A stretch of 60,125 bases of DNA, taken from IMG/VR virus record IMGVR_UViG_3300043485_000026, positions 1-60,125 of that record; one strand, written 5' to 3'. Positions within the stretch are counted from its first letter, which is position 1, and every line of letters begins with the position of its first letter. Shown in pieces: positions 1-60,125 of the stretch. Below the pieces are notes generated by a model that had not been told where the DNA came from, ran no database searches, and worked only from the letters and a program-made list of their open reading frames with translations. Made by a program: the position numbers and the translations under genes. The stretch comes from a virus (Duplodnaviria; Caudoviricetes).

Positions 1-126
1 TGAGGTCATCGGCGCTTTCAAGGCCCAGCAGGATCGCAACGTCGTTCAGGGACGCGAACTCGCCCGCGACCGGATCATCGGGGACAACGACTGGGCTCAT
101 GTGACCTCCCTTCCATCACGGCGGGG
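1..126. repeat. Terminal direct repeat (copy 1), circularisation overlap
   Basis: 1-126 is identical to 59979-60104. Joining the ends places the major capsid gene directly upstream of the head-tail adaptor, the expected order. Confidence 0.95.
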
Positions 127-148
127 ACCGGCTTGTGCCGGTCCCCGC
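121..148 (-). terminator. GC-rich hairpin after the major capsid gene (terminator/attenuator)
   Basis: 12-bp perfect stem gcggggaccggc/gccggtccccgc with a 4-nt loop, 10 nt after the capsid stop. No U-tract. Confidence 0.65.
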
Positions 149-158
149 TAGATAGTGC

Positions 159-1085
159 TTACGATCCCTGACCGAAGTTGAGCTGAACAACGCCCTTCGG
201 GTACGCGACAGCGAGGCCGTACATGATGTCCACAACGACCTGATCCTGCTTCGCTGACTCGTCATAGGAGTAGATGACTCGCAGCGACAGGCCCTTGTAG
301 TTCACGACAGCTGAGTTCTCGGCTGGGACACCGCGCGGCTTGTTCAACGGCCGAATCGCCGCGATCACAGCGCTCTTATGGAACGCGACGCCATCCGCCT
401 GCCCAGCGTCGCCGGCACCCAGACCGAACACCTGCGTCTCATACGTCTCAAACCCGAGCGCGCGACCCACGATCGCGTTACGCAACGCATCCGTGGAACC
501 CGACTTGTCCGCGGCGAGAAAGATCTCATCCCCAAGCGCAACCGTCGTGGCTTCCGGCGACAGCACCGCAAACCGTTCCGTCAACGGTAGCTTGTTGCGC
601 GTCAGCACCTCACGCGCCTTGCGGAACACGTAGTTGGCGGTATCCACGGTCGCCGGGTCATCAGACATGTTGACGGTTCCGCCGCCACCACCAGCCTCAG
701 CCGTATCGACAAGCTTCTCCGCAAGCGCACCGTCCATTGCCTGCGCGAGTGCTTCCATCGCGGGCGTCAGAAGCTGCGTCTGAAAGTCGCTGATCTTGAG
801 CGTCATCTGCTCATCCGTGACATGGAACGGGACATGCTTGATCGTGTCGAGTGTCACATCGACCGAATCCTCCGTAGCGTCCTGCCACGTCGTGGTCCGG
901 GCCGTCGTGTCGAACGTCGCAGCCGTGAACGTCGCCGGCTTGCGAATCGTGATCGTGTCGCCGACCTTGCCGTTGAACTCGGCGTTGAAGTCCTGCGACA
1001 CAAGGGCCGCTAGGAGGGTGTTGTTATAGAGCGTCGCAATCCCGCGAGACGCGACGACGTGAGGCGTGATGAACGTGTTTGCCAT
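159..1085 (-). CDS. Major capsid protein (HK97 fold, P22-coat-like family)
   Basis: 308 aa; motifs GKVGDTITIRKP, G..GFETYE, AFHKSA, D.MYG; strong SD AAGGAGG; follows the scaffold; ends ...GQGS. Confidence 0.92.
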   Translation of the reverse strand: MANTFITPHVVASRGIATLYNNTLLAALVSQDFNAEFNGKVGDTITIRKPATFTAATFDTTARTTTWQDATEDSVDVTLDTIKHVPFHVTDEQMTLKISDFQTQLLTPAMEALAQAMDGALAEKLVDTAEAGGGGGTVNMSDDPATVDTANYVFRKAREVLTRNKLPLTERFAVLSPEATTVALGDEIFLAADKSGSTDALRNAIVGRALGFETYETQVFGLGAGDAGQADGVAFHKSAVIAAIRPLNKPRGVPAENSAVVNYKGLSLRVIYSYDESAKQDQVVVDIMYGLAVAYPKGVVQLNFGQGS

Positions 1086-1169
1086 GGTGGCGTAGTCCTC
1101 CTTGCCCCGTTGTCGGGGTCAATGGGATCAATGGGAGGCCGCCATTCGGCAGCACAACAGGAGCGCTAT

Positions 1170-1430
1170 TCAGCGCGACGGGCGATGCCCGGTAAGTTCT
1201 TCGATGGCTGGCATCGTGCAACCCAAACGCACGAACTTAGCGGCCATCTGATGCGCTTCCTGCGGTGTGTCGCATTGCATGATCAACGGTTCGCCTGTCT
1301 CAGCAGCATCGGCGGCTAGTGTAAGCCCGCCGGTCGCTTCGCCTTGACGTTGGCCGCTCGTAATCTGGCGTGCTACGGCTCGAAGAAACGCAGCATCCGC
1401 AGACGCAAAGCGCAGGCCAATACGGATCAT
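1170..1430 (-). CDS. Hypothetical protein between scaffold and capsid
   Basis: 86 aa, ATGA overlap with the scaffold stop. Confidence 0.6.
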   Translation of the reverse strand: MIRIGLRFASADAAFLRAVARQITSGQRQGEATGGLTLAADAAETGEPLIMQCDTPQEAHQMAAKFVRLGCTMPAIEELTGHRPSR

Positions 1431-2143
1431 CCGCGCCCTGCTGACTGAATCTCTTTCAGGTGGTCATCAGGGGTCATCTCGGTCAGCGACTTCTTACCGG
1501 CGCCGCTGCCCTTGCCTCCATCCATGTCAACGACCTGCTTGTGGCCATTGCCGGTCTCGGCACGCAACCTTGGATGTTCTTCTAGCAGATCGGTGAGAAA
1601 CGCCGTGATCGCGTCGCGTTGCACACGACCGTCAGCATAGATCTCGTCGTATGTTAGGTCGCCGTTACGCAACGCCCGGTCCAACCTGAGTTGCGCATCA
1701 TCCGGGTCCGCGAACTTGAGCGTGGCTTTCTTGTCGCCGTCGCCAACCTCGAAGCCCTGCAACGACAGCTTTGTGACCGCGTTCTCAATCCGATCGGTGC
1801 GACGCTCAGCCTCATACTTCGTTGTGATCTCGCTCGCCGCTTCCTCACGGGCCTTAGCGATCGCCTTTTCCTGCTCTGACAGGTTCGCGGCCTCGATCTT
1901 CGACAGACGCTCTTTCAGCTCGTCGCGTTCCTTCGCAGCCAGAGCCCGCTCGCGCTCCGCCTTCTTAGCGCGCGACTCATTCTTGCGAGACTTGACTTGC
2001 CAGTCGTCGTCCTTGCCTACCTTGTCGTCGTCCTTATCATCATCCTCTGAATCGTCAACGGCAGCATTCGCTTCCGCGACGATCCTTGCAGCCTCCGCGT
2101 CAGCGGCGGCCTTCGCAACAGCATCGTCATCTTCGGTAGCCAT
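1427..2143 (-). CDS. Head scaffolding protein
   Basis: Acidic N-terminus, W..KSRKNE.RAK coiled coil and LSEQEKA motif; SD AAAGGAG before ATG at 2143; lies upstream of the capsid gene. Confidence 0.85.
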   Translation of the reverse strand: MATEDDDAVAKAAADAEAARIVAEANAAVDDSEDDDKDDDKVGKDDDWQVKSRKNESRAKKAERERALAAKERDELKERLSKIEAANLSEQEKAIAKAREEAASEITTKYEAERRTDRIENAVTKLSLQGFEVGDGDKKATLKFADPDDAQLRLDRALRNGDLTYDEIYADGRVQRDAITAFLTDLLEEHPRLRAETGNGHKQVVDMDGGKGSGAGKKSLTEMTPDDHLKEIQSAGRG

Positions 2144-2178
2144 TCGGCTCCTTTGCTTGGGCGCCATTCGGCGCCGGT

Positions 2179-2952
2179 TTAGGCCGCGAGGTCATCGGGG
2201 CCGGTAAATTTGTGAGCAGCATTGACTAGAAGCGGTCCAAGCTCCCCATGCAGGACTGCCGCCACTGTTGGTTCCTCACGTGACGCACCCTGCTTCACGA
2301 TGCGCATAACACCGCTCTCAGGAGCAACGGCCAGATCGTTGTCCGTCTTGCCGAAGAAGTCCCCGCGGTTCGCGCTCGTGATCACATCCACGCCACATCC
2401 ACAACGGTTGTGAATCTCCATGAGGACGCCCGTTCGGTAGCGCCTACCAGACGCCAAGACGCACAAGGGGCACGCATCGCCATCCGGCACACGGCGATAC
2501 CCCAAGATCCGTCGTTCAGCCTCCCCAACGGCCTGCAAGGTGTGCCTCATCGTGTTCTGCACATCCATCGCCGCGGAACCCGTTGCCTGCTCACGACCAG
2601 CAGCAACCGCCTGCTCATACGGCGTGTGGTCTTTCAACGCGGTCCATGTCGTGACGAACGGCCGGCGATAAATCACATCGGGCGTTGTCCCGTTTCGCAC
2701 CGCTGCGCCGATCAGCATGTCGATGTCGAACCCGATTGGCGAGCTACGTAGGGAACGAGCGATGAAAGCACTAGTTAGCGAGGCCGATCGTCGCTGGGCC
2801 GCTAACACGAGCGGCACCACGATCGCCAGAAACCGCGCGACATCAGGCGCGTCATAGCTCGCCAGCCGATCCCAAGCCGTTGAAACGCCTTGCACCGCCA
2901 AGGCACGTAGACGCGCCTGCGCTTCAATGTGCGCCTCAGCAGCAGTCGCCAT
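2179..2952 (-). CDS. MuF-like minor head / capsid morphogenesis protein
   Basis: 257 aa after the portal, with GYRRVPDGDACPLC..LA and H.RCGC motifs. Confidence 0.75.
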   Translation of the reverse strand: MATAAEAHIEAQARLRALAVQGVSTAWDRLASYDAPDVARFLAIVVPLVLAAQRRSASLTSAFIARSLRSSPIGFDIDMLIGAAVRNGTTPDVIYRRPFVTTWTALKDHTPYEQAVAAGREQATGSAAMDVQNTMRHTLQAVGEAERRILGYRRVPDGDACPLCVLASGRRYRTGVLMEIHNRCGCGVDVITSANRGDFFGKTDNDLAVAPESGVMRIVKQGASREEPTVAAVLHGELGPLLVNAAHKFTGPDDLAA

Positions 2953-2953
2953 T

Positions 2954-4447
2954 TCAGGCGGTCACAGCAACAGGCGCGTCCACGGTCTTTGCAACCGGCT
3001 CAGCCGCCGCAGCCAAAAGCTGGCCCAGCACATCATCGGCCATCATTGTGGCCCACAAGTTCGCGTCCTCCTGCGTGGCGTTCAGGAAGCGGGTCCAGAT
3101 CACCTGTAGCGGCAGGAGATCCTTCAATTTGATCGCAGCATCTGCCATCTCAGCCATTGAGCGAGCCTCATGGTTCTGCCACAGTAGGGATGCGCGAGGC
3201 GACAAGTACACCGGGTCCGGTAGAGCAAGTCCAGCGACCCTCAATGTCTCCTCATGGCCCTCGCCCAGGGAAGCCTTATGCGCAACAACCTTCGCGTTCA
3301 AACCACCCTCATCAGCACGAATCGCATCGGCTGACAAGTTAGAAAACCCGCCGGCCATTGGGAAATAGTGGCGCGGGGTCTTCGTGATCATCGCGAGCTG
3401 GCCAAGCTCCTCAAGCACGCTCAAGTTCTTACGATCTGCCGCCGCGAACTCAGCGAGCTTCGCGGTCGGGTCCTCCAACATGAACGCCTCATCGGCCATC
3501 GACTTGAACGGCGGGCGGGCACGACGACGCTCCGTCGTTCCATCGGACTCGAAAAGCTGGTTGCCGTCGTCGTCCTTCAAGAACTCCCAGTCGATCTGCT
3601 GGCCGATTACGCCACGCAACGGGAAGCCCTGCCAGAACGCCACGACCAGGCCAAGGAACGTCAGGAGGTTGATCCGGTCAATGAGCCCCGTTGAATGCTC
3701 GTACTCGCCGCGGGCATAACCGAACGGGCCGGGCTTCAACCGCCTGTTCACCGGCAGCTCGACAACGGGGACAACGCCAACCCCGTTGCGCTGCAAAGGA
3801 TTCGGGAGCTGCCAATCCGCGTTTGTTTCGCCGCGTGGCTCCCACCAATCCCCGCCAACCCTGAACCGGCCACCGGCACGGCTCGAATCGTCCTGCTTGC
3901 GTGATCGCTGAAACTTGAAGACCCCATCGGGGCGATACAGAGTCGCGTACACCGAATCGTCGTCCTCAAGCCAACGCCTGAGCGCTGCGACACGATGACG
4001 ACGCGACCCGTGGCGATACATGACCACCATCTGATCCGGCCCATCAAGGGAAATCTCCGGTGACGCATCAGGCATCGGCTGAACCAGCGCAAACGAACGC
4101 CCAGACATCAACGACGCGGAATGCGCAAGCTTTGATTCAGCGTCCATCTGATTGTCCTGCCAGACACCCCACACGGCTTCGTCCTGCTTCTCGCCGCCCT
4201 TCGGTGACCGGATCCCTGAAACCTCAAGGCGATCCGTAACAGAATCAACGACAAGGGAACCCCACGGGGCTTCAGCCATCGGCATCAACATGCGATACGC
4301 CTTCGTGACGCGAGCCCGAACAATCGCCGCTGGCAACGGACAAGCGCCCGTGTAATACGAATCCATCAGGTTGTGGGCCGTGGTTCGCCGATCCAGTTCG
4401 GCCATTGTCGTGGAGAGCTGCTTGCGAAGCTCCTGCGCTGTAGCCAA
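2954..4447 (-). CDS. Portal protein (SPP1 gp6-like)
   Basis: 497 aa after terL; YY.G, LVVD..DRL, WQDNQMD, NLSADAIRA.E motifs. Confidence 0.92.
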   Translation of the reverse strand: MATAQELRKQLSTTMAELDRRTTAHNLMDSYYTGACPLPAAIVRARVTKAYRMLMPMAEAPWGSLVVDSVTDRLEVSGIRSPKGGEKQDEAVWGVWQDNQMDAESKLAHSASLMSGRSFALVQPMPDASPEISLDGPDQMVVMYRHGSRRHRVAALRRWLEDDDSVYATLYRPDGVFKFQRSRKQDDSSRAGGRFRVGGDWWEPRGETNADWQLPNPLQRNGVGVVPVVELPVNRRLKPGPFGYARGEYEHSTGLIDRINLLTFLGLVVAFWQGFPLRGVIGQQIDWEFLKDDDGNQLFESDGTTERRRARPPFKSMADEAFMLEDPTAKLAEFAAADRKNLSVLEELGQLAMITKTPRHYFPMAGGFSNLSADAIRADEGGLNAKVVAHKASLGEGHEETLRVAGLALPDPVYLSPRASLLWQNHEARSMAEMADAAIKLKDLLPLQVIWTRFLNATQEDANLWATMMADDVLGQLLAAAAEPVAKTVDAPVAVTA

Positions 4448-4460
4448 CTAGATCACCTCC

Positions 4461-6191
4461 TCACCACGACGCATACGAACCCCTAGAAGCTGATTGCCGA
4501 TTCAGAACCCCGGCCCTGATCGCGTCCTGCCGCGCTCGCCAGGACAAGCAGCCGCACATCGCGAGATCGATCTTCAACTTAGACTTCTGCGATTCCTTCG
4601 AGATCAACCAGAGAAACCGGGCGCGCTGCTTCGCCTCGCCCGATTCCGATTCAGCGACATCCTCATCACGAATCTTCGTCGGACGCTTGATCGCATTCCC
4701 AACATGCTTGATGAACGCGGCATGAGCGGTCGCAGCCTCAGGTGTCTCATCCAACGGACCATGAGACAACGCTGGTCGCTGCTCCCCATCGGCCTGCGCA
4801 ATCACGCGCATAGCCGTCTTGTATTCCTTCAACGCGTAGCCCATCGCCATTTTGCGGTTCGTCCACCACTCAACGACTCGATCAGCGCCATACTGCCCGG
4901 CCCAGCGCGACAAATCCTCCCGATAGTGCGGTGGGTCAGCGTACATCCGCCACACAACCCAGAAATCGAAGGCGAACGCGACCGCTTCGTCAAGCTCATC
5001 GATCGGGACTTCCCAATCATCGTCATCCGACAAGTCTGGTGGGCGCTCCCATACCGCTACGACAACCTGATGCCCCGATTCAACGTCTGTTGCTACCAGG
5101 CCCGTTGAATCGAAGAAGAGGGCGCCATCAAACCCGAGCGTGACCGTTCGCCCAGCCTCGATGCCGTAGGTCGTCGCCAAGGCGGCAAACACCTCAACAT
5201 CGAATGCCTTGCCGCCACCCGCAACAGCACGGTTGCCAAAGAATCGCTCGGCCTGTGTTGGATCGGTCTCAAGTAGTTCGGCGGCCTCAGCCTCAATGGC
5301 ATCTAAGTCCACCCAGGGGCAACCCTCATACACCCGACGATGAATCTTGCGACGCTCAGCCTTGTTCGTATACGACAAGCTCGGCGGCGACTCGGGATGA
5401 TGGCGAAAGATATCCAAGCGCTGCGACTCAGCCGTGCGTTGCGCGACCGAATGCTCAGCCGGATCCCACGCATTCGTGGTTTCCTCCGCACGACCACCCA
5501 TCCCAGCCAACCCGCGACGCTGAGTCTCCGCAACCCGAATCATGCCGCCCTGCGCCGTCCAAATCCCCGTCTCATCCTGCGGACAGAACGTCACACGCTG
5601 CCCAAGGCGGGAACGCGCGCTCGACGTGACCACATCGATACGACCCTTGTTCGGCAGACGGATGAACTCCTCGCCCGTCTTCGGGATCAGGTCATGCAAC
5701 GGACCATCATCGATCATTGGCCGCAACGCGTCATAGATGTTGTCCGTCTGTTCCTCTGACGTAGCCGTGATCTGGATAAGCGGCGTCGGCCACGCCTGGC
5801 CCATCGCCTCACCGGGCTCATACTCGTAGACCCAACCACAACCACAGCCATGATCGCGACAATCCCAGAGTTCGCCACCCACGGCCCAACCAGCAAACAA
5901 CGCTGGCCCAACACCCTCAACGCAAACATGTGCCGCCGTATACGGGGCTTTACCAGCCTTCTGAGGAAGCACGACCTGCGAACGGCGATAAAAGAACGCC
6001 GGGGCGAGCTGCCCCACACGTGCCGAAGGTCGCACGCGGTAGAAATTCAGCAGCGACCATAACTGCCAATCCACAAGCTTGAACGGATCGCCCTTCAAAA
6101 AACCATCCGGGACAATGCAATGAGCAGAAACCCAATCGGCTGCGACAAACAGCGTCGGAAAGTCGATCAGGTAGTCGCTACGGTGCGCCAC
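4461..6191 (-). CDS. terL: Terminase large subunit
   Basis: Walker A-like PQKAGK, ATSEEQT, Walker B-like QDETG, TTNA; nuclease domain LGFDG..FDST, ADPP, KIDLAM. Confidence 0.95.
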   Translation of the reverse strand: MAHRSDYLIDFPTLFVAADWVSAHCIVPDGFLKGDPFKLVDWQLWSLLNFYRVRPSARVGQLAPAFFYRRSQVVLPQKAGKAPYTAAHVCVEGVGPALFAGWAVGGELWDCRDHGCGCGWVYEYEPGEAMGQAWPTPLIQITATSEEQTDNIYDALRPMIDDGPLHDLIPKTGEEFIRLPNKGRIDVVTSSARSRLGQRVTFCPQDETGIWTAQGGMIRVAETQRRGLAGMGGRAEETTNAWDPAEHSVAQRTAESQRLDIFRHHPESPPSLSYTNKAERRKIHRRVYEGCPWVDLDAIEAEAAELLETDPTQAERFFGNRAVAGGGKAFDVEVFAALATTYGIEAGRTVTLGFDGALFFDSTGLVATDVESGHQVVVAVWERPPDLSDDDDWEVPIDELDEAVAFAFDFWVVWRMYADPPHYREDLSRWAGQYGADRVVEWWTNRKMAMGYALKEYKTAMRVIAQADGEQRPALSHGPLDETPEAATAHAAFIKHVGNAIKRPTKIRDEDVAESESGEAKQRARFLWLISKESQKSKLKIDLAMCGCLSWRARQDAIRAGVLNRQSASRGSYASW

Positions 6192-6645
6192 CGCTCACGA
6201 CCTTGAAACGGTCACGAGCAGACCCGCCCACAGAACCCCTGGATACTGTGCTGGGAACGGTTACGGGTGCATCCTCAGCGATCAGCCAACGATTACGAAG
6301 CAACCCCGGCAACGAAATCCCCAACGCCTCCTGCTGCTGACGAACAAGCGTTCTCGCCGCAACCGTCGCATTCAACTGCTCAGCCGTCGCAAACGACCGC
6401 ACATACATCGCGACCTCAGACTCCTGGCCATTACGCTCCCACATCACAGCCTGAGGACGACACCACTCCGCATCCCACAACACCCGCTCGCGCTCGGTCT
6501 GATCAGCCAACGGCCAACTAGGCACCGGACCCTCACGACCAGCAGCCGGCAACGTCGTCCAACCAGCATCATCCCGACGATCCCGACGCAAAGCATTCGG
6601 ATCCGGCGGCGGCCCCGAATGAGCCCTAGCACCACCCTTAGACAC
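6178..6645 (-). CDS. terS: Terminase small subunit
   Basis: GGAR.HSGPPPDPNALRR and LGISLPGLLRNRW motifs of actinophage TerS; overlaps the terL start. Confidence 0.85.
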   Translation of the reverse strand: MSKGGARAHSGPPPDPNALRRDRRDDAGWTTLPAAGREGPVPSWPLADQTERERVLWDAEWCRPQAVMWERNGQESEVAMYVRSFATAEQLNATVAARTLVRQQQEALGISLPGLLRNRWLIAEDAPVTVPSTVSRGSVGGSARDRFKVVSGGAP

Positions 6646-6753
6646 GCAAACCACCATCCAATCTCAGAGTTCGGAACCCGACTGGCCCCAGCATCGCAGT
6701 CCTCTCCGGTCCAGATCGGCAAAATCCGGTTGGGGCACGGCCCCCATAAAATT

Positions 6754-7449
6754 TCAGGCGGCGTAGAGCCGTCTGCGCATCTCGTGGTACGTGGTTGCCA
6801 CTGGGATCCATGGCAGTGCTTCTAGGAGCGTTAGCGAGCCTTTGAGGCTGTTGCAGGTGCGGCAGGCAGCGGTGCGGTTAACCCAGTCGTCTTGGCCGCC
6901 GTGTAGTCGCGGATCTATGTGGTCTAACGCTTGGCATGCGTTACCGCAGTAGGCGCATGGGTCTTTCCGTAGCGTTCGATTGTAGGCCCACTTGTCTCGC
7001 GTGGTGACTGGTCCGAAGTACTGGTTGAGGGTCGCGAGGGCACAGTACTCTCGCCACGCCCAGATAGCTGCTTCGTTCCGGGGGCCTATGACAGCTAGAC
7101 GGCTGCGTTGGCTGAGCGCTTTTGCTTGCGTCTGCGCGACATGCCATGCGATCTTGCAGGAGGCACCGCAGAACTTGGATGCGTGGGCTGAGACGCCATC
7201 CTCGCCGACTACGCATGCCTTGCTGCATTGAGCGCAGTTGAATGCTTCGATGATTGGCGCGTCGAGAGGGATCGTTGCGATGCCGTCTCGTGTGCGTTGA
7301 ACGTGGTTGCTTGCTCGTTTGGCGCATCGGCTGCGGGCTTGACGATTGCCGGCTGAGTGACGTTGGGCGTCTGTTGGCGGGCAGTAGGTTTGGTTGGCTG
7401 TGGCTGGCGTGAAGGTGTTGCCGCACGTTGGGCAGGTACGCTCTTGCAT
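6754..7449 (-). CDS. HNH endonuclease with N-terminal Zn-finger repeats
   Basis: CAYCG...DHIDP...GG.D..VN...AC..CN..KG, plus extra CxxC clusters. Confidence 0.88.
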   Translation of the reverse strand: MQERTCPTCGNTFTPATANQTYCPPTDAQRHSAGNRQARSRCAKRASNHVQRTRDGIATIPLDAPIIEAFNCAQCSKACVVGEDGVSAHASKFCGASCKIAWHVAQTQAKALSQRSRLAVIGPRNEAAIWAWREYCALATLNQYFGPVTTRDKWAYNRTLRKDPCAYCGNACQALDHIDPRLHGGQDDWVNRTAACRTCNSLKGSLTLLEALPWIPVATTYHEMRRRLYAA

Positions 7450-7508
7450 GTTGGACCTCTCGTGTAGGTCTGGCCTGACCCTCGGCGATTAGTAGTCGCG
7501 CGAGGGTC
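7450..7508 (+). promoter_or_regulatory. HNH-leader two-hairpin element, copy 1 (candidate antisense RNA)
   Basis: 9-bp stem with 7-nt loop, 2-nt linker, then a bulged hairpin; same geometry as 54898-54956. Confidence 0.7.
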
Positions 7509-7660
7509 GCTTACGTTTGGTGGGGCTTAGCCGATGCTATCGGCCGATATCAGCATTGCTAGCAGCGTCACGATGAGCACGGGTGCGGCGCGTCGTGGGC
7601 AGCCTGTGAGGATCAGCAAGAGGGTTGCTGCGAACACGAGCCAGAAGACCAGGCCCAAGC

Positions 7661-7855
7661 TCATCGGTTGCGTGCCATGGCTAAGAGATTAACGCCGCTG
7701 GTCTGCTCGTCTACTGCGACTACAGCGATGGGCCGCGTCCGTTCGACTCCCCAGCCGTCAACGCAGGCTACGTCGTATTGGACGCGCTTCCATGGCAACG
7801 GGGTGCTCACGACACCATCTGCGTAGATGACGCGATACAAGGGCTCGCTGCTCAT
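7661..7855 (-). CDS. Hypothetical protein
   Basis: 64 aa (MSSEPLYRVIY...) in the - strand gene chain. Confidence 0.5.
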   Translation of the reverse strand: MSSEPLYRVIYADGVVSTPLPWKRVQYDVACVDGWGVERTRPIAVVAVDEQTSGVNLLAMARNR

Positions 7856-7982
7856 CGCTGGTTCCATGGCCATGAGCCATTGCCGCCAAGGCTTCCCGTT
7901 GAGCGGACGTACGTGGAGAGGACACACAGCAGAAGCACTGCGATCACGGCCCAGAACACGATGTTGTCTCCGCAAGCCACGC

Positions 7983-8186
7983 TCAATCGCCTTGAGGCCA
8001 TGACGGTGCTCGGCGCTCTACGCGGCGTCCACTGGCCGTAGGCGCGAGCGTGGGCTGGTCTGAGACCTCGCGTTGTACTGCGTTGACGACGAACGACGAG
8101 AACGTGTGCGGATGGCCTCGGCGTTGGACTTCAGCCATGATCGCTGTGTAGGTCTCGTCTGGGAAGCGGATGGTTCGCTGAGGCAT
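7983..8186 (-). CDS. Ribbon-helix-helix DNA-binding protein
   Basis: MPQRTIRFPDETY...FSSFVVNAV pattern. Confidence 0.65.
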   Translation of the reverse strand: MPQRTIRFPDETYTAIMAEVQRRGHPHTFSSFVVNAVQREVSDQPTLAPTASGRRVERRAPSWPQGD

Positions 8187-8316
8187 CAGTCGTCGCGCCT
8201 CGTGTCGCCTTTGCCCGCGAGGATCAGATAGCTCGCCGCGAGTCCAACCAGCGAGACAACGATAAGGACCAACGGAATGGTTGTGTGCATGCGTCCCACT
8301 GTACCACGCTGGGACG

Positions 8317-8637
8317 CTAGTAGTTGATGCGTCGAGCTGCTGTTGCCTGCTCGCTCGTCGCAGCCTTATGGCAGGCCGAACAAATCCCGCCCAGACTCCC
8401 GAGCGAATGGTCATGCTTCGAACCAATGTGATGGCACTCCGTGCTCAGCGCAAGGCCCTGACAAGCCCTGCCGTCCGTGCACAACGGATCGCGTGCGAGA
8501 ACCCTGCGACGCCGTGCTTCCCAGTCTGTGGGTAGTTCTGTGCGGCGTGTGCTGCCTTCCCATGCGATCTTTGGATGATCGGGGCAGGGCATCAGCTCGA
8601 AGCAGAAGGGGACTGAGCACACCTTACGAGCCGGCAT
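8317..8637 (-). CDS. HNH endonuclease, terminase-associated type
   Basis: C..PFC...C.DH, W...R..VLARDPLC, HH...H...L..IC..CH; this type is typical upstream of terS in cos phages. Confidence 0.85.
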   Translation of the reverse strand: MPARKVCSVPFCFELMPCPDHPKIAWEGSTRRTELPTDWEARRRRVLARDPLCTDGRACQGLALSTECHHIGSKHDHSLGSLGGICSACHKAATSEQATAARRINY

Positions 8638-8640
8638 CGT

Positions 8641-9144
8641 CTAAAGACTAATCCGCTTGGCACGCGGTGATTGCTGCTGAGCTTCTAGGCGCTTTGCCGC
8701 CTTTCTCGCCGCACGATCGCATCGAGCGTTCCATTCCTCACGAGTCTCTTTCCTGCGTTCTATGAGCAGCGGGATTTTGGCGTTCCTTCTGCGCTGCCAT
8801 TCCACCGCATCATGCACCTTTTGGCGTGCGGGCTCAGTACCGACCTGAGCGTCCCGTTCAGCTTGGCCGGATAGACGCTCCGCGATGTTGACGGCTGCCC
8901 TCTCAGCGTCGTAATAGAAGCCTTGGAGATCTAGTCCGATAACGCCCGCTCTCTCAAGGATATGCGCCTGCTGGTGGCAAGCCGCGCAAAGCGGGATTAG
9001 ATCCTCAAGCCGTGCTTTGAGCTTGGACCAAGCGCGCGAGCGTAGGTAGTGGTTGTAGCTGGCGTAGCCAAGTGCGCGAAGGTCAAGTTCGCGGACCAAC
9101 TGTCGCGTTTCCCGCTCGCTCCTGCTGTAGGGTTTGCGCTGCAC
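8641..9144 (-). CDS. Degenerate HNH-family protein (internal in-frame deletion)
   Basis: SYNHYLRS..W is joined directly to LEDLIPLC..CH; it lacks the CxxC/HH core present in paralog 18589-19035. Confidence 0.65.
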   Translation of the reverse strand: MQRKPYSRSERETRQLVRELDLRALGYASYNHYLRSRAWSKLKARLEDLIPLCAACHQQAHILERAGVIGLDLQGFYYDAERAAVNIAERLSGQAERDAQVGTEPARQKVHDAVEWQRRRNAKIPLLIERRKETREEWNARCDRAARKAAKRLEAQQQSPRAKRISL

Positions 9145-9195
9145 GGGAGTCTGATCCTCTCGTGCCAGGCCCGGGCGCTTGAACGCTGCGGGGCC
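9141..9195 (+). promoter_or_regulatory. HNH-leader two-hairpin element, copy 3 (divergent)
   Basis: GCACGGGAG-N7-CTCTCGTGC, CA linker, then a GGCCCGGGCG...CGCTGCGGGGCC hairpin. Confidence 0.55.
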
Positions 9196-9304
9196 GTCTT
9201 ATGGGTGGGGCGAAGGCGGCCTACTCACCGGCTGACCCGTATTCTCAGGGCCACATCGGTCTTGGGTCAGGTGGCATCTTACATACCGATTCGGATGCGT
9301 TGCG

Positions 9305-9919
9305 TTATGCGACCTTACGGCGCAATGGCCGGCGCTGCCATTCCTTGCGTTGCGCTTGGGTCTGACGATCGTTGCGGAAGCGGTCTCGTTGCTCCATAGC
9401 GTTGGCTTCCGCTGCCTTCGCATACCGTGATGCTTCCGCGTCTGAGATGACTTCCAGGTCGTCAATGGCCTTCCCGGGCCGAGCGGTGTATTCGCCGCGG
9501 TCAGTGTGGCCATGCAGGATGTCGTATTGCGACGCGAGATAGCGCGGCTCATCCACCACGACCTCGAAGACCACGACCTGCACAAGAGTTGACGTATGGC
9601 GTGCCTCGAAGCGCTCCACCAGCTCGCGGTCTTCCGGATCCTGTTGCTTGAGGACCCAGCGTTGATCATGGTGGCGCACCCATTCGGCCTTGAGTTCGGC
9701 TGTGGTGCGGTAGCCCTCGCGTTTAGCGTCTCGGAATGTTAGAGCACTCATGGGCTGCGTTGATACACCCAGCACATGAACTCGACAGAGGGCTGGTTTG
9801 CCACGACCTGGTTGCACGGGGTAGTCATGGCCGGTCTTCAAGGGGCGCGCTGTGTGCCGGATCTGCGTGACTCGTCCGTCAGCGATGGCTTTCGCGGTCT
9901 TTTTGCTGCGGATGATCAC
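9305..9919 (-). CDS. ASCH-domain-like protein
   Basis: AI..G..TQ.R, VQPGRGK, ..T..DA.REG motifs. Confidence 0.7.
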   Translation of the reverse strand: MIIRSKKTAKAIADGRVTQIRHTARPLKTGHDYPVQPGRGKPALCRVHVLGVSTQPMSALTFRDAKREGYRTTAELKAEWVRHHDQRWVLKQQDPEDRELVERFEARHTSTLVQVVVFEVVVDEPRYLASQYDILHGHTDRGEYTARPGKAIDDLEVISDAEASRYAKAAEANAMEQRDRFRNDRQTQAQRKEWQRRPLRRKVA

Positions 9920-10104
9920 AGCGTGCCGCCGATTCGAGAAAGGATCTCCTCGTTCCAATCATCCGCCTCTTCGAGCTTGGCGACTAGCTCAGCGTTCTTT
10001 GTACTTAGGGCCTCAATCCGATCCTGTAGCTCGTCAAGCTGCGCTTTGATCTCCGGGATCGCCGCAACCGAGATCCGAACCGTCGTTAGTTTGGCGTTGA
10101 TCAA
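9916..10104 (-). CDS. Small coiled-coil hypothetical protein
   Basis: 62 aa, SD AAGGAGG, GTGA coupling to the next gene. Confidence 0.6.
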   Translation of the reverse strand: MINAKLTTVRISVAAIPEIKAQLDELQDRIEALSTKNAELVAKLEEADDWNEEILSRIGGTL

Positions 10105-10201
10105 GCGGCCTCCTTGCCTGTGTTGTATCGCACAAAGATAGAGGTTGGTCTGGCCGGAATAGCGGGTATCGTGCGATGCGCGGTTCGCCCCCGCGCTGTA
10201 C

Positions 10202-10245
10202 TCACGACCCGCGGCAGCCTATTCCCCTTGGCTCGCGGGTCGTGA
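10202..10245. terminator. Long hairpin with C-rich loop
   Basis: 12-bp stem tcacgacccgcg/cgcgggtcgtga plus a 4-bp inner stem; intergenic. Confidence 0.55.
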
Positions 10246-10476
10246 TCGTTAGAACACGACAACAGCGATGACGCCCAGTAGGCCCAAGATGAAGGCAGTC
10301 CAGAAGGCTTGGAGGACGGTGCGGCCTAGATCATCGGCGTTCATCCCGCGCCCAAGAACCGAACGAAGGCTTCGACGAGTTGCGCTCCTATTGCGAACAG
10401 ATCGCCGGCGAGCGTCAAGAACCGCATGAGGTTGCTCCTAGCGTGGGGCCATGGACCCTAGCGCGCGCTACAAAGC

Positions 10477-10674
10477 CTACGAATCCAGGCGCTCCCATTC
10501 CCAACCCTTACGAGCGCAGTATGCAGCGACCCTGCGTCCGTCCCAACCCGTCATGTAGCCAAGGATCGGTGCGGCCTGCTGCACGCGTCCCCCCTCCGCA
10601 ACGAGCCCAGCAACGAAGTGCGGAGCGACGATCCGAACGAGCACTTCTCCAGGCGACGTTAGTGGGTGCGTCAT
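10477..10674 (-). CDS. Conserved-looking small hypothetical protein
   Basis: 65 aa with APHFVAG...AAPIL.YM.GW...YC..KGW. Confidence 0.65.
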   Translation of the reverse strand: MTHPLTSPGEVLVRIVAPHFVAGLVAEGGRVQQAAPILGYMTGWDGRRVAAYCARKGWEWERLDS

Positions 10675-12099
10675 CTAGACGAGAACCGGCTTGGCGGGCG
10701 CGTACTCAGCGACCATCGCTTCGATGTCGTCGTCGGTCACGTACGCCGCTCTGACGCGCACAGCATCCCGTTCCGTGTTCTTCAGGACGTAGCAGACGCC
10801 TGGTAGCTCAACCGGGATCTCGTGGCATTTAGCGCCGCGCTCAGCAGCACCACGGCCCATGATCATGTCCGACTCATCCGGCGTATCCAAACGAGCGCCA
10901 ATCTTCACGGGGAACGAACGGCGAAAGCCTCCTGACGCTTCGACACGGGGGTCGGTGACCGTCCCGATCACCCGGAAGCCTGCAGCACGTCCCTTGCGCA
11001 GCAAGTGGCCCATTGAGGCATGGATGCTTGCCGAGAGATCCTTGGGCTTCCCCTTCTGTTCAAGCAGGTCGACCATCTCATCAATGATGATTAGGACCAA
11101 CGGCATCTTAGGGGTTGGTTCGTGCTTCCGTAGTCGCTGCGCCTTGATCTTGCGCATCTGCTTGCGCATCGCCGTGACGGCATCGGCGAGCATGGCAGCC
11201 ATGTCCTCAAGCTCTCCGTCCTCATAGCGAGCGAACATGCCCGGAGTATCGTCGTTGCCCGCGAGGGGTCCGAACTCGACGCCTTCCTTCGGATCGCACG
11301 CCCAGATGACCACGCGCCCATCTCGGATCGCTGGAGCAAGCCCACGAATCAACGACTGGAGCACGCCGCTCTTACCGCTACCAGTCGTGCCAGCGAGCAA
11401 CATGTGCAACGCGAGGTCGATCGTCCACGGCTCCCCGCGTTCCGTGAGACCAACCTGCACCGCCGAGAAATCAATCCTCTCTGAGGTCCTTAGAATCGGT
11501 AACGCTGGGATCTCTTCGGCCAGCGGGTCAGGGCCGTACGCGAACTCCAACCGGACCCCGGCACGTGGCTCCCAGACCTTCCACCACGGCCTCTGGGTTG
11601 GATGCTCGTAGACCCGGCATTCACGTGCTCCAAAGTCGCTTTGCAACGCGGGAGCCATACGCTGGTAATCCTCGATGGTCTGACTGATCAACGCCCGGAC
11701 CAAGACTGTGTCGCCAAACTCGTGGCAGCGAACCTTGACGAGCTGTGGGTACACGTCGATGCCGTTCTCGATGACCTCTGACAAGCGGTTTAGCTCCATT
11801 ACGTCCCGCCAACGTCGTTTGTAGCGCCACCAACGTCGGTAGTCCGCTCGTAGGGGTTGGGACACCCAACGTTGAAACGACGATCGATGGAAAGCCCACC
11901 AGGGCAACAGCGGGATCGCGAGGTAGCAGGGAAGCGCTGTAGACGTTCTAGCCCCAAACGCAACCGTGAGCGCTACGAACGCTCCAACGCAAGCCCACAG
12001 TTTCGGATGGCTGCGCAACACCCCGACAACCACCAGCCATGCCTTCAACGCCTCGTGACCAAACCAGGGAATCCACGACGGATGCGGGATGATGTTCAC
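10675..12099 (-). CDS. Membrane-anchored FtsK/SpoIIIE-domain DNA translocase (TraB-like)
   Basis: N-terminal TM helices, Walker A GTTGSGKS, CDPK..VE, Walker B IIIDE, GRAAG, PG..Y. Confidence 0.88.
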   Translation of the reverse strand: MNIIPHPSWIPWFGHEALKAWLVVVGVLRSHPKLWACVGAFVALTVAFGARTSTALPCYLAIPLLPWWAFHRSSFQRWVSQPLRADYRRWWRYKRRWRDVMELNRLSEVIENGIDVYPQLVKVRCHEFGDTVLVRALISQTIEDYQRMAPALQSDFGARECRVYEHPTQRPWWKVWEPRAGVRLEFAYGPDPLAEEIPALPILRTSERIDFSAVQVGLTERGEPWTIDLALHMLLAGTTGSGKSGVLQSLIRGLAPAIRDGRVVIWACDPKEGVEFGPLAGNDDTPGMFARYEDGELEDMAAMLADAVTAMRKQMRKIKAQRLRKHEPTPKMPLVLIIIDEMVDLLEQKGKPKDLSASIHASMGHLLRKGRAAGFRVIGTVTDPRVEASGGFRRSFPVKIGARLDTPDESDMIMGRGAAERGAKCHEIPVELPGVCYVLKNTERDAVRVRAAYVTDDDIEAMVAEYAPAKPVLV

Positions 12100-12599
12100 G
12101 AGAGGGGTGAGCCATATGTCAGACCAAGCCCAGATTGGCGCACGGCTTCAGCACACACGGCTCCGTAGGCGATCAGCGCCGAAGGGCCGCCAGAGTTGCC
12201 TGGGGCTGACCGTCCGTCCCCCGCGATGAACGTCAGCCGGCGCTCAATGAAGCAAACCGCCGATGCGCTTGGGACCGCCAGATGCCACCAGCGCACATCC
12301 GTACGGCTGAACACGAGCGCGATCCCGTCCCCGTGTTCGGCGAGCTTTCGGACCCAAACGCCAGCCTGAGCACCATACGGCGGGTTGAGCCACACACGGC
12401 CCCACCACGGTCGCGCTAAACCATCGTCCCGTTCGCTGTAGTGAGCGTTGGCTGGCACCCACGAGACGCCACCGTCCGGAGCACATGGGTCCAAATCAAA
12501 GACGAGCCCTAGGGCATCGAACACGTGCGGAGGCGTGTACCACTCGTTGGTCTTGCCCTGGTTTGGGAGATGGGGATGCGCCCAACCGATAGCGGTCAT
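12096..12599 (-). CDS. Phage DNA N6-adenine methyltransferase (Dam family)
   Basis: EWYTP, FDLDPC, DGL..W, WLNPPY, RTD..WW motifs. Confidence 0.92.
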   Translation of the reverse strand: MTAIGWAHPHLPNQGKTNEWYTPPHVFDALGLVFDLDPCAPDGGVSWVPANAHYSERDDGLARPWWGRVWLNPPYGAQAGVWVRKLAEHGDGIALVFSRTDVRWWHLAVPSASAVCFIERRLTFIAGDGRSAPGNSGGPSALIAYGAVCAEAVRQSGLGLTYGSPLS

Positions 12600-12946
12600 C
12601 GAGCACACTCCGCATCCCTAGCCGCTTCCTTAGCATCCCTCGCGGCGCCCTCACACTCCCACAACGCACGCTCAGCACCCCGCAGATCGGCTTTACGGGC
12701 CGTGCCCATCGCATGACGCTGCGCGATCTCAACACGCCTCAACGCAATCCGTGTCGCAGCCACCGCGGCCTCAACGGGAATCATGCGCTCCTCACCCTTG
12801 CCCTCAACCCTGCGCAGGGCACGCTCAGCGCGATCCACGGCCTCCTGAACCTGATGCAACGCGTCCGTGGCCGCACGAGCGATAGCACGCGCCTTACGCG
12901 CTATCGCCTGCTTACGAGCCTGCTGACGCTGCGCAACCGTGCTCAC
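12596..12946 (-). CDS. Ala/Arg-rich helical hypothetical protein
   Basis: Coupled by overlaps on both sides. Confidence 0.5.
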   Translation of the reverse strand: MSTVAQRQQARKQAIARKARAIARAATDALHQVQEAVDRAERALRRVEGKGEERMIPVEAAVAATRIALRRVEIAQRHAMGTARKADLRGAERALWECEGAARDAKEAARDAECAR

Positions 12947-13242
12947 GACACCGGCCGGAACCGCTGCTTCGAGCACAGGCCCTCTGACTTCTCGCGAACC
13001 CGGCGAGCCTGCCAACCATGATCGTACGTCGTCAAATCCCCACGCACCCGATCCCCACCAACCACCAGCACGCGAGGCCAACCCGAACGATGCGCATACG
13101 CGACCACTGGACGACCAACCGACACACGCACGACATACGGGCGACGCACACACGACCTGTGGGCCAAACGCTCGCGATGATCATGCGCAGCCTTCACGGT
13201 CCCCACAAACGACACAAGTGCGATAAAGGCCAGAACCCTCAC
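12943..13242 (-). CDS. Hypothetical protein with hydrophobic N-terminus
   Basis: 99 aa, GTGA overlaps. Confidence 0.5.
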   Translation of the reverse strand: MRVLAFIALVSFVGTVKAAHDHRERLAHRSCVRRPYVVRVSVGRPVVAYAHRSGWPRVLVVGGDRVRGDLTTYDHGWQARRVREKSEGLCSKQRFRPVS

Positions 13243-13499
13243 GTGTCCAGCTCAGCCGTCACGTCGCCATGTATCTCTACCGCTCCTTCAATAAGGCGCT
13301 GGGTCGCTGCAACCCAGCCCGGCCTAGTTCCTGTACTCTCGAAATCCTTGAGGACAGCACGCAGGTCGTCTACCGCGAGTTCGAGCATGCACTGAGCACC
13401 GGCCAGCTTCCCGCGTTCCGCGTCATCCCATTCCCAGCTTCGGTGGATCAGGGGCGGCTCTCGCTCGCGGTAGACATAGCCGCCCGTGTCTCGACTCAT
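13239..13499 (-). CDS. Hypothetical protein
   Basis: ATGA overlap with the upstream gene. Confidence 0.55.
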   Translation of the reverse strand: MSRDTGGYVYREREPPLIHRSWEWDDAERGKLAGAQCMLELAVDDLRAVLKDFESTGTRPGWVAATQRLIEGAVEIHGDVTAELDT

Positions 13500-13888
13500 C
13501 GACTGGTGCTCCACGGCGCGGGTGGCAACGACACGTCCAACACCCCAGCCGCAACCAAAAGCCCCATCACGGCCACGAGCATCAACAGCCCGAACACGTA
13601 GCCCGCCAGCGGACCCCAACGCCAACCGTGACGATCAGGCGCCAGCTCATACAGATCCTGCGTAGAACGGCGCATCGGAGCGTCCATAAAGAAATCGGAC
13701 TCATCGCGACGCGGCAGAATCCGAACCCGATTGGTGCCCTGCACCTCGCGATGCACCAACGTACGCTCATCATCAAACCCCTCGTAGCGCTCCGCAAGCT
13801 CACGCCGACGACCCGCAGGCAGCGGATGCCGATTCGCCTGGACACGCGCCAGCTCTGAGCGATACCGCTCGTCGTCGCGCTCAGACAT
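13496..13888 (-). CDS. Membrane protein
   Basis: C-terminal TM segment LAGYVFGLLMLVAVMGLLVAAGVL. Confidence 0.6.
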   Translation of the reverse strand: MSERDDERYRSELARVQANRHPLPAGRRRELAERYEGFDDERTLVHREVQGTNRVRILPRRDESDFFMDAPMRRSTQDLYELAPDRHGWRWGPLAGYVFGLLMLVAVMGLLVAAGVLDVSLPPAPWSTSR

Positions 13889-14307
13889 GGCGCCAACCCC
13901 GATTAGACATAGCGAGACGATCAGTTCGCGGGAGTGCTCTGATCCCAACGATGACCGTGTTGAAATGCTGGGCGTAATCCCTCGCCCGTGGTTCGCTAGG
14001 CGGGCGAAGCCCTAGCCTAGCGATAGCGCGGGACTTTCCGCAACGTTGGCGTGTCGTTTCTGGCTCGGTGGTCATGTGGTGGCCTCGTAGGGCTCGTGGT
14101 CCGTGCCCCCCGTGGTTACGTGCTGCTCAATGAGCGCCTGCTTCCAGTCGGTTGTGCCTGAGCCTTGTGTGCCCCATCCGAGCGAGCCGCGGGCGATTTG
14201 TCGCATGTTCTCCGCGAGGTCGTCTGTGCAGGGTTCGTGGTAGGCGATTATTTCAAGCGCGTGGCGATAGTTCGCAACCTCAGGGTTGCGTTTGGGCTGG
14301 TGGCTGG

Positions 14308-14574
14308 TCATGTCCACACGTCCTGCGGGTCGGTCTTCACGGCGCGTGTAAGGATCTTGATCGCGGCGGAGGGGATGACCATGAAGGTGCCGTACTGCTG
14401 CTCCTCGTGTCCTTGTGTGGCGGTAGTGATTGCTGCTTTGCGGCTTGGGGCTTGGACGCTCTCGGCTATTACGGCCCAGTCGCCGTCCTGGGTTGCGCGG
14501 AAGATGTCGTAGCTGGGGTTCTTGGTGCGGGTTGGCTCTCGGTCTTCGCCGGCCGTGAGGTCTGTGGTGCTCAT
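14308..14574 (-). CDS. Hypothetical protein
   Basis: 88 aa, SD GAAGGA, ATGA overlap. Confidence 0.6.
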   Translation of the reverse strand: MSTTDLTAGEDREPTRTKNPSYDIFRATQDGDWAVIAESVQAPSRKAAITTATQGHEEQQYGTFMVIPSAAIKILTRAVKTDPQDVWT

Positions 14575-14834
14575 CGTTTGCGTTCCTTCTCCTGGTTGAG
14601 TTTGGCCGGGCGGTCTGCGCGAGGGTCGTCGTGCGCTCGAAGCGAAGCCAGCGAGACAGGGGCGTTCTGACCAGTTGGCCTGTCCGGTGCTGTCACACGT
14701 GCCGGCTTCGCTTCGAGCGCGCGGTCTACCGCTCTTTGAACGAACACGCGGCGTGTTTGGCCGAGCTGTTCGGCTTTGGCGTCCACGGTTTGGATCCAGG
14801 TCTCGTCGAACATCCCCAGTTGCTTGCGTGCCAT
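14571..14834 (-). CDS. Ribbon-helix-helix protein (probably leaderless)
   Basis: MARKQLGMFDE...D..AE.LGQTR..FV.RAV; -10 TAGAGT 7 nt before the ATG. Confidence 0.6.
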   Translation of the reverse strand: MARKQLGMFDETWIQTVDAKAEQLGQTRRVFVQRAVDRALEAKPARVTAPDRPTGQNAPVSLASLRAHDDPRADRPAKLNQEKERKR

Positions 14835-14847
14835 ACAGCTTACTCTA

Positions 14848-15237
14848 TCACGCTGTAGCGTCGGATTGCATGTTTGGGTGTGGGGTGCCGCAGTTGATGC
14901 AGCGACCACCAGCCTCGGCGTCCTCCCAGTATTCGCCGCCGCAGGACCGGCAACGAGCATCGTTCAGGGCCGCGCGAGCTATTTGCCCCACGGTCCGGGG
15001 TTCCCAGTTCTCATGTTCGGCGATGTCGGTGAGGGCTTGCCAGTAGCGGTCGCATTCTTCCCGGCAGTCTTCTCGTGGGATGGGGTGGTCGATGGGGAGC
15101 TGGTGCTGCTCTAGCGCTCGGACGATGCGTTCGAGCTGGTCGCGGATCCAGGTTTCGCGGGCGATGAGGCCACGTTGTTTGTCGATGCGGTCGCGTAGGT
15201 CTGGGGGGATCCTGACGTTGACGGGACGGTTGGTCAC
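14848..15237 (-). CDS. RHH protein with C-terminal zinc ribbon
   Basis: VNVRIPPDL..RID..RG...RE.WIR plus CRSCG...CINCG. Confidence 0.65.
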   Translation of the reverse strand: MTNRPVNVRIPPDLRDRIDKQRGLIARETWIRDQLERIVRALEQHQLPIDHPIPREDCREECDRYWQALTDIAEHENWEPRTVGQIARAALNDARCRSCGGEYWEDAEAGGRCINCGTPHPNMQSDATA

Positions 15238-15425
15238 GACTGGCCCAACAGGTCCACGGGCTGCCCGCTGACCATCGGCTTCAGAGCCTGATAGCGATGT
15301 CCGTCTGCGGTTTGCACGACGTAACGTCCGGCCCTGACCTTGACGATCGTTACGGGACGATTCTGGAGACTGATCTCGTTGAACCAGAAGGCTTGGCTGC
15401 CGGGCTGAAGGTCTGTTGTGCTCAT
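15234..15425 (-). CDS. Small hypothetical protein (leaderless)
   Basis: ATG 6 nt after the -10 box. Confidence 0.6.
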   Translation of the reverse strand: MSTTDLQPGSQAFWFNEISLQNRPVTIVKVRAGRYVVQTADGHRYQALKPMVSGQPVDLLGQS

Positions 15426-15431
15426 AGGTCT

Positions 15432-15460
15432 ATTATGCACGCATTCGCACGCATTGTCAA
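15432..15460 (-). promoter_or_regulatory. Sigma70-type promoter with tandem-repeat operator
   Basis: TTGACA-N17-CATAAT; AATGCGTGC is repeated twice across the spacer. Confidence 0.8.
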
Positions 15461-15487
15461 GGGCTTTAGGCACCATGACTACAGTCC

Positions 15488-15754
15488 GTGGTCAACGACC
15501 GAGAGGCCAAGATGCCCACCGTTCCCGCACCAGCGAAGATCACGAAACCCAAGATGTCGGGTCTGCAACGCCGCGCTATTGGCGGTGCTTTGGAGGACGC
15601 GCAGGAATGGCTTGCCGCGAACACCCCTGCGTTGACGGCTCAGGCGCACAGTCTGGTTGATCGCGGGTTGGCTCCGTTGCCGGTGTTGCTGCATCGCTTG
15701 GTCGATCAGGGCTTGGCGTGGGGTACGGCACGGTTCGCAGCGTTGAAGCTCTAG
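15488..15754 (+). CDS. Hypothetical protein (divergent)
   Basis: Protein-like composition, probable start MPTVPAP; overlaps the tail of a - strand ORF. Confidence 0.4.
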   Translation: MVNDREAKMPTVPAPAKITKPKMSGLQRRAIGGALEDAQEWLAANTPALTAQAHSLVDRGLAPLPVLLHRLVDQGLAWGTARFAALKL

Positions 15755-15943
15755 ACGGTTCTAACGCCTTACGGGCCATCTCCGCTACCTCTAGGTATGC
15801 CTGCTCCCATCCCTCGCCGTCCAGCATTTCAGCGTGGCGCTGGATGGCCTCTAGCGCATCGCGGTAACGATCACGCTCTACTGCCAATAGCATCGCGGCA
15901 GCCCACGGGTTACCTGCGTCAGCCTTTCGTTGCAGACCCGCTT

Positions 15944-16297
15944 CTATCGAGCGCATGTCGGCCATCCTGCGGTGGATCCCCACGCCCAACCAATCCTGCT
16001 CGCCCACACCACAGCCCGATAGCGCTGCTCCAGGACGGGTGCCTGATAGGCGTAGCGATACCGGCTCCCCGTTTGCCGCCACGCCGTGGGCTCGAACTGC
16101 AGGCCGCCGTCAAACGCTCCGTCCAAGTGCCAGTGGTTGCGGCTTTCGCAGTGCGCGATCTTGTTGAGGCGTGCGAGGTGCGGCCTGATTTGGGCTCGTT
16201 TGCAGGGTGGTTTCTTGCAGGTCGTAACGACTGCTTGGGCTGGTGCGGGGATGGTCGCGCAAACGGCAGCACTAAGAAGTGCGATCGGGCGCTTCAT
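15944..16297 (-). CDS. rpf: Secreted resuscitation-promoting-factor (Rpf)-like transglycosylase
   Basis: Signal peptide plus IAHCES..HW, GGLQF...W, A...EQ...A, WPTC Rpf core motifs. Confidence 0.88.
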   Translation of the reverse strand: MKRPIALLSAAVCATIPAPAQAVVTTCKKPPCKRAQIRPHLARLNKIAHCESRNHWHLDGAFDGGLQFEPTAWRQTGSRYRYAYQAPVLEQRYRAVVWASRIGWAWGSTAGWPTCAR

Positions 16298-17399
16298 GGC
16301 GTGCCGTCCTTATGCCTCTTGGCAGCAGCTAGCGCCGATTCTTGATTCCATTCGCGAATGCCTGTCCAGTCGCATGAACACACGGGCTGCCAGCGCTGGT
16401 CGCCACCGCGATCTATTACATCAACGTTGTGTGTGCCGCGTGGTGGCTTGACGATACGGGGCGCCTCGTATTTGTGGACCCACCGTCCCCAGCGGTCATA
16501 GCCAGCGCTTGGCATCAGCCACCCCATATCCGGCGCCAGACACCCGTGCGTGCGAGTAGCCGGCCGACCACGATGTTCTTCGCGCGGTTTGGGAGACGCT
16601 TTGGATGAATCACGGCGTCGGCAGTGTTCGTCCAGCGCGCCAGTCGGTAGAGGTTCCCGTGCGGGCTCATGATCTGCCTTCCCCTTCGGTAGCGGACGGC
16701 TCAAGGTCCAGTTCGCTCAGACCCGCCTCAGCGAGTGCTTCAGCGATCCTCACGTCTGGTGGCGTGCTTTCAAGAGCGGCCATGATCGCGGTGTCTTGTG
16801 CTTGCGTGCGAAAGAACATCAGGGCTCCCTAATCCTCGTTATGAGGCGTCGCCACGTACGATTCGCGGCTTGGACCTGGGGCGGATGATCGGTCCCTGGA
16901 TAGGCGGGGCCAACTGCTCGTTCATCTCGCGAGCCATGCGCTCGATCTCCTGGCGGCGGTCATCGTCGTCCGGCGCGTCATGCGTGATGGTGCGTGTGGT
17001 CATGTGGTCTCCGTAACTTCGCTTATCGGGCGATGCTCGCGCGAGAGGTCCAGCGCGTCGATGAGCCGGCGGGCTTCCATGCGAGGCGTCAAGCGGTCGC
17101 GCACGGGAGTACGATCACGCTTCATGATGTGGTAGAGAACGATCTCCTCATCCGCAACGCGATCGTGCGGCGTCTCGATACGCTCGATATTAGGCACTAT
17201 GTCCCCTCCCCTTCGTTGACGGGTGTCCAGCGCTGCCAAAACTCGCTGAGCGGGATCGTGGAAACGTCAGCCACCGCGCACGACAGAACCACTCGCGTGG
17301 GCTCACCGGCCCCTGAGTAGTCCTCAACGAGCCCTTCGACTCGCCAGGCAACATGGTGGTCCCTGCGACGAATCTTGGTGCCGATGCGTAGTAGATCGG

Positions 17400-17717
17400 T
17401 CATCGCTCGGGACTGCAACCGTGTGGACAATCCCCGGCGAAGCTGTCAGGTGGGTCGCAACGCCCCGTAGGACCAGCTCCACAAACCTCGCATTCAACGG
17501 AACCCCCTCGGAGGTCCGGGTCGCGTAGCACCGTGCTCGACACTCGCCAATTCGTCCCTGCCTCAGTCTGGCGATCCCGATGCAGATCCTCGATACTCAT
17601 GAGGTAGCGATCCATGCCGCGTTGAATGAACTTGCTGACGCTGCGGTCTTCTAGCTCGGCGGCCCGTTCGATGCGAGGCCACTGCTCATCAGGGAAGTAG
17701 ACGGACTTACGCGGCAT
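17400..17717 (-). CDS. Ribbon-helix-helix (CopG-like) protein with Cys-rich tail
   Basis: MPRKSVYFPDE...IE.AA..EDRSVSKFI. Confidence 0.75.
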   Translation of the reverse strand: MPRKSVYFPDEQWPRIERAAELEDRSVSKFIQRGMDRYLMSIEDLHRDRQTEAGTNWRVSSTVLRDPDLRGGSVECEVCGAGPTGRCDPPDSFAGDCPHGCSPER

Positions 17718-17865
17718 CGTTCATCCTCTCGCAAAGTTCGATGGCCTGGTCGCGTGTGCCGCGAAAGGGCTCGACAACGCCGAACATCCGGCCTGTCTCG
17801 CGTATTGCGTAGACGCCACAACGCTGAAGACAGATTTCGTAGCGCGCACTCTGTGTTTGGCTCAT
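17707..17865 (-). CDS. Small hypothetical protein (52 aa, below the ORF-track cutoff)
   Basis: MSQTQSARYE...; follows a TTGACA box at ~17895-17900 and overlaps the RHH start. Confidence 0.55.
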   Translation of the reverse strand: MSQTQSARYEICLQRCGVYAIRETGRMFGVVEPFRGTRDQAIELCERMNDAA

Positions 17866-17883
17866 GTGAGATAGCTTCCCACA

Positions 17884-18327
17884 CTAGCCCACTGGTGTCA
17901 AGGGCTCCCACACAAGCGTTACGCGGGTCTGCTCAACCCCCACGACCGGGCTCTTCCTCACCGACACCAGCTCCACCTCATCGTCCGAATCATGCAATAT
18001 CCAGCCCCCCACGATCCTGGCGCCATCAACCACCATCTCCCCGCGCCATAGGGCATCAAGCAGAGCCTCTGAGAGCATCCCGATCCTGACGTTCTCCGCC
18101 TCCAACCTGGTGCGCTTGCGCTCGAAGACCTCCGCGTAGACCAGGAGCTTGCCGGTCTTCCGAATCGGCTTCTCAAGATCCAGCTCGTCCAGCGCCCGGA
18201 TGAACTTCCACATCCATGCGCGCTTGATGCTGTTCTTGCGTGCCGGATGGGTCTTGAGGCTCTTGTCGTTCTTGCTGGGCGGGATGCCCCGCACCGCGAA
18301 CTCGACGGACATCAGCGTCCCGGTCAT
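17884..18327 (-). CDS. RusA-like Holliday junction resolvase (divergent)
   Basis: F...G.PPSKN, R.E.EN, ALLDAL, G.ILHDSD; the canonical DxDN is replaced by EAEN. Confidence 0.6.
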   Translation of the reverse strand: MTGTLMSVEFAVRGIPPSKNDKSLKTHPARKNSIKRAWMWKFIRALDELDLEKPIRKTGKLLVYAEVFERKRTRLEAENVRIGMLSEALLDALWRGEMVVDGARIVGGWILHDSDDEVELVSVRKSPVVGVEQTRVTLVWEPLTPVG

Positions 18328-18588
18328 CGCCGAGAGTGGTCCCGGCCGGGCGCGCGCACCCTTCGAGGCCGGGACTCTCCCTCTCTTCCCTGGACGCTGC
18401 CAGGCGCGCGACGGAAGCTTGGTACTGCTTCAACTATCAGGTAGGGCCATCGCCTGAGGGTGCGCGGCCCAAACTCTACGCGTATCGCAAGCCGAAAGAC
18501 GAACCCATGCCTCATGCGTGTTCGTTCTTGAACGACGACGACCGCCATGGGGAGCGGTCGTCGCGTGAGCCAGATATGAGGGCTCTAG

Positions 18589-19035
18589 TCATGACTGCCC
18601 TTCTACCCGTGCCGCACGCTCACGCCGTTTACGCCGTCGCTTCCGTTGCTCTGCCTTGTAGGCGTTGTCCTCACGCACGCGAGTAGCCATCGCCTTAGCG
18701 TGCTGCGGCGTCATCTCTGCGCTAGGTCGCCCGCCCAACCGCGTGATGTATGCCAGTTGACGGGCCGTGGCCGTCGCGTCATGGCGGTACTTGACTCGTA
18801 GCCTGTGCGCCTCGCCGTGGTGTTGACGACAGAGCGGCACCAGATCGGTGAGTTCCTCATGGCCTAGCCGCTCGTAGGTCCGGTGATGGAGGTCTACTCG
18901 TGCCTCGCCGCATACCACGCAGGCTTGTGGCATGGCGCTTGCTCGGTAGCGCTTCTTCACGTCACGCCAGTGGTCAGAGCGCAGGTAGGCCGCGTAGCTG
19001 GCTTTAGTCCAGCGCTCAGCCACGGGGAACGCCAC
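18589..19035 (-). CDS. HNH endonuclease
   Basis: Y..YLRS.HW, CVVCG, LHHRTYERLG.E..DL..LC..HH. Confidence 0.85.
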   Translation of the reverse strand: MAFPVAERWTKASYAAYLRSDHWRDVKKRYRASAMPQACVVCGEARVDLHHRTYERLGHEELTDLVPLCRQHHGEAHRLRVKYRHDATATARQLAYITRLGGRPSAEMTPQHAKAMATRVREDNAYKAEQRKRRRKRRERAARVEGQS

Positions 19036-19303
19036 TGCTGCTGTCTGCTTCTTGAAGCACCAGTACTTCGCTACTCATACGGCACCTATCTCCGCTACCT
19101 CAACGACCTCGCGAGGCAAGGCTACGCCGATGATGCCTGTGCGCTTGCTCTGCACAACGATGCCTGCTTGATCCTTGCCACCCGGGGTCTCGGGCAAAGT
19201 CCAGGTGACGCCCAGCACATAGCCCCATGCTGTTACCGAGCCCGCTTGGTATCGAATCATTCGGCCCAATCTGTATTGCCGGGCCAGTTCGTCCAACGTG
19301 ATC

Positions 19304-19738
19304 TCACGAGACATGGGGCAGCACCAACGCAGCAACCTTCAACCCGCCGAACGCGAGCATCAGGATCACCCCGACCGTTCGGAGTTCCCGCAACGGCTTG
19401 CTCAACCGCCTGCGACGACGAGACCTCCGCTTGCGTTTCCCGGCTGGTTTGCGGCCCGCTGCGATCCGGCGTTGCCGATCAGCCATCGCATGACAAGCCC
19501 CACGACCACCAGCGCACAGGACCGTGAGGTCTTCCGGTAGCTCATTGCCTAGCGATCGATAATTGTTGTGGTGGACCTCTAGGTGTCGGCCCATTAGCCT
19601 GAGCTTCGCTTGCGGTAGACCACAGAACGCGCACTTGAAGCCGGCGCGTTCAAGGGCACCGCGACGTATTGCGCGCCACTCAGGACTCGCGAGATGCGCC
19701 CGGTACGCCGCGCTGTGGCTACTGGTCCTACGAAACAT
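19304..19738 (-). CDS. HNH endonuclease with C-terminal transmembrane helix
   Basis: Y..HL.S.EW, CAFCG, VHHNNY..LG.E..DL..LC..CH, then poly-Arg and a hydrophobic tail. Confidence 0.75.
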   Translation of the reverse strand: MFRRTSSHSAAYRAHLASPEWRAIRRGALERAGFKCAFCGLPQAKLRLMGRHLEVHHNNYRSLGNELPEDLTVLCAGGRGACHAMADRQRRIAAGRKPAGKRKRRSRRRRRLSKPLRELRTVGVILMLAFGGLKVAALVLPHVS

Positions 19739-19915
19739 CTTCCGTCACCAAGACCACTAGTAGCCCCCGCTCCCCCTTCGAGGACTGAGCACCAGGCGCT
19801 ACCGACAGGGCAACGATCCTGCCCCCTCCGGCTCGGCGTCCTATTGCTTCTGCCAGCCCGTCTTTGGCCTCCTTGGCAGAGATGACAAACTGGTCGATCG
19901 ACTGCTGTTGGAGGC

Positions 19916-20167
19916 TCATCGCTGCTGTTCCGTTCGCGACTCATCCTCCAGCCACGACAGCACCAGTCCACCCACCTCCCGTAACGCCGGAACCCCCGAC
20001 CCATGCGACCACTCAACCTGCAACCGATCCACCGCATGCAACAGGTCCGCGAGGCGTTCCCCATGCGATTCGGGAGCCTGATCCATGGTGTAGCGATCAG
20101 CGACAGCGGCTAGCTCGAAGAAGATAGTTGCGCGGCGCGCCGCGGTGTCCTCAAGATCGGTAGTCAT
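19916..20167 (-). CDS. Hypothetical protein
   Basis: 83 aa, ATGA overlaps, SD GAGG. Confidence 0.55.
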   Translation of the reverse strand: MTTDLEDTAARRATIFFELAAVADRYTMDQAPESHGERLADLLHAVDRLQVEWSHGSGVPALREVGGLVLSWLEDESRTEQQR

Positions 20168-20712
20168 GCTCCACCCTCGCTAGTAGCAGGATGCCAACCC
20201 CACGCGGTACCGAGCGCGATGCGATTAACAGCGGACCTGCTGATACGCGAACCGAGAGCAATAGAGCGCTGGGTTTCCCCAGCCTTGATCCGTCGCCTGA
20301 TCTCGTCCACCTCCGTGGGCATCAACTTCGCTGATGGCCGTGCCGCCAGTCCTTGGCGGCGACATGTCCCATGCTGCTTCTTATCCGCCTCGTTCTCAGA
20401 GTACGTTCCCCACGCGAGATTCAGAAGTGCATTGTTGAGTCTGTCGCCGTCCGAATGGCGACAGCAATGGCCGCTTTGTCGTGGACCAACGAACGCATTG
20501 AGCACCAGCGTATGGACACGCACGTTGCTCCGGCAACCATCCGCAGCAGCCAGCGTGAACGACAGGTAGCCCCGTACATTCAGGGACGGCCTTAGTAAGC
20601 GCGGTGGCGGTACCTGGTTCCGAGCACAGAACAGAGCGCGTAGCCGCCCCTGGTCGCTGACCTCATAGCGACCTTCGTAGCCGACGGCCGGAAGCCAACG
20701 CTCCGACCTCAC
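20164..20712 (-). CDS. NUMOD4-HNH homing endonuclease
   Basis: W..V.GYEG.YEVS..G, VH.LV..AFVG, H.DGD..NN...NL.W....N, C-terminal HTH. Confidence 0.92.
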   Translation of the reverse strand: MRSERWLPAVGYEGRYEVSDQGRLRALFCARNQVPPPRLLRPSLNVRGYLSFTLAAADGCRSNVRVHTLVLNAFVGPRQSGHCCRHSDGDRLNNALLNLAWGTYSENEADKKQHGTCRRQGLAARPSAKLMPTEVDEIRRRIKAGETQRSIALGSRISRSAVNRIALGTAWGWHPATSEGGA

Positions 20713-21105
20713 GACTGACCGCCATATTCAATAGCTAGAACCGCAGCGACCCTCGCCACAGCCGTTGCTTGCGGTTCGTCTACGGTGGCCGCGATCTCAA
20801 GGATTCGCGCGACGACCTCACGCATACACGCGCTGGCATCCAAGCCCAGTTCCGAACGATCGTGCGCCGCGTCCATGACGATGCAGAACGGGGCTTGCCG
20901 GTCGCTCATGAGCAGACCTCAAAGCGAGCGCCTGCCGCTTGGATGGCATCGACAAGGAGGTGCACGGGCTGAGTACGACGACCCTCGCTTGCAGGTGCCA
21001 TGGCAAGAAGTTCAACAACGACATTGCGGGCCGCCTCTGAGTCCGCAGCAGCCTCAATCGCGAGACGCATCGCTGCGATCAGATCATCCAGGGTCGGTTC
21101 GTCGC

Positions 21106-21300
21106 TCATGGCTTGCCTGCCTTTCGTTCGCGGACTGCTTCGTCATGCTCCCGAACCACACGCGGCGGCACCGGATGCTCCTCTAGCGCGTGTTCGAGCG
21201 TTGCGTTGACCCACCAGGACAACGAACGCTTATCGGCCCTGCTCGCAGCTTGAGCCCCGGCTAGGACCTCATCGCTGAAATAGATGCTTTTAGTCGGCAT
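21106..21300 (-). CDS. Ribbon-helix-helix protein (leaderless)
   Basis: MPTKSIYFSDE...D.RSLSWWV; -10 TATGAT 7 nt before the ATG. Confidence 0.7.
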   Translation of the reverse strand: MPTKSIYFSDEVLAGAQAASRADKRSLSWWVNATLEHALEEHPVPPRVVREHDEAVRERKAGKP

Positions 21301-21307
21301 GAGAACC

Positions 21308-21350
21308 ATCATATCAGAAGTTGCGCGGTCCTGCGAGAGTCTGCTAGACT
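21308..21350. promoter_or_regulatory. Overlapping divergent leaderless promoters
   Basis: + strand: TTGCGC-N18-TAGACT-N6-ATG(21357). - strand: TATGAT-N7-ATG(21300). Confidence 0.65.
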
Positions 21351-21356
21351 AGAAGT

Positions 21357-21554
21357 ATGCAACCAACCAACCACGCCGCTGAGCACGCACATCTCGTCGC
21401 CAGCGTTGAAGACGAGCTAGACCGCCTCAACTCACAACGAGGCGAAGACAACGCACCCATAGGTGGATGGCGTAACCGAGCGGTCGAGATCATCGCGGAG
21501 CGGGAGCATATGAATCCTTACGCCCTCGATCATCTGCTTCGTGGTCTCTCATGA
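21357..21554 (+). CDS. Hypothetical protein, first gene of a + strand mini-operon (21357-22313)
   Basis: Leaderless start, followed by coupled small ORFs. Confidence 0.6.
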   Translation: MQPTNHAAEHAHLVASVEDELDRLNSQRGEDNAPIGGWRNRAVEIIAEREHMNPYALDHLLRGLS

Positions 21555-21837
21555 CCTTCCGTCCCAACTGGATCGCTATCAGCGTGTTCGGCACCACAGC
21601 CGTCCTCGAAGTCACTGCGCTGCTCTGGTTCGCGCTATGAGCGGCCTCAAAGGATCCCTGGATGACGCGTACGAGCACGCCCAGAAAGTTCGTCAAGACC
21701 TTGCTGATGCGTACTCGATCGCATCGGGCAGCGACCATGGCGTCACTACCTGGGAAGACGCGCTCAAGCTATGGAATCTCGCCGACGACCTCGCATCACG
21801 CATCGACAACCTACGCACAGCCCTACGGAGCTGACCT

Positions 21838-22147
21838 CATGGATCGTTACGAAGCCCAAACGTGCGCTCACGGCGCCGTTGTTCGCGACCACCGCAAGCA
21901 CAGCCTCGTTGGTATGTTCGCCGACATGCAGGCAGCCGTAAAAGCCGCAACTGATCTCAACGAACTGGAGGATCCAGTTCGTTTCACGGCCGAGGAACTG
22001 TCCGACATCTCCCATGGCTTGAGGACGCTCGTCAGGCTGCTGGACCTCGCAACCGGGATGGCAGGTACGCAGACGCGGGATGAGTATCAGCGTCTCGCGG
22101 TCAGGGCAGCATCCGCAGCGTTCCGGGAGGTTTCCCGCGATGTCTGA
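21838..22147 (+). CDS. Hypothetical protein
   Basis: MDRYEAQTC... with SD GGAG; start approximate. Confidence 0.5.
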
Positions 22148-22711
22148 GTCGCGACCAGTCGATCGCTGCCTATCGTGCGGACGTTTCGTTGGGCGCTATC
22201 CCAACGGCTTCTGCTGCGACACGCACTGCTCACGATGCATCTGTACTCAATGTCCCGGGTTCCGGGAGCCCCCGCCTCCTAGCGCGTATCTAGATTCGCT
22301 GCGCTCGCGCTGAACAAGCGTCAAGCGCCCCACGGCCCGCCAAGCACCAGTTGCTCGTTGCTTGGCGGGCCGCTCTCGTCCATGGCTGTGATACCACGCT
22401 TCTGAGCACAGGTCACGCATAGCCCGTTGATCATCGTGCATTCAACGAAGCGATGAGGGGCACGACTCCCGCACTCGTTGCCGGCCGCACAGACCGCGAT
22501 AGGCAGACCGGGGGTCGCCGGATGAACCCACGAGCTATCGTATTTCACAGCTTCCACTCCAGGACTCGTAGGGCTTGATCGCGCTCGAACTCGGTGAACG
22601 CCAAGGCTTGCTCAAGCTCCCATACGCGCCCGCGAAGCTCAGCCAGCACTTCGATCGCGTTGAGCTTGTCCAAGTCCGTCCAGACCTCGCGTTCCGCCGG
22701 CCCCAGGTAGC

Positions 22712-23452
22712 TCACGTCGCTACCTGGGTCTGAGCCCAACGGATAGCACGCGATATCAGCTCGCCGTAGTCCGGATTCAAGCTCGCGAACACCAGCAGCT
22801 CGTTAGGTCTCGTCGTCAACCGGTGATGCAACTCCGCTCGGTACGCCTGGCGCTTCTCGCTCTCCGTAGCCAGGGCCACGAACTTGCCCAAGGTCACTTC
22901 GTCTTTCAGGACATGGACGAGATCGACGCTCTTGACGGTCCCCGGTACCTGCTCGGGATGGCGCTTGCCGTACTTCTCGCGAAACGGATAGCGGGCTGCC
23001 CCGTCGATGGCTTCGCGGATCCTCTCGGCCGCTCGCTGCTCAGCATCCGCCAGCGCAGCCGCGTGCTTGTTCTTGTCCGGACTCGCGAGATCTGGATCCT
23101 TGTCGGCTTCCACGAGACGACGGATGGTTGCGCGCACAGCATCGCCGCGCTTGCCGTCCACTGGGATCTCGACCCGCGAGTTCGGGCCATGGCATTTGGT
23201 CAGCCAGTAGGACAGCAGGGATTCGACCATCTCAACGCCACCGGACTTTGGCGTCATCAGGCGCGTGACCTGACCCTTGTAGGCATCTCGGCTTGCGCGC
23301 AGGGAGCGCATGTCCTTCTCGGCCCTCTCAAGGTCGCAGGTCAGGCCCTTGTTCAGGGCTATCGCTCGGCGGGCCTTCTCGACCAGTTGATCATGCGATA
23401 AGGAAGCGAGCCCATCATTAGGCTCGCCGCCCTGCAAGACCTGGAGAGTCAT
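22712..23452 (-). CDS. Hypothetical protein, possibly replication-initiator-like
   Basis: Coiled coil plus AIDGAA..PF...D...VLKDE..LGKF, resembling C-termini of phage replication proteins (inference). Confidence 0.4.
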   Translation of the reverse strand: MTLQVLQGGEPNDGLASLSHDQLVEKARRAIALNKGLTCDLERAEKDMRSLRASRDAYKGQVTRLMTPKSGGVEMVESLLSYWLTKCHGPNSRVEIPVDGKRGDAVRATIRRLVEADKDPDLASPDKNKHAAALADAEQRAAERIREAIDGAARYPFREKYGKRHPEQVPGTVKSVDLVHVLKDEVTLGKFVALATESEKRQAYRAELHHRLTTRPNELLVFASLNPDYGELISRAIRWAQTQVAT

Positions 23453-23769
23453 GCCTCCAGGAAGGGAAACAGTTCGGCGTTGGCTGCTAGTCCCTCGCGC
23501 ACGCGTGACTCAACCAGCCGGGCTTCGTTGCCTTGCAGCTTGCCGGGTGCGGACGGATAGTCAGGGGTCAAGCCGGCGCGGTAGCGGGCAAGCTGGGCGC
23601 AGTAGCGCAAAGCGGGCGCACCGCGAAAGCCAGCCTTGCGCACCAGGGTCGCGAGTGCTTCGCGCTGTGCCTGGTCCTCCACCCTGTCGAGTTCTGACCA
23701 GGCCGCTGCCCAACCGCTGATCGAACAGTCCGGGCGCGGATGCTTCAGGTTCTTAGGCTGCGTCGCCAT
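23449..23769 (-). CDS. Hypothetical protein
   Basis: SD AAGGGG, ATGA overlap. Confidence 0.55.
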   Translation of the reverse strand: MATQPKNLKHPRPDCSISGWAAAWSELDRVEDQAQREALATLVRKAGFRGAPALRYCAQLARYRAGLTPDYPSAPGKLQGNEARLVESRVREGLAANAELFPFLEA

Positions 23770-23983
23770 GGTCTTCCCCTTCGAGAACGTCGTAGATGGA
23801 CTGCTGGCCGGCAAGCGGCTCCGGTGGCTTGAGCTTCGCGGCGACCTTCGTAATCAGCGAGGGTTGGATCTCGCCTCGTAGTAGCGCTTCTGCCTCGCGT
23901 GTATTGAGGTAGACCCTCATGGGGTCAGACGAGCGCGCTGCTTCTCGGGTTCTCCGTCAAGCGCCTTCAGGTAGTCGATGCGC

Positions 23984-24493
23984 CTAGACATAACTACGAG
24001 AGGGAAGACGATCAGTCTCTGATGTGGGCATACGCCGTCGCCGATAATCCGCCGCCGCTGAGTTAGCCGCTTCCGCGGACTGGAACCTGCCTACATGATG
24101 GCTTCTTCCGTCGATCTTGACGGCCGCAACCCACAACTCACGGGACTTGTCCCAGTACACACCTCGATAGCCGGACGTGTTGTTGCTGTTCAACGCGCTG
24201 CGATTAGCCATGTTCTCGGGATGGCTCACTGCTCTGAGGTTCGCTCGACGGTTGTCGAGCTTGTCGCCGTTGACGTGATCGATCTCAACCGACCGGTCAC
24301 CGTGTGTCAACCCCAGAATCAAGCGATGCATCCGAGCGATCGTCTTGCGGCCAGCTTCGACCCGGATCCCACGCGACGGGTATCCATTCGCTGCTAGATG
24401 CCAGCGATAAGGCACAACCGCGTCTGCGTCCCCGTCGTCTACAAGCGCGTGCGCTACAACGACACCTCTCCTGTAGGTCGGCACCTCAAGCAT
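23984..24493 (-). CDS. HNH endonuclease with AP2 domain
   Basis: MHRLI, IDH.NGDKLDNRRANLR, NTSGYRGV.W...W.A...GRF...AA. Confidence 0.92.
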   Translation of the reverse strand: MLEVPTYRRGVVVAHALVDDGDADAVVPYRWHLAANGYPSRGIRVEAGRKTIARMHRLILGLTHGDRSVEIDHVNGDKLDNRRANLRAVSHPENMANRSALNSNNTSGYRGVYWDKSRELWVAAVKIDGRSHHVGRFQSAEAANSAAADYRRRRMPTSETDRLPSRSYV

Positions 24494-24842
24494 TCGACGT
24501 CCTCCGTTGACGTTCAGGTGTAGCCGCCTCCAAGGCAGCCTCAATCAACTCCGTAGCGTCAGGCATACGGGATAGCAACTCCCGCCGTAGCTTGGGCACA
24601 CTAGCCTGCACTCCGCTCGGGCGAGACCGACCCATGTCGTGTCCGTACCGTGTCCCATCGCTCCTAAGTGCATACCAGGAGTAATCGGCCCGATCCACCA
24701 ACCCTTCGGTTAGAAGTGCTCTAAGCGCCTCATCCACGCGAGCGGCCCTAGCCGTCACTCCCGCACGGACCTCTCTTGTGGTCGCCGGAGAATTCCCGCG
24801 CAGGAACTTGAGCGTCTGCTTGCGAATCTCGTCGTCGCTCAT
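24486..24842 (-). CDS. Winged-helix DNA-binding protein
   Basis: L.FL.....AT.REV......V..AL..L..EGLV pattern. Confidence 0.55.
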   Translation of the reverse strand: MSDDEIRKQTLKFLRGNSPATTREVRAGVTARAARVDEALRALLTEGLVDRADYSWYALRSDGTRYGHDMGRSRPSGVQASVPKLRRELLSRMPDATELIEAALEAATPERQRRTSNA

Positions 24843-25217
24843 ATGTAGGCCGGGTTGCAGACCGCGCCGTACTCGTCCAGGTCTCGGATGCCTAGCCGCA
24901 CGTCTTCGATGAACTCGCGCAGCAGCTTGATCTCATCGTGCAGGACCGTGTCGTCGCCGATGACTCGCTCATACGTTTCAAGCTCGTAGTTAGCGCTCGC
25001 CAGCTCTACCTTCAGTTCTGCGATCTCATCCTTCAGGTCCTGGAGACTCATCGCTTCGGTACATCCACGCGCGTGAACCAAGCCGACCGCGACCCATCCT
25101 TCATCCGCGCGGTCTTCGCATCCCGGTAGCTCGCGCCGCGGTAGATCTCCCGTGGTTCCCCGTCCGGTCCGGGGACCGTGACACGCCAGCCCTTTACAAC
25201 CTGCTCGGTAGCCATGG

Positions 25218-26045
25218 CTACACCTCTTCCAAAACCAATTGGCAATTACACAGCGGGCCACCTGAAGACTTCCTAGAGCCAGACGGACGCTTCCCCCAGC
25301 AAGCGTGTTTGCCAGCATCAGCCGCTATCGTTTCCGCTCGCACGACCACCCGTTCAAACCATTCCGGGAACAACCCTTTCAACTCCTCGCGTTCCCCGGC
25401 GGAGGCGAAAGCACCGCAGTTGCACTCCCCGGACCGATGCAGGAGAGCAGCGACATCCGACTGCTCGATCTCGCGTGCCTCCCTGTATGCGCGCATATCA
25501 GCAGTCGTCCAATCCAACAGTGGACTGACCCAGACAGAGCATCCATCCCTCCGAATAGGCTCAACATGGCCCATTCGGCGCTCCGATTCGCTCAATCGCA
25601 CGCCGGTTAGCAGCAAGATCCGATCGTTCCATTTGGTCTTGTGCTCACGAATCAAGCGATCAAGCTGACGCTCCTTCAAATTGACATACGGGTAACGGTG
25701 CGCACCCGGCCCGGGCACGCCATGTAAAGCAACCATGCGCTGATAGGCATCCCCTGCCTCAAGCACAATCAGGGGCAGGTAGCGGTTTACGCAGAAGGCT
25801 TCAACGAAGCCTCTAACGCTGGGTGTTGTATCCGATGGATCGTTGGGGTCGGGTTCAATCGACGTGCCGGTATCGATGAACACCGCAGCGTCGATCTTCT
25901 GTCCGAACGCTGATTTTGCCCATGACGTGAGGACTGTTGAGTCGTTGCCGCCGGACAGTAGAACAAAGACATGGCTAGGGTCGTGTTCTGCGATCGCGCT
26001 AGCGACGATTGTGTCGGCTTCAGCGATCCGTGCTTGAAGGGCCAT
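25218..26045 (-). CDS. PAPS-reductase-family (adenine nucleotide alpha-hydrolase) protein
   Basis: LSGGNDS, IDTG, LK, TGVR.SES.RR, SPL.DW, SGECNCG motifs. Confidence 0.88.
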   Translation of the reverse strand: MALQARIAEADTIVASAIAEHDPSHVFVLLSGGNDSTVLTSWAKSAFGQKIDAAVFIDTGTSIEPDPNDPSDTTPSVRGFVEAFCVNRYLPLIVLEAGDAYQRMVALHGVPGPGAHRYPYVNLKERQLDRLIREHKTKWNDRILLLTGVRLSESERRMGHVEPIRRDGCSVWVSPLLDWTTADMRAYREAREIEQSDVAALLHRSGECNCGAFASAGEREELKGLFPEWFERVVVRAETIAADAGKHACWGKRPSGSRKSSGGPLCNCQLVLEEV

Positions 26046-26047
26046 AG

Positions 26048-26458
26048 CTACACTTCCTTCTGGTTGGTTTCCCGCGGGGCGCCAAGTGGTTGGGCGCCCC
26101 GCGCTCGTTCGAGATAGTCCGCCGCCAAGCGCAGCCATTCAGGGGTCACCCAGGACGGCAAGGCACGGTTGCAGCGAGCACACAGCAGACCGCGCGGCCC
26201 GGACGGCAGCTTGTGATCATGGTCGCGGTCCAGCCGGCGGTTCGCGGACGGTGACCGTCCGCAGATGCCGCATTGCTCGCCGAACCGCTCGACCCACCAT
26301 TCGTAGGGCAGGTCATTGAGAACAGCGCGGTGGGCTGGCTGCTTGCGCTTAGGTCGCGGGCCACCGCACGCAGTGCATTTCTGCTTCGTCCGTAGGTTCA
26401 GCGTGTCGCAGCGAACACCTTTCTTGACCCGTCGACAACGCCACGTCCGCACGGTCAT
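26048..26458 (-). CDS. Recombination endonuclease VII-like protein
   Basis: CGICG...L..DHDH...RGLLC..CN..L. Confidence 0.85.
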   Translation of the reverse strand: MTVRTWRCRRVKKGVRCDTLNLRTKQKCTACGGPRPKRKQPAHRAVLNDLPYEWWVERFGEQCGICGRSPSANRRLDRDHDHKLPSGPRGLLCARCNRALPSWVTPEWLRLAADYLERARGAQPLGAPRETNQKEV

Positions 26459-26657
26459 GTCGTGACGACCTGCTTATTCGCTTCGACGTTGAGCCAGTCG
26501 TTGAACTCGCCCGGCCCTAGTATCTGCGAACCACCGAACCGCTGGCCCCGGAACTTCATACCCCAAAACATCCACGAGCCGTCTTCACGGCGCGATAGCT
26601 CTACGGTCAAGCGTCCGTCGATCACGTCCCAGTCGTTGTCTTCACGGCTTACGAGCT

Positions 26658-27014
26658 TCATGCCACAGCCTCAATAGCAAGCAGTGCATCCAATCGCGGG
26701 TCCTCGCCCCCGTAGCGCCTAGCCAGCCAATCGTGCGCTCGTTCAGCGCCCATGACCTCAGCCGCAAACTCGAAAGCGCTGTCCGGCAGCATCCACAAGC
26801 GGTAGCGCTGGGATGCAGCGTGATGACTGCCGTGGCAAATAAAGGCCGCCGCCGCCAGGTTCCGTTCGTCGGCGAGCAGCACCTTGAGCGGACGGGTTGC
26901 CTTGCCGTCCCGGATGCATGTCCGGTGGATCTTCGTTAGCTCGGCCGCATAACAGATGTGGTGCAGATGTACGGCACGGTCGCAGCAGCCGCAGAAGCAG
27001 TCCATTACAGCCAC
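26658..27014 (-). CDS. HNH-like hypothetical protein
   Basis: C.C.C...LHH.....D.RNL.....CH..HH. Confidence 0.5.
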   Translation of the reverse strand: MAVMDCFCGCCDRAVHLHHICYAAELTKIHRTCIRDGKATRPLKVLLADERNLAAAAFICHGSHHAASQRYRLWMLPDSAFEFAAEVMGAERAHDWLARRYGGEDPRLDALLAIEAVA

Positions 27015-27532
27015 CTAACTGGGCTACTAGCCTTGGGCATGTAAAGCGGATGTCGAGGCGCGCCGCTTCGAGACAAACCGAGTGCCCAAAGTTCCTCTAC
27101 GCCAACGGAACGCAGCACCGACCTCACGCGTTGTGGACGTGCCGGATCAGGCCCAGGTGCGGCGCCCCAAGCGACAATGACTCTCAAAGAGGTGCCCGCT
27201 AGGCGCTGGATCCACGAGTCATTGTCCGGGCCTACTGGGTCTGGGACAGCGCTTAGTCCCCGCGGGTCCGTGCTTCGCAAGGCGTAGAGGTTTGCGACGA
27301 GTAGCCCACCCGCGCCCCACTGCCTTGCGAAGCCGATGCATCGACGGATAGTTGGGTCATCCTGTTCAGCGGTAGCCGTGCTCGGATTCAGCATCACGAA
27401 CAACACGGGGGGCGCTACACCCCATGCACGACGTAGCGTGTAGCGGTAGAGGCCACACGGCGAGAACTCCGCCGAACCCTCATCGACATCGGGTGTCTGA
27501 TCGAACAGTGTGCCTCGGTGGATTGGTTCCAT
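27005..27532 (-). CDS. DUF1643 family protein
   Basis: YRY.L.R.W, MLNPSTA...DDPTIRRC..FA..WG, NLYA.R.TDP, AWG, PRHPLY. Confidence 0.9.
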   Translation of the reverse strand: MEPIHRGTLFDQTPDVDEGSAEFSPCGLYRYTLRRAWGVAPPVLFVMLNPSTATAEQDDPTIRRCIGFARQWGAGGLLVANLYALRSTDPRGLSAVPDPVGPDNDSWIQRLAGTSLRVIVAWGAAPGPDPARPQRVRSVLRSVGVEELWALGLSRSGAPRHPLYMPKASSPVRWL

Positions 27533-27791
27533 CAGACGATCCGACCCATCGTGTCTTCCCTGTCCGCGTCGTGCGACCACAGCCATGCCTCAAAGCGCTC
27601 CGCAGCATCCGCGCGACGCTTCTCCTCCGCAGCCAACCGCTTTAGCTCAGCCTTCCGTGACTCCCGCGGCTTTGTTGGCCCGCACGTCTGCGCGAACAGC
27701 GTCGACAACGACCAACAGCCGTCCGCTGTGTGTAGCGCAGTGGTCGGCGAGGAGACCTGTGGTGTCCAGCCGGCACCAGGTAGTGAAGCAC

Positions 27792-28103
27792 TCATGCCGC
27801 ACCCGCCATCGCTGAAACCCGGCGCCGGACGCTGCGCTCATCCAGTCCGACCATCTTGCCGATCGCGCGAGTGCCCATCCCTCGCTTCTGCCACTTGCGG
27901 ATCTCGGTATCGATCTCCGCGCTGTTAGCCGATCGTGTCTTGCGCGGTGTCTCGGCGCGTAGCTTGGCGAGCTGCTTCTCGCACCAGCCGCATTCGCCGT
28001 TGCTCATCTGCACGACGTAGTCCTCGCAGCCCGAGCACCAGACGGTGATCGGCGAGCCGCGAAACCCATCGCGACCCACACGTTCCTTCGTGCTTACGCT
28101 CAT
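27792..28103 (-). CDS. Zn-ribbon + HTH protein
   Basis: WCSGC...CGWC plus G.G.RAIG..VG....V.RR. Confidence 0.6.
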   Translation of the reverse strand: MSVSTKERVGRDGFRGSPITVWCSGCEDYVVQMSNGECGWCEKQLAKLRAETPRKTRSANSAEIDTEIRKWQKRGMGTRAIGKMVGLDERSVRRRVSAMAGAA

Positions 28104-28330
28104 CCCAAGTCCCCTTCTCCTTCGTGGTTATCGACCCATGCGGGCCGACTGCTCCTACACCTGCTCGCCCAATTCTTTGATCGCCCGTGACAACAGCAAG
28201 CCTGATTCGATCATCCGGTACGCGAACCTTGAGGCCGCGGTCTCGTCGGGTTGCTGATCATTCAGGCCCTCGTGAACTTCATCGACAAGCGCGAGGGCTT
28301 GCATGAGCTTCGCGTGCCCATCCGCGCTCG

Positions 28331-28858
28331 TCATGCGGCAGCCTTCGCCCGCATCGACCGCCGACGCAGCTCGTTACCGCCGCCGCCATGAGCCGGTCGT
28401 GGCTGAAAACCCGCCGCTACTATCGCGGCGTTCCAAGATCCCCACTCCATAAAGACAGTCGTATGCCTCGGCCAGCGGCCGCCCGCCTGTCGGAAGCGGT
28501 CGGCGCGAGCGCTGTCGTCCATTGCGTGTTCGGCTGTGTAGGTATTCCAGTCCGTTACGGCCGGAGGCTCGCCGTACTCGGCGGCCCACTCCTGCATAGC
28601 GAGCACAATCGCTTGGCATGTCCAAACCTTGCGCTCCGCACCAGCCTTACGACTCGCGCAGGGAACGCATCGACTAGCTGCTCCAGGGCCACGACCAGCG
28701 TGACCGTTCAGCGGAACGCCGCAGTCTAAGCACGGCGCGCTGTACTGCGTCTTGCGGCAACGATCCGAGCACCACTTTGGGCTGCGACCCGATAGCCCGC
28801 GTGCCCCCCGCGGCCACAGCAGGTTGTGGCAGTCTCGACCTTGGCAGGTAGTGATCAT
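28331..28858 (-). CDS. Zn-finger + homing-endonuclease-associated-repeat protein
   Basis: WCSDRCR, C.DCG, WT...I..A..EW...YGEPP...DW...WP...V...GSWNAA..AAG. Confidence 0.65.
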   Translation of the reverse strand: MITTCQGRDCHNLLWPRGARGLSGRSPKWCSDRCRKTQYSAPCLDCGVPLNGHAGRGPGAASRCVPCASRKAGAERKVWTCQAIVLAMQEWAAEYGEPPAVTDWNTYTAEHAMDDSARADRFRQAGGRWPRHTTVFMEWGSWNAAIVAAGFQPRPAHGGGGNELRRRSMRAKAAA

Positions 28859-29265
28859 GCCGCCGGCCTCTTGCCGTACGTGACGCCACCGATGATCTCG
28901 CGTTCGTCCAAGCGGAGGCGAGCGCTCCAATCTACGATCGATTTCAACTGAGATCTTTCGCCCTCAAGGCCACGCAAACGCTCGGTTTGGACGCGTACCA
29001 TCCCAGCGGCAAGATCGCGGGCGTAACACTCATCGGCGCTATCAGCCTTCGCTTTGGCTTCGCGTGCGCTTGCGGTTCCTTCGGCTCGGATGAATGCTGC
29101 GCTGAACGCCTTGCGATATAGCCGCTCGGTTTCCGCGGCGTTCTCAACCATCTGCTGCAACGTGTCCTCCGCAGCGCGACGCTGGCGAGCCATCGCGCGG
29201 GATGCCTCCCTGGCTTCTGAAATCTCTAGCGGTTCTTCGAGATTGAGGGCCGCTGGGTTTGTCAT
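28855..29265 (-). CDS. Coiled-coil hypothetical protein
   Basis: 136 aa, coupled overlaps. Confidence 0.6.
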   Translation of the reverse strand: MTNPAALNLEEPLEISEAREASRAMARQRRAAEDTLQQMVENAAETERLYRKAFSAAFIRAEGTASAREAKAKADSADECYARDLAAGMVRVQTERLRGLEGERSQLKSIVDWSARLRLDEREIIGGVTYGKRPAA

Positions 29266-29440
29266 CGCAGGTGACCTCGAAGGAAGTCGGAGGCGTCATA
29301 CAAGCCATACGCCACGGCAATCAACTCCAATGCACGTAGCTGTGCGTCAAGCGACACCTGAGTCTGGGGATGCCTTTGGATCTTGCTAACCTCAAGGCGC
29401 TCCGCAAGCCCAACTGCCTCATCGAACGCCTCCCGCGTGA

Positions 29441-29941
29441 TCATGACTCGACAGCCTCGCTCGTCACGGCCTCTTCGCGCAGATCCCGCAGGCTCGGCTG
29501 AGACACCGTTGCGCAGGCAGCCAACTCCGCAGCCGCCTTCGGATCGCTCACGGTCAACCGACCGATCAGGGCCTTCAACTGCACGGCATCCGGCTTCGGT
29601 TTCAGTGGCAACGCCCGGTCCATGTCGGAACGGTAGATCACGTGGTCATCCACGAGCCTCTTGAGCACAGCCTTCGTGGCGCCCAACGGCCAGTTCGTCG
29701 TCTCCTGAACTTTGAAGACATACCCAGCCTCACGGGACGTGCCGATGCCGTAGCGTTCGCGCATCTCAGCACCAATCGCATATCGGGCTGCTGTGACCTC
29801 GCGACGCAGCTCATCCACACACGTCTCAGCCTCAAGGATCGCGCGATCAGATGCCTCCTTGATCGGCACCATCTCGCCCGTACCGGGATCAGCTACGCAG
29901 ACGGTCAGCGCCTGATCGTCATAGCGGATCGGGAGACTCAT
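29441..29941 (-). CDS. Hypothetical protein next to the recombinase
   Basis: ATGA overlap with the annealing-protein stop. Confidence 0.6.
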   Translation of the reverse strand: MSLPIRYDDQALTVCVADPGTGEMVPIKEASDRAILEAETCVDELRREVTAARYAIGAEMRERYGIGTSREAGYVFKVQETTNWPLGATKAVLKRLVDDHVIYRSDMDRALPLKPKPDAVQLKALIGRLTVSDPKAAAELAACATVSQPSLRDLREEAVTSEAVES

Positions 29942-30837
29942 GCCCTCGCCTTCGCTCTCTTTTTCTCCACCCAAGCAGCTACCCGCTGCTGCTGCTTCGC
30001 CTCGAACGCAGCGACCACGCTGATCAACCTCTCGTCGTCCTCAAACGCGTCCTCAGGCCAGGTTTGGCCTGTTGCGTGCTGAATGGCTTTGCGCAAGTCA
30101 TCGCGCGGGATCGCTGCTGAGTCGGCATTCAGGATCAGGTCAGCGGCAGCCGGATTCCCAATCAGACCGTTCTGCGGACCTGCGACAGGTGCTTCCGGTG
30201 CGATCGTAGCCGGGACATCAGATGCGGGGGCTTCCGGCTCATGATCGGCCGTCGTGCGCTCAACATCGCCGTGACCAAGGGGCTTACCGAATGCTTCGGC
30301 GCCGTGGTCTTGCAACCAGCGCCTGTAACGAGCGCGAAGCTCCAGTTCGCCCTTCGGCTCCAGATAGAACTTGGGGACGGATTGGGCGTCCTTCTTCCAC
30401 ACACGGACGTGGCCGTCGCGTGCATAGAGCGTCAAGCCCGGCAGCGCATAGAGCGATACCCCCACGCCGAAGTGGACGGCGGCTCGCTTCAGCGCGTCTG
30501 AGTAGAGCGCCTTCAAACCCATATCGGTCTTCACGTTCTCGCTATGACCCACGTCTGAGCGGATCAGCCCGTCTACCTGGAGATGGCACAGCATCCCCCC
30601 TGGAACCGGCTCGAAGCGATGGTTCCAAAGATGTGGGCAAACAAGATTTAGGCGCTCGCCCACCAAGCGGGCGTCGATGTACGCGGCGCACGTAGCGCGA
30701 GCCTTCTGCTGATCCTCGCCGTTGCGACCTTCGAGAATGCGGAACTTGATCGCTGCTGGCTCGAAGGGTCGGCGTAGGTGTGTAGCCGCTTCTCGAAAGC
30801 TGTCGACGGGAAGCTCCGGCTGTGTCTCGTCGCTCAT
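29938..30837 (-). CDS. Rad52/Rad22-family single-strand annealing protein (Sak-like)
   Basis: L..PF....I.FR, AYIDAR.V.ERLN.V, C.L.V.G..R.DVG, K..YSDALKRAAV.FGVG..LY. Confidence 0.9.
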   Translation of the reverse strand: MSDETQPELPVDSFREAATHLRRPFEPAAIKFRILEGRNGEDQQKARATCAAYIDARLVGERLNLVCPHLWNHRFEPVPGGMLCHLQVDGLIRSDVGHSENVKTDMGLKALYSDALKRAAVHFGVGVSLYALPGLTLYARDGHVRVWKKDAQSVPKFYLEPKGELELRARYRRWLQDHGAEAFGKPLGHGDVERTTADHEPEAPASDVPATIAPEAPVAGPQNGLIGNPAAADLILNADSAAIPRDDLRKAIQHATGQTWPEDAFEDDERLISVVAAFEAKQQQRVAAWVEKKRAKARA

Positions 30838-31516
30838 CGCTCGGCCGTCCCATCAGCCTGAGCGACCATCCAGATATGCAAGGACAGCACGGCTTCCAAA
30901 TAGCCTTCATCGAAGCGACTGTCGGGAAGTAGCTTCCCCATCACACGTAGCTTTGCGTCTAGCGCATTCAAGATCCGGTTCCGCTCGGCGGCCTGCCATT
31001 CCCGCTTCAAGTCCTCAAGACCCAACATGTCCTCAGGCACCATGCCGCTCCCTCGAAACCATGATCGTGAACCCGTCCGGGTCAGCGTTGTACCTGCCAG
31101 CACGTCGCAACGCATCTTCGACAGCCTCGCCCAACGAACCGTCTTCCACCCAGCGGATCACGCCGAAGACGGCCCCATGCTGAGTGATCGTGACCTTGCA
31201 ACACGCTGCTTCAGCCTCGGGCGCATGCACATACGGAACGCGCTTGTCTAGCCCCTCATGATGCTTGGCGAGATGACCGTGCTCCCTCGCAAGATGCGCG
31301 TCGGTACTCATCGCTCGGCCTCTTGTTCGATCCACAACACCCGGTTTGAACGAATCAACTTCTCGCGCCCGTCACCTGGATCAGTCACGGGCGCCCAACG
31401 ATCATCAAGCGATTCGATCCGCTCGAACACTTCTTGGACCGTTTCGCTGACCCGTACGTAGTGCCCACCTTCTAGATAGATACGAGTGGCAGTAGATGCG
31501 TCAACGTCCGTGCTCA

Positions 31517-31852
31517 TCAGTTCTTCCCCTTCGTCTTGTAGGAGACGGACACGCCGCCCCTTGCCGTATGGCACAACTCAGGCATCACCGACAGGCACTC
31601 AGCAGCGATCTTGTCGGACTCGCAGCGATCACAAAAGATGCGCGTGATCGCAAGCCGCAGCCGCTCCGCGTCAGGGTCGGTCGCAAGTAGCGCCCGAATA
31701 CGATCGTGCCGGGAGGCCGGGATAGGCCACTTCCCCTGCATCCAATGCGACACCGTTTCAGCGCGGATGCCCAGATGCCGAGCGAGCCACGCTTGCGAAC
31801 GCTGCGCTGCTTGCAGCATGTCGCGCAGCTCGTCGGGATCTAAGTCAGTCAT
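31517..31852 (-). CDS. XRE-type HTH transcriptional regulator
   Basis: LR..L.....SQ.WLA..LGI...TVS.W..G..PIP. Confidence 0.8.
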   Translation of the reverse strand: MTDLDPDELRDMLQAAQRSQAWLARHLGIRAETVSHWMQGKWPIPASRHDRIRALLATDPDAERLRLAITRIFCDRCESDKIAAECLSVMPELCHTARGGVSVSYKTKGKN

Positions 31853-32126
31853 CGACCTGTACGCCCGGGAAGTACACGATCACGGACGTTCCCATGCTGT
31901 CCTCGCGTGCCTTCCGCGCCAGCAGCTCCGCTGTGTCGTAGTCCTCCGCGGCTAGTTCAACGAAGAATCCGTAGGCATCGCGAGAGTCGTTGAACACGAT
32001 CCCTAGGCACTCTTCGCCATACATTCCGCGCCCGCTATAGCTACGAATATCCTCGTAGTCCCAGTTGCCGCCCTGGCTGTCGAGGGCGTCTTCGATGGCC
32101 TGCTGTGAGATCTTGGTGGCTTCCAT
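31845..32126 (-). CDS. Conserved phage protein (leaderless)
   Basis: RSYSGRGMYG..CLGIV...DSMG...IVYFP motif. Confidence 0.7.
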   Translation of the reverse strand: MEATKISQQAIEDALDSQGGNWDYEDIRSYSGRGMYGEECLGIVFNDSRDAYGFFVELAAEDYDTAELLARKAREDSMGTSVIVYFPGVQVDD

Positions 32127-32133
32127 ATGCAGG

Positions 32134-32162
32134 ATGCTACCGCAACGTTTCCTTTACGTCAA
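32134..32162 (-). promoter_or_regulatory. Sigma70-type promoter (leaderless, start of early region)
   Basis: TTGACG-N17-TAGCAT-N7-ATG(32126). Confidence 0.75.
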
Positions 32163-32468
32163 GGGTCTTTGCACATCAGCGCGCGATCGCCCACCGCACG
32201 CACAGCCTGCAACTCCGTCTCGCCCATATCCACACGAAACGGACTGGACTGCCGCAACAGCACAGCAACCACAAGCTCCAAATCCCGGATGCGCTCAGCG
32301 TCCGTCACAGCTTGTGCTCAGCGAGAAACAGCTTCGACCGATCAATCATCATCACGGCCGTCAACCCGTACGCCTCGCTATCCGGTGCCGGCAGTCCCAT
32401 CGCGAACTCGCGGATCAACGCGGCCGCAGCATCCGACACGTCACGACCCCGACCACAACACTCGATGC

Positions 32469-33098
32469 TCATGACCTCGCCTCCAAAGACTTGACCCGCG
32501 CTCGGCGCTCGCCCGTCCAACCCGACTTCTTCGCCGCGCGCCTAATCCGAAGAGCCTGCGCTCGCATACACGCCCTGAGCACCAGCCGGCGCCTCAGGGG
32601 AGGATGGCGGTCGATCTCACGAATCCAGCGCATCTCCGACGCTGTATAGCCCTTCCAACGATTCTCCGTCTTCAAGAACAAGGCGCGCTCAGCAAGACGG
32701 CGACGCGTCAGGCCGGACAAGGCACGCCCGCCGGCCTTGTCCCACTCAAGCAGATGGTTCGCAGCGCTCTGCCAGTCATGGGCTCGCAGCGCCTTGCCTA
32801 CGCCCGTATTGGATCCCACGCCGCCGGGACCGACGTTGTAGACGAACGAGACCAAGGCATCGAACTGGTTCTGGTTGAGCGGGAGGCCAAGAGCATTGAT
32901 CGCCGCGCCGTACGAAGCGTCAATCTCGCGCATCATGCGACGCTCAGCCTGCGGCCTAGTCATCGGCTTGGTGTTCATCGTGACGCCCTTGGTAGAGCCA
33001 AAGCCGATGGTTGCCACACCTACCGGGTCGCGATACGGGAGTCGAGAGAAGCCCTCAAAACTCTCAATGAGGTGCGCTCCGTCCGTGGATAGCTGCAT
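32469..33098 (-). CDS. Endolysin, GH24 lysozyme
   Basis: I..FEG....Y.D..G..TIG.G, NQ.DALVSF.YNVG, W.KAGG..L.GL.RRR..E..LF; basic tail. Confidence 0.95.
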   Translation of the reverse strand: MQLSTDGAHLIESFEGFSRLPYRDPVGVATIGFGSTKGVTMNTKPMTRPQAERRMMREIDASYGAAINALGLPLNQNQFDALVSFVYNVGPGGVGSNTGVGKALRAHDWQSAANHLLEWDKAGGRALSGLTRRRLAERALFLKTENRWKGYTASEMRWIREIDRHPPLRRRLVLRACMRAQALRIRRAAKKSGWTGERRARVKSLEARS

Positions 33099-33569
33099 TT
33101 AGTGCCTCCCTAGTTTCCGCCGCTCAGCAACCAGATGCGCGAGCTGCTGCGGATTCTTCGGCCGCGGGCGTCTCCTGAAAGACCAGTGATGCGCCTCAAC
33201 ACCTCGTGAGTACGGATGCCAGACCTCCCAGCCCAACGAACGCGCGGCCCTCGTGATTGCATCACGGTCCGCTGTGCTGTTGGAGCCCGAATCAACTCCG
33301 ATCGACCATTCTGGCAAGCGCTTGCCGCGAACGCCGTACACCCCGTCGCCACGCAACTCATGCGATGAGAAACCGGGCGGGTTGCTAATCCCTGGATACT
33401 TGCGATGGATCTCGGCTTGCGTAGATTTGCCGTGCGCGTGCAGTAGCCCTCGTGCGTCCTCGCCGCGGTAGACGCTGTTCGCGCTTTGTCCGGCCTTACG
33501 AAGCACTCGTTGGATGTATGGCGCGATGCTCGCAGGGCACGGGCACCCATCGACAAGGACGAGTCTCAT
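33099..33569 (-). CDS. Putative M15/LAS-type Zn peptidase (second lysin)
   Basis: S.YR, Q, NPPG.SSH, G.D, GW, E.HH motifs; lies between the holin and the lysozyme. Confidence 0.7.
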   Translation of the reverse strand: MRLVLVDGCPCPASIAPYIQRVLRKAGQSANSVYRGEDARGLLHAHGKSTQAEIHRKYPGISNPPGFSSHELRGDGVYGVRGKRLPEWSIGVDSGSNSTADRDAITRAARSLGWEVWHPYSRGVEAHHWSFRRRPRPKNPQQLAHLVAERRKLGRH

Positions 33570-33732
33570 GCCTCCGCCCGTTGGGAATCAAGGATGCAGC
33601 CAGCGAACACGGTCCAACGCTCGCGTTCAGCGTCGTCGCGTTCCTCCCAGCGTCCCGGCCACCGCCCGCCCGCCAAGTAGTGGCTCGTGACCCACTTGTG
33701 ATACATGGCTCGTGCGAGCAGCACCGGGCTCA

Positions 33733-33954
33733 TCAGTCCAGCCCCAGCAGCGCCGACGAATCACCGATCTTGTAGCGCCCACCACCAGCACGACCGGGCT
33801 CAACCGTGACGGTCATGTCCCGAAACACCAGGCCCGCCAAATGGTTGCGGACCGTTGCGGCTGGCGAACCCAAGCGTGCGCTCAGTTCGTCTGCTGTGAG
33901 ACCGGGACCGCCGTTGCGTGTCGCTAGCTCGCGACAGATCGCTTGGCTCATCAT
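33733..33954 (-). CDS. Small winged-HTH protein
   Basis: LT..ELS.RLG....TVRNHL..L. Confidence 0.65.
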   Translation of the reverse strand: MMSQAICRELATRNGGPGLTADELSARLGSPAATVRNHLAGLVFRDMTVTVEPGRAGGGRYKIGDSSALLGLD

Positions 33955-34139
33955 GCAGGAACCTTCTTGTCCTTCTTGAGGTAGCCCGCGGCGAACATCG
34001 CGACGGCCACGATCGACGTGGCAACCTCAGGCGGCATGTCGAGCCCAAGCGCGTTAGCAATGACGACAAGGCCGCCTGCGAGAACCCCAGCGATCCCGGT
34101 TGCAGCGATCTTTGGCTTAGGCTTCAAATCCGTTCGCAT
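33951..34139 (-). CDS. Putative holin (2 TM)
   Basis: 62 aa, two hydrophobic helices and a basic C-terminus, upstream of the lysins. Confidence 0.75.
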   Translation of the reverse strand: MRTDLKPKPKIAATGIAGVLAGGLVVIANALGLDMPPEVATSIVAVAMFAAGYLKKDKKVPA

Positions 34140-34142
34140 GTA

Positions 34143-34385
34143 CTAGTCCCTTTCCTGAGGCTGCACGCGGTGCTCTTTCAGAGCCCTCAAACCCGCCTGC
34201 GAACTGGCGAGGACCGGCGACCACAAAGCGATCTGCTCGTTAGCAGCACCGATCCGTTCTTCGGCTTCCGTAAGACGCGCCTGCAGCAACTTTGCTTGCT
34301 CGTCGGAGGGCGAAAACTGCTCGACTGATCCGTCTGAGTCTTCCTCGAATCGCCGTAGTTTTTCTTCTCGTTCGTCAACGTACAT
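34143..34385 (-). CDS. Small coiled-coil hypothetical protein
   Basis: 80 aa; its RBS GAAAGGGACTAG is the same as the holin's. Confidence 0.6.
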   Translation of the reverse strand: MYVDEREEKLRRFEEDSDGSVEQFSPSDEQAKLLQARLTEAEERIGAANEQIALWSPVLASSQAGLRALKEHRVQPQERD

Positions 34386-34419
34386 GTGCTAGTCCCTTTC
34401 CCTTGCTAGTCCCAGAGCA

Positions 34420-34464
34420 GAAGAAAAGCCAGCGAGCCGCAGGGGACTACAGCGGCCCGCTGGC
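34420..34464 (-). terminator. Intrinsic terminator with anti-RBS loop
   Basis: 13-bp stem (one G.U), loop UGUAGUCCCCU, followed by UUUUCUUCU. Confidence 0.75.
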
Positions 34465-34656
34465 AACAAACAGTCTGACGGAGCATCGGACGACCTCAGC
34501 GAGGCCACCAGCTACCGCCCCTCAACAGGCGCAACGAACGGGCCGGCTGCCAAACCATCTGAGCCAACCCCAACACGACGAGTGCTGCAAACACTGCGAT
34601 TCCCTGCTTCTCTGCGAGTGGCACAAGGTGCCTTCCGATCAACGTGCATTCCCGAA

Positions 34657-34908
34657 TCAGTCCCCAAGCATGCCGTTGACCTCAAGCAGAATGTCCGCGA
34701 CCTCAGTGGGCATCGGCAGTCGAGACCAGCGGCCGGGCTCCCGGACCGTGGTTGCTTCCGCAGCCCACGTTAGTGCAGCCCGTTGTTCTGGCTGCAACGA
34801 CCGCCAGTGCGCTGAGCAGATCCCACCATGCTCGTTGCCCGGTGCTTTACAAGGCTCGCCGTTCGATAGCTCGCCGCACGTCTGGTCCCATCTCAGGTCG
34901 CAGCTCAC
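34657..34908 (-). CDS. Hypothetical protein with Cys/His motif
   Basis: CG....G.PC.......C..H. Confidence 0.5.
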   Translation of the reverse strand: MSCDLRWDQTCGELSNGEPCKAPGNEHGGICSAHWRSLQPEQRAALTWAAEATTVREPGRWSRLPMPTEVADILLEVNGMLGD

Positions 34909-35144
34909 AGCAGCTTCTCCGCCACGACCGGCTTTGGCTTCGGTTCATTGCCTGGCGCCACAGCCATATGGCCATAATCCCGATCGCACTCCACATCCCT
35001 GCTACTGAGCAGGATGCGATGCAGATCCGGTGTCAAATCGATGACGGTCGGGGTCATCATTGGCGAGTCCCTTCCATTCCTTGGACGCCTTGTATGTACC
35101 TAAAGACACTAACCGAGCTATCGGTCGGGACTTGGTTAGAGGAC

Positions 35145-35179
35145 ATCGTAGCACATCTGTGATACGTACGTGCTACGAT
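35145..35179. promoter_or_regulatory. Inverted repeat forming back-to-back extended -10 promoters / operator
   Basis: ATCGTAGCAC-N15-GTGCTACGAT. Each arm reads TGcTACGAT outward, and the + arm is 6 nt before ATG 35186. Confidence 0.65.
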
Positions 35180-35185
35180 CGTAGG

Positions 35186-35398
35186 ATGCACAATCTAAGC
35201 ATCCGACTCACAGACACCGAACTAGCGGAACTCGACCAGCTTGTCGCTGCAACCCGGCGCTACTACCAGGACAAGGCCATCACGAACCCCGGCTGTGCTC
35301 GAATCGCCGATGCCTGCACAAGGTCCAGCGCCATCCGAGACCTGCTCAACGCATGGCGGCGCGGGCAGGCCAACGAGCTGTTCATCGCGAATGACTAA
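35186..35398 (+). CDS. Ribbon-helix-helix protein (leaderless)
   Basis: MHNLSIRLTD.EL..LD.L...TRS..IR.LL. Confidence 0.7.
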   Translation: MHNLSIRLTDTELAELDQLVAATRRYYQDKAITNPGCARIADACTRSSAIRDLLNAWRRGQANELFIAND

Positions 35399-35752
35399 GA
35401 GCGGGTATGGCCTCTGCCGATGTGGCTGCGGCCAACGAACGACCATATCGCCCAAGAACGATACGGCCGCGGGCTATATCAAGGGGCAGCCTCGCTCTTT
35501 CGTCAAGGGCCACTAACCATCGACCACCTCTGTCGTCGCCCATCTTGCATCAACCCGGATCATCTTGAGGTCGTTACGAAAGCCGAAAACACACGACGAG
35601 GGCGGGTAGCCAAACTAACAATCGAACAGGCGCGGGAGATACGTGCTCGACACCTAGCAGGCGAAGGCCCTAGTTCGCTGGGCCGAGCCTACGGCGTGAC
35701 CGCAAGCGCCATCAGCGCAATCGTTTCGGGCAAAAACTGGCGAGACGACTAG
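35391..35752 (+). pseudogene. HNH endonuclease pseudogene (deletion plus frameshift)
   Basis: N-part C.CGCG...G.P..FV.GH stops at 35516; C-part DH.C....C.NPDHL...EN plus HTH is in another frame; paralog of 54271-54897. Confidence 0.75.
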
Positions 35753-35913
35753 CGCCGGGAGAGGACAGACGTAGGCGGGAAAACGACCAGTCCTGATCCG
35801 TAGAAGCCCGATCCACTAGCCTCAACCCCATCGACATCGAAGTCATCGTAGGCAGCATCTGGCTCATCGTGTTCTTCGGCTACCTGATCTGGACCGCCAG
35901 CCTCTAGAAACGA

Positions 35914-35943
35914 GAACAGCCCCGCTCGGGGGCGGGGCTGTTC
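35914..35943. terminator. Hairpin (possibly bidirectional terminator)
   Basis: 12-bp stem gaacagccccgc/gcggggctgttc; U-rich tail on the - strand. Confidence 0.65.
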
Positions 35944-35949
35944 GTCGCT

Positions 35950-36215
35950 GATGGGACGCGGGGGTGCATCGAGGAAACCCGATCGTACCAAGGAAAACCT
36001 GCGGCGGGCGAGGCTGCTCCTTCGAAGACAACTGCCTCGCCGCCGCACTGGGTCCCATACGGGCTCGCGCAAAGGTACCGGCACAACGGCGGCCCGCAAC
36101 CAAGGCGGGCCGCTGAATCCCCGTGCATTGAAGCCTACAACGACCAGCGCCTCCCGATGTGTTGTCGGGAGGCGCTGATAGGCTGCTGTGAAAGTTGGAC
36201 CCGCGTCTGTCGAGG
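35950..36215 (+). ncRNA. Candidate structured ncRNA A
   Basis: Closing helix 35955-62/36200-07 encloses at least five hairpins; G.U pairs favour the + strand. Confidence 0.5.
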
Positions 36216-36287
36216 ACCGGGGCCATGACACCGGAGGGCAGATCCGATGCAAGACAAGTCTAACCGATGGTCCCGACAGGCAAGGCC

Positions 36288-36557
36288 ATGAAGCACGAGG
36301 GATCACGGCAGGTCGGAGGGTTTCGCAGCATCCCCGCTCCGGGTGCTCCTGCCAGGCTAGTATCTAAGGCGAAGGCTCGCAAGGCAAAGCACCGCGGACC
36401 TAAGCGCCAGCCTGAGACCCGAAGCCACAACGCTGTGTTCCACGCCGAGTTGCGTTGCCTGCGCTCCGCCCTATGGAACAACGATAACCCTCAGCGCATC
36501 GCCCATCTTGAACGACGCATAGACCTCATCGTCAACGAGTGGGAGCCCCACACGTAG
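36288..36557 (+). CDS. Basic hypothetical protein (coupled to a 14-aa upstream ORF at 36247-36291)
   Basis: SD GGAGGG before 36247; ATGA overlap at 36288-36291. Confidence 0.5.
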   Translation: MKHEGSRQVGGFRSIPAPGAPARLVSKAKARKAKHRGPKRQPETRSHNAVFHAELRCLRSALWNNDNPQRIAHLERRIDLIVNEWEPHT

Positions 36558-36579
36558 CTTTCTTCAGCACCCGAAAACG

Positions 36580-36616
36580 TGGAAGGCCGCCCGTACGATC
36601 GAGGGGCGGCCTTCCA
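36580..36616. terminator. Hairpin (possibly bidirectional terminator)
   Basis: 13-bp stem tggaaggccgccc/gggcggccttcca. Confidence 0.65.
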
Positions 36617-36619
36617 ACA

Positions 36620-36940
36620 GCTTCCTTATGCAAGGGATCTGGCCACAGAGTAGCACTAACCTCCTGCCCGGGGACGACAGCGCGAGCACCGGGACTCATC
36701 GACACCCCAGACAATCCGTACGTGGGCCGCAAGGCCGGTAGACGGAGACAACGCCCGCAAAGGGCACCTGGCAAAGCACGACCTGGGCAGGTCTGAGTCT
36801 CCGGCTATTCCTCGAAAGGGGGTAGTACGCCCAAGCATGCAGACACTCGCACTGCCAAGGCCAACAGGCCAACCGCCTCGCTACTTAGTCCGTTAGAGAT
36901 GCAGTTCGAAGCCCTGAGGGGCGAGGCCAACAAGGCTTGA
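36620..36940 (+). ncRNA. Candidate structured, pseudoknotted ncRNA B
   Basis: Crossing helices 36663-72/36782-91 and 36689-98/36794-804; GCAA and GAAA tetraloop hairpins. Confidence 0.55.
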
Positions 36941-37050
36941 ACGGAACGCCAACCGCTGATGTCTGCAAACTACGGAGCACCGGTACTTCTCGACGTGCGC
37001 ACGCGCGAATACCAAACCCAACCAAGAACCGCAACCCCAAAGGAAATCTC

Positions 37051-37311
37051 ATGCTCGATCAGGTCCCTATCAGGTCTATCCGGTCGGGTACACGTGTGCA
37101 GGTCCGCGACGCTTTCGGTCAAGGACTTCAGCGTGTCGCAACTGGGCCATTCGACCGCGGCTACGACTTCGCCGTCGTCTGGGCCTGTCGCCCGGAAGAG
37201 TGGGAAGCAGCACAGGCAGAGGGCCGAGAGCCGGACGCTACCCCATGGCCGATTGAGGACGTGACTATGAGTTGGCCCCTGAACGAGAAACGGCCCTGCC
37301 GCGGGGGATAG
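37051..37311 (+). CDS. Hypothetical protein
   Basis: SD AAAGGA, 86 aa, globular composition. Confidence 0.65.
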   Translation: MLDQVPIRSIRSGTRVQVRDAFGQGLQRVATGPFDRGYDFAVVWACRPEEWEAAQAEGREPDATPWPIEDVTMSWPLNEKRPCRGG

Positions 37312-37326
37312 CGACAGGGCCGTTTC
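37287..37326 (-). terminator. Terminator between convergent genes
   Basis: 16-bp stem, loop UAUCCCCC, U-rich tail on the - strand. Confidence 0.7.
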
Positions 37327-37389
37327 ATGGGAGGCGCGGGGGAGAATCAACAATGTATGCAACCCGCAGGACGGAACGACACACTGAGC

Positions 37390-37980
37390 CTACGGGGCGG
37401 GCACCGCTCCCACGATCGGCGAGCACTGATACCCGAGCGCGGGAGCCTGCATCGAACAGGGAACCAGAGGCGCAGAAGGCTGAGGAACCACGGGCGAGGG
37501 CTCAGGAACCGGCTCAGGGATCGCTACAGGTGCGTCCTGGCCATCCACTCCATTCGATCCGTCCTTGCCGTCACGACCCGCAGGCCCACGTCTCCCAGCC
37601 GGCCCACGACGAGACACACCAGGACTCCCTCGCAGTCCCCTAGGCCCCCTCTCGCCGACAGCGCTCAAGCCTCGTTCGCCACGCAACCCGCGGGCGCCCT
37701 GAGCGCCACCAGGCCCTGACGCGCCGCGCACCCGACCGATACACGACTGGGGGTCCTTGGATTCCGACAAGCAACGGAGCGTACGGTTGATCTTCAAGCT
37801 GTTCTCGCGGATGTTCGCACGGTTGTCCTTGATCTCCGCACGATCCCTCGTGGCATTCGCTCCCTGCGAGTTGCCCCGCTCAAGCAAAGCCCAGCCGCCA
37901 GCAACGAGCACGAGTGCGGAGATCACGACTGCCGCGAACGCTCGCCAAACCAACAGCGCCGGATTAGGCTCCTGATTCAT
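37390..37980 (-). CDS. Membrane-anchored collagen-like (Gly-X-Y) protein 2
   Basis: N-terminal TM, short coiled coil, G-X-Y repeats, Pro-rich linker, Cys pair. Confidence 0.75.
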   Translation of the reverse strand: MNQEPNPALLVWRAFAAVVISALVLVAGGWALLERGNSQGANATRDRAEIKDNRANIRENSLKINRTLRCLSESKDPQSCIGRVRGASGPGGAQGARGLRGERGLSAVGERGPRGLRGSPGVSRRGPAGRRGPAGRDGKDGSNGVDGQDAPVAIPEPVPEPSPVVPQPSAPLVPCSMQAPALGYQCSPIVGAVPAP

Positions 37981-38626
37981 CAGGCGGCTTGCTTGCCGCG
38001 TCAGCCGCAGCACCCGGTTCTTCCGTCGAAACGTTATCCGCACGATTCTGCGCCGCCGCCAAATCGTCTGCCACGATGCGCGCAGCACCCTCAAGACGCA
38101 GACCCGTTGCTGCTCCCTCTGTGGACTCCTGCGTAACGACTCGCAAAGCCTCAGTCAACCGATCCAAAGTTTTGCGGTCCTGCTCAGCAAGGCCACCAGC
38201 GATCCCAGCACCGATACGCAACGCCTCCGTCGCAGCTCCCGTCTCCCGCCGCAACGTCTCTAGAGCCACGGCCATACTGCTGCGCAACCCCTCAGTAGCG
38301 CTTGAGTTGGCTGCTAGTGCGACCTCAAGACGCTCCAACGTCCCCTCAGCCCTGCGTATAGCTCGCTCAAGCCGCTCAGTGACCTCTTGCACGGCCTGCT
38401 CTAGCCGATTGGTGGTGTCCTTCAGCGTGGACCCTGAGTCGGAGCGGAACTGTGCTGCGATCTCCTGCACGATCGGTTTGATCTCATCGTCTTTCATCTG
38501 CGCGATGAAGCGCTTGCCGAGCGGCTTGAAAACCCACTGCCAAAGACTTGCGAGAGCGCCCACGATGCCTGCAGCGGCGAGGAGGTAGGTCACGGCCTGA
38601 CCGAGGACGGAGGCGACGATAGGCAT
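37964..38626 (-). CDS. Membrane-anchored coiled-coil protein
   Basis: N-terminal TM, F..DSGSTLKD...RLE motif, long helix. Confidence 0.7.
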   Translation of the reverse strand: MPIVASVLGQAVTYLLAAAGIVGALASLWQWVFKPLGKRFIAQMKDDEIKPIVQEIAAQFRSDSGSTLKDTTNRLEQAVQEVTERLERAIRRAEGTLERLEVALAANSSATEGLRSSMAVALETLRRETGAATEALRIGAGIAGGLAEQDRKTLDRLTEALRVVTQESTEGAATGLRLEGAARIVADDLAAAQNRADNVSTEEPGAAADAASKPPDESGA

Positions 38627-38655
38627 CTAGCCTCCTGACGGTACGAAAGACGGGG

Positions 38656-38751
38656 TTATAGTCGATCCAGCAACCGGGCTGCTAAGCCACCAGCGATCAT
38701 CGCCCCAACCCACCAAGCAGCAACGACAGGACCACGAACGAGTCGGAACAT
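38656..38751 (-). CDS. 31-aa hydrophobic peptide
   Basis: MFRLVRGPVVAAWWVGAMIAGGLAARLLDRL with strong SD AAGGAGG. Confidence 0.55.
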   Translation of the reverse strand: MFRLVRGPVVAAWWVGAMIAGGLAARLLDRL

Positions 38752-38809
38752 CACAGCCTCCTTGCTGGTATCATCGGCTATCAACCCCAACTGAGAGGTG
38801 GAACCTCAG

Positions 38810-39052
38810 ATGAGCAAGTTTTATGCCGTACTCATGGCAGACGAAGACGGGCGCTCCTTCAAACCCATCCGACACGTTGGCGAACTTCTGGCCAATCCCG
38901 GCGAGGAGATGGGGATACGGGCCTGGGAGTCGGCCGCATTCCTTGGCGCAAACCCCGACCCGAACTACTGGCCTGAGGGGACGGCCGTGCTGCTGGAATG
39001 CGAGGCCCGTATCCCCCAACCCGCAGGTGCCTACATCCTCCCAACGTCTTAG
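38810..39052 (+). CDS. Hypothetical protein (counter-oriented, moron-like)
   Basis: SD GAGGTG lies inside a small hairpin; hairpins follow at ~39054-39119. Confidence 0.6.
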   Translation: MSKFYAVLMADEDGRSFKPIRHVGELLANPGEEMGIRAWESAAFLGANPDPNYWPEGTAVLLECEARIPQPAGAYILPTS

Positions 39053-39247
39053 CGGAGCGCAGTTCCACGCTTCCGCTCCGTTGAGCACGCGGCCCCACAC
39101 ACCTCTGGTGGGGCCGCGGTCGTTCTACGGCAAACGTTGGTTATACAGAAGCCGTCCGACCTCCCCGCACGTAGGACACCGCTTGCCGGGCAAGACCAAC
39201 GAGTGGTACACCCGTCCGTCACGCAGACCCAAAGCACAACCAGCAAG

Positions 39248-39793
39248 CTAAGGCGCCTCAAGAATCACAGCATCAGGCGCACAGGAGTAGTTCAAGTCGC
39301 CATCCGGGTCCGTACACGTCTGCTGCACGCCTGTGGCATCCGTGAACGTCCACGACGCCACAGGCGGCCCCTGAGGACCCGTGACCGTGGCACCATCCCG
39401 GCCTTCCTTACCGTCGCTCCCGTCCCTCCCAGGCTTCCCGTCAGCGCCCCTAGGCCCACGCACGGGGATCACAGGAGACACCACAACCTCCGCATCTTTC
39501 CCATCCCGACCAGCTCGGCCACGTGGCCCACGAATCGTCTTACCGGGAGCGCCTGTCTTCCCTTGCTTCCCGGTCTTCCCTCGCCTTCCGCGCTTCCCGA
39601 TCGGCCCACGACCACCCTCAATCCCTCGCGGACCCTCAACAGCAATCTCCTTCTGCACCAGTACATCCTTGATGTCATCAGTCTGCTTGGTCTGCTCGCG
39701 CGCATCCCCACGCAACACCAGAACACCAGTCGTCAACAAACCACCAAGAGCAAGGATCGCCAATGTCAACACCAACGCTGGATGCAACCTCAT
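39248..39793 (-). CDS. Membrane-anchored collagen-like protein 1
   Basis: N-terminal TM, G-X-Y repeats, C-terminal WTFT...TCTDPDGD..Y.C domain. Confidence 0.78.
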   Translation of the reverse strand: MRLHPALVLTLAILALGGLLTTGVLVLRGDAREQTKQTDDIKDVLVQKEIAVEGPRGIEGGRGPIGKRGRRGKTGKQGKTGAPGKTIRGPRGRAGRDGKDAEVVVSPVIPVRGPRGADGKPGRDGSDGKEGRDGATVTGPQGPPVASWTFTDATGVQQTCTDPDGDLNYSCAPDAVILEAP

Positions 39794-40173
39794 GTCTTCA
39801 ACAGCGCCACAATGAACGCCCCGATCGCAGCAATCGCCGCAGCATACGGCGCCGACTTCGCCATCGGCGACCACTGACGATCCTTCAAATCATCCCGGAT
39901 CTCTTTACGCGTCGTCTGAGCCGACAACTCAACCTTGCGGCCCACCTCATCGACCTTCGCCGTACAGGACCGATCAAACGCTGCTAGGCCCTCGCGGAAG
40001 TCGCGCATAGCAACCGCCATAGCTTCGCGCATCTCACGACGCTCTCGATCACTAGCATCCGCGCGTTCATCCAACCGGGCGACGGATTGCATCACGGCCC
40101 CGTAGGACGTGAGAAGACCCTTAAACTCACGCTCCAACTCCGTGAGACGGCGGTCAGGCTCGTCGGGCGCCAT
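39790..40173 (-). CDS. Coiled-coil protein with C-terminal TM
   Basis: 127 aa, SD GGAGG, ATGA coupling to the collagen-like gene. Confidence 0.7.
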   Translation of the reverse strand: MAPDEPDRRLTELEREFKGLLTSYGAVMQSVARLDERADASDRERREMREAMAVAMRDFREGLAAFDRSCTAKVDEVGRKVELSAQTTRKEIRDDLKDRQWSPMAKSAPYAAAIAAIGAFIVALLKT

Positions 40174-40319
40174 GCGTGGCCTCCCTGAACGTGCCTAACA
40201 TTCGTCATGTGGGTGTTGTGCATCATGCACTGTTCTACCTCCTGCGCTGATGATCCCATGGACGTTGGGCGTACCACAATCGTCCCTAAACAGGTCCGAT
40301 GTGATCAGCGCAAAGGTAG

Positions 40320-41951
40320 CTAAACGAAGCCCATATCAACGAGAATCGCATCGATCGTCCGTGAGGCGGCATCCGCGTTGATCGTGACCTCGCGACTATC
40401 GTGATTCCAAGACACCTCATGAATCAACCGAACCGGATCGTCCTCATCCTGCTCAAGCAACACGGTCTGGCCAGCGCGAAGCTTCCAGCCCTGATGCCAG
40501 TTCGTGGCGTCATCCATCACGAATCCCGTCAACGTAAACCGACCCGGTGTGCGCTGACGATTGAACTCCCCTAACGCCGCGGCGCCCGTCAACGCTGCCT
40601 GAGCGGCTGTCGTGGGGTTTGGCAACTGGATGCGAGCCCAATCATCGATACCTGCTCGGTTGGCCGCTAGCCGCGTGTCCGTGTCCGCGAGCACCGTATG
40701 CGTTGACGGGTTGATCATGTCCGCCGCACCGGTCTGAATGTTCTGGAAGCGAACGATCGCCCCGTTCTTCTGTCCGTCCGTCGTCGGACCGTCGTACCCG
40801 CGTCGCAAGCTGTTCGGATGATCGGACCGCAACACCCAATCAGCGGTCTGCAACTGCCGAACATCTGGGAACGCTTCGAACACCAAGCGCTTGTCATCCC
40901 ACACCGCGAGATTCCAGCGCGTGGGAGCATTCGCTTTCAACCAGATGTCATACGGATCGGTCAGGTCACGAATAGCGAACTGGTCGATCGGCACGCCCGG
41001 CTGAACCCCGCTCGTGTTCAGCAACGGGGCGGCAACAGCAGCGACGTGCTTGATGATGTCCGAATTCAGAATCGAGAAGGGGCCAGCGCCTTGAAGCGGC
41101 AATCCGTGCCCGCCGATGACCTGCAGTGCGTTCCAGTCAAGGTTGTATTGGACGCCATCCGTGCCGCCCGACGCCAACTGCGTATAGAAGTGCGCGGCTG
41201 CATAGCGCTTGACAGCCGTTGCAACCCAGTCACCGGCACCTGGTCCCACGTCCTGAAAGTTGCCTGGCGTGATCTCCCCGCCGCCGGAAGTATCATCGTA
41301 GACCGCAACCGACCAAAACCAGGACGCTGCCACAGCCACGTTGATCCCGCGCGTCCACTCGAAGTAGATCCGGCCAATGGTTTGACCAGGACCCGCGTCA
41401 AACCACGCTTCAATGATCGGGACCTCGTTCGCGACCCACGCACCATCGAACGATTGGCTGAGCGTCTTATCCGACATGACGGTCCCAGAACCCCTAGGAG
41501 CGTACGCGGCAACCTGTAGCACGGCCTGTCTAGCGGCCGTCATCTGCACCCAAGAGGACATGTCCTGATCCAACCCAAGGAACACGATTGGCTTGTCGCG
41601 AGCGTGCGCCATCCAACCGACAGCCTCTACGTTAATGTGCTGCGTGGTCTGCGTGGCCTCGCGTGGATAGCGAGCCCCACGACCCTCGTATGCGATCGTG
41701 CCGTCGTTGCCGACCAGCCGGAATGTGTCAAGCAACCCGAGATCGTTGTAGGAGCGGTTGATGTCGCGCGGTAGCGAGCAACTGGCGTTCGCATAACCGT
41801 TCATGATCGTTGAACCGCACGTGATCCCTATGAGCCGATCGTCGCTGTCAGGCGCGCCGGCTTCCCAGCGGTAGCGAGCGGAATTGTCAGCCGTATCAAT
41901 TTCCGCGTGCAGTTCTAGGTCAGCACGCGTGAGAGGAGGCATCGAAGCCAT
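40320..41951 (-). CDS. Minor tail / baseplate hub protein
   Basis: 543 aa after the distal-tail genes; YEGR, V.AVGW, LRAG..V motifs. Confidence 0.75.
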   Translation of the reverse strand: MASMPPLTRADLELHAEIDTADNSARYRWEAGAPDSDDRLIGITCGSTIMNGYANASCSLPRDINRSYNDLGLLDTFRLVGNDGTIAYEGRGARYPREATQTTQHINVEAVGWMAHARDKPIVFLGLDQDMSSWVQMTAARQAVLQVAAYAPRGSGTVMSDKTLSQSFDGAWVANEVPIIEAWFDAGPGQTIGRIYFEWTRGINVAVAASWFWSVAVYDDTSGGGEITPGNFQDVGPGAGDWVATAVKRYAAAHFYTQLASGGTDGVQYNLDWNALQVIGGHGLPLQGAGPFSILNSDIIKHVAAVAAPLLNTSGVQPGVPIDQFAIRDLTDPYDIWLKANAPTRWNLAVWDDKRLVFEAFPDVRQLQTADWVLRSDHPNSLRRGYDGPTTDGQKNGAIVRFQNIQTGAADMINPSTHTVLADTDTRLAANRAGIDDWARIQLPNPTTAAQAALTGAAALGEFNRQRTPGRFTLTGFVMDDATNWHQGWKLRAGQTVLLEQDEDDPVRLIHEVSWNHDSREVTINADAASRTIDAILVDMGFV

Positions 41952-41954
41952 ACG

Positions 41955-42227
41955 TCAGCCTAGTAGCGCTTCGATAGCGACGCCTTGGTAGCGGACCTTG
42001 ATCGTGTGACGTTCGCTACCGAATCGAACTCGGCACACACGCCACGATCGACCATGGGGAACGCAGGGCGTGATAATCAGACGCTGGTGGTATAGCTCGG
42101 CTTCATTGGCCCAAATCACGCGTGCTGCGTAGCGTGCATTCTCGCGACTGATTCGTGTGCGAGCCTCCGCAGTGCTGCTAAGGCTCATCGCTAGGATGGC
42201 GCCTAGCACCCCGACCCACAACCTCAT
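41955..42227 (-). CDS. Small secreted protein inserted among tail genes
   Basis: Signal peptide with AEA cleavage motif, Cys pair, ATGA overlap. Confidence 0.6.
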   Translation of the reverse strand: MRLWVGVLGAILAMSLSSTAEARTRISRENARYAARVIWANEAELYHQRLIITPCVPHGRSWRVCRVRFGSERHTIKVRYQGVAIEALLG

Positions 42228-42997
42228 GGACTCGACGGCATCCGATAGCGCGGGCGAAGTGTCACGCCAACCTTTGTGGAATCCGCAACATTCGCATCCG
42301 CGGTCGAGCTGACATCGTTGCGTTTCGCCTTCACCCACAACCGCGTGGACCGATCCTCAACACCCGCACAAGGCACAAACACCCGGCCACCGCGAGGACT
42401 AAGTGTCCCGAACGTCAACCCATCCGACGACTCGCGTTCGCAGCCGTCATGGCGGATCTGTATGGAACGGCCAGAGTTGATCACCAACGGCTCAGCCGGC
42501 GGCGTGGAAGCGTAGAACCGATCGTAGGTCCGTGTCGCCACTTGGGTGCCCGTGGACTGATCGGCAAATCCCGGCTTCCCGGTCGCCAACGTCCCGCCTG
42601 TCGCCAGGTCGATATGGGTTGCTTCAACCATCGCCAGGACGGCGCCACCAGGCCCGTACAGCACTGCTATCGCACGACCGGAAGCAAGAACGACCAGACG
42701 AATCGGATACTGCGCAGCGACCGTTATCGAGCTGGTCATGTCGCCGAGAGGGATGTCAACCCCTGCGAGGACGATGCCGACCCATGTCGTGTCTGATTCG
42801 GCGCTCATGTGGACCTTGGCGTACGCGTAGTTGCTGTCATCGACCCAACGCGCGATCACAAACGCGTGCTTGTCCCCAACGCTCGCATCGATGCTCGCGG
42901 TGATTCCCGCGTCGATGTTCGTGTAGTTCGTTGACCCCAGATGCGCGATACGCGGCGTTGTCTCAAGGATGACTGTTGAGCGGGCAACGGCGGGCAT
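42224..42997 (-). CDS. Minor tail protein (C-terminal half of a distal-tail-like protein)
   Basis: Beta-rich, ends ..LRPRY like Dit C-termini; TGATG overlap with the upstream ORF. Confidence 0.65.
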   Translation of the reverse strand: MPAVARSTVILETTPRIAHLGSTNYTNIDAGITASIDASVGDKHAFVIARWVDDSNYAYAKVHMSAESDTTWVGIVLAGVDIPLGDMTSSITVAAQYPIRLVVLASGRAIAVLYGPGGAVLAMVEATHIDLATGGTLATGKPGFADQSTGTQVATRTYDRFYASTPPAEPLVINSGRSIQIRHDGCERESSDGLTFGTLSPRGGRVFVPCAGVEDRSTRLWVKAKRNDVSSTADANVADSTKVGVTLRPRYRMPSSP

Positions 42998-44241
42998 CAG
43001 TCCGTTCCTCCGGGCACAGCCGCAAAGTCTGTTGTAGCGCCTGATGTGGCCCACGTGCCGCCCGTGGGTGCAGTCTCGCCGTTCAGGCCGCCGCTAGTAG
43101 ATGTGAACTCATCACGCGCTACTAGTAGCCCGGATTGCAGCCGGTAGTTCGCAGCGATCGTCCAATAGCGTTCCGCGTCCAAGGGCATGAGGTAATCCAC
43201 GTCCAATGTGTCGCCAGGGACTAGCGAGTACGCCTCAATCCAGCCATCCCACTGCTGCGCACCGGCCGTGACTTCACGAATCGTGATCGACCCGAATGGT
43301 GCCTCGTAAAAAGCATCTACGACAGGAGGAGCGATCCATGGCGTGTAGCTGTAGGCACCGTCCCCCGTTCGGTATGCTAGGCGCAGCCGTACGTCAGTCG
43401 ATGATGCCCACACGCGGGCCTTGGGTCGCAGGACACCGATGTGTTCAAGGTCGCCCGTCCCGCAGATCGCTTGTGACTGAACAGCGAGGGTTGCGCGGAT
43501 CACGTTCGCGCCATACATGCCGGTGCGTGTCGTCAGGGATCCCGCGAAGCCCGTGGTTTCCAATCCGCCGGCAGCGGAATCAACGAGCAGCGCATCCGTG
43601 TTCGCGCCTAGGCCGCCCTCAACATGACGGCGGGCTTGTGTCGCCATGTCCGTGACCGTGACCGTCGATTCAGCAGACACATGTCCCGGTACATCCTCAA
43701 GCAGGATAGAGAACACGGGCTCAGAGGACGTGACCTCCGAGTACGTGATCAGCTCGCCGTCGCGGTAGAGGAACGGGTCGCACGTCAACAAGATCGTGAT
43801 CAAGGGGGAGCGCCGTAGGTAGCCCATCGCGGCATCCCGGTCGCCCATCGGGAACTCCGTTACCTGCCCGGACCGGACCGTCATCTCCCAGGTGTCCGCT
43901 GAATCCTTCGGTGTCCACAAATGCGCTAGGCCTGTAGGGGAGCGTCGGCATGCCTCAAGCTTCTCGACAACCTGCGTGACAGCGCCCCAAGCAAGATCCG
44001 CGGTGTCCTGCTTGATGACCCTGAGCGGCAGTAGGAGCGTTGAGTTATCGGAGTGCCCTTCGTCAACCGGGATCGTGCCATCAGAGTCCGGGCCACCAAC
44101 CATGTCGAGTCGATAGGGCGCAGGCGTAAACACGGGCGTATCCGCGATCTGGAAGGTGTCCTCGTCCGTGAGGTCGAGCCCGTCTAGGACGTGTAGTTCG
44201 CGGATACCCGTGTCGGGCGTGACAATGACGATCGGACTCAT
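42997..44241 (-). CDS. Distal-tail-like minor tail protein
   Basis: Dit-like N-terminus (L.CDPFLY) followed by a beta-sandwich insert. Confidence 0.7.
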   Translation of the reverse strand: MSPIVIVTPDTGIRELHVLDGLDLTDEDTFQIADTPVFTPAPYRLDMVGGPDSDGTIPVDEGHSDNSTLLLPLRVIKQDTADLAWGAVTQVVEKLEACRRSPTGLAHLWTPKDSADTWEMTVRSGQVTEFPMGDRDAAMGYLRRSPLITILLTCDPFLYRDGELITYSEVTSSEPVFSILLEDVPGHVSAESTVTVTDMATQARRHVEGGLGANTDALLVDSAAGGLETTGFAGSLTTRTGMYGANVIRATLAVQSQAICGTGDLEHIGVLRPKARVWASSTDVRLRLAYRTGDGAYSYTPWIAPPVVDAFYEAPFGSITIREVTAGAQQWDGWIEAYSLVPGDTLDVDYLMPLDAERYWTIAANYRLQSGLLVARDEFTSTSGGLNGETAPTGGTWATSGATTDFAAVPGGTD

Positions 44242-44281
44242 GCGGATCGCTCCTCAGTTGAGCGCAAGCGACGCAAAGCGA

Positions 44282-46999
44282 TCACGCGATGAACGCCGCG
44301 TAGGGCATGTTGCCCGTGTTGGAGATGGACCCCGAAGCGATAGTCCCGGCGTCTGCCGGGAGATCCGTTTGGCCCGAGAAGAAGCCTGCGAGCCGGTGAC
44401 GCCCGTTGCCGCCCGCACCCTGCGCCGCCGAACCCGCAATCGCCGCGACCGTGTTCGGCATCGCCGTGCTGACCACCAGTAGTCCATACGCGTACCAGCC
44501 CCCCGGCACGAACGTCACGGTCGCGCTCAACGCTTTGGACACCTCCGAGTTTGCGGTAGACATCGCCGCCACATCGTTTGTGGTGGACGCGAGCTGAGTG
44601 AGGGTGCCGTTCGCCGCGACTGAGTAGAGGCCCGCGCGAATCAGCGCCCCGGCTCCAGCCGCGGTGTTGAGTGTCGTGCCCGTTGGGATCAAGACATGGC
44701 CAGCGGCAAGGGCCGAATCGGCCTGGAAGTATGAGAAGACGATTCGTCCAGATGTAAGCGACGAGCCCAGACTACTCAGGTGACGCCGGTCGCATGTCTC
44801 CTGCACCGTGATTGCGCCGGTCGCCGTGTCGTCCACGAGGCCGATACCTGCCGTACTGCCAAGGGCGGCGAGCAGCGAGGACAGCGACGGCGCGTTTGTC
44901 GTCCTCGATCGCGCCGTGCCACCGTAGAATCCGATCTTCGCCCCGACCGTAGCGGAGCCCACAAGCACGCTACTAACCTTGCCCGTCGTGCGGGACGCAT
45001 CCACCAACACCTCAGTCGCCAGGCCGTCATCGTCCACGGCACGCAGGGACGCGTGCCCGCCTGACACCGCCCAAAGGTAGTGTTTGGACTGTGCCGTGCC
45101 GTCCGTCTCATACCACGAGCGCGAGGGAGTCTCGCCCTGCATCTGGTCGCCGGGGGACTCGAAGCCCGACAGTGCTTCGACGTATGTGCCGCCCTTCGAC
45201 GTGAGTCGGCGGGGTCGCACGCCGAGAACGGCCTCCGGGTCGGCCGGGGTCCTGCCGCTATAGAAGCCGTGGCGAAACGATCGCGGCACATCGACGCTCT
45301 GGTTGCTGTCGCGGATCAGCACGCTGTCGGACTGGTGGGTATCTGTGCCGGTGTTCGAGATGCGAACGCCTACCGCATTCCAGCGGATCGTTGGGAACCC
45401 GCCATTTTGGATGACGATCGCCGGGCCGGGGGCCTGCCCAATTGTCCCGGCAGAATCGGCAACGCGATCCTTCGCGGCAGAGATGTGAACGAGGCCGTTG
45501 ATGAGGAACGCAGCGGTGCAGTTGTCGATGACCATCGCGTTGGGCTGAAGTCCCGTCTGCGCTCGCTCGATCGAGTTGCCACCCAGGTTGACCAGTTCGA
45601 CCATCTCGGACTTCATGTTGTCGATGACGACCGGGCCGTCAGCCGTCGAGCTCTGGAGGCCCGTCCAAAACGTCAAGCCCAGGCCGTTGCCGTCACCCGA
45701 GAAGTCGATCAGGTGTGCGCCCTGTGACGCGCCCTGCCCGTCGTAGCTGAGCCCGTAGCCGCCGTTGTAGAACGCGCGACAATCCTGCACGGCGAGCGGC
45801 AGACAGCCCTTGGGAAACGTGAAGCCGTTGCCGGGAAACCCGATGACATGAATGTTCTTGAGGCGAAAGCCGTCCTGTGGGGTGCCGGCGAGCGGACCGG
45901 CGACGCCGCAGTAGATGCCGTCACCCGTCGTCCCGGTGTACGGCCCCTGCACCTCCAGATCCTCAAGCTGGAGAGGGCCGATGAAATAGAACGTCCCCGC
46001 GACCTGGTGAAACTGCTCGGTGAAGATGACACCGTGCTTCTCCGCACCCTCAAGCTGCTGAAGTAGCGTGCCGTTGTCGGGACCGTTCTTGAGTCCGAAC
46101 GACGTGCCGTAGTTCTTGCCCCAGCCAGCGCCGCGAACCGCAACACCGGACGGAATGACGAGCTGATCGAAGCGATACCAGCCCGCTGGGACCCATACAG
46201 CCCGAGAGTCGTTGTCGCGCACTGCGGCGGCGGCGAACGCCGCGTTCAGGGCTGCCGTGTCATCGCTGCCCCATGCCGCCGCCTTGCCCGTAACGGTCGT
46301 GCTGGCGGTGACGCTGAGCGTCGCGAGCCCCGAAGCCACTGAGAGGATCGTGGCGCTCAAGAGCGCCCCGGCGGCCCCGGCACCCTTGACCACTGCGCGC
46401 TTGCCAACGTCGGCTGCCGTGAAGGCGTACGACGTGACCGTCAAGACTGCGGAGGCCGCCGTCATCGCAGCGGCATCGACGGACGGCGCGAACCAGTCGC
46501 CCTTGGCGTTATACGGCGCGCTCTTGGCATTGATGCTGCGCTGCGCCACATCGACGGTCGAGAGGACTTGACCGCTCTCCACCGAACTGAGCCGTGTCCG
46601 ATCAAGTGCAACCTCGCCCTGAACGTACGCCGTGGAAGCAATGCGCGTTGAGCTATTCGCAACCGCTTGCGTGGGCACCGTAGGGGTGCCCGTAAGAACC
46701 GGTGAAGCGAGAGGAGCCTTCAACGTTTCCACATCGCCAAGCCTGGGGCCTACCGTGCCCCCAATCGCTGGCGCCGGGTATGTCGCTGCTCCGACCGTGA
46801 GCGTCCAATCACCCTCCTGCACGAACCCCGGCAGATGCCCACTCGTGTTCGTCAGGAACACCGAAGGACTCAACGTCGTTAGACCGCTACTCGTCGTAAA
46901 CACCGTTGTGTTGATCGAAGCCAACTGGCCTACGAGTACGTTGCCATGACGATCCCACAAGGTGCCCCATGACTGCCCTTTGACCTCTACAAGTGCCAT
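44282..46999 (-). CDS. Tail fibre/spike with pectate-lyase-like beta-helix (putative depolymerase)
   Basis: 905 aa; APLASP.LTGTPT.PT, A.GD...DDTAALNAA...V.VPAG.Y, repeated N.G.G beta-helix turns. Confidence 0.8.
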   Translation of the reverse strand: MALVEVKGQSWGTLWDRHGNVLVGQLASINTTVFTTSSGLTTLSPSVFLTNTSGHLPGFVQEGDWTLTVGAATYPAPAIGGTVGPRLGDVETLKAPLASPVLTGTPTVPTQAVANSSTRIASTAYVQGEVALDRTRLSSVESGQVLSTVDVAQRSINAKSAPYNAKGDWFAPSVDAAAMTAASAVLTVTSYAFTAADVGKRAVVKGAGAAGALLSATILSVASGLATLSVTASTTVTGKAAAWGSDDTAALNAAFAAAAVRDNDSRAVWVPAGWYRFDQLVIPSGVAVRGAGWGKNYGTSFGLKNGPDNGTLLQQLEGAEKHGVIFTEQFHQVAGTFYFIGPLQLEDLEVQGPYTGTTGDGIYCGVAGPLAGTPQDGFRLKNIHVIGFPGNGFTFPKGCLPLAVQDCRAFYNGGYGLSYDGQGASQGAHLIDFSGDGNGLGLTFWTGLQSSTADGPVVIDNMKSEMVELVNLGGNSIERAQTGLQPNAMVIDNCTAAFLINGLVHISAAKDRVADSAGTIGQAPGPAIVIQNGGFPTIRWNAVGVRISNTGTDTHQSDSVLIRDSNQSVDVPRSFRHGFYSGRTPADPEAVLGVRPRRLTSKGGTYVEALSGFESPGDQMQGETPSRSWYETDGTAQSKHYLWAVSGGHASLRAVDDDGLATEVLVDASRTTGKVSSVLVGSATVGAKIGFYGGTARSRTTNAPSLSSLLAALGSTAGIGLVDDTATGAITVQETCDRRHLSSLGSSLTSGRIVFSYFQADSALAAGHVLIPTGTTLNTAAGAGALIRAGLYSVAANGTLTQLASTTNDVAAMSTANSEVSKALSATVTFVPGGWYAYGLLVVSTAMPNTVAAIAGSAAQGAGGNGRHRLAGFFSGQTDLPADAGTIASGSISNTGNMPYAAFIA

Positions 47000-47007
47000 A
47001 CCGCCTC

Positions 47008-50000
47008 CTAGAAGATCGCCGTGACGGCAGGATTGCCGGGCGTCATCCTGCGCTGAACAGCCTGATCGCCCAAGCGTTCGCCAACACGATCGGTCATCTG
47101 CAACACACCTATGCCGCGCAAACGAAACTCGCGCAGCTCAGCACTATTGCGCTCCAACGACGCAACCAGGCCAGCGCCGTTCTGAACGATGCCCTCGCCA
47201 CCATGCACAATCGCGGATGCTGGGACTCCAACCGGACCGGGTACTATCCCGCCATTCGCGAACGAACCAGCGTGTGGTAGCAGACCGTAGACGCCGCCCA
47301 TTTTGTGGCCCGTGCCTGAAGCGTGACCATCATCATGAAAGCCAATCGGGGCGACCAGCGGATATTTGAAGCCGTGCGTGGCACGAACGTAGGACATTTT
47401 CTCGGCAAGCCCTGAGTTGAAGCCACCAAAGTCAACGGCGCCATGCGGATATCGAGTGCCTTGATGCTCGCTGCGCCCACTTGATGTGTGTGGATCAAAG
47501 CCGGGGCGGTACCCGGATGTCGGCTTGCCGTGCGCTCCATGATTACGCCCATAGGTCAGCGCGTCGATAACCCAGTTCGCCATTGGTACACCCTCAAACG
47601 AGCCCACGCCAGCCTCGCCCTTCGAGGCTCCACTACCACCCCCGCCGACAAGACTTGAAACCTTGCTCGCGATCCAGTCCTTGACCTTGCCGAGCGCGTA
47701 GGTGCCTGTGCCTTTCAACCAGCCCGGCAGATCACCAATGTCCGGCAAGCGACTCGTGATGAACCCCGCACCCTTGGACAACAGGTCGCCTAGCACGCCA
47801 CCGACACCGCTGATTGCCCCACCGATAGCGCCGAGCACACCGCCTCCGCCGTTCATGAATCGGCGGAATGGCCCATCGCTACCGATACCGTCCGGCCCAG
47901 TGTATGCCTGCCAGGGCTTCCAGCGCGCGTCGATGTTGTCGCCGCCGGCCCGCCATTTCGCGATGGCTGCCTGAGCGTTCGCATCCGGGTCAAACGGGCC
48001 ACCGGGACCAACCTGCCACAAGCCGTGATACGGGCCATTAGAGGCGTTCGGGTCGCCCGCGGATTCAGCCATACCCACGGCCCCGGCAATCCGTTTGTCG
48101 CCACCACCATGTTTCGCCCAAAGGTTCTCCATGTCCGACTGGGAGTACCGGCCGCCCTTCGCAAGCCCAATAGCCTGCGCAGCCTGAGCGAGAAGCATCC
48201 GAGCGCGCGAGCGATATGCAGGATTCGTCGGTATCACAAACTCCGGCATACGGGGAGCTTCTTCCCCCATTAGGGTTATCGGGGAGTTGACCACACCGCC
48301 CGTGCGAGCAAACGCGCCACCATGAGCAAAACCACGAGTTGCGAGCGGCCCGTTCCCGTTAGGCCCGCTCTTGCGTTCGTTGATGCCGCCTTCCGCGAAG
48401 TGCTTGACATCATCGATATCAACGCCAGGAATCTTGTTGATGACGTGAATAATCTTGTTCACAAAGTCAATGAGTAGGTTCGCGCCGCCCTTCAACCCAT
48501 CCACGATCCAACCAATGATTGAGCTACCAACGCTTACGAACCCATCCTTAACAGCACCCATGGCTTCAACCACGCGGTTTCGTAGCCAGCCACCAATGGA
48601 CCCGAGCGCTTCCGTGACGAGCTTGAAGCCATCAACGATCCGGTTGAGAATCCAGCCGCCGACCGATACGAACCCATCGACCGCGAGATGCACAAGTTCC
48701 ACGATCCGGTTTCGCAACCAGCCGCCGACGCTCGCGAGGGCATCCGTCACGACACGGAACCCGTCAACTATGCGATTGACGATCCAACCACCAAGCATCG
48801 TGAACCCGCCGATCACGGCATGCACCCCGTCAACCACACGGTTCTTGATCCACCCCCCAACATCCGCAGCGAAGCCAGCTACTGCCTTGATACCGGTCAC
48901 TATCTGCGTGACGAGCCATCCACCAACCGCTATCACAGCGGCGACGTAGGCTTTGACGCCAGCTACGAACTGACTTAGCAGCCATGAGGCAGCCTCCAGC
49001 ATCTTCGGGCCGAAGTTCCTCAATGCTGCTAGGGCGAGATCTACCGGGCCGGCCAGGATCCCTAAGACCGCGGGCCAGTTGGAGGTCAGCCAGTCGATAA
49101 CCGTCGAGGCCGCAGACTTGATAGCACCCCACACGGCTGTGAACGCATCCCCGATCCATGACAATTTGCCGCCCAGGAGCACAAACCCAGCGACAAGCGC
49201 AGATATCGCGACAATGACCAGGCCGATCGGGTTCGCCGTCATCGCGATGTTCAACGCCCACTGTGCGGCTGTAGCAACACCGGACGCAATAGCCGCCGCA
49301 GCAAGCATGAGTCGCCAACGGACCATGTTCACGGACTGGATTTTCAGCGCTATGCCATGAGCCCACACAGCAGCCGTAGCCGCCTTCGTCGCAATACCCG
49401 TAGCGATCACAGCAAGCTTGTAACCAACGAACGCGACCGTGGCCTCATCCGCGTACGGCCCAAGGATCCGCAACACCGTCGTCAACGGCAGGAACTTCAA
49501 CGCGAGCATGGCGACTGCTTGAGCAACGCTTGCCATGACCGGAACCAACGCGCCCGCCAGTTCCTTGGAACGCCGGAAGAAATCGTGCAATGCGGTCTGA
49601 CCCTTCGCGCTATTCGCCCACTCATCGAAGCGTCCCGCAGCACGATCGATAGACGCCCAGATCTGGTTGCCGCTGACACGTCCAACCTTGCCGACACCAA
49701 GCAGCCCGTGCGCGAGGTGACCGATGATCGAGCCCAAGCGTTCCATGACAGCTCGTGTGCGCTCGAAGAACGCGGCCATCTTCCCGGATTCACGACCAGC
49801 TTTAGCGGCCTGCGCAGCATTCAGCGCCCAACCGTTCGCGACATCCGCGAGCCATTGCGTCAACGGACCAGCAGCAACCGTCACATGCCGCAGCGCGCTG
49901 ATCACATGCCGCAGCGCCTCGCCTAATGTTTCGATGACCCGAGCGTTGTTGCCGCCGATCGTTTCGATGTCCTTACCGAACGCGGGGCTACCCACGAGTT

Positions 50001-51789
50001 CGCCGCTTCTACGAGCCGCCTCGCCCAGAACCACGGAGGTTTCGCCAACCACCCTGTTGACGGAGCCGAAGCTCCCCATCGCCGCATCGAGCCCGGCCGT
50101 CACACCAGGAAACAACCCACTCGCAGCGGTAGCTTTCAGCTCATCGAACCGGGGCTTGAGTTCCTTGAGTTTGAGAACGAAACGCTGAGCAGCCGGCGAC
50201 AACTCGTTGAACTTCTCGTTGAGGTTCGCGGTCGCCACACTGCCCTTGACCATCTCCTCATTCGCGCTGAGCTGCGCGTCACTCAGAGCCTGCTGGGAAC
50301 GTGCCACATCTCGCTGAGCGTCACTGATTGCTTTCTCGGCGTCACGTACTCGCGTGTTCGCATCCGCGATCGCGGCCTTCGCGTCAATGACCTCTTTGGA
50401 GCCCTCGACACCGGCCTTATCGGCTGCGGCTGTGTCCTTCTGCTGGCGAACAAGCTCACGCTGCGCCTCAACGAGCTGTAATTGCGCAGCCGTAACGTCC
50501 AATACCGCGTGGGCCTTCTCATCATCCGTGGGACCCGATTGAAGCTTGGTCAGTTCGGTTTGCGCTGCTATCGCCTGAGCCTGAGAGGCAGTCAACGCAT
50601 CCTGCGCGCCGACAACATCCAATACCGCTTGTTTCTTATCCAGATCGGAGACCTGCGCACTGGCGTTCGCGTCATTGACAGCCTTCGTCGCCGACGCCAC
50701 CAATTCCAACGCATGAGTGCGCTCATCGTACGTAGCGTTCACGTCAGCCTGCACGGCCTCAAGGTTGCGCTGAGCATTAGCCAGTGCCGTAGCCGCGCCA
50801 GCTCGACGCTTCTCCGCATCCGCCGCGGATTGGGTCAGCTTGTCCAATGACTCCTGTGCTTTCAGGAGGCTAAGCGCGGCCTGCTGCTGCCCATGAAAGG
50901 ACTCCGTGACCGCCCGTGAGGCGTCTGCAAGCTGCTGTTGCGAAGCGCCTGCCTGCAACGTCGCAAGAGCCTTCTGGGCATCCTGAAGACCGAACACGGC
51001 TTCGCTGGCCGCAATCGTTGCCTGCGCCAACGAGTCGTGCATATCAACCAGGGCACGCCGAGCGTTCGTCCTAGCGCCCGTGAGAGCCTTCTGAGCAGTC
51101 GTAGCGTCCTTCTGCGCAGTGCTCAGGTCGCTCTCAGCCCCGCTCACACTTTCGAGGGCCTGTCGTACCTCATCCTGGGCCGATTGGATGGCACGGGCCG
51201 CACCACGCTGCTGGCCGGCACTCGATACGGCAGCACTAGCCGCCTGCGCATGATTCGTCGTCTGCTCCTTCAGTGCGTCGCTGATCCCACTCGAAGCGAG
51301 CTTGAAAACACCCAAGCCCTGCGCTGCGGCACCAAGCGCGTTCCCTGCACCCGCAGTAAGCCCAATCAGTGGCGCTAGCGATGAGGCCGCTGCGACTGAC
51401 GCTCCGGAGAATGCAACGAGAACGGGCACCAGGCCAGCAACCGCGATCCTAAACCCGCCAATTGTCGCGGTTGCGCCGTCCGCAGCGCCCCCAAAATCGT
51501 CAAGGTCACGCGCGAACTTGCGAACCCCGCCGCCACCGCCAAACGAACTGGCGAGCCCAGCGAACCCCTTGGATGCCCGGCGCGAGTCGCGGTCCGCTCC
51601 CTGCAAAGCGGACCGCACACGCGACAAATCCCGATCAACACCGGAGAAACCATCGCCAAACGACTTCCCCGACGAACGACCAGCTGACTTGAACTTGGCG
51701 TCAAGCGTTGAGATCTCACGGTTGATTCGTCGCCAGAAGGGATCGAGGTCCGCGTCAACCGAAACGTAGCCATCGCCAATCTTCGTCAA
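47008..51789 (-). CDS. Tape measure protein with C-terminal muralytic domains
   Basis: 1593 aa, Ala-rich coiled coil, 22-aa GGW repeats, SLT-like AES.G...GLWQV, and M15-like SGYRPG..S.H...AVD..H. Confidence 0.92.
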   Translation of the reverse strand: MTKIGDGYVSVDADLDPFWRRINREISTLDAKFKSAGRSSGKSFGDGFSGVDRDLSRVRSALQGADRDSRRASKGFAGLASSFGGGGGVRKFARDLDDFGGAADGATATIGGFRIAVAGLVPVLVAFSGASVAAASSLAPLIGLTAGAGNALGAAAQGLGVFKLASSGISDALKEQTTNHAQAASAAVSSAGQQRGAARAIQSAQDEVRQALESVSGAESDLSTAQKDATTAQKALTGARTNARRALVDMHDSLAQATIAASEAVFGLQDAQKALATLQAGASQQQLADASRAVTESFHGQQQAALSLLKAQESLDKLTQSAADAEKRRAGAATALANAQRNLEAVQADVNATYDERTHALELVASATKAVNDANASAQVSDLDKKQAVLDVVGAQDALTASQAQAIAAQTELTKLQSGPTDDEKAHAVLDVTAAQLQLVEAQRELVRQQKDTAAADKAGVEGSKEVIDAKAAIADANTRVRDAEKAISDAQRDVARSQQALSDAQLSANEEMVKGSVATANLNEKFNELSPAAQRFVLKLKELKPRFDELKATAASGLFPGVTAGLDAAMGSFGSVNRVVGETSVVLGEAARRSGELVGSPAFGKDIETIGGNNARVIETLGEALRHVISALRHVTVAAGPLTQWLADVANGWALNAAQAAKAGRESGKMAAFFERTRAVMERLGSIIGHLAHGLLGVGKVGRVSGNQIWASIDRAAGRFDEWANSAKGQTALHDFFRRSKELAGALVPVMASVAQAVAMLALKFLPLTTVLRILGPYADEATVAFVGYKLAVIATGIATKAATAAVWAHGIALKIQSVNMVRWRLMLAAAAIASGVATAAQWALNIAMTANPIGLVIVAISALVAGFVLLGGKLSWIGDAFTAVWGAIKSAASTVIDWLTSNWPAVLGILAGPVDLALAALRNFGPKMLEAASWLLSQFVAGVKAYVAAVIAVGGWLVTQIVTGIKAVAGFAADVGGWIKNRVVDGVHAVIGGFTMLGGWIVNRIVDGFRVVTDALASVGGWLRNRIVELVHLAVDGFVSVGGWILNRIVDGFKLVTEALGSIGGWLRNRVVEAMGAVKDGFVSVGSSIIGWIVDGLKGGANLLIDFVNKIIHVINKIPGVDIDDVKHFAEGGINERKSGPNGNGPLATRGFAHGGAFARTGGVVNSPITLMGEEAPRMPEFVIPTNPAYRSRARMLLAQAAQAIGLAKGGRYSQSDMENLWAKHGGGDKRIAGAVGMAESAGDPNASNGPYHGLWQVGPGGPFDPDANAQAAIAKWRAGGDNIDARWKPWQAYTGPDGIGSDGPFRRFMNGGGGVLGAIGGAISGVGGVLGDLLSKGAGFITSRLPDIGDLPGWLKGTGTYALGKVKDWIASKVSSLVGGGGSGASKGEAGVGSFEGVPMANWVIDALTYGRNHGAHGKPTSGYRPGFDPHTSSGRSEHQGTRYPHGAVDFGGFNSGLAEKMSYVRATHGFKYPLVAPIGFHDDGHASGTGHKMGGVYGLLPHAGSFANGGIVPGPVGVPASAIVHGGEGIVQNGAGLVASLERNSAELREFRLRGIGVLQMTDRVGERLGDQAVQRRMTPGNPAVTAIF

Positions 51790-51793
51790 CGTG

Positions 51794-52189
51794 TCACCTC
51801 CTCAACCGATCCATGAACGACTTGATCTCCGGTGCTGACGACATACGTTTACGCGCCTCACCCTCAGCCGATCCCGGCCTATCGGGATGCTCGATACGCG
51901 GCAGGGGCGGAACGTTCTCAACCTTGCGACCCTGACCAATCGCCAGGACGCGCAGCCATGAGTCGCCACGTTCAATCGCGATAGCTGCCAGCTCATCGCT
52001 CTGAGACCATTGCTTGCCGTTGCGTTGCCAAGCGGAATCTGGCGGCAGGCTGCGTGTCAATGCCCACAAGCGTCTGGGCGTTGCGGCTTGAACCTCAACG
52101 CGCAAGTCCATGCCGTAGTAGCGTTGAAAGTCAGCCTCAAGGAAATCCCAGCTTGTGGCTAGGGCGTTCCCGAGGCGGGTGATTCCCCC
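51794..52189 (-). CDS. Tail assembly chaperone, -1 frameshift extension (gpGT-like)
   Basis: The -1 frame reads GITRLG...EADFQRYYGMDL...LP.DS after the slippery site. Confidence 0.8.
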   Translation of the reverse strand, partial: GGITRLGNALATSWDFLEADFQRYYGMDLRVEVQAATPRRLWALTRSLPPDSAWQRNGKQWSQSDELAAIAIERGDSWLRVLAIGQGRKVENVPPLPRIEHPDRPGSAEGEARKRMSSAPEIKSFMDRLRR

Positions 52190-52566
52190 GCTTCCACGTT
52201 GGTTCCGTTCAGGATCATCCCAACGAGATCGCCGAGTACTTCGGCGCCCCCATCCTTGGACATTTCCCCGATCATGCTATTGCGAACTCGGCGCCACTGT
52301 TCATCGCCGATGACGGATTTGACGAGCATCGCGGCCATGCCAATGGCGTTCGGGCTCCCGGAGATCTGCATTTCCTGCATCTCCGCGAAATCCATCATGA
52401 ACGTCTGCGGAAGCTGCGCCGGAATCGACAACTCCACGCCACGGAATGTCTCCGTAGTTGATCCGCCGCTACCGCCACTGAGTTCCGCGACCGCAACGGC
52501 AGCCGCACGCTTAGGCGTCCTGCCGTTCGCAGGCTTGGGCTTAGGCTTCGCTGTGGTGGTTGCCAT
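52159..52566 (-). CDS. Tail assembly chaperone (gpG-like)
   Basis: Between the major tail and tape measure genes; IG.EQW motif. Confidence 0.85.
   Translation of the reverse strand: MATTTAKPKPKPANGRTPKRAAAVAVAELSGGSGGSTTETFRGVELSIPAQLPQTFMMDFAEMQEMQISGSPNAIGMAAMLVKSVIGDEQWRRVRNSMIGEMSKDGGAEVLGDLVGMILNGTNVEAGESPASGTP
52183..52189 (-). promoter_or_regulatory. Programmed -1 frameshift site GGGGGAA
   Basis: GCG GGG GAA near the end of the chaperone ORF; the -1 frame stays open to 51794. Confidence 0.8.
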
Positions 52567-53141
52567 CAGGAGCCAACCGCCATTGAGGCGGCGTCATTGG
52601 ACAGGAAGATCATTGATGTGGACCCATCCGCCGGCTGCAATGCCTTGACCGTGATGGGCAGCAACGACGCATCGGTGCGCACGAACTGTGTTTCGACGGC
52701 ATCCGTCACGTTGCAGCGCGGCAGAATGATCCGTTCGGTAATCGCGCCATCCGTTGCCTCAAGGATCACAGCGCGCTCATCGAGGGCGCCACTGGTCGGC
52801 AGCTCATACTTGTAGTTAGAGCCGGACACCAGTTCGACACTGCCGCCGCCGAACGCGAACGGAATCGTTGACTCATTCCATTGCAGCAGCGCGAACGTTG
52901 CCGTGACCTCCTGCGAGGTCAGCTCACGACGCACGGCCTGGCGGGACTGCCACGCCATGATGTCCTGAATCTCAGGGCTGACGCTGAGGGACGCGCCGTC
53001 CTCACTGATGTACCCGAGTCCGATGAAGGCTGCGTTGAGCGTTGCGCTTGGTGTAGTCGGCAGCGCGGTGCCGACTGGTGCGACGTATACCTCGCCGCCA
53101 CTAAAGACGCGGATCTCTCCGGTATCGTTCCATCCGGGCAT
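52566..53141 (-). CDS. Major tail tube protein
   Basis: G.VYVAP.GT.LP, LGYISEDG, AWQ..VR motifs; ends ...AVGS. Confidence 0.92.
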   Translation of the reverse strand: MPGWNDTGEIRVFSGGEVYVAPVGTALPTTPSATLNAAFIGLGYISEDGASLSVSPEIQDIMAWQSRQAVRRELTSQEVTATFALLQWNESTIPFAFGGGSVELVSGSNYKYELPTSGALDERAVILEATDGAITERIILPRCNVTDAVETQFVRTDASLLPITVKALQPADGSTSMIFLSNDAASMAVGS

Positions 53142-53221
53142 AACTGTAACTCCTCTTGCGTGGGCTTACGGGTAACTTGCGATGAGCCTCACACGGGGGG
53201 AGGCGGGGAAGATTGGTAGGA

Positions 53222-53536
53222 CTAGCCGCCCGGTGTTTCAGAGCGACCGTCAACGAACCGCAACCCGGCAGCGCGAACCGCGCGACGGACCGGGGCTTTT
53301 GGACCCTGCCCGATCGCCCCGAATTCGATTATGTGCCAAGCAATGTCTCGGACTTCAACACGAGTCCCAATGGCCTTGACCTTGCGGGAGTAGTTGCCCG
53401 TGTCACGGAACGTCTGAGCAATGAGTTGCACCAAGCGAGCGAGCAGGACTGCTTTGGCTCGCATCTCAGCCTGGTACACCGGCTGGCCTCGCAACTCCCG
53501 CTCAAACGTACGGCGCGGCTTGAACTGACGACTCAC
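53222..53536 (-). CDS. Tail completion protein (HK97 gp10-like)
   Basis: DTG.Y, IEFG...P.AP.RRA. Confidence 0.75.
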   Translation of the reverse strand: MSRQFKPRRTFERELRGQPVYQAEMRAKAVLLARLVQLIAQTFRDTGNYSRKVKAIGTRVEVRDIAWHIIEFGAIGQGPKAPVRRAVRAAGLRFVDGRSETPGG

Positions 53537-53967
53537 GCTCGATGCACCATGATCTCAGCCGTCAAGATATACCGCTCGCGTGCAGGCTCCATATCCGTGT
53601 CCGGGATTCGCGCATGCCCGTTGAACCGCACACGTGTGACAACCACGCCATCAGATGTGCTGCCCTGCATCGCTCTCAGGACGGCACGGGAAGTCGCGGC
53701 AACCGCGTACGCCTCCGCTTGTTGAGTCTGGTTCTTCGCGGCTGTTGAGCCCGCGTAACAGTCCAGTTGAAGCATCCCATCCAGTAGGTACTCAACGCCG
53801 GATACCGGGTCGTCGGGGAGATCGAGGAGCGTTACGCGAACCCACGGGCCAGTTGTGCTCTCAGGGATGCGCGGCCCGACACGAACCCCCAACCCCATGA
53901 GGTCGGGATGCTCGCGAAGCCACTTGGCGACCAGTGCCTCAAGGTTGGGTGTGAGGACAAGCGTCAT
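53533..53967 (-). CDS. Tail terminator protein
   Basis: E..V..WL, P.VRV, Q.DCYA, PD....RY motifs and position. Confidence 0.75.
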   Translation of the reverse strand: MTLVLTPNLEALVAKWLREHPDLMGLGVRVGPRIPESTTGPWVRVTLLDLPDDPVSGVEYLLDGMLQLDCYAGSTAAKNQTQQAEAYAVAATSRAVLRAMQGSTSDGVVVTRVRFNGHARIPDTDMEPARERYILTAEIMVHRA

Positions 53968-54311
53968 GAGCCCTCCTGATCCGACGTGGCCACTCGACGT
54001 AGCGTCGCCTCGATATGGCTAGCGACCATTGTGCGAGGGTTACGAGCCTCCCAAGGCGCTCCGGTGACCTCGAAGATCAGGCCATCAACGAGCACCCCGT
54101 CGCCCGTGTCGATCTCGGTGCCAGCGGGAAGGATCAGGAGCCAATCAGTTTGCGATAGCTGGCCCTGAGCTTCGTCGCGCTTCCGCTGCTGCAACTCTCC
54201 GACGGTTTCGATCAGAACCTCATCAGCTATCTCTCCGCCGAATTCGTCGATGGTTCCACCGGGAGCCCGTCTAACAATCGTCACAGTCCGATTGAGCAAC
54301 GCTGGTAGCAC
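53964..54311 (-). CDS. Head closure / head-tail joining protein
   Basis: V.I.R...D.FG, D.V.VDG..FEV.G.P, H.E..LR; ends ...QEGS. Confidence 0.8.
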
Positions 54312-54897
54312 GTTGTGCCCCCTTGCCGACGAGTTGGCTTATACGAGATTGGGATACTCCGAATACGGCCGCTAGCTGATACTGGGTCGTATTCCCAGTC
54401 TGGTAACGATGGCGTATGACCTCGACTTGCCCGTCTGAAAGTTTGCGGCGCCCGCCTACGCGCCCGCCTGATGCTCGCCCCTTAGCGTCTCTATCCGCCA
54501 TGTTGTCGGCATGCGTCCCAAGAAACAAATGATCCGGGTTGACGCACGGCGGATTGTCACAGCGATGACAAACCGACAAGCCTTCGGGAATCGGTCCCAT
54601 CCAAAGTTGATAGGCGAAGCGGTGTGCCGCAACCATTTTGTCGCCGCAACGCAACTGCCCGTATCGGGCTCTTGTCGTGCTCGTCCATATCCAGCACCCA
54701 GAATCATCGATGATGTACTTCTCGTGGAACCGCTCTACGGGTGATCCAACATGCAATTTGCGCGCGTGGGCCGAATTCACAAATCGCAGCGGCCGTCCCC
54801 TGACGTGACCAAAGCGCTTATCTGTCGTCTTCGCGAGCGGCGTAAGATCCCCGCAACCACATTCGCAATGCCCTACCTGCGGTGTACTCTCCAACAC
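54271..54897 (-). CDS. HNH homing endonuclease with C-terminal HTH
   Basis: CW.W...YG, AHR..Y...GPIP.G..V.H.CDNP.CVNP.HL..GT..DN..D..KGR. Confidence 0.92.
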
Positions 54898-54956
54898 GTC
54901 AGTCCTCCCGACCAGGATTGGCCAGACCCCAGGGCGTTTGCCGCGCCGCTGGGGTC
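54898..54956 (+). promoter_or_regulatory. HNH-leader two-hairpin element, copy 2
   Basis: Same 59-nt geometry as 7450-7508, with compensatory base changes. Confidence 0.7.
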
Positions 54957-55641
54957 AACTCATTATGCCATATGGCAGTGTTTTCGCCTCCTCAACCAGT
55001 GCTCTTATCGCGGGCGAGTTTCCTATTGCCTGGGCATACCGTTTGCGTAGATCCCATGACTCCCGTGAACCGCGGCTACGAGTCAAACGATCCTGCGGTG
55101 GATGCCACAGATGCAGCAGCGACGTTTTCACGCGATGCGGCGGTCCGTACAGAGTCCGTAGAGCAAAGCCCTGTGCTTCGTCCTCCGAGCCCCATCCCAG
55201 AAACCGGGGATCGATGGGGCACGCCTCGTAAACATCGCGACGAATCACAATCGCTCCGCCGCCCTCTACGCCCAAATACGCTCGCTCAGCAAGATGCGCC
55301 GGATCGTAGGAGCCCGTGGCCAGGAGCGCGTCTGTAGCGCCCCCAGACAAGCGTATGACGCCCCTGTGAGGGGTCGCCCAAGCATTCCCCGCTCGAATGT
55401 GCTCAACGGCTTCCGGTAGCCCGTCTGTCCACACGTCCGCGTCAATCAGGATCAGAGTCTCGGCTTGCGTCTGTGCGAGCGCATCATAGATCGCCGCCGC
55501 TTTGCACCATGGCCCAGTGTCGTGCAGGCCGATGATGACAGGCCAACCGTTTTGCGCATGCTTCGCGAGGACCCATGCGAGGGCACGCTTGCGGTGCGGG
55601 CAGTCAGTGGTTCGCCACGGGATTAGGACGGCAATGGACAA
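54955..55641 (-). CDS. Glycosyltransferase (GT-A fold, GT2/GT7-like)
   Basis: VLIPWR, DADV, D.RF.GWG.ED, HLWHP. Confidence 0.85.
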   Translation of the reverse strand: MSIAVLIPWRTTDCPHRKRALAWVLAKHAQNGWPVIIGLHDTGPWCKAAAIYDALAQTQAETLILIDADVWTDGLPEAVEHIRAGNAWATPHRGVIRLSGGATDALLATGSYDPAHLAERAYLGVEGGGAIVIRRDVYEACPIDPRFLGWGSEDEAQGFALRTLYGPPHRVKTSLLHLWHPPQDRLTRSRGSRESWDLRKRYAQAIGNSPAIRALVEEAKTLPYGIMS

Positions 55642-56426
55642 GCTACGGGTGCCGGATCGTAGATAAGCGAAGGATCGCTGGCGGGATCGGACGAATGGAA
55701 CCAGGTGTGGAACACGTCCCCTATTGCCGCAGGGCCGCCAGAATCCAGTAGATGACCGTAGTCGCGCCAATGCTTGCCTTGATCTTCGGGGAGGTCTGTA
55801 GCCGCGTATGCCGCAGAGCCATTGCGGACCTTGCGAACCATCTGCTCTGGAGATCTGAGCGCGAAATGCCTGAGTGTCAGCAAGTTCGAGACCTTCCCTG
55901 GCAGATCCCTACCAGGGAAGGAAGCACCATGATTACCCTGCTCGATTACCAAGCCCGGTAGGGCTCGTGCAGCCACCTTAGGCAGCGGGCCTGGATAGGA
56001 ACGGTGCCAGCCGATACGTCGTAGTGGGTTCGGGTCTTCAGGATCCATACTTGTCGGAACGTGATCCCATAGATCGGCTTCGGCGATCAAAACAGTAGGC
56101 GGGAGTGCATCAAGCGCATCCCTGATGCGCTGACCGCTGCGCGTAAACCATGCCTCATCTGCATCCCAGGGCACCACCCATGTCGCCCCCATATTCATTG
56201 CGTGCTCGGCTAGCGCGGACATTTTACGACTCTGCCAATAGCCGACCTCTAAGTCATCCACAATCGTAAGGCGGTCATCGAACCAGCCGCGAAGCAAGTT
56301 GCCAGTTCCATCTCGACTCTGGTTATCCGCGATCAGCACAGCATCAACCTGAGTCAGCATATGCGCAAGCGTAAATCCCAAGATGTCCAGTTCGTCACGC
56401 ACCATCGCAATCCCGAAGACGGTCAT
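55623..56426 (-). CDS. Glycosyltransferase family 2-like
   Basis: MVRDE.DI, DN.S.DGT, W...DADE, K, GNH, HF..RS.EQ..RK. Confidence 0.88.
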   Translation of the reverse strand: MTVFGIAMVRDELDILGFTLAHMLTQVDAVLIADNQSRDGTGNLLRGWFDDRLTIVDDLEVGYWQSRKMSALAEHAMNMGATWVVPWDADEAWFTRSGQRIRDALDALPPTVLIAEADLWDHVPTSMDPEDPNPLRRIGWHRSYPGPLPKVAARALPGLVIEQGNHGASFPGRDLPGKVSNLLTLRHFALRSPEQMVRKVRNGSAAYAATDLPEDQGKHWRDYGHLLDSGGPAAIGDVFHTWFHSSDPASDPSLIYDPAPVACPLPS

Positions 56427-57019
56427 CGGCAGATCCCCAACCAATGCGTAATGCGCTCAGCATGCGTCTCGCCAAGCATCACGTACTCCCGCTCGATGAT
56501 CCGCGTGAACCCAACTGAGCGAAGATCGCGCATAATCGTGGCCTCCGACGCTTCCATGCCGGGGATCTTTCGCACGTCGAAATCCACGACGATATCTGAG
56601 CACTTCCAGATCTCACCAGTGTCCATCAGGTTGCGCAAGATCTCGACCTCCGCACCCTCGCAGTTCAACTTGACGATCACGGTCATGTCCTGCGTCAGAT
56701 AGCTCGCGAAGAACTCTGAAGCCTCAAGGAAATCGCAGTGCGTGACGACGCTTGAATCCACGTCGTTCTTAGCTGGATACATCGAGGCTTCCATGTCCAT
56801 ATTCGAGCCATACAGCGGGAGCGTGGCTGTCTCATCGCCTAGCCCGTAATTGCGCAACCGAACGGCCGGGAAGTCCTCGAATCGCTCGCGTAGCGTCTCG
56901 TACTGAGCTGGCATCGGTTCAAATGCGTAGATCACGTCAAACGCATGCTCTGGGCGAACCACGACATCGAGGGTCTGGCCCTCATGCGACCCGATGTCAA
57001 GGAAGACCCTCATAGCCAC
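56423..57019 (-). CDS. FkbM-family methyltransferase
   Basis: FLDIG.H.G, AFEP, KLNCEGAE. Confidence 0.88.
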   Translation of the reverse strand: MAMRVFLDIGSHEGQTLDVVVRPEHAFDVIYAFEPMPAQYETLRERFEDFPAVRLRNYGLGDETATLPLYGSNMDMEASMYPAKNDVDSSVVTHCDFLEASEFFASYLTQDMTVIVKLNCEGAEVEILRNLMDTGEIWKCSDIVVDFDVRKIPGMEASEATIMRDLRSVGFTRIIEREYVMLGETHAERITHWLGICR

Positions 57020-57573
57020 ACAGCCCAGATCGCAGTGTCTGGCGCAACCGACACGCGATCCCCAAACATCTCATCCACAACGGCCTTTACGTCCGGGTAG
57101 CCGGCCTGGGGATGATCAACGTAGTCGTGGCCGCAGATCAGCGTGCGTGTCTTCGGTAGCCAAGCGTCAATATCGGCCTGAATCCCAGCGCGGGAATGAT
57201 CACCGTCGATGTACACCATGTCCACCTTGCCACGCTTCGGAATCCCCTTGGCAACAGCAGGAGAGAAGCCTTTGATTGGTCGAACGTTCTGCAAGCAACC
57301 GGCATTCTCCATGAACGCCGGTTCGCAATGCCCGCCCTCATCATCGAACGGGTCAATGCAATACACCAACCCATTGCAACCCGTAGCAAGCGCATAAGAG
57401 GACCGGCCCCGCAGCGCGCCGACCTCAACGACGTTGCGCATCTTCGCGGCCTGATCGTGCAGCCATTCAAGCTCCGAGACACGGCACCAACCCCAGATAT
57501 GCGAGCCCGGAACCGGACAATCGGGAATAGGGTTCGGACCGTAGGAATCCCAGCGCGCGCGCTCAGTATCCAT
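57010..57573 (-). CDS. Class I SAM methyltransferase (Methyltransf_24-like)
   Basis: VEVG...GRS, IDPF, G.S, D.VYIDGDH, ICGHDY, V..VVDE. Confidence 0.88.
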   Translation of the reverse strand: MDTERARWDSYGPNPIPDCPVPGSHIWGWCRVSELEWLHDQAAKMRNVVEVGALRGRSSYALATGCNGLVYCIDPFDDEGGHCEPAFMENAGCLQNVRPIKGFSPAVAKGIPKRGKVDMVYIDGDHSRAGIQADIDAWLPKTRTLICGHDYVDHPQAGYPDVKAVVDEMFGDRVSVAPDTAIWAVWL

Positions 57574-58159
57574 ACCCAGCCCTCTCGTAGCCGATGTGTT
57601 CAACATCCACACTAGTGCCCCAGTACGCCGCCCTGTAGGCGGGATTCTCAGCGAACAAGTCGATGCCGAAGTTTCCTTCGCTCTCAGCTACCTGGGGCCA
57701 ACCACGCTCAATCACCCAGCGCGGCCACACAGGCACATTCGTTGTGACAAACCGTCGATGCTCTCGCCACCGGTAGTCCCGCCAGCCGACCGTCTCGTAG
57801 CTCTCCGGGTACTGTTCGATGATTCCGCCCGCTTCACGCTCAGCTTCGTTCACGGGGCCGCGCAACAACGCCATCTGCACCAAGTACGGACGGGCATCAA
57901 GAACCGAGACTATCCCGGCTAGGTCAACGGGCCGAAGGTAGATCAGGTCCAGCTCGCAATGCAATACGTGCGTAGCGTCCGTTAGGAGGGCCTGTCGCCA
58001 ACCCTCGCGAATCGCGCCACCAAACCCCAGCTTGTGGTCTCGGTCATCCACCACGATCGTGTGGTCGGTCTCAGGGATCATCTCTCGCAGCGATGCCCAT
58101 GAACGATCGTGGTACTCGTCGCGACCATCCCCAATGGCCACCAGGGCAACGCTAGGCAC
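57563..58159 (-). CDS. Glycosyltransferase-like protein (GT-A fold)
   Basis: GR..Y, VVDD..H.LGFGGA, H.E.D, Q.AL.R, TTN, SEG.F, V.HIG..R.G.GY. Confidence 0.7.
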   Translation of the reverse strand: MPSVALVAIGDGRDEYHDRSWASLREMIPETDHTIVVDDRDHKLGFGGAIREGWRQALLTDATHVLHCELDLIYLRPVDLAGIVSVLDARPYLVQMALLRGPVNEAEREAGGIIEQYPESYETVGWRDYRWREHRRFVTTNVPVWPRWVIERGWPQVAESEGNFGIDLFAENPAYRAAYWGTSVDVEHIGYERAGYGY

Positions 58160-58331
58160 GACTGGCGTCCCTCGTGAGAAGTAGCTGGTACACATCGCCG
58201 TCGATTTCGAGATCAGCGACGTTGACCCAAGCCACGACACGCGGATGATTCGGGTTGTACGTCATTCCCGGCGCCCGAGACCCATCCGGGTACTCCCACA
58301 GCGGACAGGTGCTGATAGCGAGCATCCTCAT
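58152..58331 (-). CDS. 59-aa hypothetical protein within the GT cluster
   Basis: MRMLAISTCPLWEY...; fills the gap and overlaps both neighbours. Confidence 0.5.
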   Translation of the reverse strand: MRMLAISTCPLWEYPDGSRAPGMTYNPNHPRVVAWVNVADLEIDGDVYQLLLTRDASRA

Positions 58332-58945
58332 GCGATCAGTTCGCCTAGGTTTGCGCGCACGATCGCATGATGCGTGGCGTTCTTGTCGGTCATCGCTGGG
58401 TTACGGTTCCTACTGTCCCGTCGCACATAGGCGATGTAGACAGCTTCCGGGATGACTTCAACGCTTGCACCCAGCGCTAGGACACGCATCCAAAGACAGA
58501 AATCCTCGTATACAGGCCAATCGAGCCAGCCGCCGGCCTTCCGCACAAGCTCAGTTCGGACCATTGCGCCAACAATAATCCAGTTCCCAGCGCCACTCGT
58601 GATGCAAGCCGCCTCGCACTCATGGGTGTGGCTGGCGACCCTTGGCACGTACGGAGCGCGACCGCGGCCACTAGGCGTCACGTACTGCACGCTCGGCACT
58701 CGAAGATCAGCCGTGCCAGCACTCAAAGTCTCACAGTATCCGGCTTGCAACTGGTCGTCAGCATCTAGGAACACTACGGCTGAGGTTTCGACTTGCGCCA
58801 AGCCGGCATTCCTCGCCCCGTGCAATGACTGTCCATGCACGTAGATGACCGGGACATCCTGAGCGAACGCGGATGCCGCGGCGCGCTGCCCAAGCTCAAG
58901 CCAATGTCGTTCTCCAAAGGAAGCAATGACGACGGTCACGTCCAT
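58328..58945 (-). CDS. Glycosyltransferase family 2
   Basis: VTVVIA, ARNAGL..V.T..V.FLDADD, GG....ED..LW.R. Confidence 0.9.
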   Translation of the reverse strand: MDVTVVIASFGERHWLELGQRAAASAFAQDVPVIYVHGQSLHGARNAGLAQVETSAVVFLDADDQLQAGYCETLSAGTADLRVPSVQYVTPSGRGRAPYVPRVASHTHECEAACITSGAGNWIIVGAMVRTELVRKAGGWLDWPVYEDFCLWMRVLALGASVEVIPEAVYIAYVRRDSRNRNPAMTDKNATHHAIVRANLGELIA

Positions 58946-59568
58946 AGGTGCTCCCTCCGTCGAAAGACCTTCCCATCCCACCGGGCGTTCGCCCTGCCCT
59001 TACGATACGTGTCATCATCCTGCCCGCCCTGCATTGGGTGCCCGACATGCTCCACGACCGCGGCGGGCGCGTAGGCATAGCAGCCTCGCTTCTTAGCAGT
59101 AGCGATCAGTTCGTCGTCAACTCGCCAGTGCGAATAGCCTCCAAACAACGGGCCGGGATGTCCGTCGATGCAAGGTAGTTCAGCGTACGCGCGAGTCATC
59201 AGGAAGTGTGTTGCGTGTTCGGGTCGCTGTGGTCGTGGAATGCCGTCGTTCACGCCTACAACTTGGGCGGCCGGCATCAGACGAATCGCCTCCTCAAGCC
59301 ACCCGGCCTGAAAGCGAATATCGTCAGCGGCCAGAAACAGCAAGGATTCCGTGGTGGCTTCAACTCCCGCCCGGATCTTCGCGGCGTACGAGCCACTAGG
59401 CGAAATCATCTGCCCGCCCTCGCGAGCAATAGCGTCCTGCTCAGCGATATCACCCGGATCGCAAATCCATAGGACCCGCACCGGAGCGGGAGTGTTCGCA
59501 TGAATCGACTCAAGCAACGGCAACACGTTCTGCGGCCGATCCAACACCGGGACAAGAATCGCCAGCAC
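58936..59568 (-). CDS. Glycosyltransferase family 2-like
   Basis: AILVP...RP, LFLAADD..F..GW, H...DDE, V.H..HP. Confidence 0.82.
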   Translation of the reverse strand: MLAILVPVLDRPQNVLPLLESIHANTPAPVRVLWICDPGDIAEQDAIAREGGQMISPSGSYAAKIRAGVEATTESLLFLAADDIRFQAGWLEEAIRLMPAAQVVGVNDGIPRPQRPEHATHFLMTRAYAELPCIDGHPGPLFGGYSHWRVDDELIATAKKRGCYAYAPAAVVEHVGHPMQGGQDDDTYRKGRANARWDGKVFRRREHLWT

Positions 59569-60078
59569 CTAATCCGTCCAGTCATACACGGGCGGATCAT
59601 TGGGACCAGCCTCAATCAAACCCTGCACCGGGTTGTTCACAGCAAGCGTGTCCGCGATTGACTCAAGGCACGCCGAACCGCTCGTCATGCCAACCAACTG
59701 TCGGCGACACAAACGAATCTCAGCATCCGTCAACACCAGGCCATGCGCACCATCCGTGTAGCTGACGGAATGCTGATACTGCCCCAACTGCTCACTCTCA
59801 GACCGCGAACCAGTCGGGTTGTTCATCACGCGAATGACCGCGCTCAACGTCACAGCCCGCAACACAGCAGGCACCGGATCAAGTGACAGCGCCCATGCTG
59901 CATCGCGACCCATTGCCTCAATGATCAGACCCGACGCCAATGTCAGCAACAACGTTGCTTGCGCGGACTGAATCGCTGTGAGGTCATCGGCGCTTTCAAG
60001 GCCCAGCAGGATCGCAACGTCGTTCAGGGACGCGAACTCGCCCGCGACCGGATCATCGGGGACAACGACTGGGCTCAT
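59569..60078 (-). CDS. Head-tail adaptor (connector) protein
   Basis: FA...DV..L, LL..AS..I, V.R...NP.G..SE..G.Y..SY, L.LT..E...; follows the capsid gene across the origin. Confidence 0.85.
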   Translation of the reverse strand: MSPVVVPDDPVAGEFASLNDVAILLGLESADDLTAIQSAQATLLLTLASGLIIEAMGRDAAWALSLDPVPAVLRAVTLSAVIRVMNNPTGSRSESEQLGQYQHSVSYTDGAHGLVLTDAEIRLCRRQLVGMTSGSACLESIADTLAVNNPVQGLIEAGPNDPPVYDWTD

Positions 60079-60104
60079 GTGACCTCCCTTCCATCACGGC
60101 GGGG
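59979..60104. repeat. Terminal direct repeat (copy 2)
   Basis: Identical to 1-126. Confidence 0.95.
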
Positions 60105-60125
60105 GCCCGCGTGTGGCGGGCCCCC

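Follow-up and report, generated by a model that had tools for sequence, protein, structure and literature searches.

The window, by which is meant the whole stretch of DNA analysed, is a virus record of 60,125 nt from IMG/VR, with a GC content of 61% and with genes located mostly on the - strand. A terminal repeat is present (positions 1-146 correspond to 59979-60124, with 97% identity), and the nearest large terminase to that encoded within the window is from Streptomyces phage Kromp (47.8% amino-acid identity); a megablast search conducted with 6 kb of the window revealed no close relative in the phage collection. Two of the HNH-type nuclease genes in the window, referred to here as HNH1 and HNH2, are immediately preceded by copies of a small two-hairpin element. 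The genes at these two loci are as follows.

4461-6191: large terminase gene, downstream of HNH1 and of 6178-6657
6178-6657: gene with a PHROG 'minor tail protein' match, with HNH1 directly upstream; candidate small terminase, as judged from its position
6754-7449, - strand: HNH1, 231 aa, PF01844; the target gene of copy 1
7527-7664, - strand: small hydrophobic ORF of 45 aa, upstream of copy 1
53964-54311: head-closure gene, flanking HNH2
54271-54897, - strand: HNH2, 208 aa, HNH_3 (PF13392) plus a sigma70_r4-like HTH
54955-55770: glycosyltransferase-like ORF, flanking HNH2

HNH2 is of the free-standing homing endonuclease type. Protein searches of viral contigs revealed no relatives of HNH1, and relatives of HNH2 with identities of at most 60% over the best segment, or 46-49% for the top full-length matches. 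The genes upstream of both copies of the element are co-directional with the respective HNH genes, and the stop codon of the 45-aa ORF lies 18 nt before copy 1 on the gene strand. The features of the two copies are listed below, with primes denoting hairpins as read on the strand opposite to the gene.

7437-7442, + strand: predicted antisense -10 hexamer of copy 1, TACGCT, in codons 3-5 of HNH1 and 7 nt upstream of the first hairpin
7450-7508, 59 nt: copy 1, two hairpins, abutting the HNH1 start codon
7450-7474, + strand: hairpin 2' of copy 1, GTTGGACCT / CTCGTGT / AGGTCTGGC, 9 bp with three G.U pairs
7477-7508, + strand: hairpin 1' of copy 1, 8 bp plus 4 bp, with a bulged G at 7500 and the 7-nt loop TTAGTAG
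54885-54890, + strand: predicted antisense -10 hexamer of copy 2, TACTCT, in codons 3-5 of HNH2 and 7 nt upstream of the first hairpin
54898-54956, 59 nt: copy 2, two hairpins, abutting the HNH2 start codon
54898-54922, + strand: hairpin 2' of copy 2, GTCAGTCCT / CCCGACC / AGGATTGGC, 9 bp with two G.U pairs, complementary to the SD sequence GGGAGG
54925-54956, + strand: hairpin 1' of copy 2, GACCCCAG GGCG TTTGCCG CGCC G CTGGGGTC, with a bulged G at 54948

A preliminary description, prepared from the sequence alone, had assigned both copies the same geometry on the + strand, namely a 9-bp stem with a 7-nt loop, a 2-nt linker, then an 8-bp plus a 4-bp stem with a single bulged G and a 7-nt loop, and this proved accurate. 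The compensatory stem changes that it reported are also real (GACCCTCG/CGAGGGTC in copy 1 versus GACCCCAG/CTGGGGTC in copy 2). Read on the gene (-) strand, both copies comprise hairpin 1 (GACCCnnG-C-4 bp-7 nt loop-4 bp-CnnGGGTC), (A/T)GGCCA, a hairpin bearing the SD sequence, AC and the start codon. Full pairing of hairpin 2 on this strand (GGCCAGACCT..AGGTCCAAC in copy 1, GGCCAATCCT..AGGACTGAC in copy 2) needs A.C pairs, and hairpin 2' of copy 1 is complementary to the HNH1 SD sequence GAGAGG. The computed folding energies are -34.2 kcal/mol (z -4.27) for the + strand and -27.0 (z -4.4) for the gene strand of copy 1, and -36.8 kcal/mol (z -4.78) and -30.5 (z -1.41), respectively, for copy 2.

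The hairpin pattern occurs three times in the window against an expectation of 0.07. Additionally, a covariance model (R2), trained on 61 members of the family associated with large serine recombinase (LSR) genes only, and built without the window rows, returned scores of 57.3 bits (E 1.5e-18) for copy 2 and 36.8 bits (E 4.6e-11) for copy 1, scores that owe part to 17 search-pattern bases taken from copies 1 and 2. Hairpin 1, the hinge with hairpin 2, and the A/T/A signal that characterise the R2 family (described below) were all found in both copies. The pattern count, the R2 scores and the Pfam assignments of the downstream genes confirm the presence of a two-hairpin element before two HNH genes.

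A looser third copy had also been proposed, in front of a degenerate HNH gene.

9128-9195, + strand: copy 3, possible degenerate member; TAGGGT at 9128-9133, 8 nt, hairpin 9142-9164, CCA, hairpin 9168-9195

The layout of this copy (9142-9195) is common to copies 1 and 2, but its match to R2 is not significant (10.4 bits, E 0.21). The outer stem of its hairpin 1 is degenerate, at 5 bp, and the register of its hairpin 2 (9142-9164), which covers the SD sequence and the GTG start, is shifted such that the start codon falls inside the stem. The suggestion that the first stem is complete only on the + strand holds for copies 1 and 2, with three and two G.U pairs. HNH1 and HNH2, which the preliminary description assigned to different subfamilies, match PF01844 and PF13392, respectively; the third gene (8641-9144, - strand) has no Pfam match and only one weak PHROG HNH match (E 8.7e-5). 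The third occurrence of the hairpin pattern, at 10206-10241, is a plain GACCC..GGGTC hairpin situated after a stop codon. A further candidate at 18948-19025 on the - strand (12.5 bits, E 0.036) comprises coding-like sequence without hairpin 2 or a -10 signal, and was taken as a chance match. Pfam recognises five HNH-type genes in the window, and the element was found at two of these and not at the other three (20164-20712, 23984-24544 and 35420-35752).

The distribution of the element beyond the window was examined with a series of patterns and models. A first pattern, derived from copies 1 and 2, identified 32 stretches in viral contigs, about half of which constitute an evident family located mostly upstream of LSR genes; stretches preceding an HNH gene (L098), an EndoVII gene (L102) and a DDE transposase (L093) are also among the 32. 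A stricter pattern returned 60 genome contigs, comprising 58 from Streptomyces, one from Peterkaempfera and one Gemmatimonadales MAG, in nearly all of which the element is directly before an LSR gene of ~650-710 aa. Matches to R2 were present in 73 of 151 sampled Streptomyces genomes (E <= 0.001), at up to nine places per genome, and a single copy was found in Streptomyces phage Kromp, before gp32. When viral contigs were searched with a broad pattern consisting of hairpin 1 and TGGCC only, which leaves the region of hairpin 2 and the -10 signal unselected, at least 110 distinct places in 116 loci were obtained. A blastn search with one nuclease-type member identified 65 cultured phage records (Gordonia 57, Microbacterium 4, Rhodococcus 2, Arthrobacter 2), and a blastn search of phages with a recombinase-type element gave no match. 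The element is also present in three Streptomyces or Kitasatospora plasmids. A search of phage genomes with a covariance model had been put forward in the preliminary description as a means of checking its proposal, and the family is indeed large and not private to the phage of the window. Because the patterns and models used to gather members started from the window copies, and because many members are related to one another, these counts do not represent independent events.

Throughout the family the element is placed directly on the SD sequence and start codon of a gene. In hairpin 1, an outer stem of ~8 bp (GACCCCGG-like) is followed by a single bulged C, as read on the gene strand, and by a 4-bp inner stem that covaries; the loop is 6-7 nt long with AA at its end. 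A (T)GGCC hinge comes next, and then hairpin 2, which closes on GAC beside the start codon and pairs fully only if A.C is allowed. In an alignment of 68 rows the proposed pairs form in 95.5% of cells, compared with 18-40% when the partner is slid, and changes on both sides were observed at 11 pairs, mainly in the inner stem of hairpin 1, so that the covariation anticipated in the preliminary description is evident in that stem. The outer-stem columns are uninformative in this respect because they were fixed by the search pattern. Comparison with Rfam 15 at the gathering score revealed no match to the element, the window returning only EGFOA, elsewhere, and 16 member loci returning one tRNA or nothing; an E-value scan with the leader of one member gave only sub-threshold matches to unrelated families. 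Two further candidate features of the family were considered. A leader peptide starting from CATGGGT, a motif conserved ahead of hairpin 1 among recombinase-type members, was rejected on reading frame (frames 0, 1 and 2 in 16, 12 and 21 members, with 15 lacking ATG). A CAUG/CAUG helix that would close the 5' flank onto the start codon is not supported: its bases pair in 86.8% of cells, but each side is a conserved motif and double changes are few.

The mismatches in the start-proximal stem are informative with respect to strand. When the stems of 87 members were read inward from the outer pair, the non-Watson-Crick pairs on the gene strand comprised 142 A.C and 16 G.U (107 and 5, respectively, in the 50 non-LSR members), with other mismatches being rare in the first seven steps. 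An A.C mismatch on the gene strand is a G.U pair on the opposite strand, where the uninterrupted helix extends to 8.1 bp, compared with means of 4.2-5.2 bp on the gene strand. Among the viral matches listed, a gene-strand stem of at least 7 bp forms in 83 of 110 with A.C allowed versus 2 of 110 with G.U allowed. Moreover, the leader folds better as the opposite strand in 85 of 103 members, by a mean of -3.76 kcal/mol (-0.9 for dinucleotide shuffles), and the fold z is -3.29 for the opposite strand versus -2.37 for the gene strand.

A second strand-specific signal is located inside the downstream genes. With gene-strand bases counted from the end of the hairpin, A is present at +8 in 98 of 103 members, T at +12 in 89 and A at +13 in 66, which therefore reads as TAnnnT on the opposite strand. 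At that offset the opposite strand bears TAnnnT in 57 of 102 members and nAnnnT in 85 of 102, compared with maxima of 2 and 11, respectively, at 66 other offsets (-19 to +47). The three positions are occupied in 96, 92 and 86% of the 50 members with unrelated downstream proteins, and in 72, 70 and 69 of 83 among the listed viral matches, in which this region was unselected. The hexamer is fixed at 7 nt from the hairpin, inside codons 3-5, whatever protein is encoded, and in two members in which the start codon is 3 nt later (L235 and L249) it is still anchored to the hairpin. A perfect TAnnnT is present at this spacing in both window copies, and the same type of hexamer was observed in all six of the annotated phage examples inspected. 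T at the third codon position is unusual in GC-rich genes. At the spacing of a housekeeping-sigma promoter, with the -35 hexamer 16-19 nt upstream, the -35 region is weakly enriched (at least four of six matches in 21 of 87 members versus 4 of 87 in a shifted control), and a scan with an E. coli-type consensus found no two-hexamer promoter at either window copy. The -10 hexamer predicted on the opposite strand is itself strongly supported.

On the far side of the element, the GC-rich hairpin 1' is followed on the opposite strand by a U-rich tail, and 67 of 83 listed viral members have four or more U among the first 10 nt of this tail. Tails of listed viral members are 44% U, compared with 23% (as gene-strand A) in pattern matches outwith the family, and those of non-LSR chromosomal members are 41% U and 32% C; tails of the window copies and of the recombinase subgroup are modestly U-rich. 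A canonical terminator was not found at either window copy by an E. coli-type scan, in which the rule of 5 T in 8 was applied. Terminators with poor U tails are known from GC-rich actinobacteria. With regard to transcription in natural samples, words sampled from a 191-nt Streptomyces member are present in 18 soil or sediment metatranscriptome runs, at fractions of 0.12-0.23, and contigs from four runs span the element and the 5' coding region, the data being unstranded and DNA carry-over possible. One of these contigs stops at the foot of hairpin 1 and three continue into diverged flanks; a discrete small RNA was not seen in these unstranded contigs of one Streptomyces member.

The genes that follow the element encode diverse proteins. 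In a sample of 87 downstream proteins drawn mainly from chromosomal and LSR-seeded members, 38 are LSRs, 6 are DUF6415 proteins (including Kromp gp32), 3 contain HATPase_c_2 and 6 are His-Me nucleases (PF01844 x4, HNH_3 x1, EndoVII x1, with the two window genes counted); most of the remainder have no Pfam family, and small proteins are also represented. The 73 proteins of the listed viral matches, which passed a filter requiring the hairpin end and the A/T signal, have a different composition, with Pfam assignments to Endonuclease_7 (15), HNH_3 (11), HNH (10), MUG113 (7), T5orf172 (5), GIY-YIG (2) and LAGLIDADG_3 (1). Iterative searches from five seeds assigned 40 of these 73 to the His-Me group and a further 10 to MUG113/T5orf172, or 50 together. 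Four of the six annotated phage examples are 'HNH endonuclease' genes (GAL1 gp80, Footloose gp16, Bauer gp40 and Vivi2 gp38); of the other two, REQ2 gp37 encodes an HTH protein beside an integrase and Guacamole gp77 is hypothetical. In phages, then, the cassette accompanies chiefly genes of homing-endonuclease type. The earlier idea that it travels with mobile HNH cassettes fits the 50 of 73 listed viral nucleases and the four of six phage examples, but the association is not HNH-specific, given the 38 of 87 LSR genes and the DUF6415 and small-protein genes. Of the five Pfam HNH genes of the window, only two have the element. Rather, because the downstream genes encode nucleases and recombinases, the cassette goes with selfish DNA enzymes generally.

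The anatomy and conservation of the element are established, and we infer that an RNA is produced from it, with the ends outlined below, that represses the target gene. It seems rather likely that the element is a gene for a cis-antisense RNA comparable to IS10 RNA-OUT, ~60-70 nt in length and transcribed from the opposite strand, that blocks translation initiation. Antisense control had been one of two functions suggested in the preliminary description, the other being a structured leader, and is favoured over the leader because of the G.U pairs that occur on the opposite strand only, the fixed -10 hexamer and the U-rich tail. In the proposed mechanism, a host-type -10 (TAnnnT) in codons 3-5 of the target would start transcription ~7 nt downstream, at the conserved GUC, which is complementary to the GAC immediately preceding the start codon; the predicted 5' end in copy 1 is at 7450. 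Hairpin 2', the 5' arm and loop of which carry the SD complement, would form first, and the GC-rich bulged hairpin 1' with its U/C-rich tail would then end the transcript. In copy 1, hairpin 1' is the proposed candidate terminator, followed by the tail GCTTACGTTTGG (7509-7520). The RNA, being fully complementary to the mRNA leader, would pair with the SD region, probably loop-to-loop first, and this pairing would prevent the 30S subunit from binding and may also provide a target for RNase III. The nuclease or recombinase would thereby be translated at a low level, with neighbouring genes untouched.

An alternative is that the element functions as a structured 5' leader in the mRNA itself, as at the T4 homing endonuclease genes, in which hairpin 1 would act as a stabiliser or insulator and hairpin 2 would present or sequester the SD sequence, with no antisense RNA involved. 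The element invariably occupies the leader, where hairpin 2 carries the SD sequence in its loop or its 3' arm, and the gene strand also beats shuffles in folding (the z of -2.37 given above). Chromosomal members additionally show a gene-strand TAnnnT peak 18-26 nt upstream of hairpin 1, and therefore hairpin 1 would be near the mRNA 5' end. RBS-sequestering mRNA hairpins are also described for, and regulate, T4-family homing endonuclease genes (I-TevI/II/III, segB and Aeh1 mobE), the hairpin in T4 being within the mRNA and transcripts from late promoters escaping it (PMC2988022). As at those genes, the present element is a predicted RNA-level brake, with structure placed on the SD sequence, at phage homing endonuclease genes in long operons. 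In contrast to the T4 case, however, only a weak hairpin forms on the mRNA strand, and it is the opposite strand, bearing a promoter signal of its own, that retains the pairing. A stable, SD-burying mRNA hairpin of the T4 type was not found, the A.C-interrupted gene-strand helix (mean 4.2 bp at the lower estimate) reaching 7 bp in just the 2 of 110 listed viral matches noted above. Selection on the mRNA fold does not explain the near-exclusive A.C mismatches, nor does the leader account for hairpin-anchored A(+8), T(+12) and A(+13) in unrelated coding sequences, and it is considered unlikely.

It could feasibly be argued that the opposite-strand promoter is real but acts by transcriptional interference or polymerase occupancy, or serves a divergent upstream gene, the RNA itself being functionless. 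The -10 signal supports a promoter and is silent on how that promoter acts, and in phage Kromp the element is indeed within a divergent intergenic region. At the 53 loci at which upstream neighbours were inspected, however, 14 were co-directional, as at both window copies, and 4 divergent, with no call for 35, and a promoter for a divergent gene is therefore improbable. Furthermore, the structure of the opposite-strand RNA is itself kept via G.U-preserving changes, and a terminator-like hairpin follows directly, such that a promoter acting without a functional RNA seems distinctly unlikely.

Function at the DNA level, whether as a palindromic operator, a site that the encoded nuclease or recombinase recognises or processes, or a structure adopted by single-stranded DNA in replication or transfer, is rated as very unlikely. 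The strong sequence conservation of the outer stem (GACCCCGG/CCGGGGTC) and of TGGCC would suit a protein-binding site, inverted repeats can covary since both half-sites bind one protein, and G.T pairs would also favour the single-stranded DNA form of the same strand. The genes served belong to unrelated protein families, however, so that no single cognate protein fits, the fixed place on the SD sequence and start codon points to translation, and the bulge, loop bias and tail are strand-asymmetric. The specific case of a serine-integrase attP core was rejected: in 58 Streptomyces contigs and 2 further chromosomal contigs it stands uninterrupted next to recombinase genes, and hence the element is not a split attP core. 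Finally, an equally slight probability attaches to the reading in which the preceding gene simply ends in an intercistronic terminator or processing hairpin and a normal RBS follows, with copies alike only by common descent of inserted cassettes. Hairpin 1 in the window does start 18 nt after, or overlap, the stop codon of the upstream ORF, and the GACCC..GGGTC hairpin at 10206-10241 also follows a stop codon, but the gene strand lacks a U tract, chromosomal members follow a promoter-like hexamer as opposed to a gene end, and hairpin 2, the A.C pattern and the in-coding signal are left unexplained.

Cis-antisense control of mobile-element genes is, as a kind, already known. In IS10/Tn10, RNA-OUT is a ~70-nt stem-loop RNA transcribed outward from a promoter just inside the mobile-element gene, which pairs with the 5' end of RNA-IN, including the ribosome-binding site, and thereby limits translation of the transposase mRNA (RNA-IN), the transposase being an enzyme that cuts and joins DNA. 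The antisense RNA proposed here resembles RNA-OUT in being a predicted short RNA from inside the gene, complementary to the mRNA 5' end and RBS, but differs in having two hairpins, the second as a predicted terminator, and a promoter fixed in codons 3-5. Whereas RNA-OUT is dedicated to one transposase, the present cassette is found on HNH, EndoVII, T5orf172, serine recombinase, DUF6415 and small-protein genes, and there is no likeness in sequence or model between the two, as judged by the lack of an Rfam gathering-score match in the window and 16 loci. Small, structured antisense RNAs that act in cis on the translation of a neighbouring gene are likewise found in other mobile elements (CopA of R1 and the ctRNA families, P22 sar and P1 c4), and these too have bulged stems and recognition loops; their targets, however, are replication or antirepressor genes, and the element described here is without an Rfam match. 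To our knowledge, none of the counter-transcribed or phage antisense RNAs is a portable module for nuclease genes. The HEARO/IscB omega-RNA is a long guide RNA encoded on the same strand, upstream of IscB; the present element is similarly structured and placed beside HNH-domain genes in mobile DNA, but is ~60 nt long, antisense to the leader and without a match to any Rfam family.

No description of the element was found in searches of the literature that covered main texts, in part with literal sequence strings. A motif of 50 bp is known from Gordonia phage Vardy, but it is associated with leaderless promoters and differs from the present element (PMC9671010), and the portion of a further article that discusses phage nuclease genes makes no mention of hairpins or antisense RNA (PMC10448857). 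Accordingly, neither the family nor the fixed position of its promoter in the opening codons appears to have been described, and the same applies to its association with numerous unrelated nuclease and recombinase genes in phages of actinobacteria.

A broader proposal, to which even chances are given, is that these elements constitute a pan-actinobacterial family of ~65-nt cis-antisense RNAs that acts as a portable expression governor of selfish DNA enzymes, with the promoter in codons 3-5, insulating the host operon and keeping the nuclease sub-toxic. Its range is part of that same evenly poised proposal, and would cover free-standing phage homing endonucleases from two or more nuclease superfamilies (His-Me finger HNH/EndoVII and T5orf172/GIY-YIG-like) together with the large serine recombinases of Streptomyces chromosomes, the phage hosts being Streptomyces, Gordonia, Rhodococcus, Microbacterium and Arthrobacter. 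The harmlessness of free-standing homing endonuclease genes to the phages that carry them is understood mainly for T4, where it depends on mRNA hairpins and promoter choice. If the proposal is correct, actinobacterial phages would have another solution, in the form of a tiny antisense RNA gene fused to the start of the nuclease gene and moving with it, which would explain a recurrent sequence in hundreds of SEA-PHAGES-type genomes and in approximately half of the sampled Streptomyces genomes. It would also mean that the opening codons of unrelated proteins can accommodate promoter signals at a constant position. Streptomyces engineering relies on serine integrases as a standard resource, and for such work the element could provide a compact, host-portable translational brake. 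A rule for locating the true start codons of the genes concerned would follow as well. As a separate matter, several of the annotated start codons of element-bearing genes appear to be misplaced.

In three phage genes that carry the two-hairpin cassette upstream, the annotated start codon differs from the start that lies directly behind the cassette's GAC, the conserved bases that close hairpin 2 on the gene strand:

Microbacterium phage Footloose gp16 (L373)
Arthrobacter phage Bauer gp40 (L374)
Gordonia phage Guacamole gp77 (L371)

The annotated start is located 39 nt downstream of the cassette-adjacent start in Footloose gp16, and 137 nt downstream in Bauer gp40. Since the cassette-adjacent starts yield typical HNH N-termini, the annotated starts look to have been mis-called.

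Among the relatives found outside the window, a sub-family comprising loci L191, L195, L204, L215 and L217 retains hairpin 1, with the hinge and hairpin 2 being replaced by GGCAC and an AGGAG..CTCCT hairpin. On the gene strand, the SD is buried within this AGGAG..CTCCT hairpin. The genes downstream in L191, L195 and L204 encode HTH, replication-initiator-like proteins of approximately 310 aa. A C-terminal DUF4096 domain was present in 16 of the 87 proteins scanned, the carriers being large serine recombinases encoded behind the cassette (L082, L119, L152 and other Streptomyces loci). DUF4096 is described as a 'putative transposase of IS4/5 family', and its fusion to a serine integrase is unusual.

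Further features were located within the window itself:

7527-7664, - strand: unannotated 45-aa hydrophobic ORF (MSLGLVFWLVFAATLLLILTGC...), between the cassette copy at 7450-7508 and the upstream gene
10206-10241, - strand: GC-rich hairpin GACCCGCG..CGCGGGTC, 7 nt past a stop codon
20164-20712, - strand: HNH_3-type homing-endonuclease gene, without cassette
23984-24544, - strand: HNH_3-type homing-endonuclease gene, without cassette
35420-35752, + strand: HNH_3-type homing-endonuclease gene, without cassette
36701-36804, + strand: EGFOA RNA (RF02955)

The hairpin at 10206-10241 shares its outer-stem motif with the cassette but lacks the GGCCA, the second hairpin and the -10 signal, and may represent either a remnant or a plain terminator. 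The upstream regions of the three cassette-free HNH_3-type genes, one of which has NUMOD4, are short and ordinary. The ORF at 7527-7664 may encode a small membrane protein.

Direct repeats at the window ends (1-146 and 59979-60124) are 97% identical. The genome is probably complete at ∼59,978 bp, being circularly closed or terminally redundant, despite the record's classification as 'linear, 76% complete'. The EGFOA RNA, a structured RNA family, was matched in Rfam over its full length; the hit scored 72.1 bits, where the family's gathering score is 37.7.

Follow-up and report, generated by a model that had tools for sequence, protein, structure and literature searches.

The packaging RNA of phi29-type phages, which are small protein-primed podoviruses, is phage-encoded, assembles into homo-oligomers and binds the portal. 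ROOL and GOLLD are phage and prophage RNAs, often encoded near tRNA genes or tRNA islands, that form RNA-only cages with no known function or protein partner (PMC12286853). A third family, EGFOA (Rfam RF02955), is the subject of a 2026 preprint, which calls its members putative small RNAs of large gene-poor intergenic regions and names no function (10.64898/2026.07.01.735769). It reports cryo-EM of two EGFOA RNAs, both distinct from the one described here: in vitro, the first forms a trimer shaped like a boomerang, along with a hexamer class, and the second a 3'-strand-exchanged dimer (10.64898/2026.07.01.735769). This conserved RNA folds intricately, its oligomeric structures have been solved, and it has no known biology; phage copies provide a starting place.

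The sequence we analyzed, hereafter the window, is a linear 60,125-nt soil phage record from IMG/VR that is approximately 76% complete. Its minus strand encodes a terminase, portal, major head protein, tape measure protein, tail fiber, lysozyme and Erf, and on the strength of this gene content it is the genome of a tailed phage. Using cmscan, we detected a match to RF02955 (EGFOA RNA) at positions 36701-36804 on the plus strand, scoring 72.1 bits (gathering score 37.7; E 4.9e-11). The match spans model positions 1-108 of 108, occurs on the plus strand only, and is the sole Rfam match in the whole 60-kb window at gathering thresholds; relaxing the threshold to E 10 over 36200-37400 returned no further family above its own cut-off. 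The first-pass annotation had proposed a structured RNA here, had stated that it could not be assigned to a family, and had suggested an Rfam scan as a check. That scan returns EGFOA, and with 72.1 bits it overturns the statement. By the model match, 36701-36804 almost certainly belongs to the EGFOA family. The locus adds a new member to an already catalogued family and is not a new kind of RNA, and a candidate that had defied assignment is explained by a known one.

Mapping the Rfam structure onto the plus strand of the window places hairpin P1 at 36725-28/36733-36 with a GCAA loop, P2 at 36742-49/36797-804, and, enclosed by P2, stems P3 (36753-56/36762-65) and P4 (36766-70/36788-92). All four stems form, with a single A-G mismatch at the outer end of P2, and the minimum free energy (MFE) fold of 36701-36832 recovers each of them. 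P1 is the GGCC-GCAA-GGCC hairpin that had been picked out by eye at 36725-36. The P4 loop (36771-87, 17 nt) is near-invariant and fits the most conserved letters of the consensus; the conserved 5' CCcAG...CCGU and the loop motif G-UAAAGC-NN-GACCUgGG are both present, with CCCAG, CCGU and GGCAAAGCACGACCUGGG of the window aligning to upper-case consensus letters. By their complementarity, CCCAG (36706-10) and CUGGG (36783-87) are candidate pseudoknot partners, and we infer that their pairing would form the real pseudoknot of this RNA. Both motifs are invariant in our homolog set, whose collecting patterns required both; in the Rfam consensus (CCcAG/CUgGG), the less conserved c and g would be partners. 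The window RNA thus shares with the described family an end-to-end model match, a GNRA-capped P1, a P2 stem around P3 and P4, an invariant P4 loop and the 5' CCCAG...CCGU. It departs from that description outside the model: collected copies carry conserved sequence beyond the 108 positions (a 3' hairpin with UGCGCC and, in 51 of 65, a 3' domain), whereas the window keeps only the 3' hairpin, followed by a different 3' region.

Homologs of the window RNA came mainly from Thermoleophilia metagenome-assembled genomes (MAGs), soil metagenomes and 10 viral contigs. They were collected with patterns demanding invariant motifs, so family diversity and pseudoknot covariation are under-sampled. The first pattern scan of viral sequences yielded 93 stretches, of which eight were picked by eye for Rfam and five reached its cut-off; most of the 93 (L002-L094) share one coding-like context (GGTAAAGCAAGACCTGGGTT) and were set aside by eye as coincidental sequence. 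Several of the contigs with that context are named GVMAG. A later viral scan for the 3' hairpin gave six stretches, four of them above the Rfam cut-off, and viral pattern scans 2-4 returned chance matches or already known loci only. The IMG/VR contigs above the cut-off number 10, the window included. Among species-representative genomes, 13 of 16 stretches were matched by a model built from the window, as were 52 of 68 stretches from metagenome contigs.

Across 60 distinct homologs, all 21 of the 21 Rfam core pairs show compensatory changes. In the alignment of these sequences, 94.8% of cells are paired, and sliding the partners by 1-3 columns lowers this share to 31-53%; the homologs were aligned to a one-sequence model built from the window, a fitting that favors the structure. 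The covariation check that the first-pass annotation had put forward is therefore passed by the EGFOA fold (21 of 21 pairs), but not by the helices proposed there, which are not conserved.

Immediately 3' of the Rfam model lies a further conserved element (36805..36831, plus strand), a hairpin formed by CUAUUCCU and GGGGGUAG around a CGAAA loop and followed by UACGCC. It had been noticed before as a CUAUUCCUC-GAAA-GGGGGUAG hairpin at 36805-25, and comparison of homologs establishes it as a conserved family element. The stem pairs at 8 of 8 positions in 46 of 56 distinct homologs, and across the 56 its 3' strand GGGGGCAG and the subsequent UGCGCC are nearly invariant. At position 3 the pair is G-C in 45 homologs, A-U in three (including the window) and U-A in three. 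The 5' strand varies between C and U opposite G, substitutions that would be A.C mismatches on the other strand. In L214, a 25-kb metagenome contig from a relative of the window phage, the hairpin carries a pair-preserving U-to-C change and a GCAA loop. Because loop length ranges from 3 to 9 nt among homologs, a GNRA loop is not a feature of this hairpin family-wide. Covariation at 21 of 21 core pairs, together with the compensatory changes and the C/U exchanges opposite G in the 3' hairpin, indicates selection at the RNA level. The earlier proposal of a structured non-coding RNA on the plus strand is borne out by the Rfam match and by covariation in homologs, and its choice of strand was right: covariance models match the plus strand only, and the 3' hairpin varies between C and U opposite G.

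The fold drawn in that proposal fares differently. It was built on two crossing long helices, and the pairing does exist: helix 1 (36663-72/36782-91) pairs at 10 of 10 positions and helix 2 (36689-98/36794-803) at 9 of 10, ungapped. The pseudoknot they would form is not conserved, however, and competes with covarying stems, since the 3' arm of helix 1 (36782-91) consists of P4 loop and the P4 3' strand, and that of helix 2 (36794-804) is the 3' strand of P2. We searched the 140 nt upstream of each of the 60 distinct cores for complements to these 3' arms. An equivalent of helix 1 at 10 of 10 positions occurs only in the window and L214 (shuffle p 0.005 and 0.015), and the median shuffle p across all 60 homologs is 0.94. 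For helix 2 the median is 0.89 over the same 60, and the window itself, at p 0.53, is no better than chance. Nor does the region fold better than dinucleotide shuffles, so that the energy test fails by the criterion of the first-pass annotation itself: 36620-36940 gives z -0.67 on the plus strand and +0.82 on the minus strand, and 36701-36832 gives z -0.80. Covariation among homologs is a stronger test than folding energy, and it is passed by a fold other than the one first drawn.

These helices could still represent an alternative conformer confined to the window lineage, in which the 5' flank (36663-72, 36689-98) invades P4 and P2 so as to serve as a switch or to regulate the small open reading frame (ORF) at 36837. 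The full helix 1 in the window and L214 argues for such a conformer, as do a C-to-U change in L214 that retains a G.U pair within helix 1 and the MFE fold of the whole 321 nt, which uses helix 2 plus CCCAG/CUGGG. We nonetheless consider it unlikely. The other 58 homologs have no helix 1 equivalent, helix 2 is at chance level in the window, both 3' arms belong to stems with compensatory changes, and the window and L214 are too similar to yield a double change. The 19-codon ORF (36837-96) is present as annotated, but it is not conserved, which counts against the idea that the RNA regulates it: its L214 counterpart begins with TTG in place of ATG, has 16 codons and shares 4 of 19 residues. Smaller features reported around it had mixed fates. 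The sequence AGGCCAACA does occur twice, at 36858 and 36924, but only one copy is retained in L214. ACUGC (36851) and GCAGU are both present; as judged by eye, L214 keeps three of the five pairs of the contact proposed between the GCAGU loop and ACUGC and shows one exchange of U-A for A-U.

In most homologs, the 3' hairpin is the end of a domain of approximately 125 nt that starts right after P2 and comprises helix Ha, hairpin P7 and extended hairpin P8. These helices were first proposed by eye, RNAalifold on plain MAFFT alignments of the flanks having recovered little. In an unfitted MAFFT alignment of 18 sequences (A8), 84.3% of cells are paired, compared with 43-49% when slid, and 11 pairs changed on both sides; in a fitted alignment of 52 realigned matches (A9), 92.2% are paired, compared with 32-54%, and 18 of 22 pairs changed on both sides. 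A covariance model of the domain (R2) matches 51 of 65 non-window loci, always on the strand of the core and beginning -11 to +23 nt from its 3' end; for three of the 14 misses, fewer than 65 nt are available downstream. Ha would be crossed by a further proposed long-range pairing, GGCA.ACGG with CCGUUGUC. On the other side of the core, the 5' domains of other homologs measure 100-150 nt and come in at least two architectures, each closed by a helix ending just before CCCAG, as assigned by eye. From blastn profiles, the commonly conserved unit runs from about -140 to +230 relative to the core start. No family in Rfam 15 matches the 5' or 3' flanks (E up to 10). We also tried RF02956 as the EGFOA-assoc-1 motif, which we take to occur near EGFOA; RF02956 is DUF2693 and gave no match.

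The window copy lacks the canonical domain: downstream of 36804, the best plus-strand match to R2 scores 5.8 bits (E 0.13). Only a P8-like hairpin of the 3' domain is kept, into which P2 runs straight, and a different 3' region follows. To judge by this sequence difference, the window copy may be a reduced or rewired variant with different behavior.

Comparison with L214 helps delimit what surrounds this copy. Window positions 36459-36966 align to L214 at 84%, flanking genes are ~70% identical, and 36495-36845 is almost identical in the two. Since the rest of the aligned block is the 3' end of a gene for a small basic protein, the non-coding conserved block is ~36558-36966. Similarity stops at 36966, 85 nt before the next ORF, and the L214 sequence beyond differs. 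The 5' flank of the core (36616..36700, plus strand) is ~90% or more identical to L214, far above the flanking genes; it is possibly a 5' domain or a promoter, and a local hairpin, CCCGG 36667-71 with CCGGG 36689-93, is possible within it. Farther upstream, a 12-bp G+C-rich hairpin of GGAAGGCCGCCC and GGGCGGCCUUCC with no U tract (36581..36615, plus strand) is the same in L214 save for a 1-nt loop deletion. It either terminates the small gene upstream or begins the RNA itself, and a simple terminator scan did not call it. The lineage-specific 3' region (36832..36966, plus strand) is common to the window and L214 only. It holds a long-range helix (GCAGACA 36839-45 with UGUCUGC 36960-66) and a long hairpin with its base at 36875-81/36921-27, and RNAalifold on the window and L214 keeps both, with almost no informative changes between two near-identical sequences. 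This region is possibly part of the RNA.

The small basic protein gene (36267-36557, plus strand, 96 aa) lies directly upstream of the RNA. Its L214 counterpart (4218-4481, 87 aa) is 56% identical at the protein level, and the two C-termini are nearly identical (RIA.LERRID.IVNEWEPHT). The protein has no Pfam or PHROG match, and its gene was not found beside other EGFOA copies.

The RNA is housed in a plus-strand island (33918-37719) of small unassigned ORFs and an HNH endonuclease gene (35420-35752), situated between the tail genes and the lysis/early genes, both of which are on the minus strand. The earlier description of the RNA as lying opposite the late operon was correct, with late genes on the minus strand and the RNA on the plus strand. 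Apart from the HNH endonuclease, the small ORFs around the RNA have no Pfam or PHROGs match. The window contains no tRNA gene and no PF00589 match, the record being 76% complete; a blastn search of 36560-36960 against GenBank phages gave zero matches, and a simple scan of the locus called no sigma-70-like promoter and no U-tract terminator. A sequencing-run search turned up 13 rows of DNA type, two of which may come from the source sample, and no RNA run.

Within the island, the RNA occupies a 494-nt gap upstream of a same-strand ORF (37052-37264) that is preceded by a Shine-Dalgarno-like AAAGGAAA, an arrangement that would suit a cis-acting leader, riboswitch-like or attenuator, for that ORF. 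We find this quite improbable. The downstream gene is not conserved in 68 loci and neighbor orientation varies; in L214, similarity ends 85 nt short of the ORF and other sequence takes its place; and Rfam types EGFOA as an sRNA gene. More broadly, no protein family is conserved beside the RNA across the 68 loci, the top "families" being ORFs that overlie the RNA itself. Because no neighboring protein family is conserved and L214 differs downstream, the RNA does not appear to be cis-regulatory. Pfam matches on neighbors include a capsid-protease fusion, hydrolases, a helicase and an HNH enzyme. At one MAG locus (L101), an HNH gene lies 0.4-0.9 kb downstream of the EGFOA copy. Separately, a 57-kb metagenome contig (L206) has a sub-threshold match to skipping-rope RNA (RF02924) at 4046-4127 on the minus strand (26.7 bits against 36.7; E 0.035), ~0.7 kb from its EGFOA copy.

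Bacterial copies of EGFOA point to a host lineage. Twelve of the 13 matches in species-representative genomes are titled Solirubrobacterales, Solirubrobacteraceae, Conexibacteraceae, Thermoleophilaceae, Thermoleophilia, Gaiellales or Gaiellaceae, and the other "Actinomycetes bacterium"; by taxonomy look-up, Solirubrobacterales and Gaiellales are orders of the class Thermoleophilia and contain Solirubrobacteraceae, Conexibacteraceae and Gaiellaceae. Occurrence is sporadic, with the RNA present in four of 151 genomes sampled from the class of a Solirubrobacterales MAG. Of five other MAGs searched, four carry one copy and the fifth carries three. A Conexibacteraceae MAG (G005, from L107) has three copies, two of which share a contig with integrase matches, at distances of 1.7 and 6.8 kb.

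Seven of the 10 copies in eight MAGs lie 0.26-6.8 kb from a PF00589 integrase match, some of these matches being short fragments. Those MAGs contain 3-18 PF00589 matches per 2.5-4.5 Mb, and we estimate that such proximity would be expected for only a few percent of random sites. One of the integrase-near copies is also 4 kb from a capsid gene. Of 60 loci scanned, 47 of them with 600 nt or more available upstream, nine have a tRNA gene upstream on the same strand, and an additional viral contig does too. The distance to the core is 210-271 nt in seven loci and 449-541 nt in three. ARAGORN typed the tRNAs at nine loci as His, Met, Glu (five near-identical loci), Val and Arg, making five identities. 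By this sequence context, EGFOA RNA is carried by phages and integrase-linked elements.

The integrases and tRNA genes near bacterial copies might also suggest that the conserved sequence is a DNA-level site, such as attP, pac or an origin, and not an RNA. This is very improbable: compensatory changes and a G.U pattern specific to one strand both speak for selection on an RNA, and the same invariant core stands beside five different tRNA genes, which implies no target specificity.

We consider it likely that EGFOA is a stand-alone structural RNA that acts through its three-dimensional shape, most plausibly as a homo-oligomeric scaffold or decoy of phages and integrated elements, and that it is not a cis-regulator. 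The RNA would be made as a stand-alone transcript of roughly 130-350 nt, and its invariant loops would serve tertiary and intermolecular contacts. Oligomerization of the window RNA is inferred by analogy with the two other members for which it is reported in vitro, and the idea of a scaffold RNA, already raised in the first-pass annotation, fits the trimers and dimers described in that report (10.64898/2026.07.01.735769). Such a scaffold or decoy would act during infection or lysogeny. Judged by context, we think a role in phage-host or lysogeny biology most likely; any specific cellular role would be no more than a guess. We speculate that an RNA encoded shortly after a tRNA gene could arise by read-through or be co-processed with the tRNA.

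The likeness to ROOL and GOLLD extends to phage encoding, tRNA-gene proximity and RNA-only homo-oligomers, the last seen for EGFOA in other members in vitro; with GOLLD, EGFOA also shares a universal part combined with a variable 5' part (PMC12286853). ROOL and GOLLD differ in being ~580 and >800 nt long and forming closed cages, whereas reported EGFOA oligomers are open trimers or dimers. Rfam matches to ROOL or GOLLD are absent from the window (gathering score), from 36200-37400 (E up to 10) and from the loci scanned. With respect to the phi29 packaging RNA, nothing links EGFOA to packaging, and its integrase-adjacent bacterial copies argue against that role.

Invariant nucleotides in loops and junctions, together with nearby integrases, would also fit a catalytic RNA, such as a ribozyme of mobile elements that cleaves itself; self-cleaving ribozymes of bacteria are stated to be found frequently no more than 6 kb from genes of certain classes (PMC5737381). 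We give catalysis very little credence, since no Rfam ribozyme family matches 36200-37400 at E up to 10. In addition, EGFOA RNAs were refolded intact in 10 mM Mg at 50 C and solved as whole chains according to the preprint (10.64898/2026.07.01.735769), which weighs weakly against cleavage in the core. A shape-based structural RNA remains our preferred reading.

Three aspects of these results may be new: the conservation of a 3' hairpin and a 3' domain, the modularity of the 5' domains, and the association with phages, integrases and tRNA genes in Thermoleophilia. EGFOA goes unmentioned in the main text of PMC5737381, and full-text searching for the family turned up one relevant paper. The integrase- and tRNA-adjacent bacterial copies name Thermoleophilia as a host lineage. 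A covarying 3' domain is present in most copies, and the Rfam model and structural constructs may omit it. Collectively, the results point to the hosts, elements, transcript length and conditions (infection or lysogeny) worth examining.

A second structured-RNA candidate lies in the same island on the minus strand (35905-36215) and is probably the element that the first-pass annotation called RNA A. Its fold is far more stable than that of shuffled sequence (z -7.32; MFE -169.8 against -129.3 kcal/mol), and it ends in an intrinsic terminator, a 12-bp G+C stem followed by UCGUUUCU. The 3' domain model R2 matches 35960-36096 within it on the minus strand (21.2 bits; E 0.0044 in 394 kb), the only off-target match of that search, ~600 nt from an EGFOA core without a 3' domain of its own. 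The candidate contains no EGFOA core and no Rfam family (E up to 10), and blastn found no relatives of 35900-36260 in GenBank phages or in the collected loci. A 185-aa minus-strand "ORF" overlapping it has no family match and is probably spurious.

These observations admit a broader and more tentative model, possible but in our estimate less probable than its negation. The 108-nt motif in Rfam may be the invariant core of a larger modular RNA of ~350-400 nt, composed of a variable 5' domain, the core and the ~125-nt 3' domain. Such an RNA would be borne on phages and integrase-linked islands of soil Actinomycetota, with a preference for sites immediately 3' of tRNA genes, and would be akin to ROOL and GOLLD on a smaller scale. 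In the window phage, the 3' domain would have been lost from the core transcript, and a 3'-domain-like module would reside in the separate, very stably folded minus-strand RNA ~600 nt away (35905-36215), with the two perhaps assembling in trans.

The segment around this second candidate differs in size between relatives, the window having ~1200 nt at ~35090-36290 and L214 ~370 nt. Because L214 is shorter here, the HNH gene (35420-35752) and the minus-strand RNA candidate look like an insertion beside the EGFOA locus. Finally, a 52-kb viral contig (L224), in which neither model detects an EGFOA core, has a partial match to the 3' domain at 2547-2615 on the minus strand (25.8 bits, model positions 4-90), and by its sequence this may be another free-standing 3'-domain-like element.

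Follow-up and report, generated by a model that had tools for sequence, protein, structure and literature searches.

A seven-enzyme cassette between the head-tail adaptor and head-closure genes

We analysed a 60,125-nt stretch of DNA (hereafter the window, meaning this whole stretch) from an uncultured phage of soil actinobacteria, prophage relatives of which are found in Actinomycetota MAGs. On its minus strand, a cassette bordered by a head-tail adaptor gene (59569-60078) and a head-closure gene (53964-54311) encodes five GT-A-type glycosyltransferases (GTA-GTE), a Methyltransf_24 enzyme (MT24) and an FkbM methyltransferase, with stops and starts that overlap throughout. Also within these borders are a 59-aa orphan ORF and an inserted HNH endonuclease gene. 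The features are as follows:

59569..60078, minus strand: head-tail adaptor Ad1 (phrog_137, 2.6e-22), upstream border of the cassette
58936..59568, minus strand: GTA, GT-A glycosyltransferase, 210 aa (phrog_14945), conserved left edge of the island
58328..58945, minus strand: GTB, GT2-family glycosyltransferase, 205 aa with the ATG at 58945 as start (Pfam)
58152..58331, minus strand: orphan ORF of 59 aa, occupying the gap between GTB and GTC
57563..58159, minus strand: GTC, enzyme of 198 aa with a GT-A fold, its family unannotated (AlphaFold2 model and Foldseek)
57010..57573, minus strand: MT24, SAM-dependent, O-methyltransferase-like Methyltransf_24 enzyme, 187 aa (PF13578)
56423..57013, minus strand: FkbM-family methyltransferase, 196 aa (TIGR01444 and phrog_8156)
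55623..56426, minus strand: GTD, GT2-family glycosyltransferase, 267 aa (Pfam)
54955..55641, minus strand: GTE, GT-A glycosyltransferase, 228 aa (hhalign), conserved right edge of the island
54271..54897, minus strand: HNH homing-type endonuclease with an HTH domain (HNH_3, 5.9e-13; phrog_1872, 6e-35)
53964..54311, minus strand: head-closure protein Hc1, C-terminus ..ATSDQEGS (phrog_501, 2e-10), downstream border of the cassette
52566..53141, minus strand: tail-tube (major tail) protein of 191 aa, ending ..AASMAVGS (by tblastn against proteins annotated as major tail)
159..1085, minus strand: major capsid protein, 308 aa, C-terminus ..QLNFGQGS (phrog_283, 4.5e-56), predicted glycosylation target
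121..148, minus strand: GC-rich RNA hairpin, flanked by the stop codon of the capsid gene and the ribosome-binding site of the adaptor

An earlier note, made from the sequence alone, had described the five glycosyltransferase and two methyltransferase genes and placed them between the adaptor and head-closure genes of the late structural operon; the ORF list and the matches of the bordering genes confirm this arrangement, to which we add the HNH insert. For six of the enzymes, start codons were chosen by homolog alignment and ribosome-binding sites, giving probable true starts at 58945 (GTB), 58159 (GTC), 57573 (MT24), 57013 (FkbM), 56426 (GTD) and 55641 (GTE) and overlaps between stops and starts of 4-19 nt. 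The tight coupling claimed in the note holds for the enzymes; its inclusion of the 59-aa ORF does not, as this ORF is not established as a gene. The ORF had no family match, a search of 5.8 billion proteins recovered only itself, and the closest relative carries an unrelated 87-aa ORF in its place. The HNH endonuclease gene, situated between GTE and the head-closure gene, is missing from all seven relatives (7/7) and is a mobile insert outside the pathway considered below.

Promoter- and terminator-like sites within the operon did not exceed shuffled expectation. None of the seven enzymes contains a 19-residue segment with a hydropathy above 1.62 (the tape measure protein reaches 2.72), and by this measure all seven are soluble. 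The rest of the window yielded no nucleotide-sugar genes, in agreement with the note. The two contig ends overlap by 146 nt, and the capsid gene therefore falls inside the window. All five mismatches in this overlap lie in the stem or loop of the hairpin, a second copy of which is present at the other end (about 60100-60125) with changes that preserve pairing; the two copies have folding energies of -34 and -28.2 kcal/mol (z of -5.0 and -3.2).

Families and folds of the cassette enzymes

Matches to Pfam, PHROG, NCBIfam and PDB profiles, together with a structural model of GTC, bear out the proposed families and folds. GTA has no Pfam match and matches a PHROG glycosyltransferase family (6.2e-8); a profile of its 19-sequence family retrieved solved GT-A enzymes from the PDB (9jma at 5.4e-6, chondroitin synthase and SpsA), and its DD motif (D82-D83) is invariant across the family. 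GTB scores above the cut-off for both Glyco_trans_2_3 (9.6e-8, 32.5 bits against 27) and Glycos_transf_2 (1.1e-5), as does GTD for Glyco_tranf_2_4 (4.5e-9, 37.1 against 27.5). GTC had no Pfam or PDB match by sequence. Its AlphaFold2 model (mean pLDDT 96.6) matches GT-A structures by Foldseek (E about 1e-5, TMq 0.52-0.64) and it carries an E69-x-D71 motif; none of its 81 database relatives, a count that includes the window's own gene call, has a functional name, and just one has a Pfam domain.

GTE matches a PHROG 'galactosyl transferase' family (5.6e-8), and its profile matches beta-1,4-galactosyltransferases and chondroitin synthase. D110 and D112 are invariant, and G194, E196 and D197 (WGxED-like) nearly so. 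By profile comparison, GTE is homologous to Che8 gp109 and Corndog gp37 (hhalign probability 98.9%, E of 2.8e-17). Its closest cultured homolog, gp73 of Streptomyces phage Satis (43% identity), sits among replication genes.

MT24 matches PF13578 (2.6e-14, 54.4 against a cut-off of 26.3), a domain that Corndog gp35 and the C-terminal half of Che8 gp108 match as well, with an hhalign probability between MT24 and gp35 of only 54%. Its profile matches 6g7d (2.1e-10) and cation-dependent O-methyltransferases; DNA methyltransferases were absent among its 17 PDB matches, whereas PHROG labels its family 'DNA methyltransferase'. The FkbM enzyme exceeds the cut-off of NCBIfam TIGR01444 (2.6e-14, 53.9 bits against 37.7) and falls under that of Pfam (21.4 against 22.7).

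Terminal serines on virion proteins

A Gly-Ser C-terminus occurs in only 3 of the 94 window ORFs, those for the capsid, head-closure and tail-tube proteins; the chance of all three falling among the roughly 16 virion genes (our own count) is 0.004. The capsid protein is assigned by Pfam P22_CoatProtein (9.7e-36) and is 43% identical to the capsid protein of one relative (L002). A model of the tail-tube protein shows its final 10 residues as coil, pLDDT dropping to 49 at the very last one, and the terminal serine is the last invariant position among six close relatives. Hc1 ends in serine in most island-bearing relatives. The adaptor of the window ends ..YDWTD, without a serine, whereas some relatives' adaptors do end in one. 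The virion glycans of Che8 and Corndog are reportedly located at the protein C-terminus. For the capsid protein and that of the tail tube, the termini are ..NKTGS and ..YSDGS in Che8 and ..PLVGS and ..IKGDS in Corndog. We predict that the tail-tube protein is a glycosylation target along with the capsid protein, and Hc1 an additional one.

To relate islands to tags, relatives were sampled by anchoring on the tail tube, blind to glycosyltransferases, and grouped into 30 lineages at 70% tail-tube identity. The co-occurrence proposed in the note was found: the tail tube ends in serine in 17 of 18 lineages with a GTA/GTE-type island and in 3 of 12 without (Fisher p = 1.3e-4, a value that overstates independence because the lineages are related; at 60% clustering the two categories mix). 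Close contrasts, at 60% tail-tube identity or above, run the same way: L024 has GTE-like genes and ends ..STS while L026, with none seen, ends ..SSV, and L034 and L046 have an island and end ..NFS while L054, without such an island, ends ..LGA. The exceptions are L039/L041, which carry GTA- and gp37-like genes and a tail tube ending ..TSA, and L040/L042 and L048, which have serine-terminal tail tubes and no glycosyltransferase seen on contigs of only 7.5-15 kb. Streptomyces phage Kromp has a GT2 gene, yet its capsid and tail-tube proteins end ..HSAN and ..ALAA, so a glycosyltransferase elsewhere in the genome is not predictive of the tag.

The island edges are constant, with GTA in 16 and GTE in 17 of the 18 island lineages, and the middle genes vary between relatives, which add other genes of glycan pathways: an SDR sugar epimerase/dehydratase, a TOD1-type glycosyltransferase, Glyco_transf_7C, a PIG-L de-N-acetylase and more SAM methyltransferases.

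A probable virion-protein glycosylation pathway

We think it probable that the cassette serves to O-glycosylate virion proteins in the manner of Che8 and Corndog, the reading to which the earlier note had pointed and which comparison now supports through GTE, the common PF13578 domain and the serine-terminal virion proteins. These similarities support shared ancestry with the studied Che8/Corndog systems for one glycosyltransferase and one methyltransferase family. In the pathway that we infer, including its acceptor residue, enzyme order, sugars and benefit to the phage, the cassette would be transcribed late as part of an adaptor-to-tail-tube operon, and the seven enzymes would modify freshly synthesised structural proteins in the host cytoplasm. 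GTA, a candidate priming enzyme, or GTE (a pair almost always present) would move a sugar, donated by a nucleotide-sugar of the host, onto the extreme C-terminal serine (..Gly-Ser-COOH) of three structural proteins: the major capsid protein, Hc1 and the tail-tube protein. GTB, GTC and GTD could then extend the chain, and MT24 and the FkbM enzyme could O-methylate sugar hydroxyls, so that the head, neck and tail of the finished particle would bear short glycans carrying methyl groups. Counting against a Che8/Corndog-type reading are the missing gp110/gp38-type enzyme, the lineages that break the tag pattern, the untagged Kromp proteins, the adaptor without serine, the PHROG label on MT24 and the modest MT24-gp35 match.

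The enzymes might instead remodel a host cell-envelope glycan, for example for a superinfection block or receptor destruction. Bacterial loci for surface polysaccharides commonly contain GT2-type enzymes and FkbM or O-methyltransferases, and GTA's nearest solved relatives include lipid-linked-oligosaccharide and teichoic-acid enzymes (9jma, TarP, SpsA). We consider this unlikely: none of the seven enzymes (0/7) has a membrane-spanning segment, a search of the 62 other ORFs gave no flippase, polymerase or priming enzyme for a lipid carrier, the cassette's place is within the late head-tail operon and not a lysogeny or moron position, and the co-occurrence with terminal serine would be left unexplained. 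Glycosylation and methylation of phage DNA bases to evade restriction would suit the PHROG name of the MT24 family and the location of Satis gp73, and is very improbable given the O-methyltransferase matches of MT24 (DNA methyltransferases in 0/17), the position in a structural operon and a Dam DNA methyltransferase encoded elsewhere in the window, apart from the cassette. At Pfam E <= 1e-3, the 62 ORFs contained no base-hydroxymethylase or other hypermodification gene, and phage glucosyltransferases known to modify DNA have the GT-B fold, not GT-A.

There is also a small chance that proteins are glycosylated elsewhere, at residues other than the C-terminal serine (such as internal Ser/Thr) or on other proteins (such as minor tail or receptor-binding proteins), and that the terminal Gly-Ser serves another purpose. 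The untagged adaptor of the window, set beside tagged adaptors in relatives, and the L039/L041 tail tubes fit such a scheme; the co-occurrence of island and terminal serine, close contrasts included, and the terminal serine shared by the unrelated Che8 and Corndog capsid and tail-tube families favour the C-terminal acceptor.

Comparison with known systems

Bacterial flagellin and pilin glycosylation islands combine glycosyltransferases, methyltransferases and sugar-modifying enzymes in variable cassettes adjoining a surface-polymer subunit gene, and their gene content varies among close relatives. They differ from the window in that their acceptors are internal, surface-exposed Ser/Thr on cellular appendages rather than a virus particle, and their enzymes are unrelated to those of the window at the level tested.

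Che8 (cluster F1; gp108-gp110), whose virion O-glycosylation is reportedly described by Freeman et al. (2023, Cell Host Microbe 31:1216), likewise combines GT-A enzymes with a Methyltransf_24/TylF-type methyltransferase domain, and its gp109 is the homolog of GTE. Its three genes occupy the right end of the genome, well away from those for structural proteins, whereas the seven of the window lie between adaptor and head-closure genes; blastp gave no Che8 counterpart for GTA, GTB, GTC, GTD or FkbM, and the Che8 stopper, unlike the window's head-closure protein, lacks a terminal serine. The GT25-like gp110, a type (with Corndog gp38) described as essential in PMC12363180, has no homolog in the window: hhalign gave just 0.2% for GTA and 2.6% for GTC, and six-frame window searches with PF01755 and a gp110/gp38 profile returned nothing at E <= 1.

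Corndog (cluster O) has an O-methyltransferase and three glycosyltransferases (gp35-gp38) inside the virion structural operon according to PMC4351075. Its gp37 is the homolog of GTE, gp35 matches PF13578 as MT24 does, and its capsid (..VGS) and tail tube (..GDS) carry the terminal serine. It has four enzymes against the window's seven, lacks FkbM, encodes a GT25-like gp38 without a window counterpart, and has a head-closure protein without terminal serine.

The literature searched held no experimental characterisation of genes 73-80 of Mycobacterium abscessus prophage prophiGD91-2. By annotation they comprise four glycosyltransferases and two SAM methyltransferases of class I, with an HNH endonuclease next to them and a match to GTE at 30% identity; the set is located upstream of the gene for terminase, like that of Che8, whereas the genes of the window are in the connector region. 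Cassettes of similar size are already annotated, and the note's description of this locus as an elaborated version of the Che8 system goes too far beside the four enzymes of Corndog and the six annotated in prophiGD91-2.

An island of predicted glycosyltransferases and methyltransferases within the structural genes

The 60,125-bp window comes from a single IMG/VR virus record of an uncultured phage. The earlier note had placed five GT-A-like genes (here GTA to GTE) and two methyltransferase genes (MT24 and FkbM) between the head-tail adaptor and head-closure genes, and comparisons with Pfam, NCBIfam and PDB profiles, together with a structure model of GTC, bore this out. We refer to this cassette as the island. 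Gene starts were picked by alignment to homologs and by upstream purine-rich sequences.

Features of the island and its surroundings
159-1085, minus strand: major capsid protein (phrog_283, 4.5e-56)
121-148 and about 60100-60125, minus strand: GC-rich hairpin between the capsid stop codon and the adaptor ribosome-binding site
59569-60078, minus strand: head-tail adaptor Ad1 (phrog_137, 2.6e-22)
58936-59568, minus strand: GTA (PDB match of the family profile; no Pfam match)
58328-58945, minus strand: GTB (above Pfam cut-off)
58152-58331, minus strand: 59-aa ORF
57563-58159, minus strand: GTC (AlphaFold2 model and Foldseek)
57010-57573, minus strand: MT24, Methyltransf_24 type (PF13578, 2.6e-14)
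56423-57013, minus strand: FkbM enzyme (TIGR01444)
55623-56426, minus strand: GTD (above Pfam cut-off)
54955-55641, minus strand: GTE (homolog of Che8 gp109 and Corndog gp37)
54271-54897, minus strand: HNH endonuclease with HTH domain, inserted between GTE and the head-closure gene
53964-54311, minus strand: head-closure protein Hc1 (phrog_501)
53533-53967, minus strand: tail terminator (phrog_123)
between the tail terminator and major tail protein genes, minus strand: 104-aa gene
52566-53141, minus strand: major tail (tail-tube) protein

Given the chosen starts, neighboring cassette genes overlap by 4-19 nt, and 51500-60125 holds no more promoter-like and terminator-like sites than shuffled sequence does. 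Because of these two properties, the arrangement from adaptor to tail looks, from its sequence, like a single late transcription unit, and the five GT-A enzymes are encoded alongside virion genes within this adaptor-to-tail-tube operon. The 59-aa ORF that the earlier note had counted in the cassette is present, but it matches no family and has no homolog, and we dropped it from the pathway.

The first 146 nt of the window repeat at its end (1-146 and 59980-60125, 146 nt with 5 mismatches), so the record wraps around and probably represents a whole genome; it is classed as 'linear' with a completeness estimate of 76%. Wrapping around makes the capsid gene the immediate upstream neighbor of the adaptor gene as transcribed, and the scaffold, protease, portal and large terminase genes lie upstream of the capsid gene. 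All 5 mismatches between the end copies fall within the GC-rich hairpin and keep its stem paired, with both versions predicted to fold (-34 and -28.2 kcal/mol). This hairpin may be an attenuator or an mRNA-stabilizing element after the capsid gene, with variants in the population. In the two closest relatives (L002 7209-9548 and L013 737-2689; L-numbers denote loci of our comparison), a 650-779-aa protein ending in ..MELVGS or ..MELVGT is encoded just upstream of the adaptor gene. The L002 copy, the sole one scanned, has no PHROG match, and a homolog of the L002/L013 protein is absent from the window.

Families and folds of the enzymes

GTB, GTD and MT24 score above Pfam curated cut-offs. The FkbM enzyme belongs to the NCBIfam family TIGR01444 (53.9 bits, cut-off 37.7) and falls just under the cut-off of Pfam PF05050 (21.4 vs 22.7). 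GTA has no Pfam match; a profile of 19 members of its family matches the solved GT-A enzymes 9jma (5.4e-6), chondroitin synthase (1.4e-4) and SpsA (1.7e-3), and an Asp-Asp pair (D82 D83) is invariant in the family. The GTE family profile matches beta-1,4-galactosyltransferases and chondroitin synthase, with D110 and D112 invariant. The GTC family comprises 81 database clusters, counting the window's own gene call, none of which carries a functional name and only one of which has a Pfam domain. Because the GTC profile gave no credible match to PDB sequences (best E 0.28), we modeled the structure of GTC. The AlphaFold2 model (mean pLDDT 96.6, pTM 0.92) retrieved the GT-A structures majastridin, WrtF, SpsA, RmlT and STIV A197 in Foldseek (E ~1e-5, TMq 0.52-0.64), and a Glu-x-Asp motif (E69, D71) is invariant in GTC. 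A GT-A fold with an acidic DXD-type motif is predicted for GTA, GTC and GTE, and GTB and GTD are assigned through their Pfam cut-offs.

Single-sequence searches of the PDB with MT24 and FkbM returned 0 matches. The MT24 family profile matched 6g7d (2.1e-10; entry label 'Methyltransferase domain protein'), which we take to be a mycobacterial sugar O-methyltransferase, and also a number of cation-dependent O-methyltransferases. A hydrophobic stretch resembling a membrane span is absent from all seven enzymes (maximum Kyte-Doolittle 19-mer score 1.62, compared with 2.72 for the tape measure protein).

Pfam searches of the 62 other ORFs of at least 80 aa in the window yielded 15 families. They include HNH nucleases and, in 6178-46999, phage lysozyme, Dam DNA methyltransferase, FtsK/SpoIIIE, a PAPS-reductase-domain protein, DUF1643, Rad52 and a collagen-repeat protein. 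These ORFs contain no further glycosyltransferase and no nucleotide-sugar enzyme by Pfam, in agreement with the earlier observation that no genes for nucleotide-sugar synthesis were visible, and because of this the donors would be nucleotide-sugars of the host. A six-frame search of the window with PF00535 matched GTB, GTD and GTE only.

A C-terminal Ser tag on virion proteins

Only 3 of 94 greedy ORF calls in the window end in Gly-Ser, and these are the capsid (..GQGS), head-closure (..QEGS) and tail-tube (..AVGS) proteins. In the annotated records of Che8 and Corndog, the mycobacteriophages with the known O-glycosylation system, the capsid protein and the tail-tube protein end in ..NKTGS and ..YSDGS (Che8) and in ..PLVGS and ..IKGDS (Corndog), and a terminal Ser is absent from their other connector proteins. 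At the sequence level, then, the capsid and tail tube of the window end in the predicted acceptor, as in Che8 and Corndog. In a model of the tail tube, the last ten residues form a coil after the final strand and confidence falls to 49 at the very end; the model hints at a C-terminus that may be flexible.

The protein encoded right after the tail-tube gene, at the position of a tail-assembly chaperone, is often Ser-terminal as well (L012 (10576-10932), L013, L014, L034, L046 and L051), with endings such as ..ASDGS, ..ASSDS and ..ASTGS. The window's gene at this position (52159-52566) ends in ..SGTP.

The island co-occurs with Ser-terminal tail tubes

The island lies between the adaptor and head-closure genes in all seven IMG/VR contigs found with GTA. 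Apart from GTA itself, which as the query is present in 7/7 by construction, GTE is found in all seven, GTB, GTC and GTD in four each, FkbM in three and MT24 in one. The HNH endonuclease gene is absent from all seven. Other homing-type nucleases occur within the islands of relatives (Endonuclease VII in L013 and HNH in L057), and three more window ORFs among the 62 scanned match HNH_3.

For a sample blind to glycosyltransferases, we searched with the tail-tube alignment and obtained 39 IMG/VR loci and 7 loci in bacterial MAGs (three Solirubrobacterales, one Iamiaceae, one Microthrixaceae, one Marmoricola and one unclassified 'Actinomycetes bacterium'). Relatives in the Solirubrobacterales and Marmoricola MAGs are prophages. 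To these 46 loci we added the window and L006 and set aside 12: nine near-duplicates (L017, L021, L029, L031, L032, L033, L037, L041 and L042), L035 with just 27 nt upstream of its tail-tube gene, L022 with the tail-tube gene off the contig edge, and L050 with a match of 43 residues only. The 36 counted loci form 30 clusters at 70% tail-tube identity.

The earlier note had called for a test of whether the cluster co-occurs with such tagged proteins across related phages, and for the tail tube it does: a Ser-terminal tail tube (GS, TS, AS or FS) is found in 17 of the 18 clusters with homologs of island glycosyltransferases, compared with 3 of the 12 without (Fisher p = 1.3e-4). The one exception among island carriers is L039/L041, whose tail tube ends in ..TSA, and L040/L042, L048 and L052 are the Ser-terminal lineages that have no island of the GTA/GTE type. 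'No island' was first defined as no homology to known island genes. A later Pfam check of such lineages found GT2, GT17 and an epimerase in L027, GT4 and an FkbM gene in L052, and a GT2 gene beside the capsid gene in L054, whose capsid ends in ..TVS; one more GT1/GT4 match among 64 ORFs is not assigned to a locus. With any glycosyltransferase counted, 18 clusters with one are Ser-terminal and 3 are not, compared with 2 and 7 for clusters without (Fisher p = 0.0017). Streptomyces phage Kromp was rejected as a glycosyltransferase-free control, as a GT2 gene lies in its genome at a distance from the structural genes; it controls solely for 'no island in the structural module'.

Such an association could reflect shared ancestry alone. 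Two contrasts between close relatives reduce this worry: L024 (..STS) has GTE-like genes and L026 (..SSV) has none that we could see, and L034 and L046 (..NFS) carry the island whereas L054 (..LGA) has only the GT2 gene beside its capsid gene. Among island carriers, the capsid also ends in GS or SS and the head-closure protein in Ser in most lineages, as does the adaptor in some; in lineages without the island, such as L023 and L045, the ends of the virion proteins differ.

The middle of the island varies among relatives. Some carry an SDR sugar epimerase/dehydratase, and other lineages have a TOD1-like glycosyltransferase, Methyltransf_23 enzymes, Glyco_transf_7C, a PIG-L de-N-acetylase or another FkbM enzyme.

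A proposed scheme for virion glycosylation

The analysis establishes enzyme families, folds, the operon and the tag statistics. As the most likely mechanism, we infer a scheme in which the terminal Ser would be the acceptor, sugars from host donors would be added in an order that begins with a priming enzyme, and the glycan would benefit the phage. Priming would fall to GTA or GTE, since of the 18 island lineages 16 have GTA and 17 have GTE. A bolder joint reading takes the terminal Gly-Ser as a portable 'glycosylate me' tag, the GTA family as an unrecognized primer and the island as a counterpart of an O-antigen locus; we consider this combination possible but rather unlikely. If it were true, the GTA-family primer would be unrelated to Che8 gp110, and a large clade of Actinomycetota phages and prophages, among them the relatives from MAGs of Solirubrobacterales, Iamiaceae and Marmoricola, would use the tag on as many as four virion protein types (capsid, adaptor, head-closure and tail tube). 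The island would then serve virus particles much as an O-antigen locus, with GTA and GTE as fixed edges and a rapidly exchanged middle of glycosyltransferases, methyltransferases, epimerase and de-N-acetylase. Related phages would differ in surface 'serotypes' under diversifying selection, and, antibody pressure being impossible in soil, candidate pressures would be host defense sensors of capsid or tail proteins, proteases, and adsorption to host or soil surfaces.

Our results suggest that virion glycosylation is common in an uncultured clade of phages on soil Actinomycetota, well beyond Mycobacterium, and the trait may extend to connector proteins. It would be readable from sequence wherever the connector region holds a glycosyltransferase island and the capsid, neck and tail-tube proteins are Ser-terminal, a rule that could serve as a cheap predictor of glycosylated virions in metagenomes. 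Small soluble enzymes acting on a short C-terminal tag would also be a candidate tool for protein glycosylation, and these loci could open a way to study what the glycan does outside an animal host.

Comparison with Che8, Corndog and other known systems

To our knowledge, phage virion glycosylation has been shown by experiment only in a few mycobacteriophages. The abstract of Freeman 2023 reportedly locates the glycans at subunit C-termini and is said to note scant evidence of virion glycosylation in the wider phage population. [quoted passage not shown]

The window cassette has only one glycosyltransferase family and one methyltransferase family in common with these clusters. GTE is homologous to Che8 gp109 and Corndog gp37 (hhalign probability 98.9%, E 2.8e-17; blastp 28% identity over 190 aa, E 1e-7). 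PF13578 is common to MT24 (2.6e-14), Corndog gp35 (1.8e-9) and the C-terminal half of Che8 gp108 (3.7e-11), the latter two of which also match TylF; direct profile comparison of MT24 with Corndog gp35 is weak (probability 54%). Che8 gp108 (L011 2172-3347) is a fusion with an N-terminal GT2 domain, and its residues 216-391 are 54% identical to the Corndog gp35 O-methyltransferase (L009 2776-3360), so methylation capacity belongs to both studied clusters. In contrast, the gp110/gp38-type (Glyco_transf_25-like) enzyme present in Che8 and Corndog is absent from the window: hhalign gave probabilities of 0.2% for GTA and 2.6% for GTC, blastp alone gave nothing below E 0.1 for GTB and GTD, and PF01755 and the gp110/gp38 profile found nothing at E <= 1 in the six frames of the whole window, which has no GT25-type gene.

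A 453-aa protein of one relative (L043 3368-4729) fuses a GTC homolog to an N-terminal domain matching Che8 gp109 and links these two enzyme types physically. Among cultured phages, the closest homologs of GTE (43-44% identity) occur in Streptomyces phages about 186-200 kb long; in Satis (L058), the one record of these whose gene neighborhood was read, the homolog (gene 73) lies among replication, not structural, genes. Among 50,697 phage records, neither megablast nor blastn matched the island and tblastn did not match GTA.

Virion O-glycosylation of the Che8/Corndog type is already known, and comparably large enzyme sets have been annotated before, as in prophiGD91-2 (four glycosyltransferases and two methyltransferases). 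Our literature search returned no paper on an island of this kind flanked by adaptor and head-closure genes, which is not proof that it is unpublished. The window and its relatives differ from the known systems in the connector-region position of the island and in its fixed edges and variable middle across many lineages. The tag is predicted to extend to the head-closure protein and, in relatives, to the adaptor, and the prophages in MAGs of the classes Thermoleophilia and Acidimicrobiia imply a different host range.
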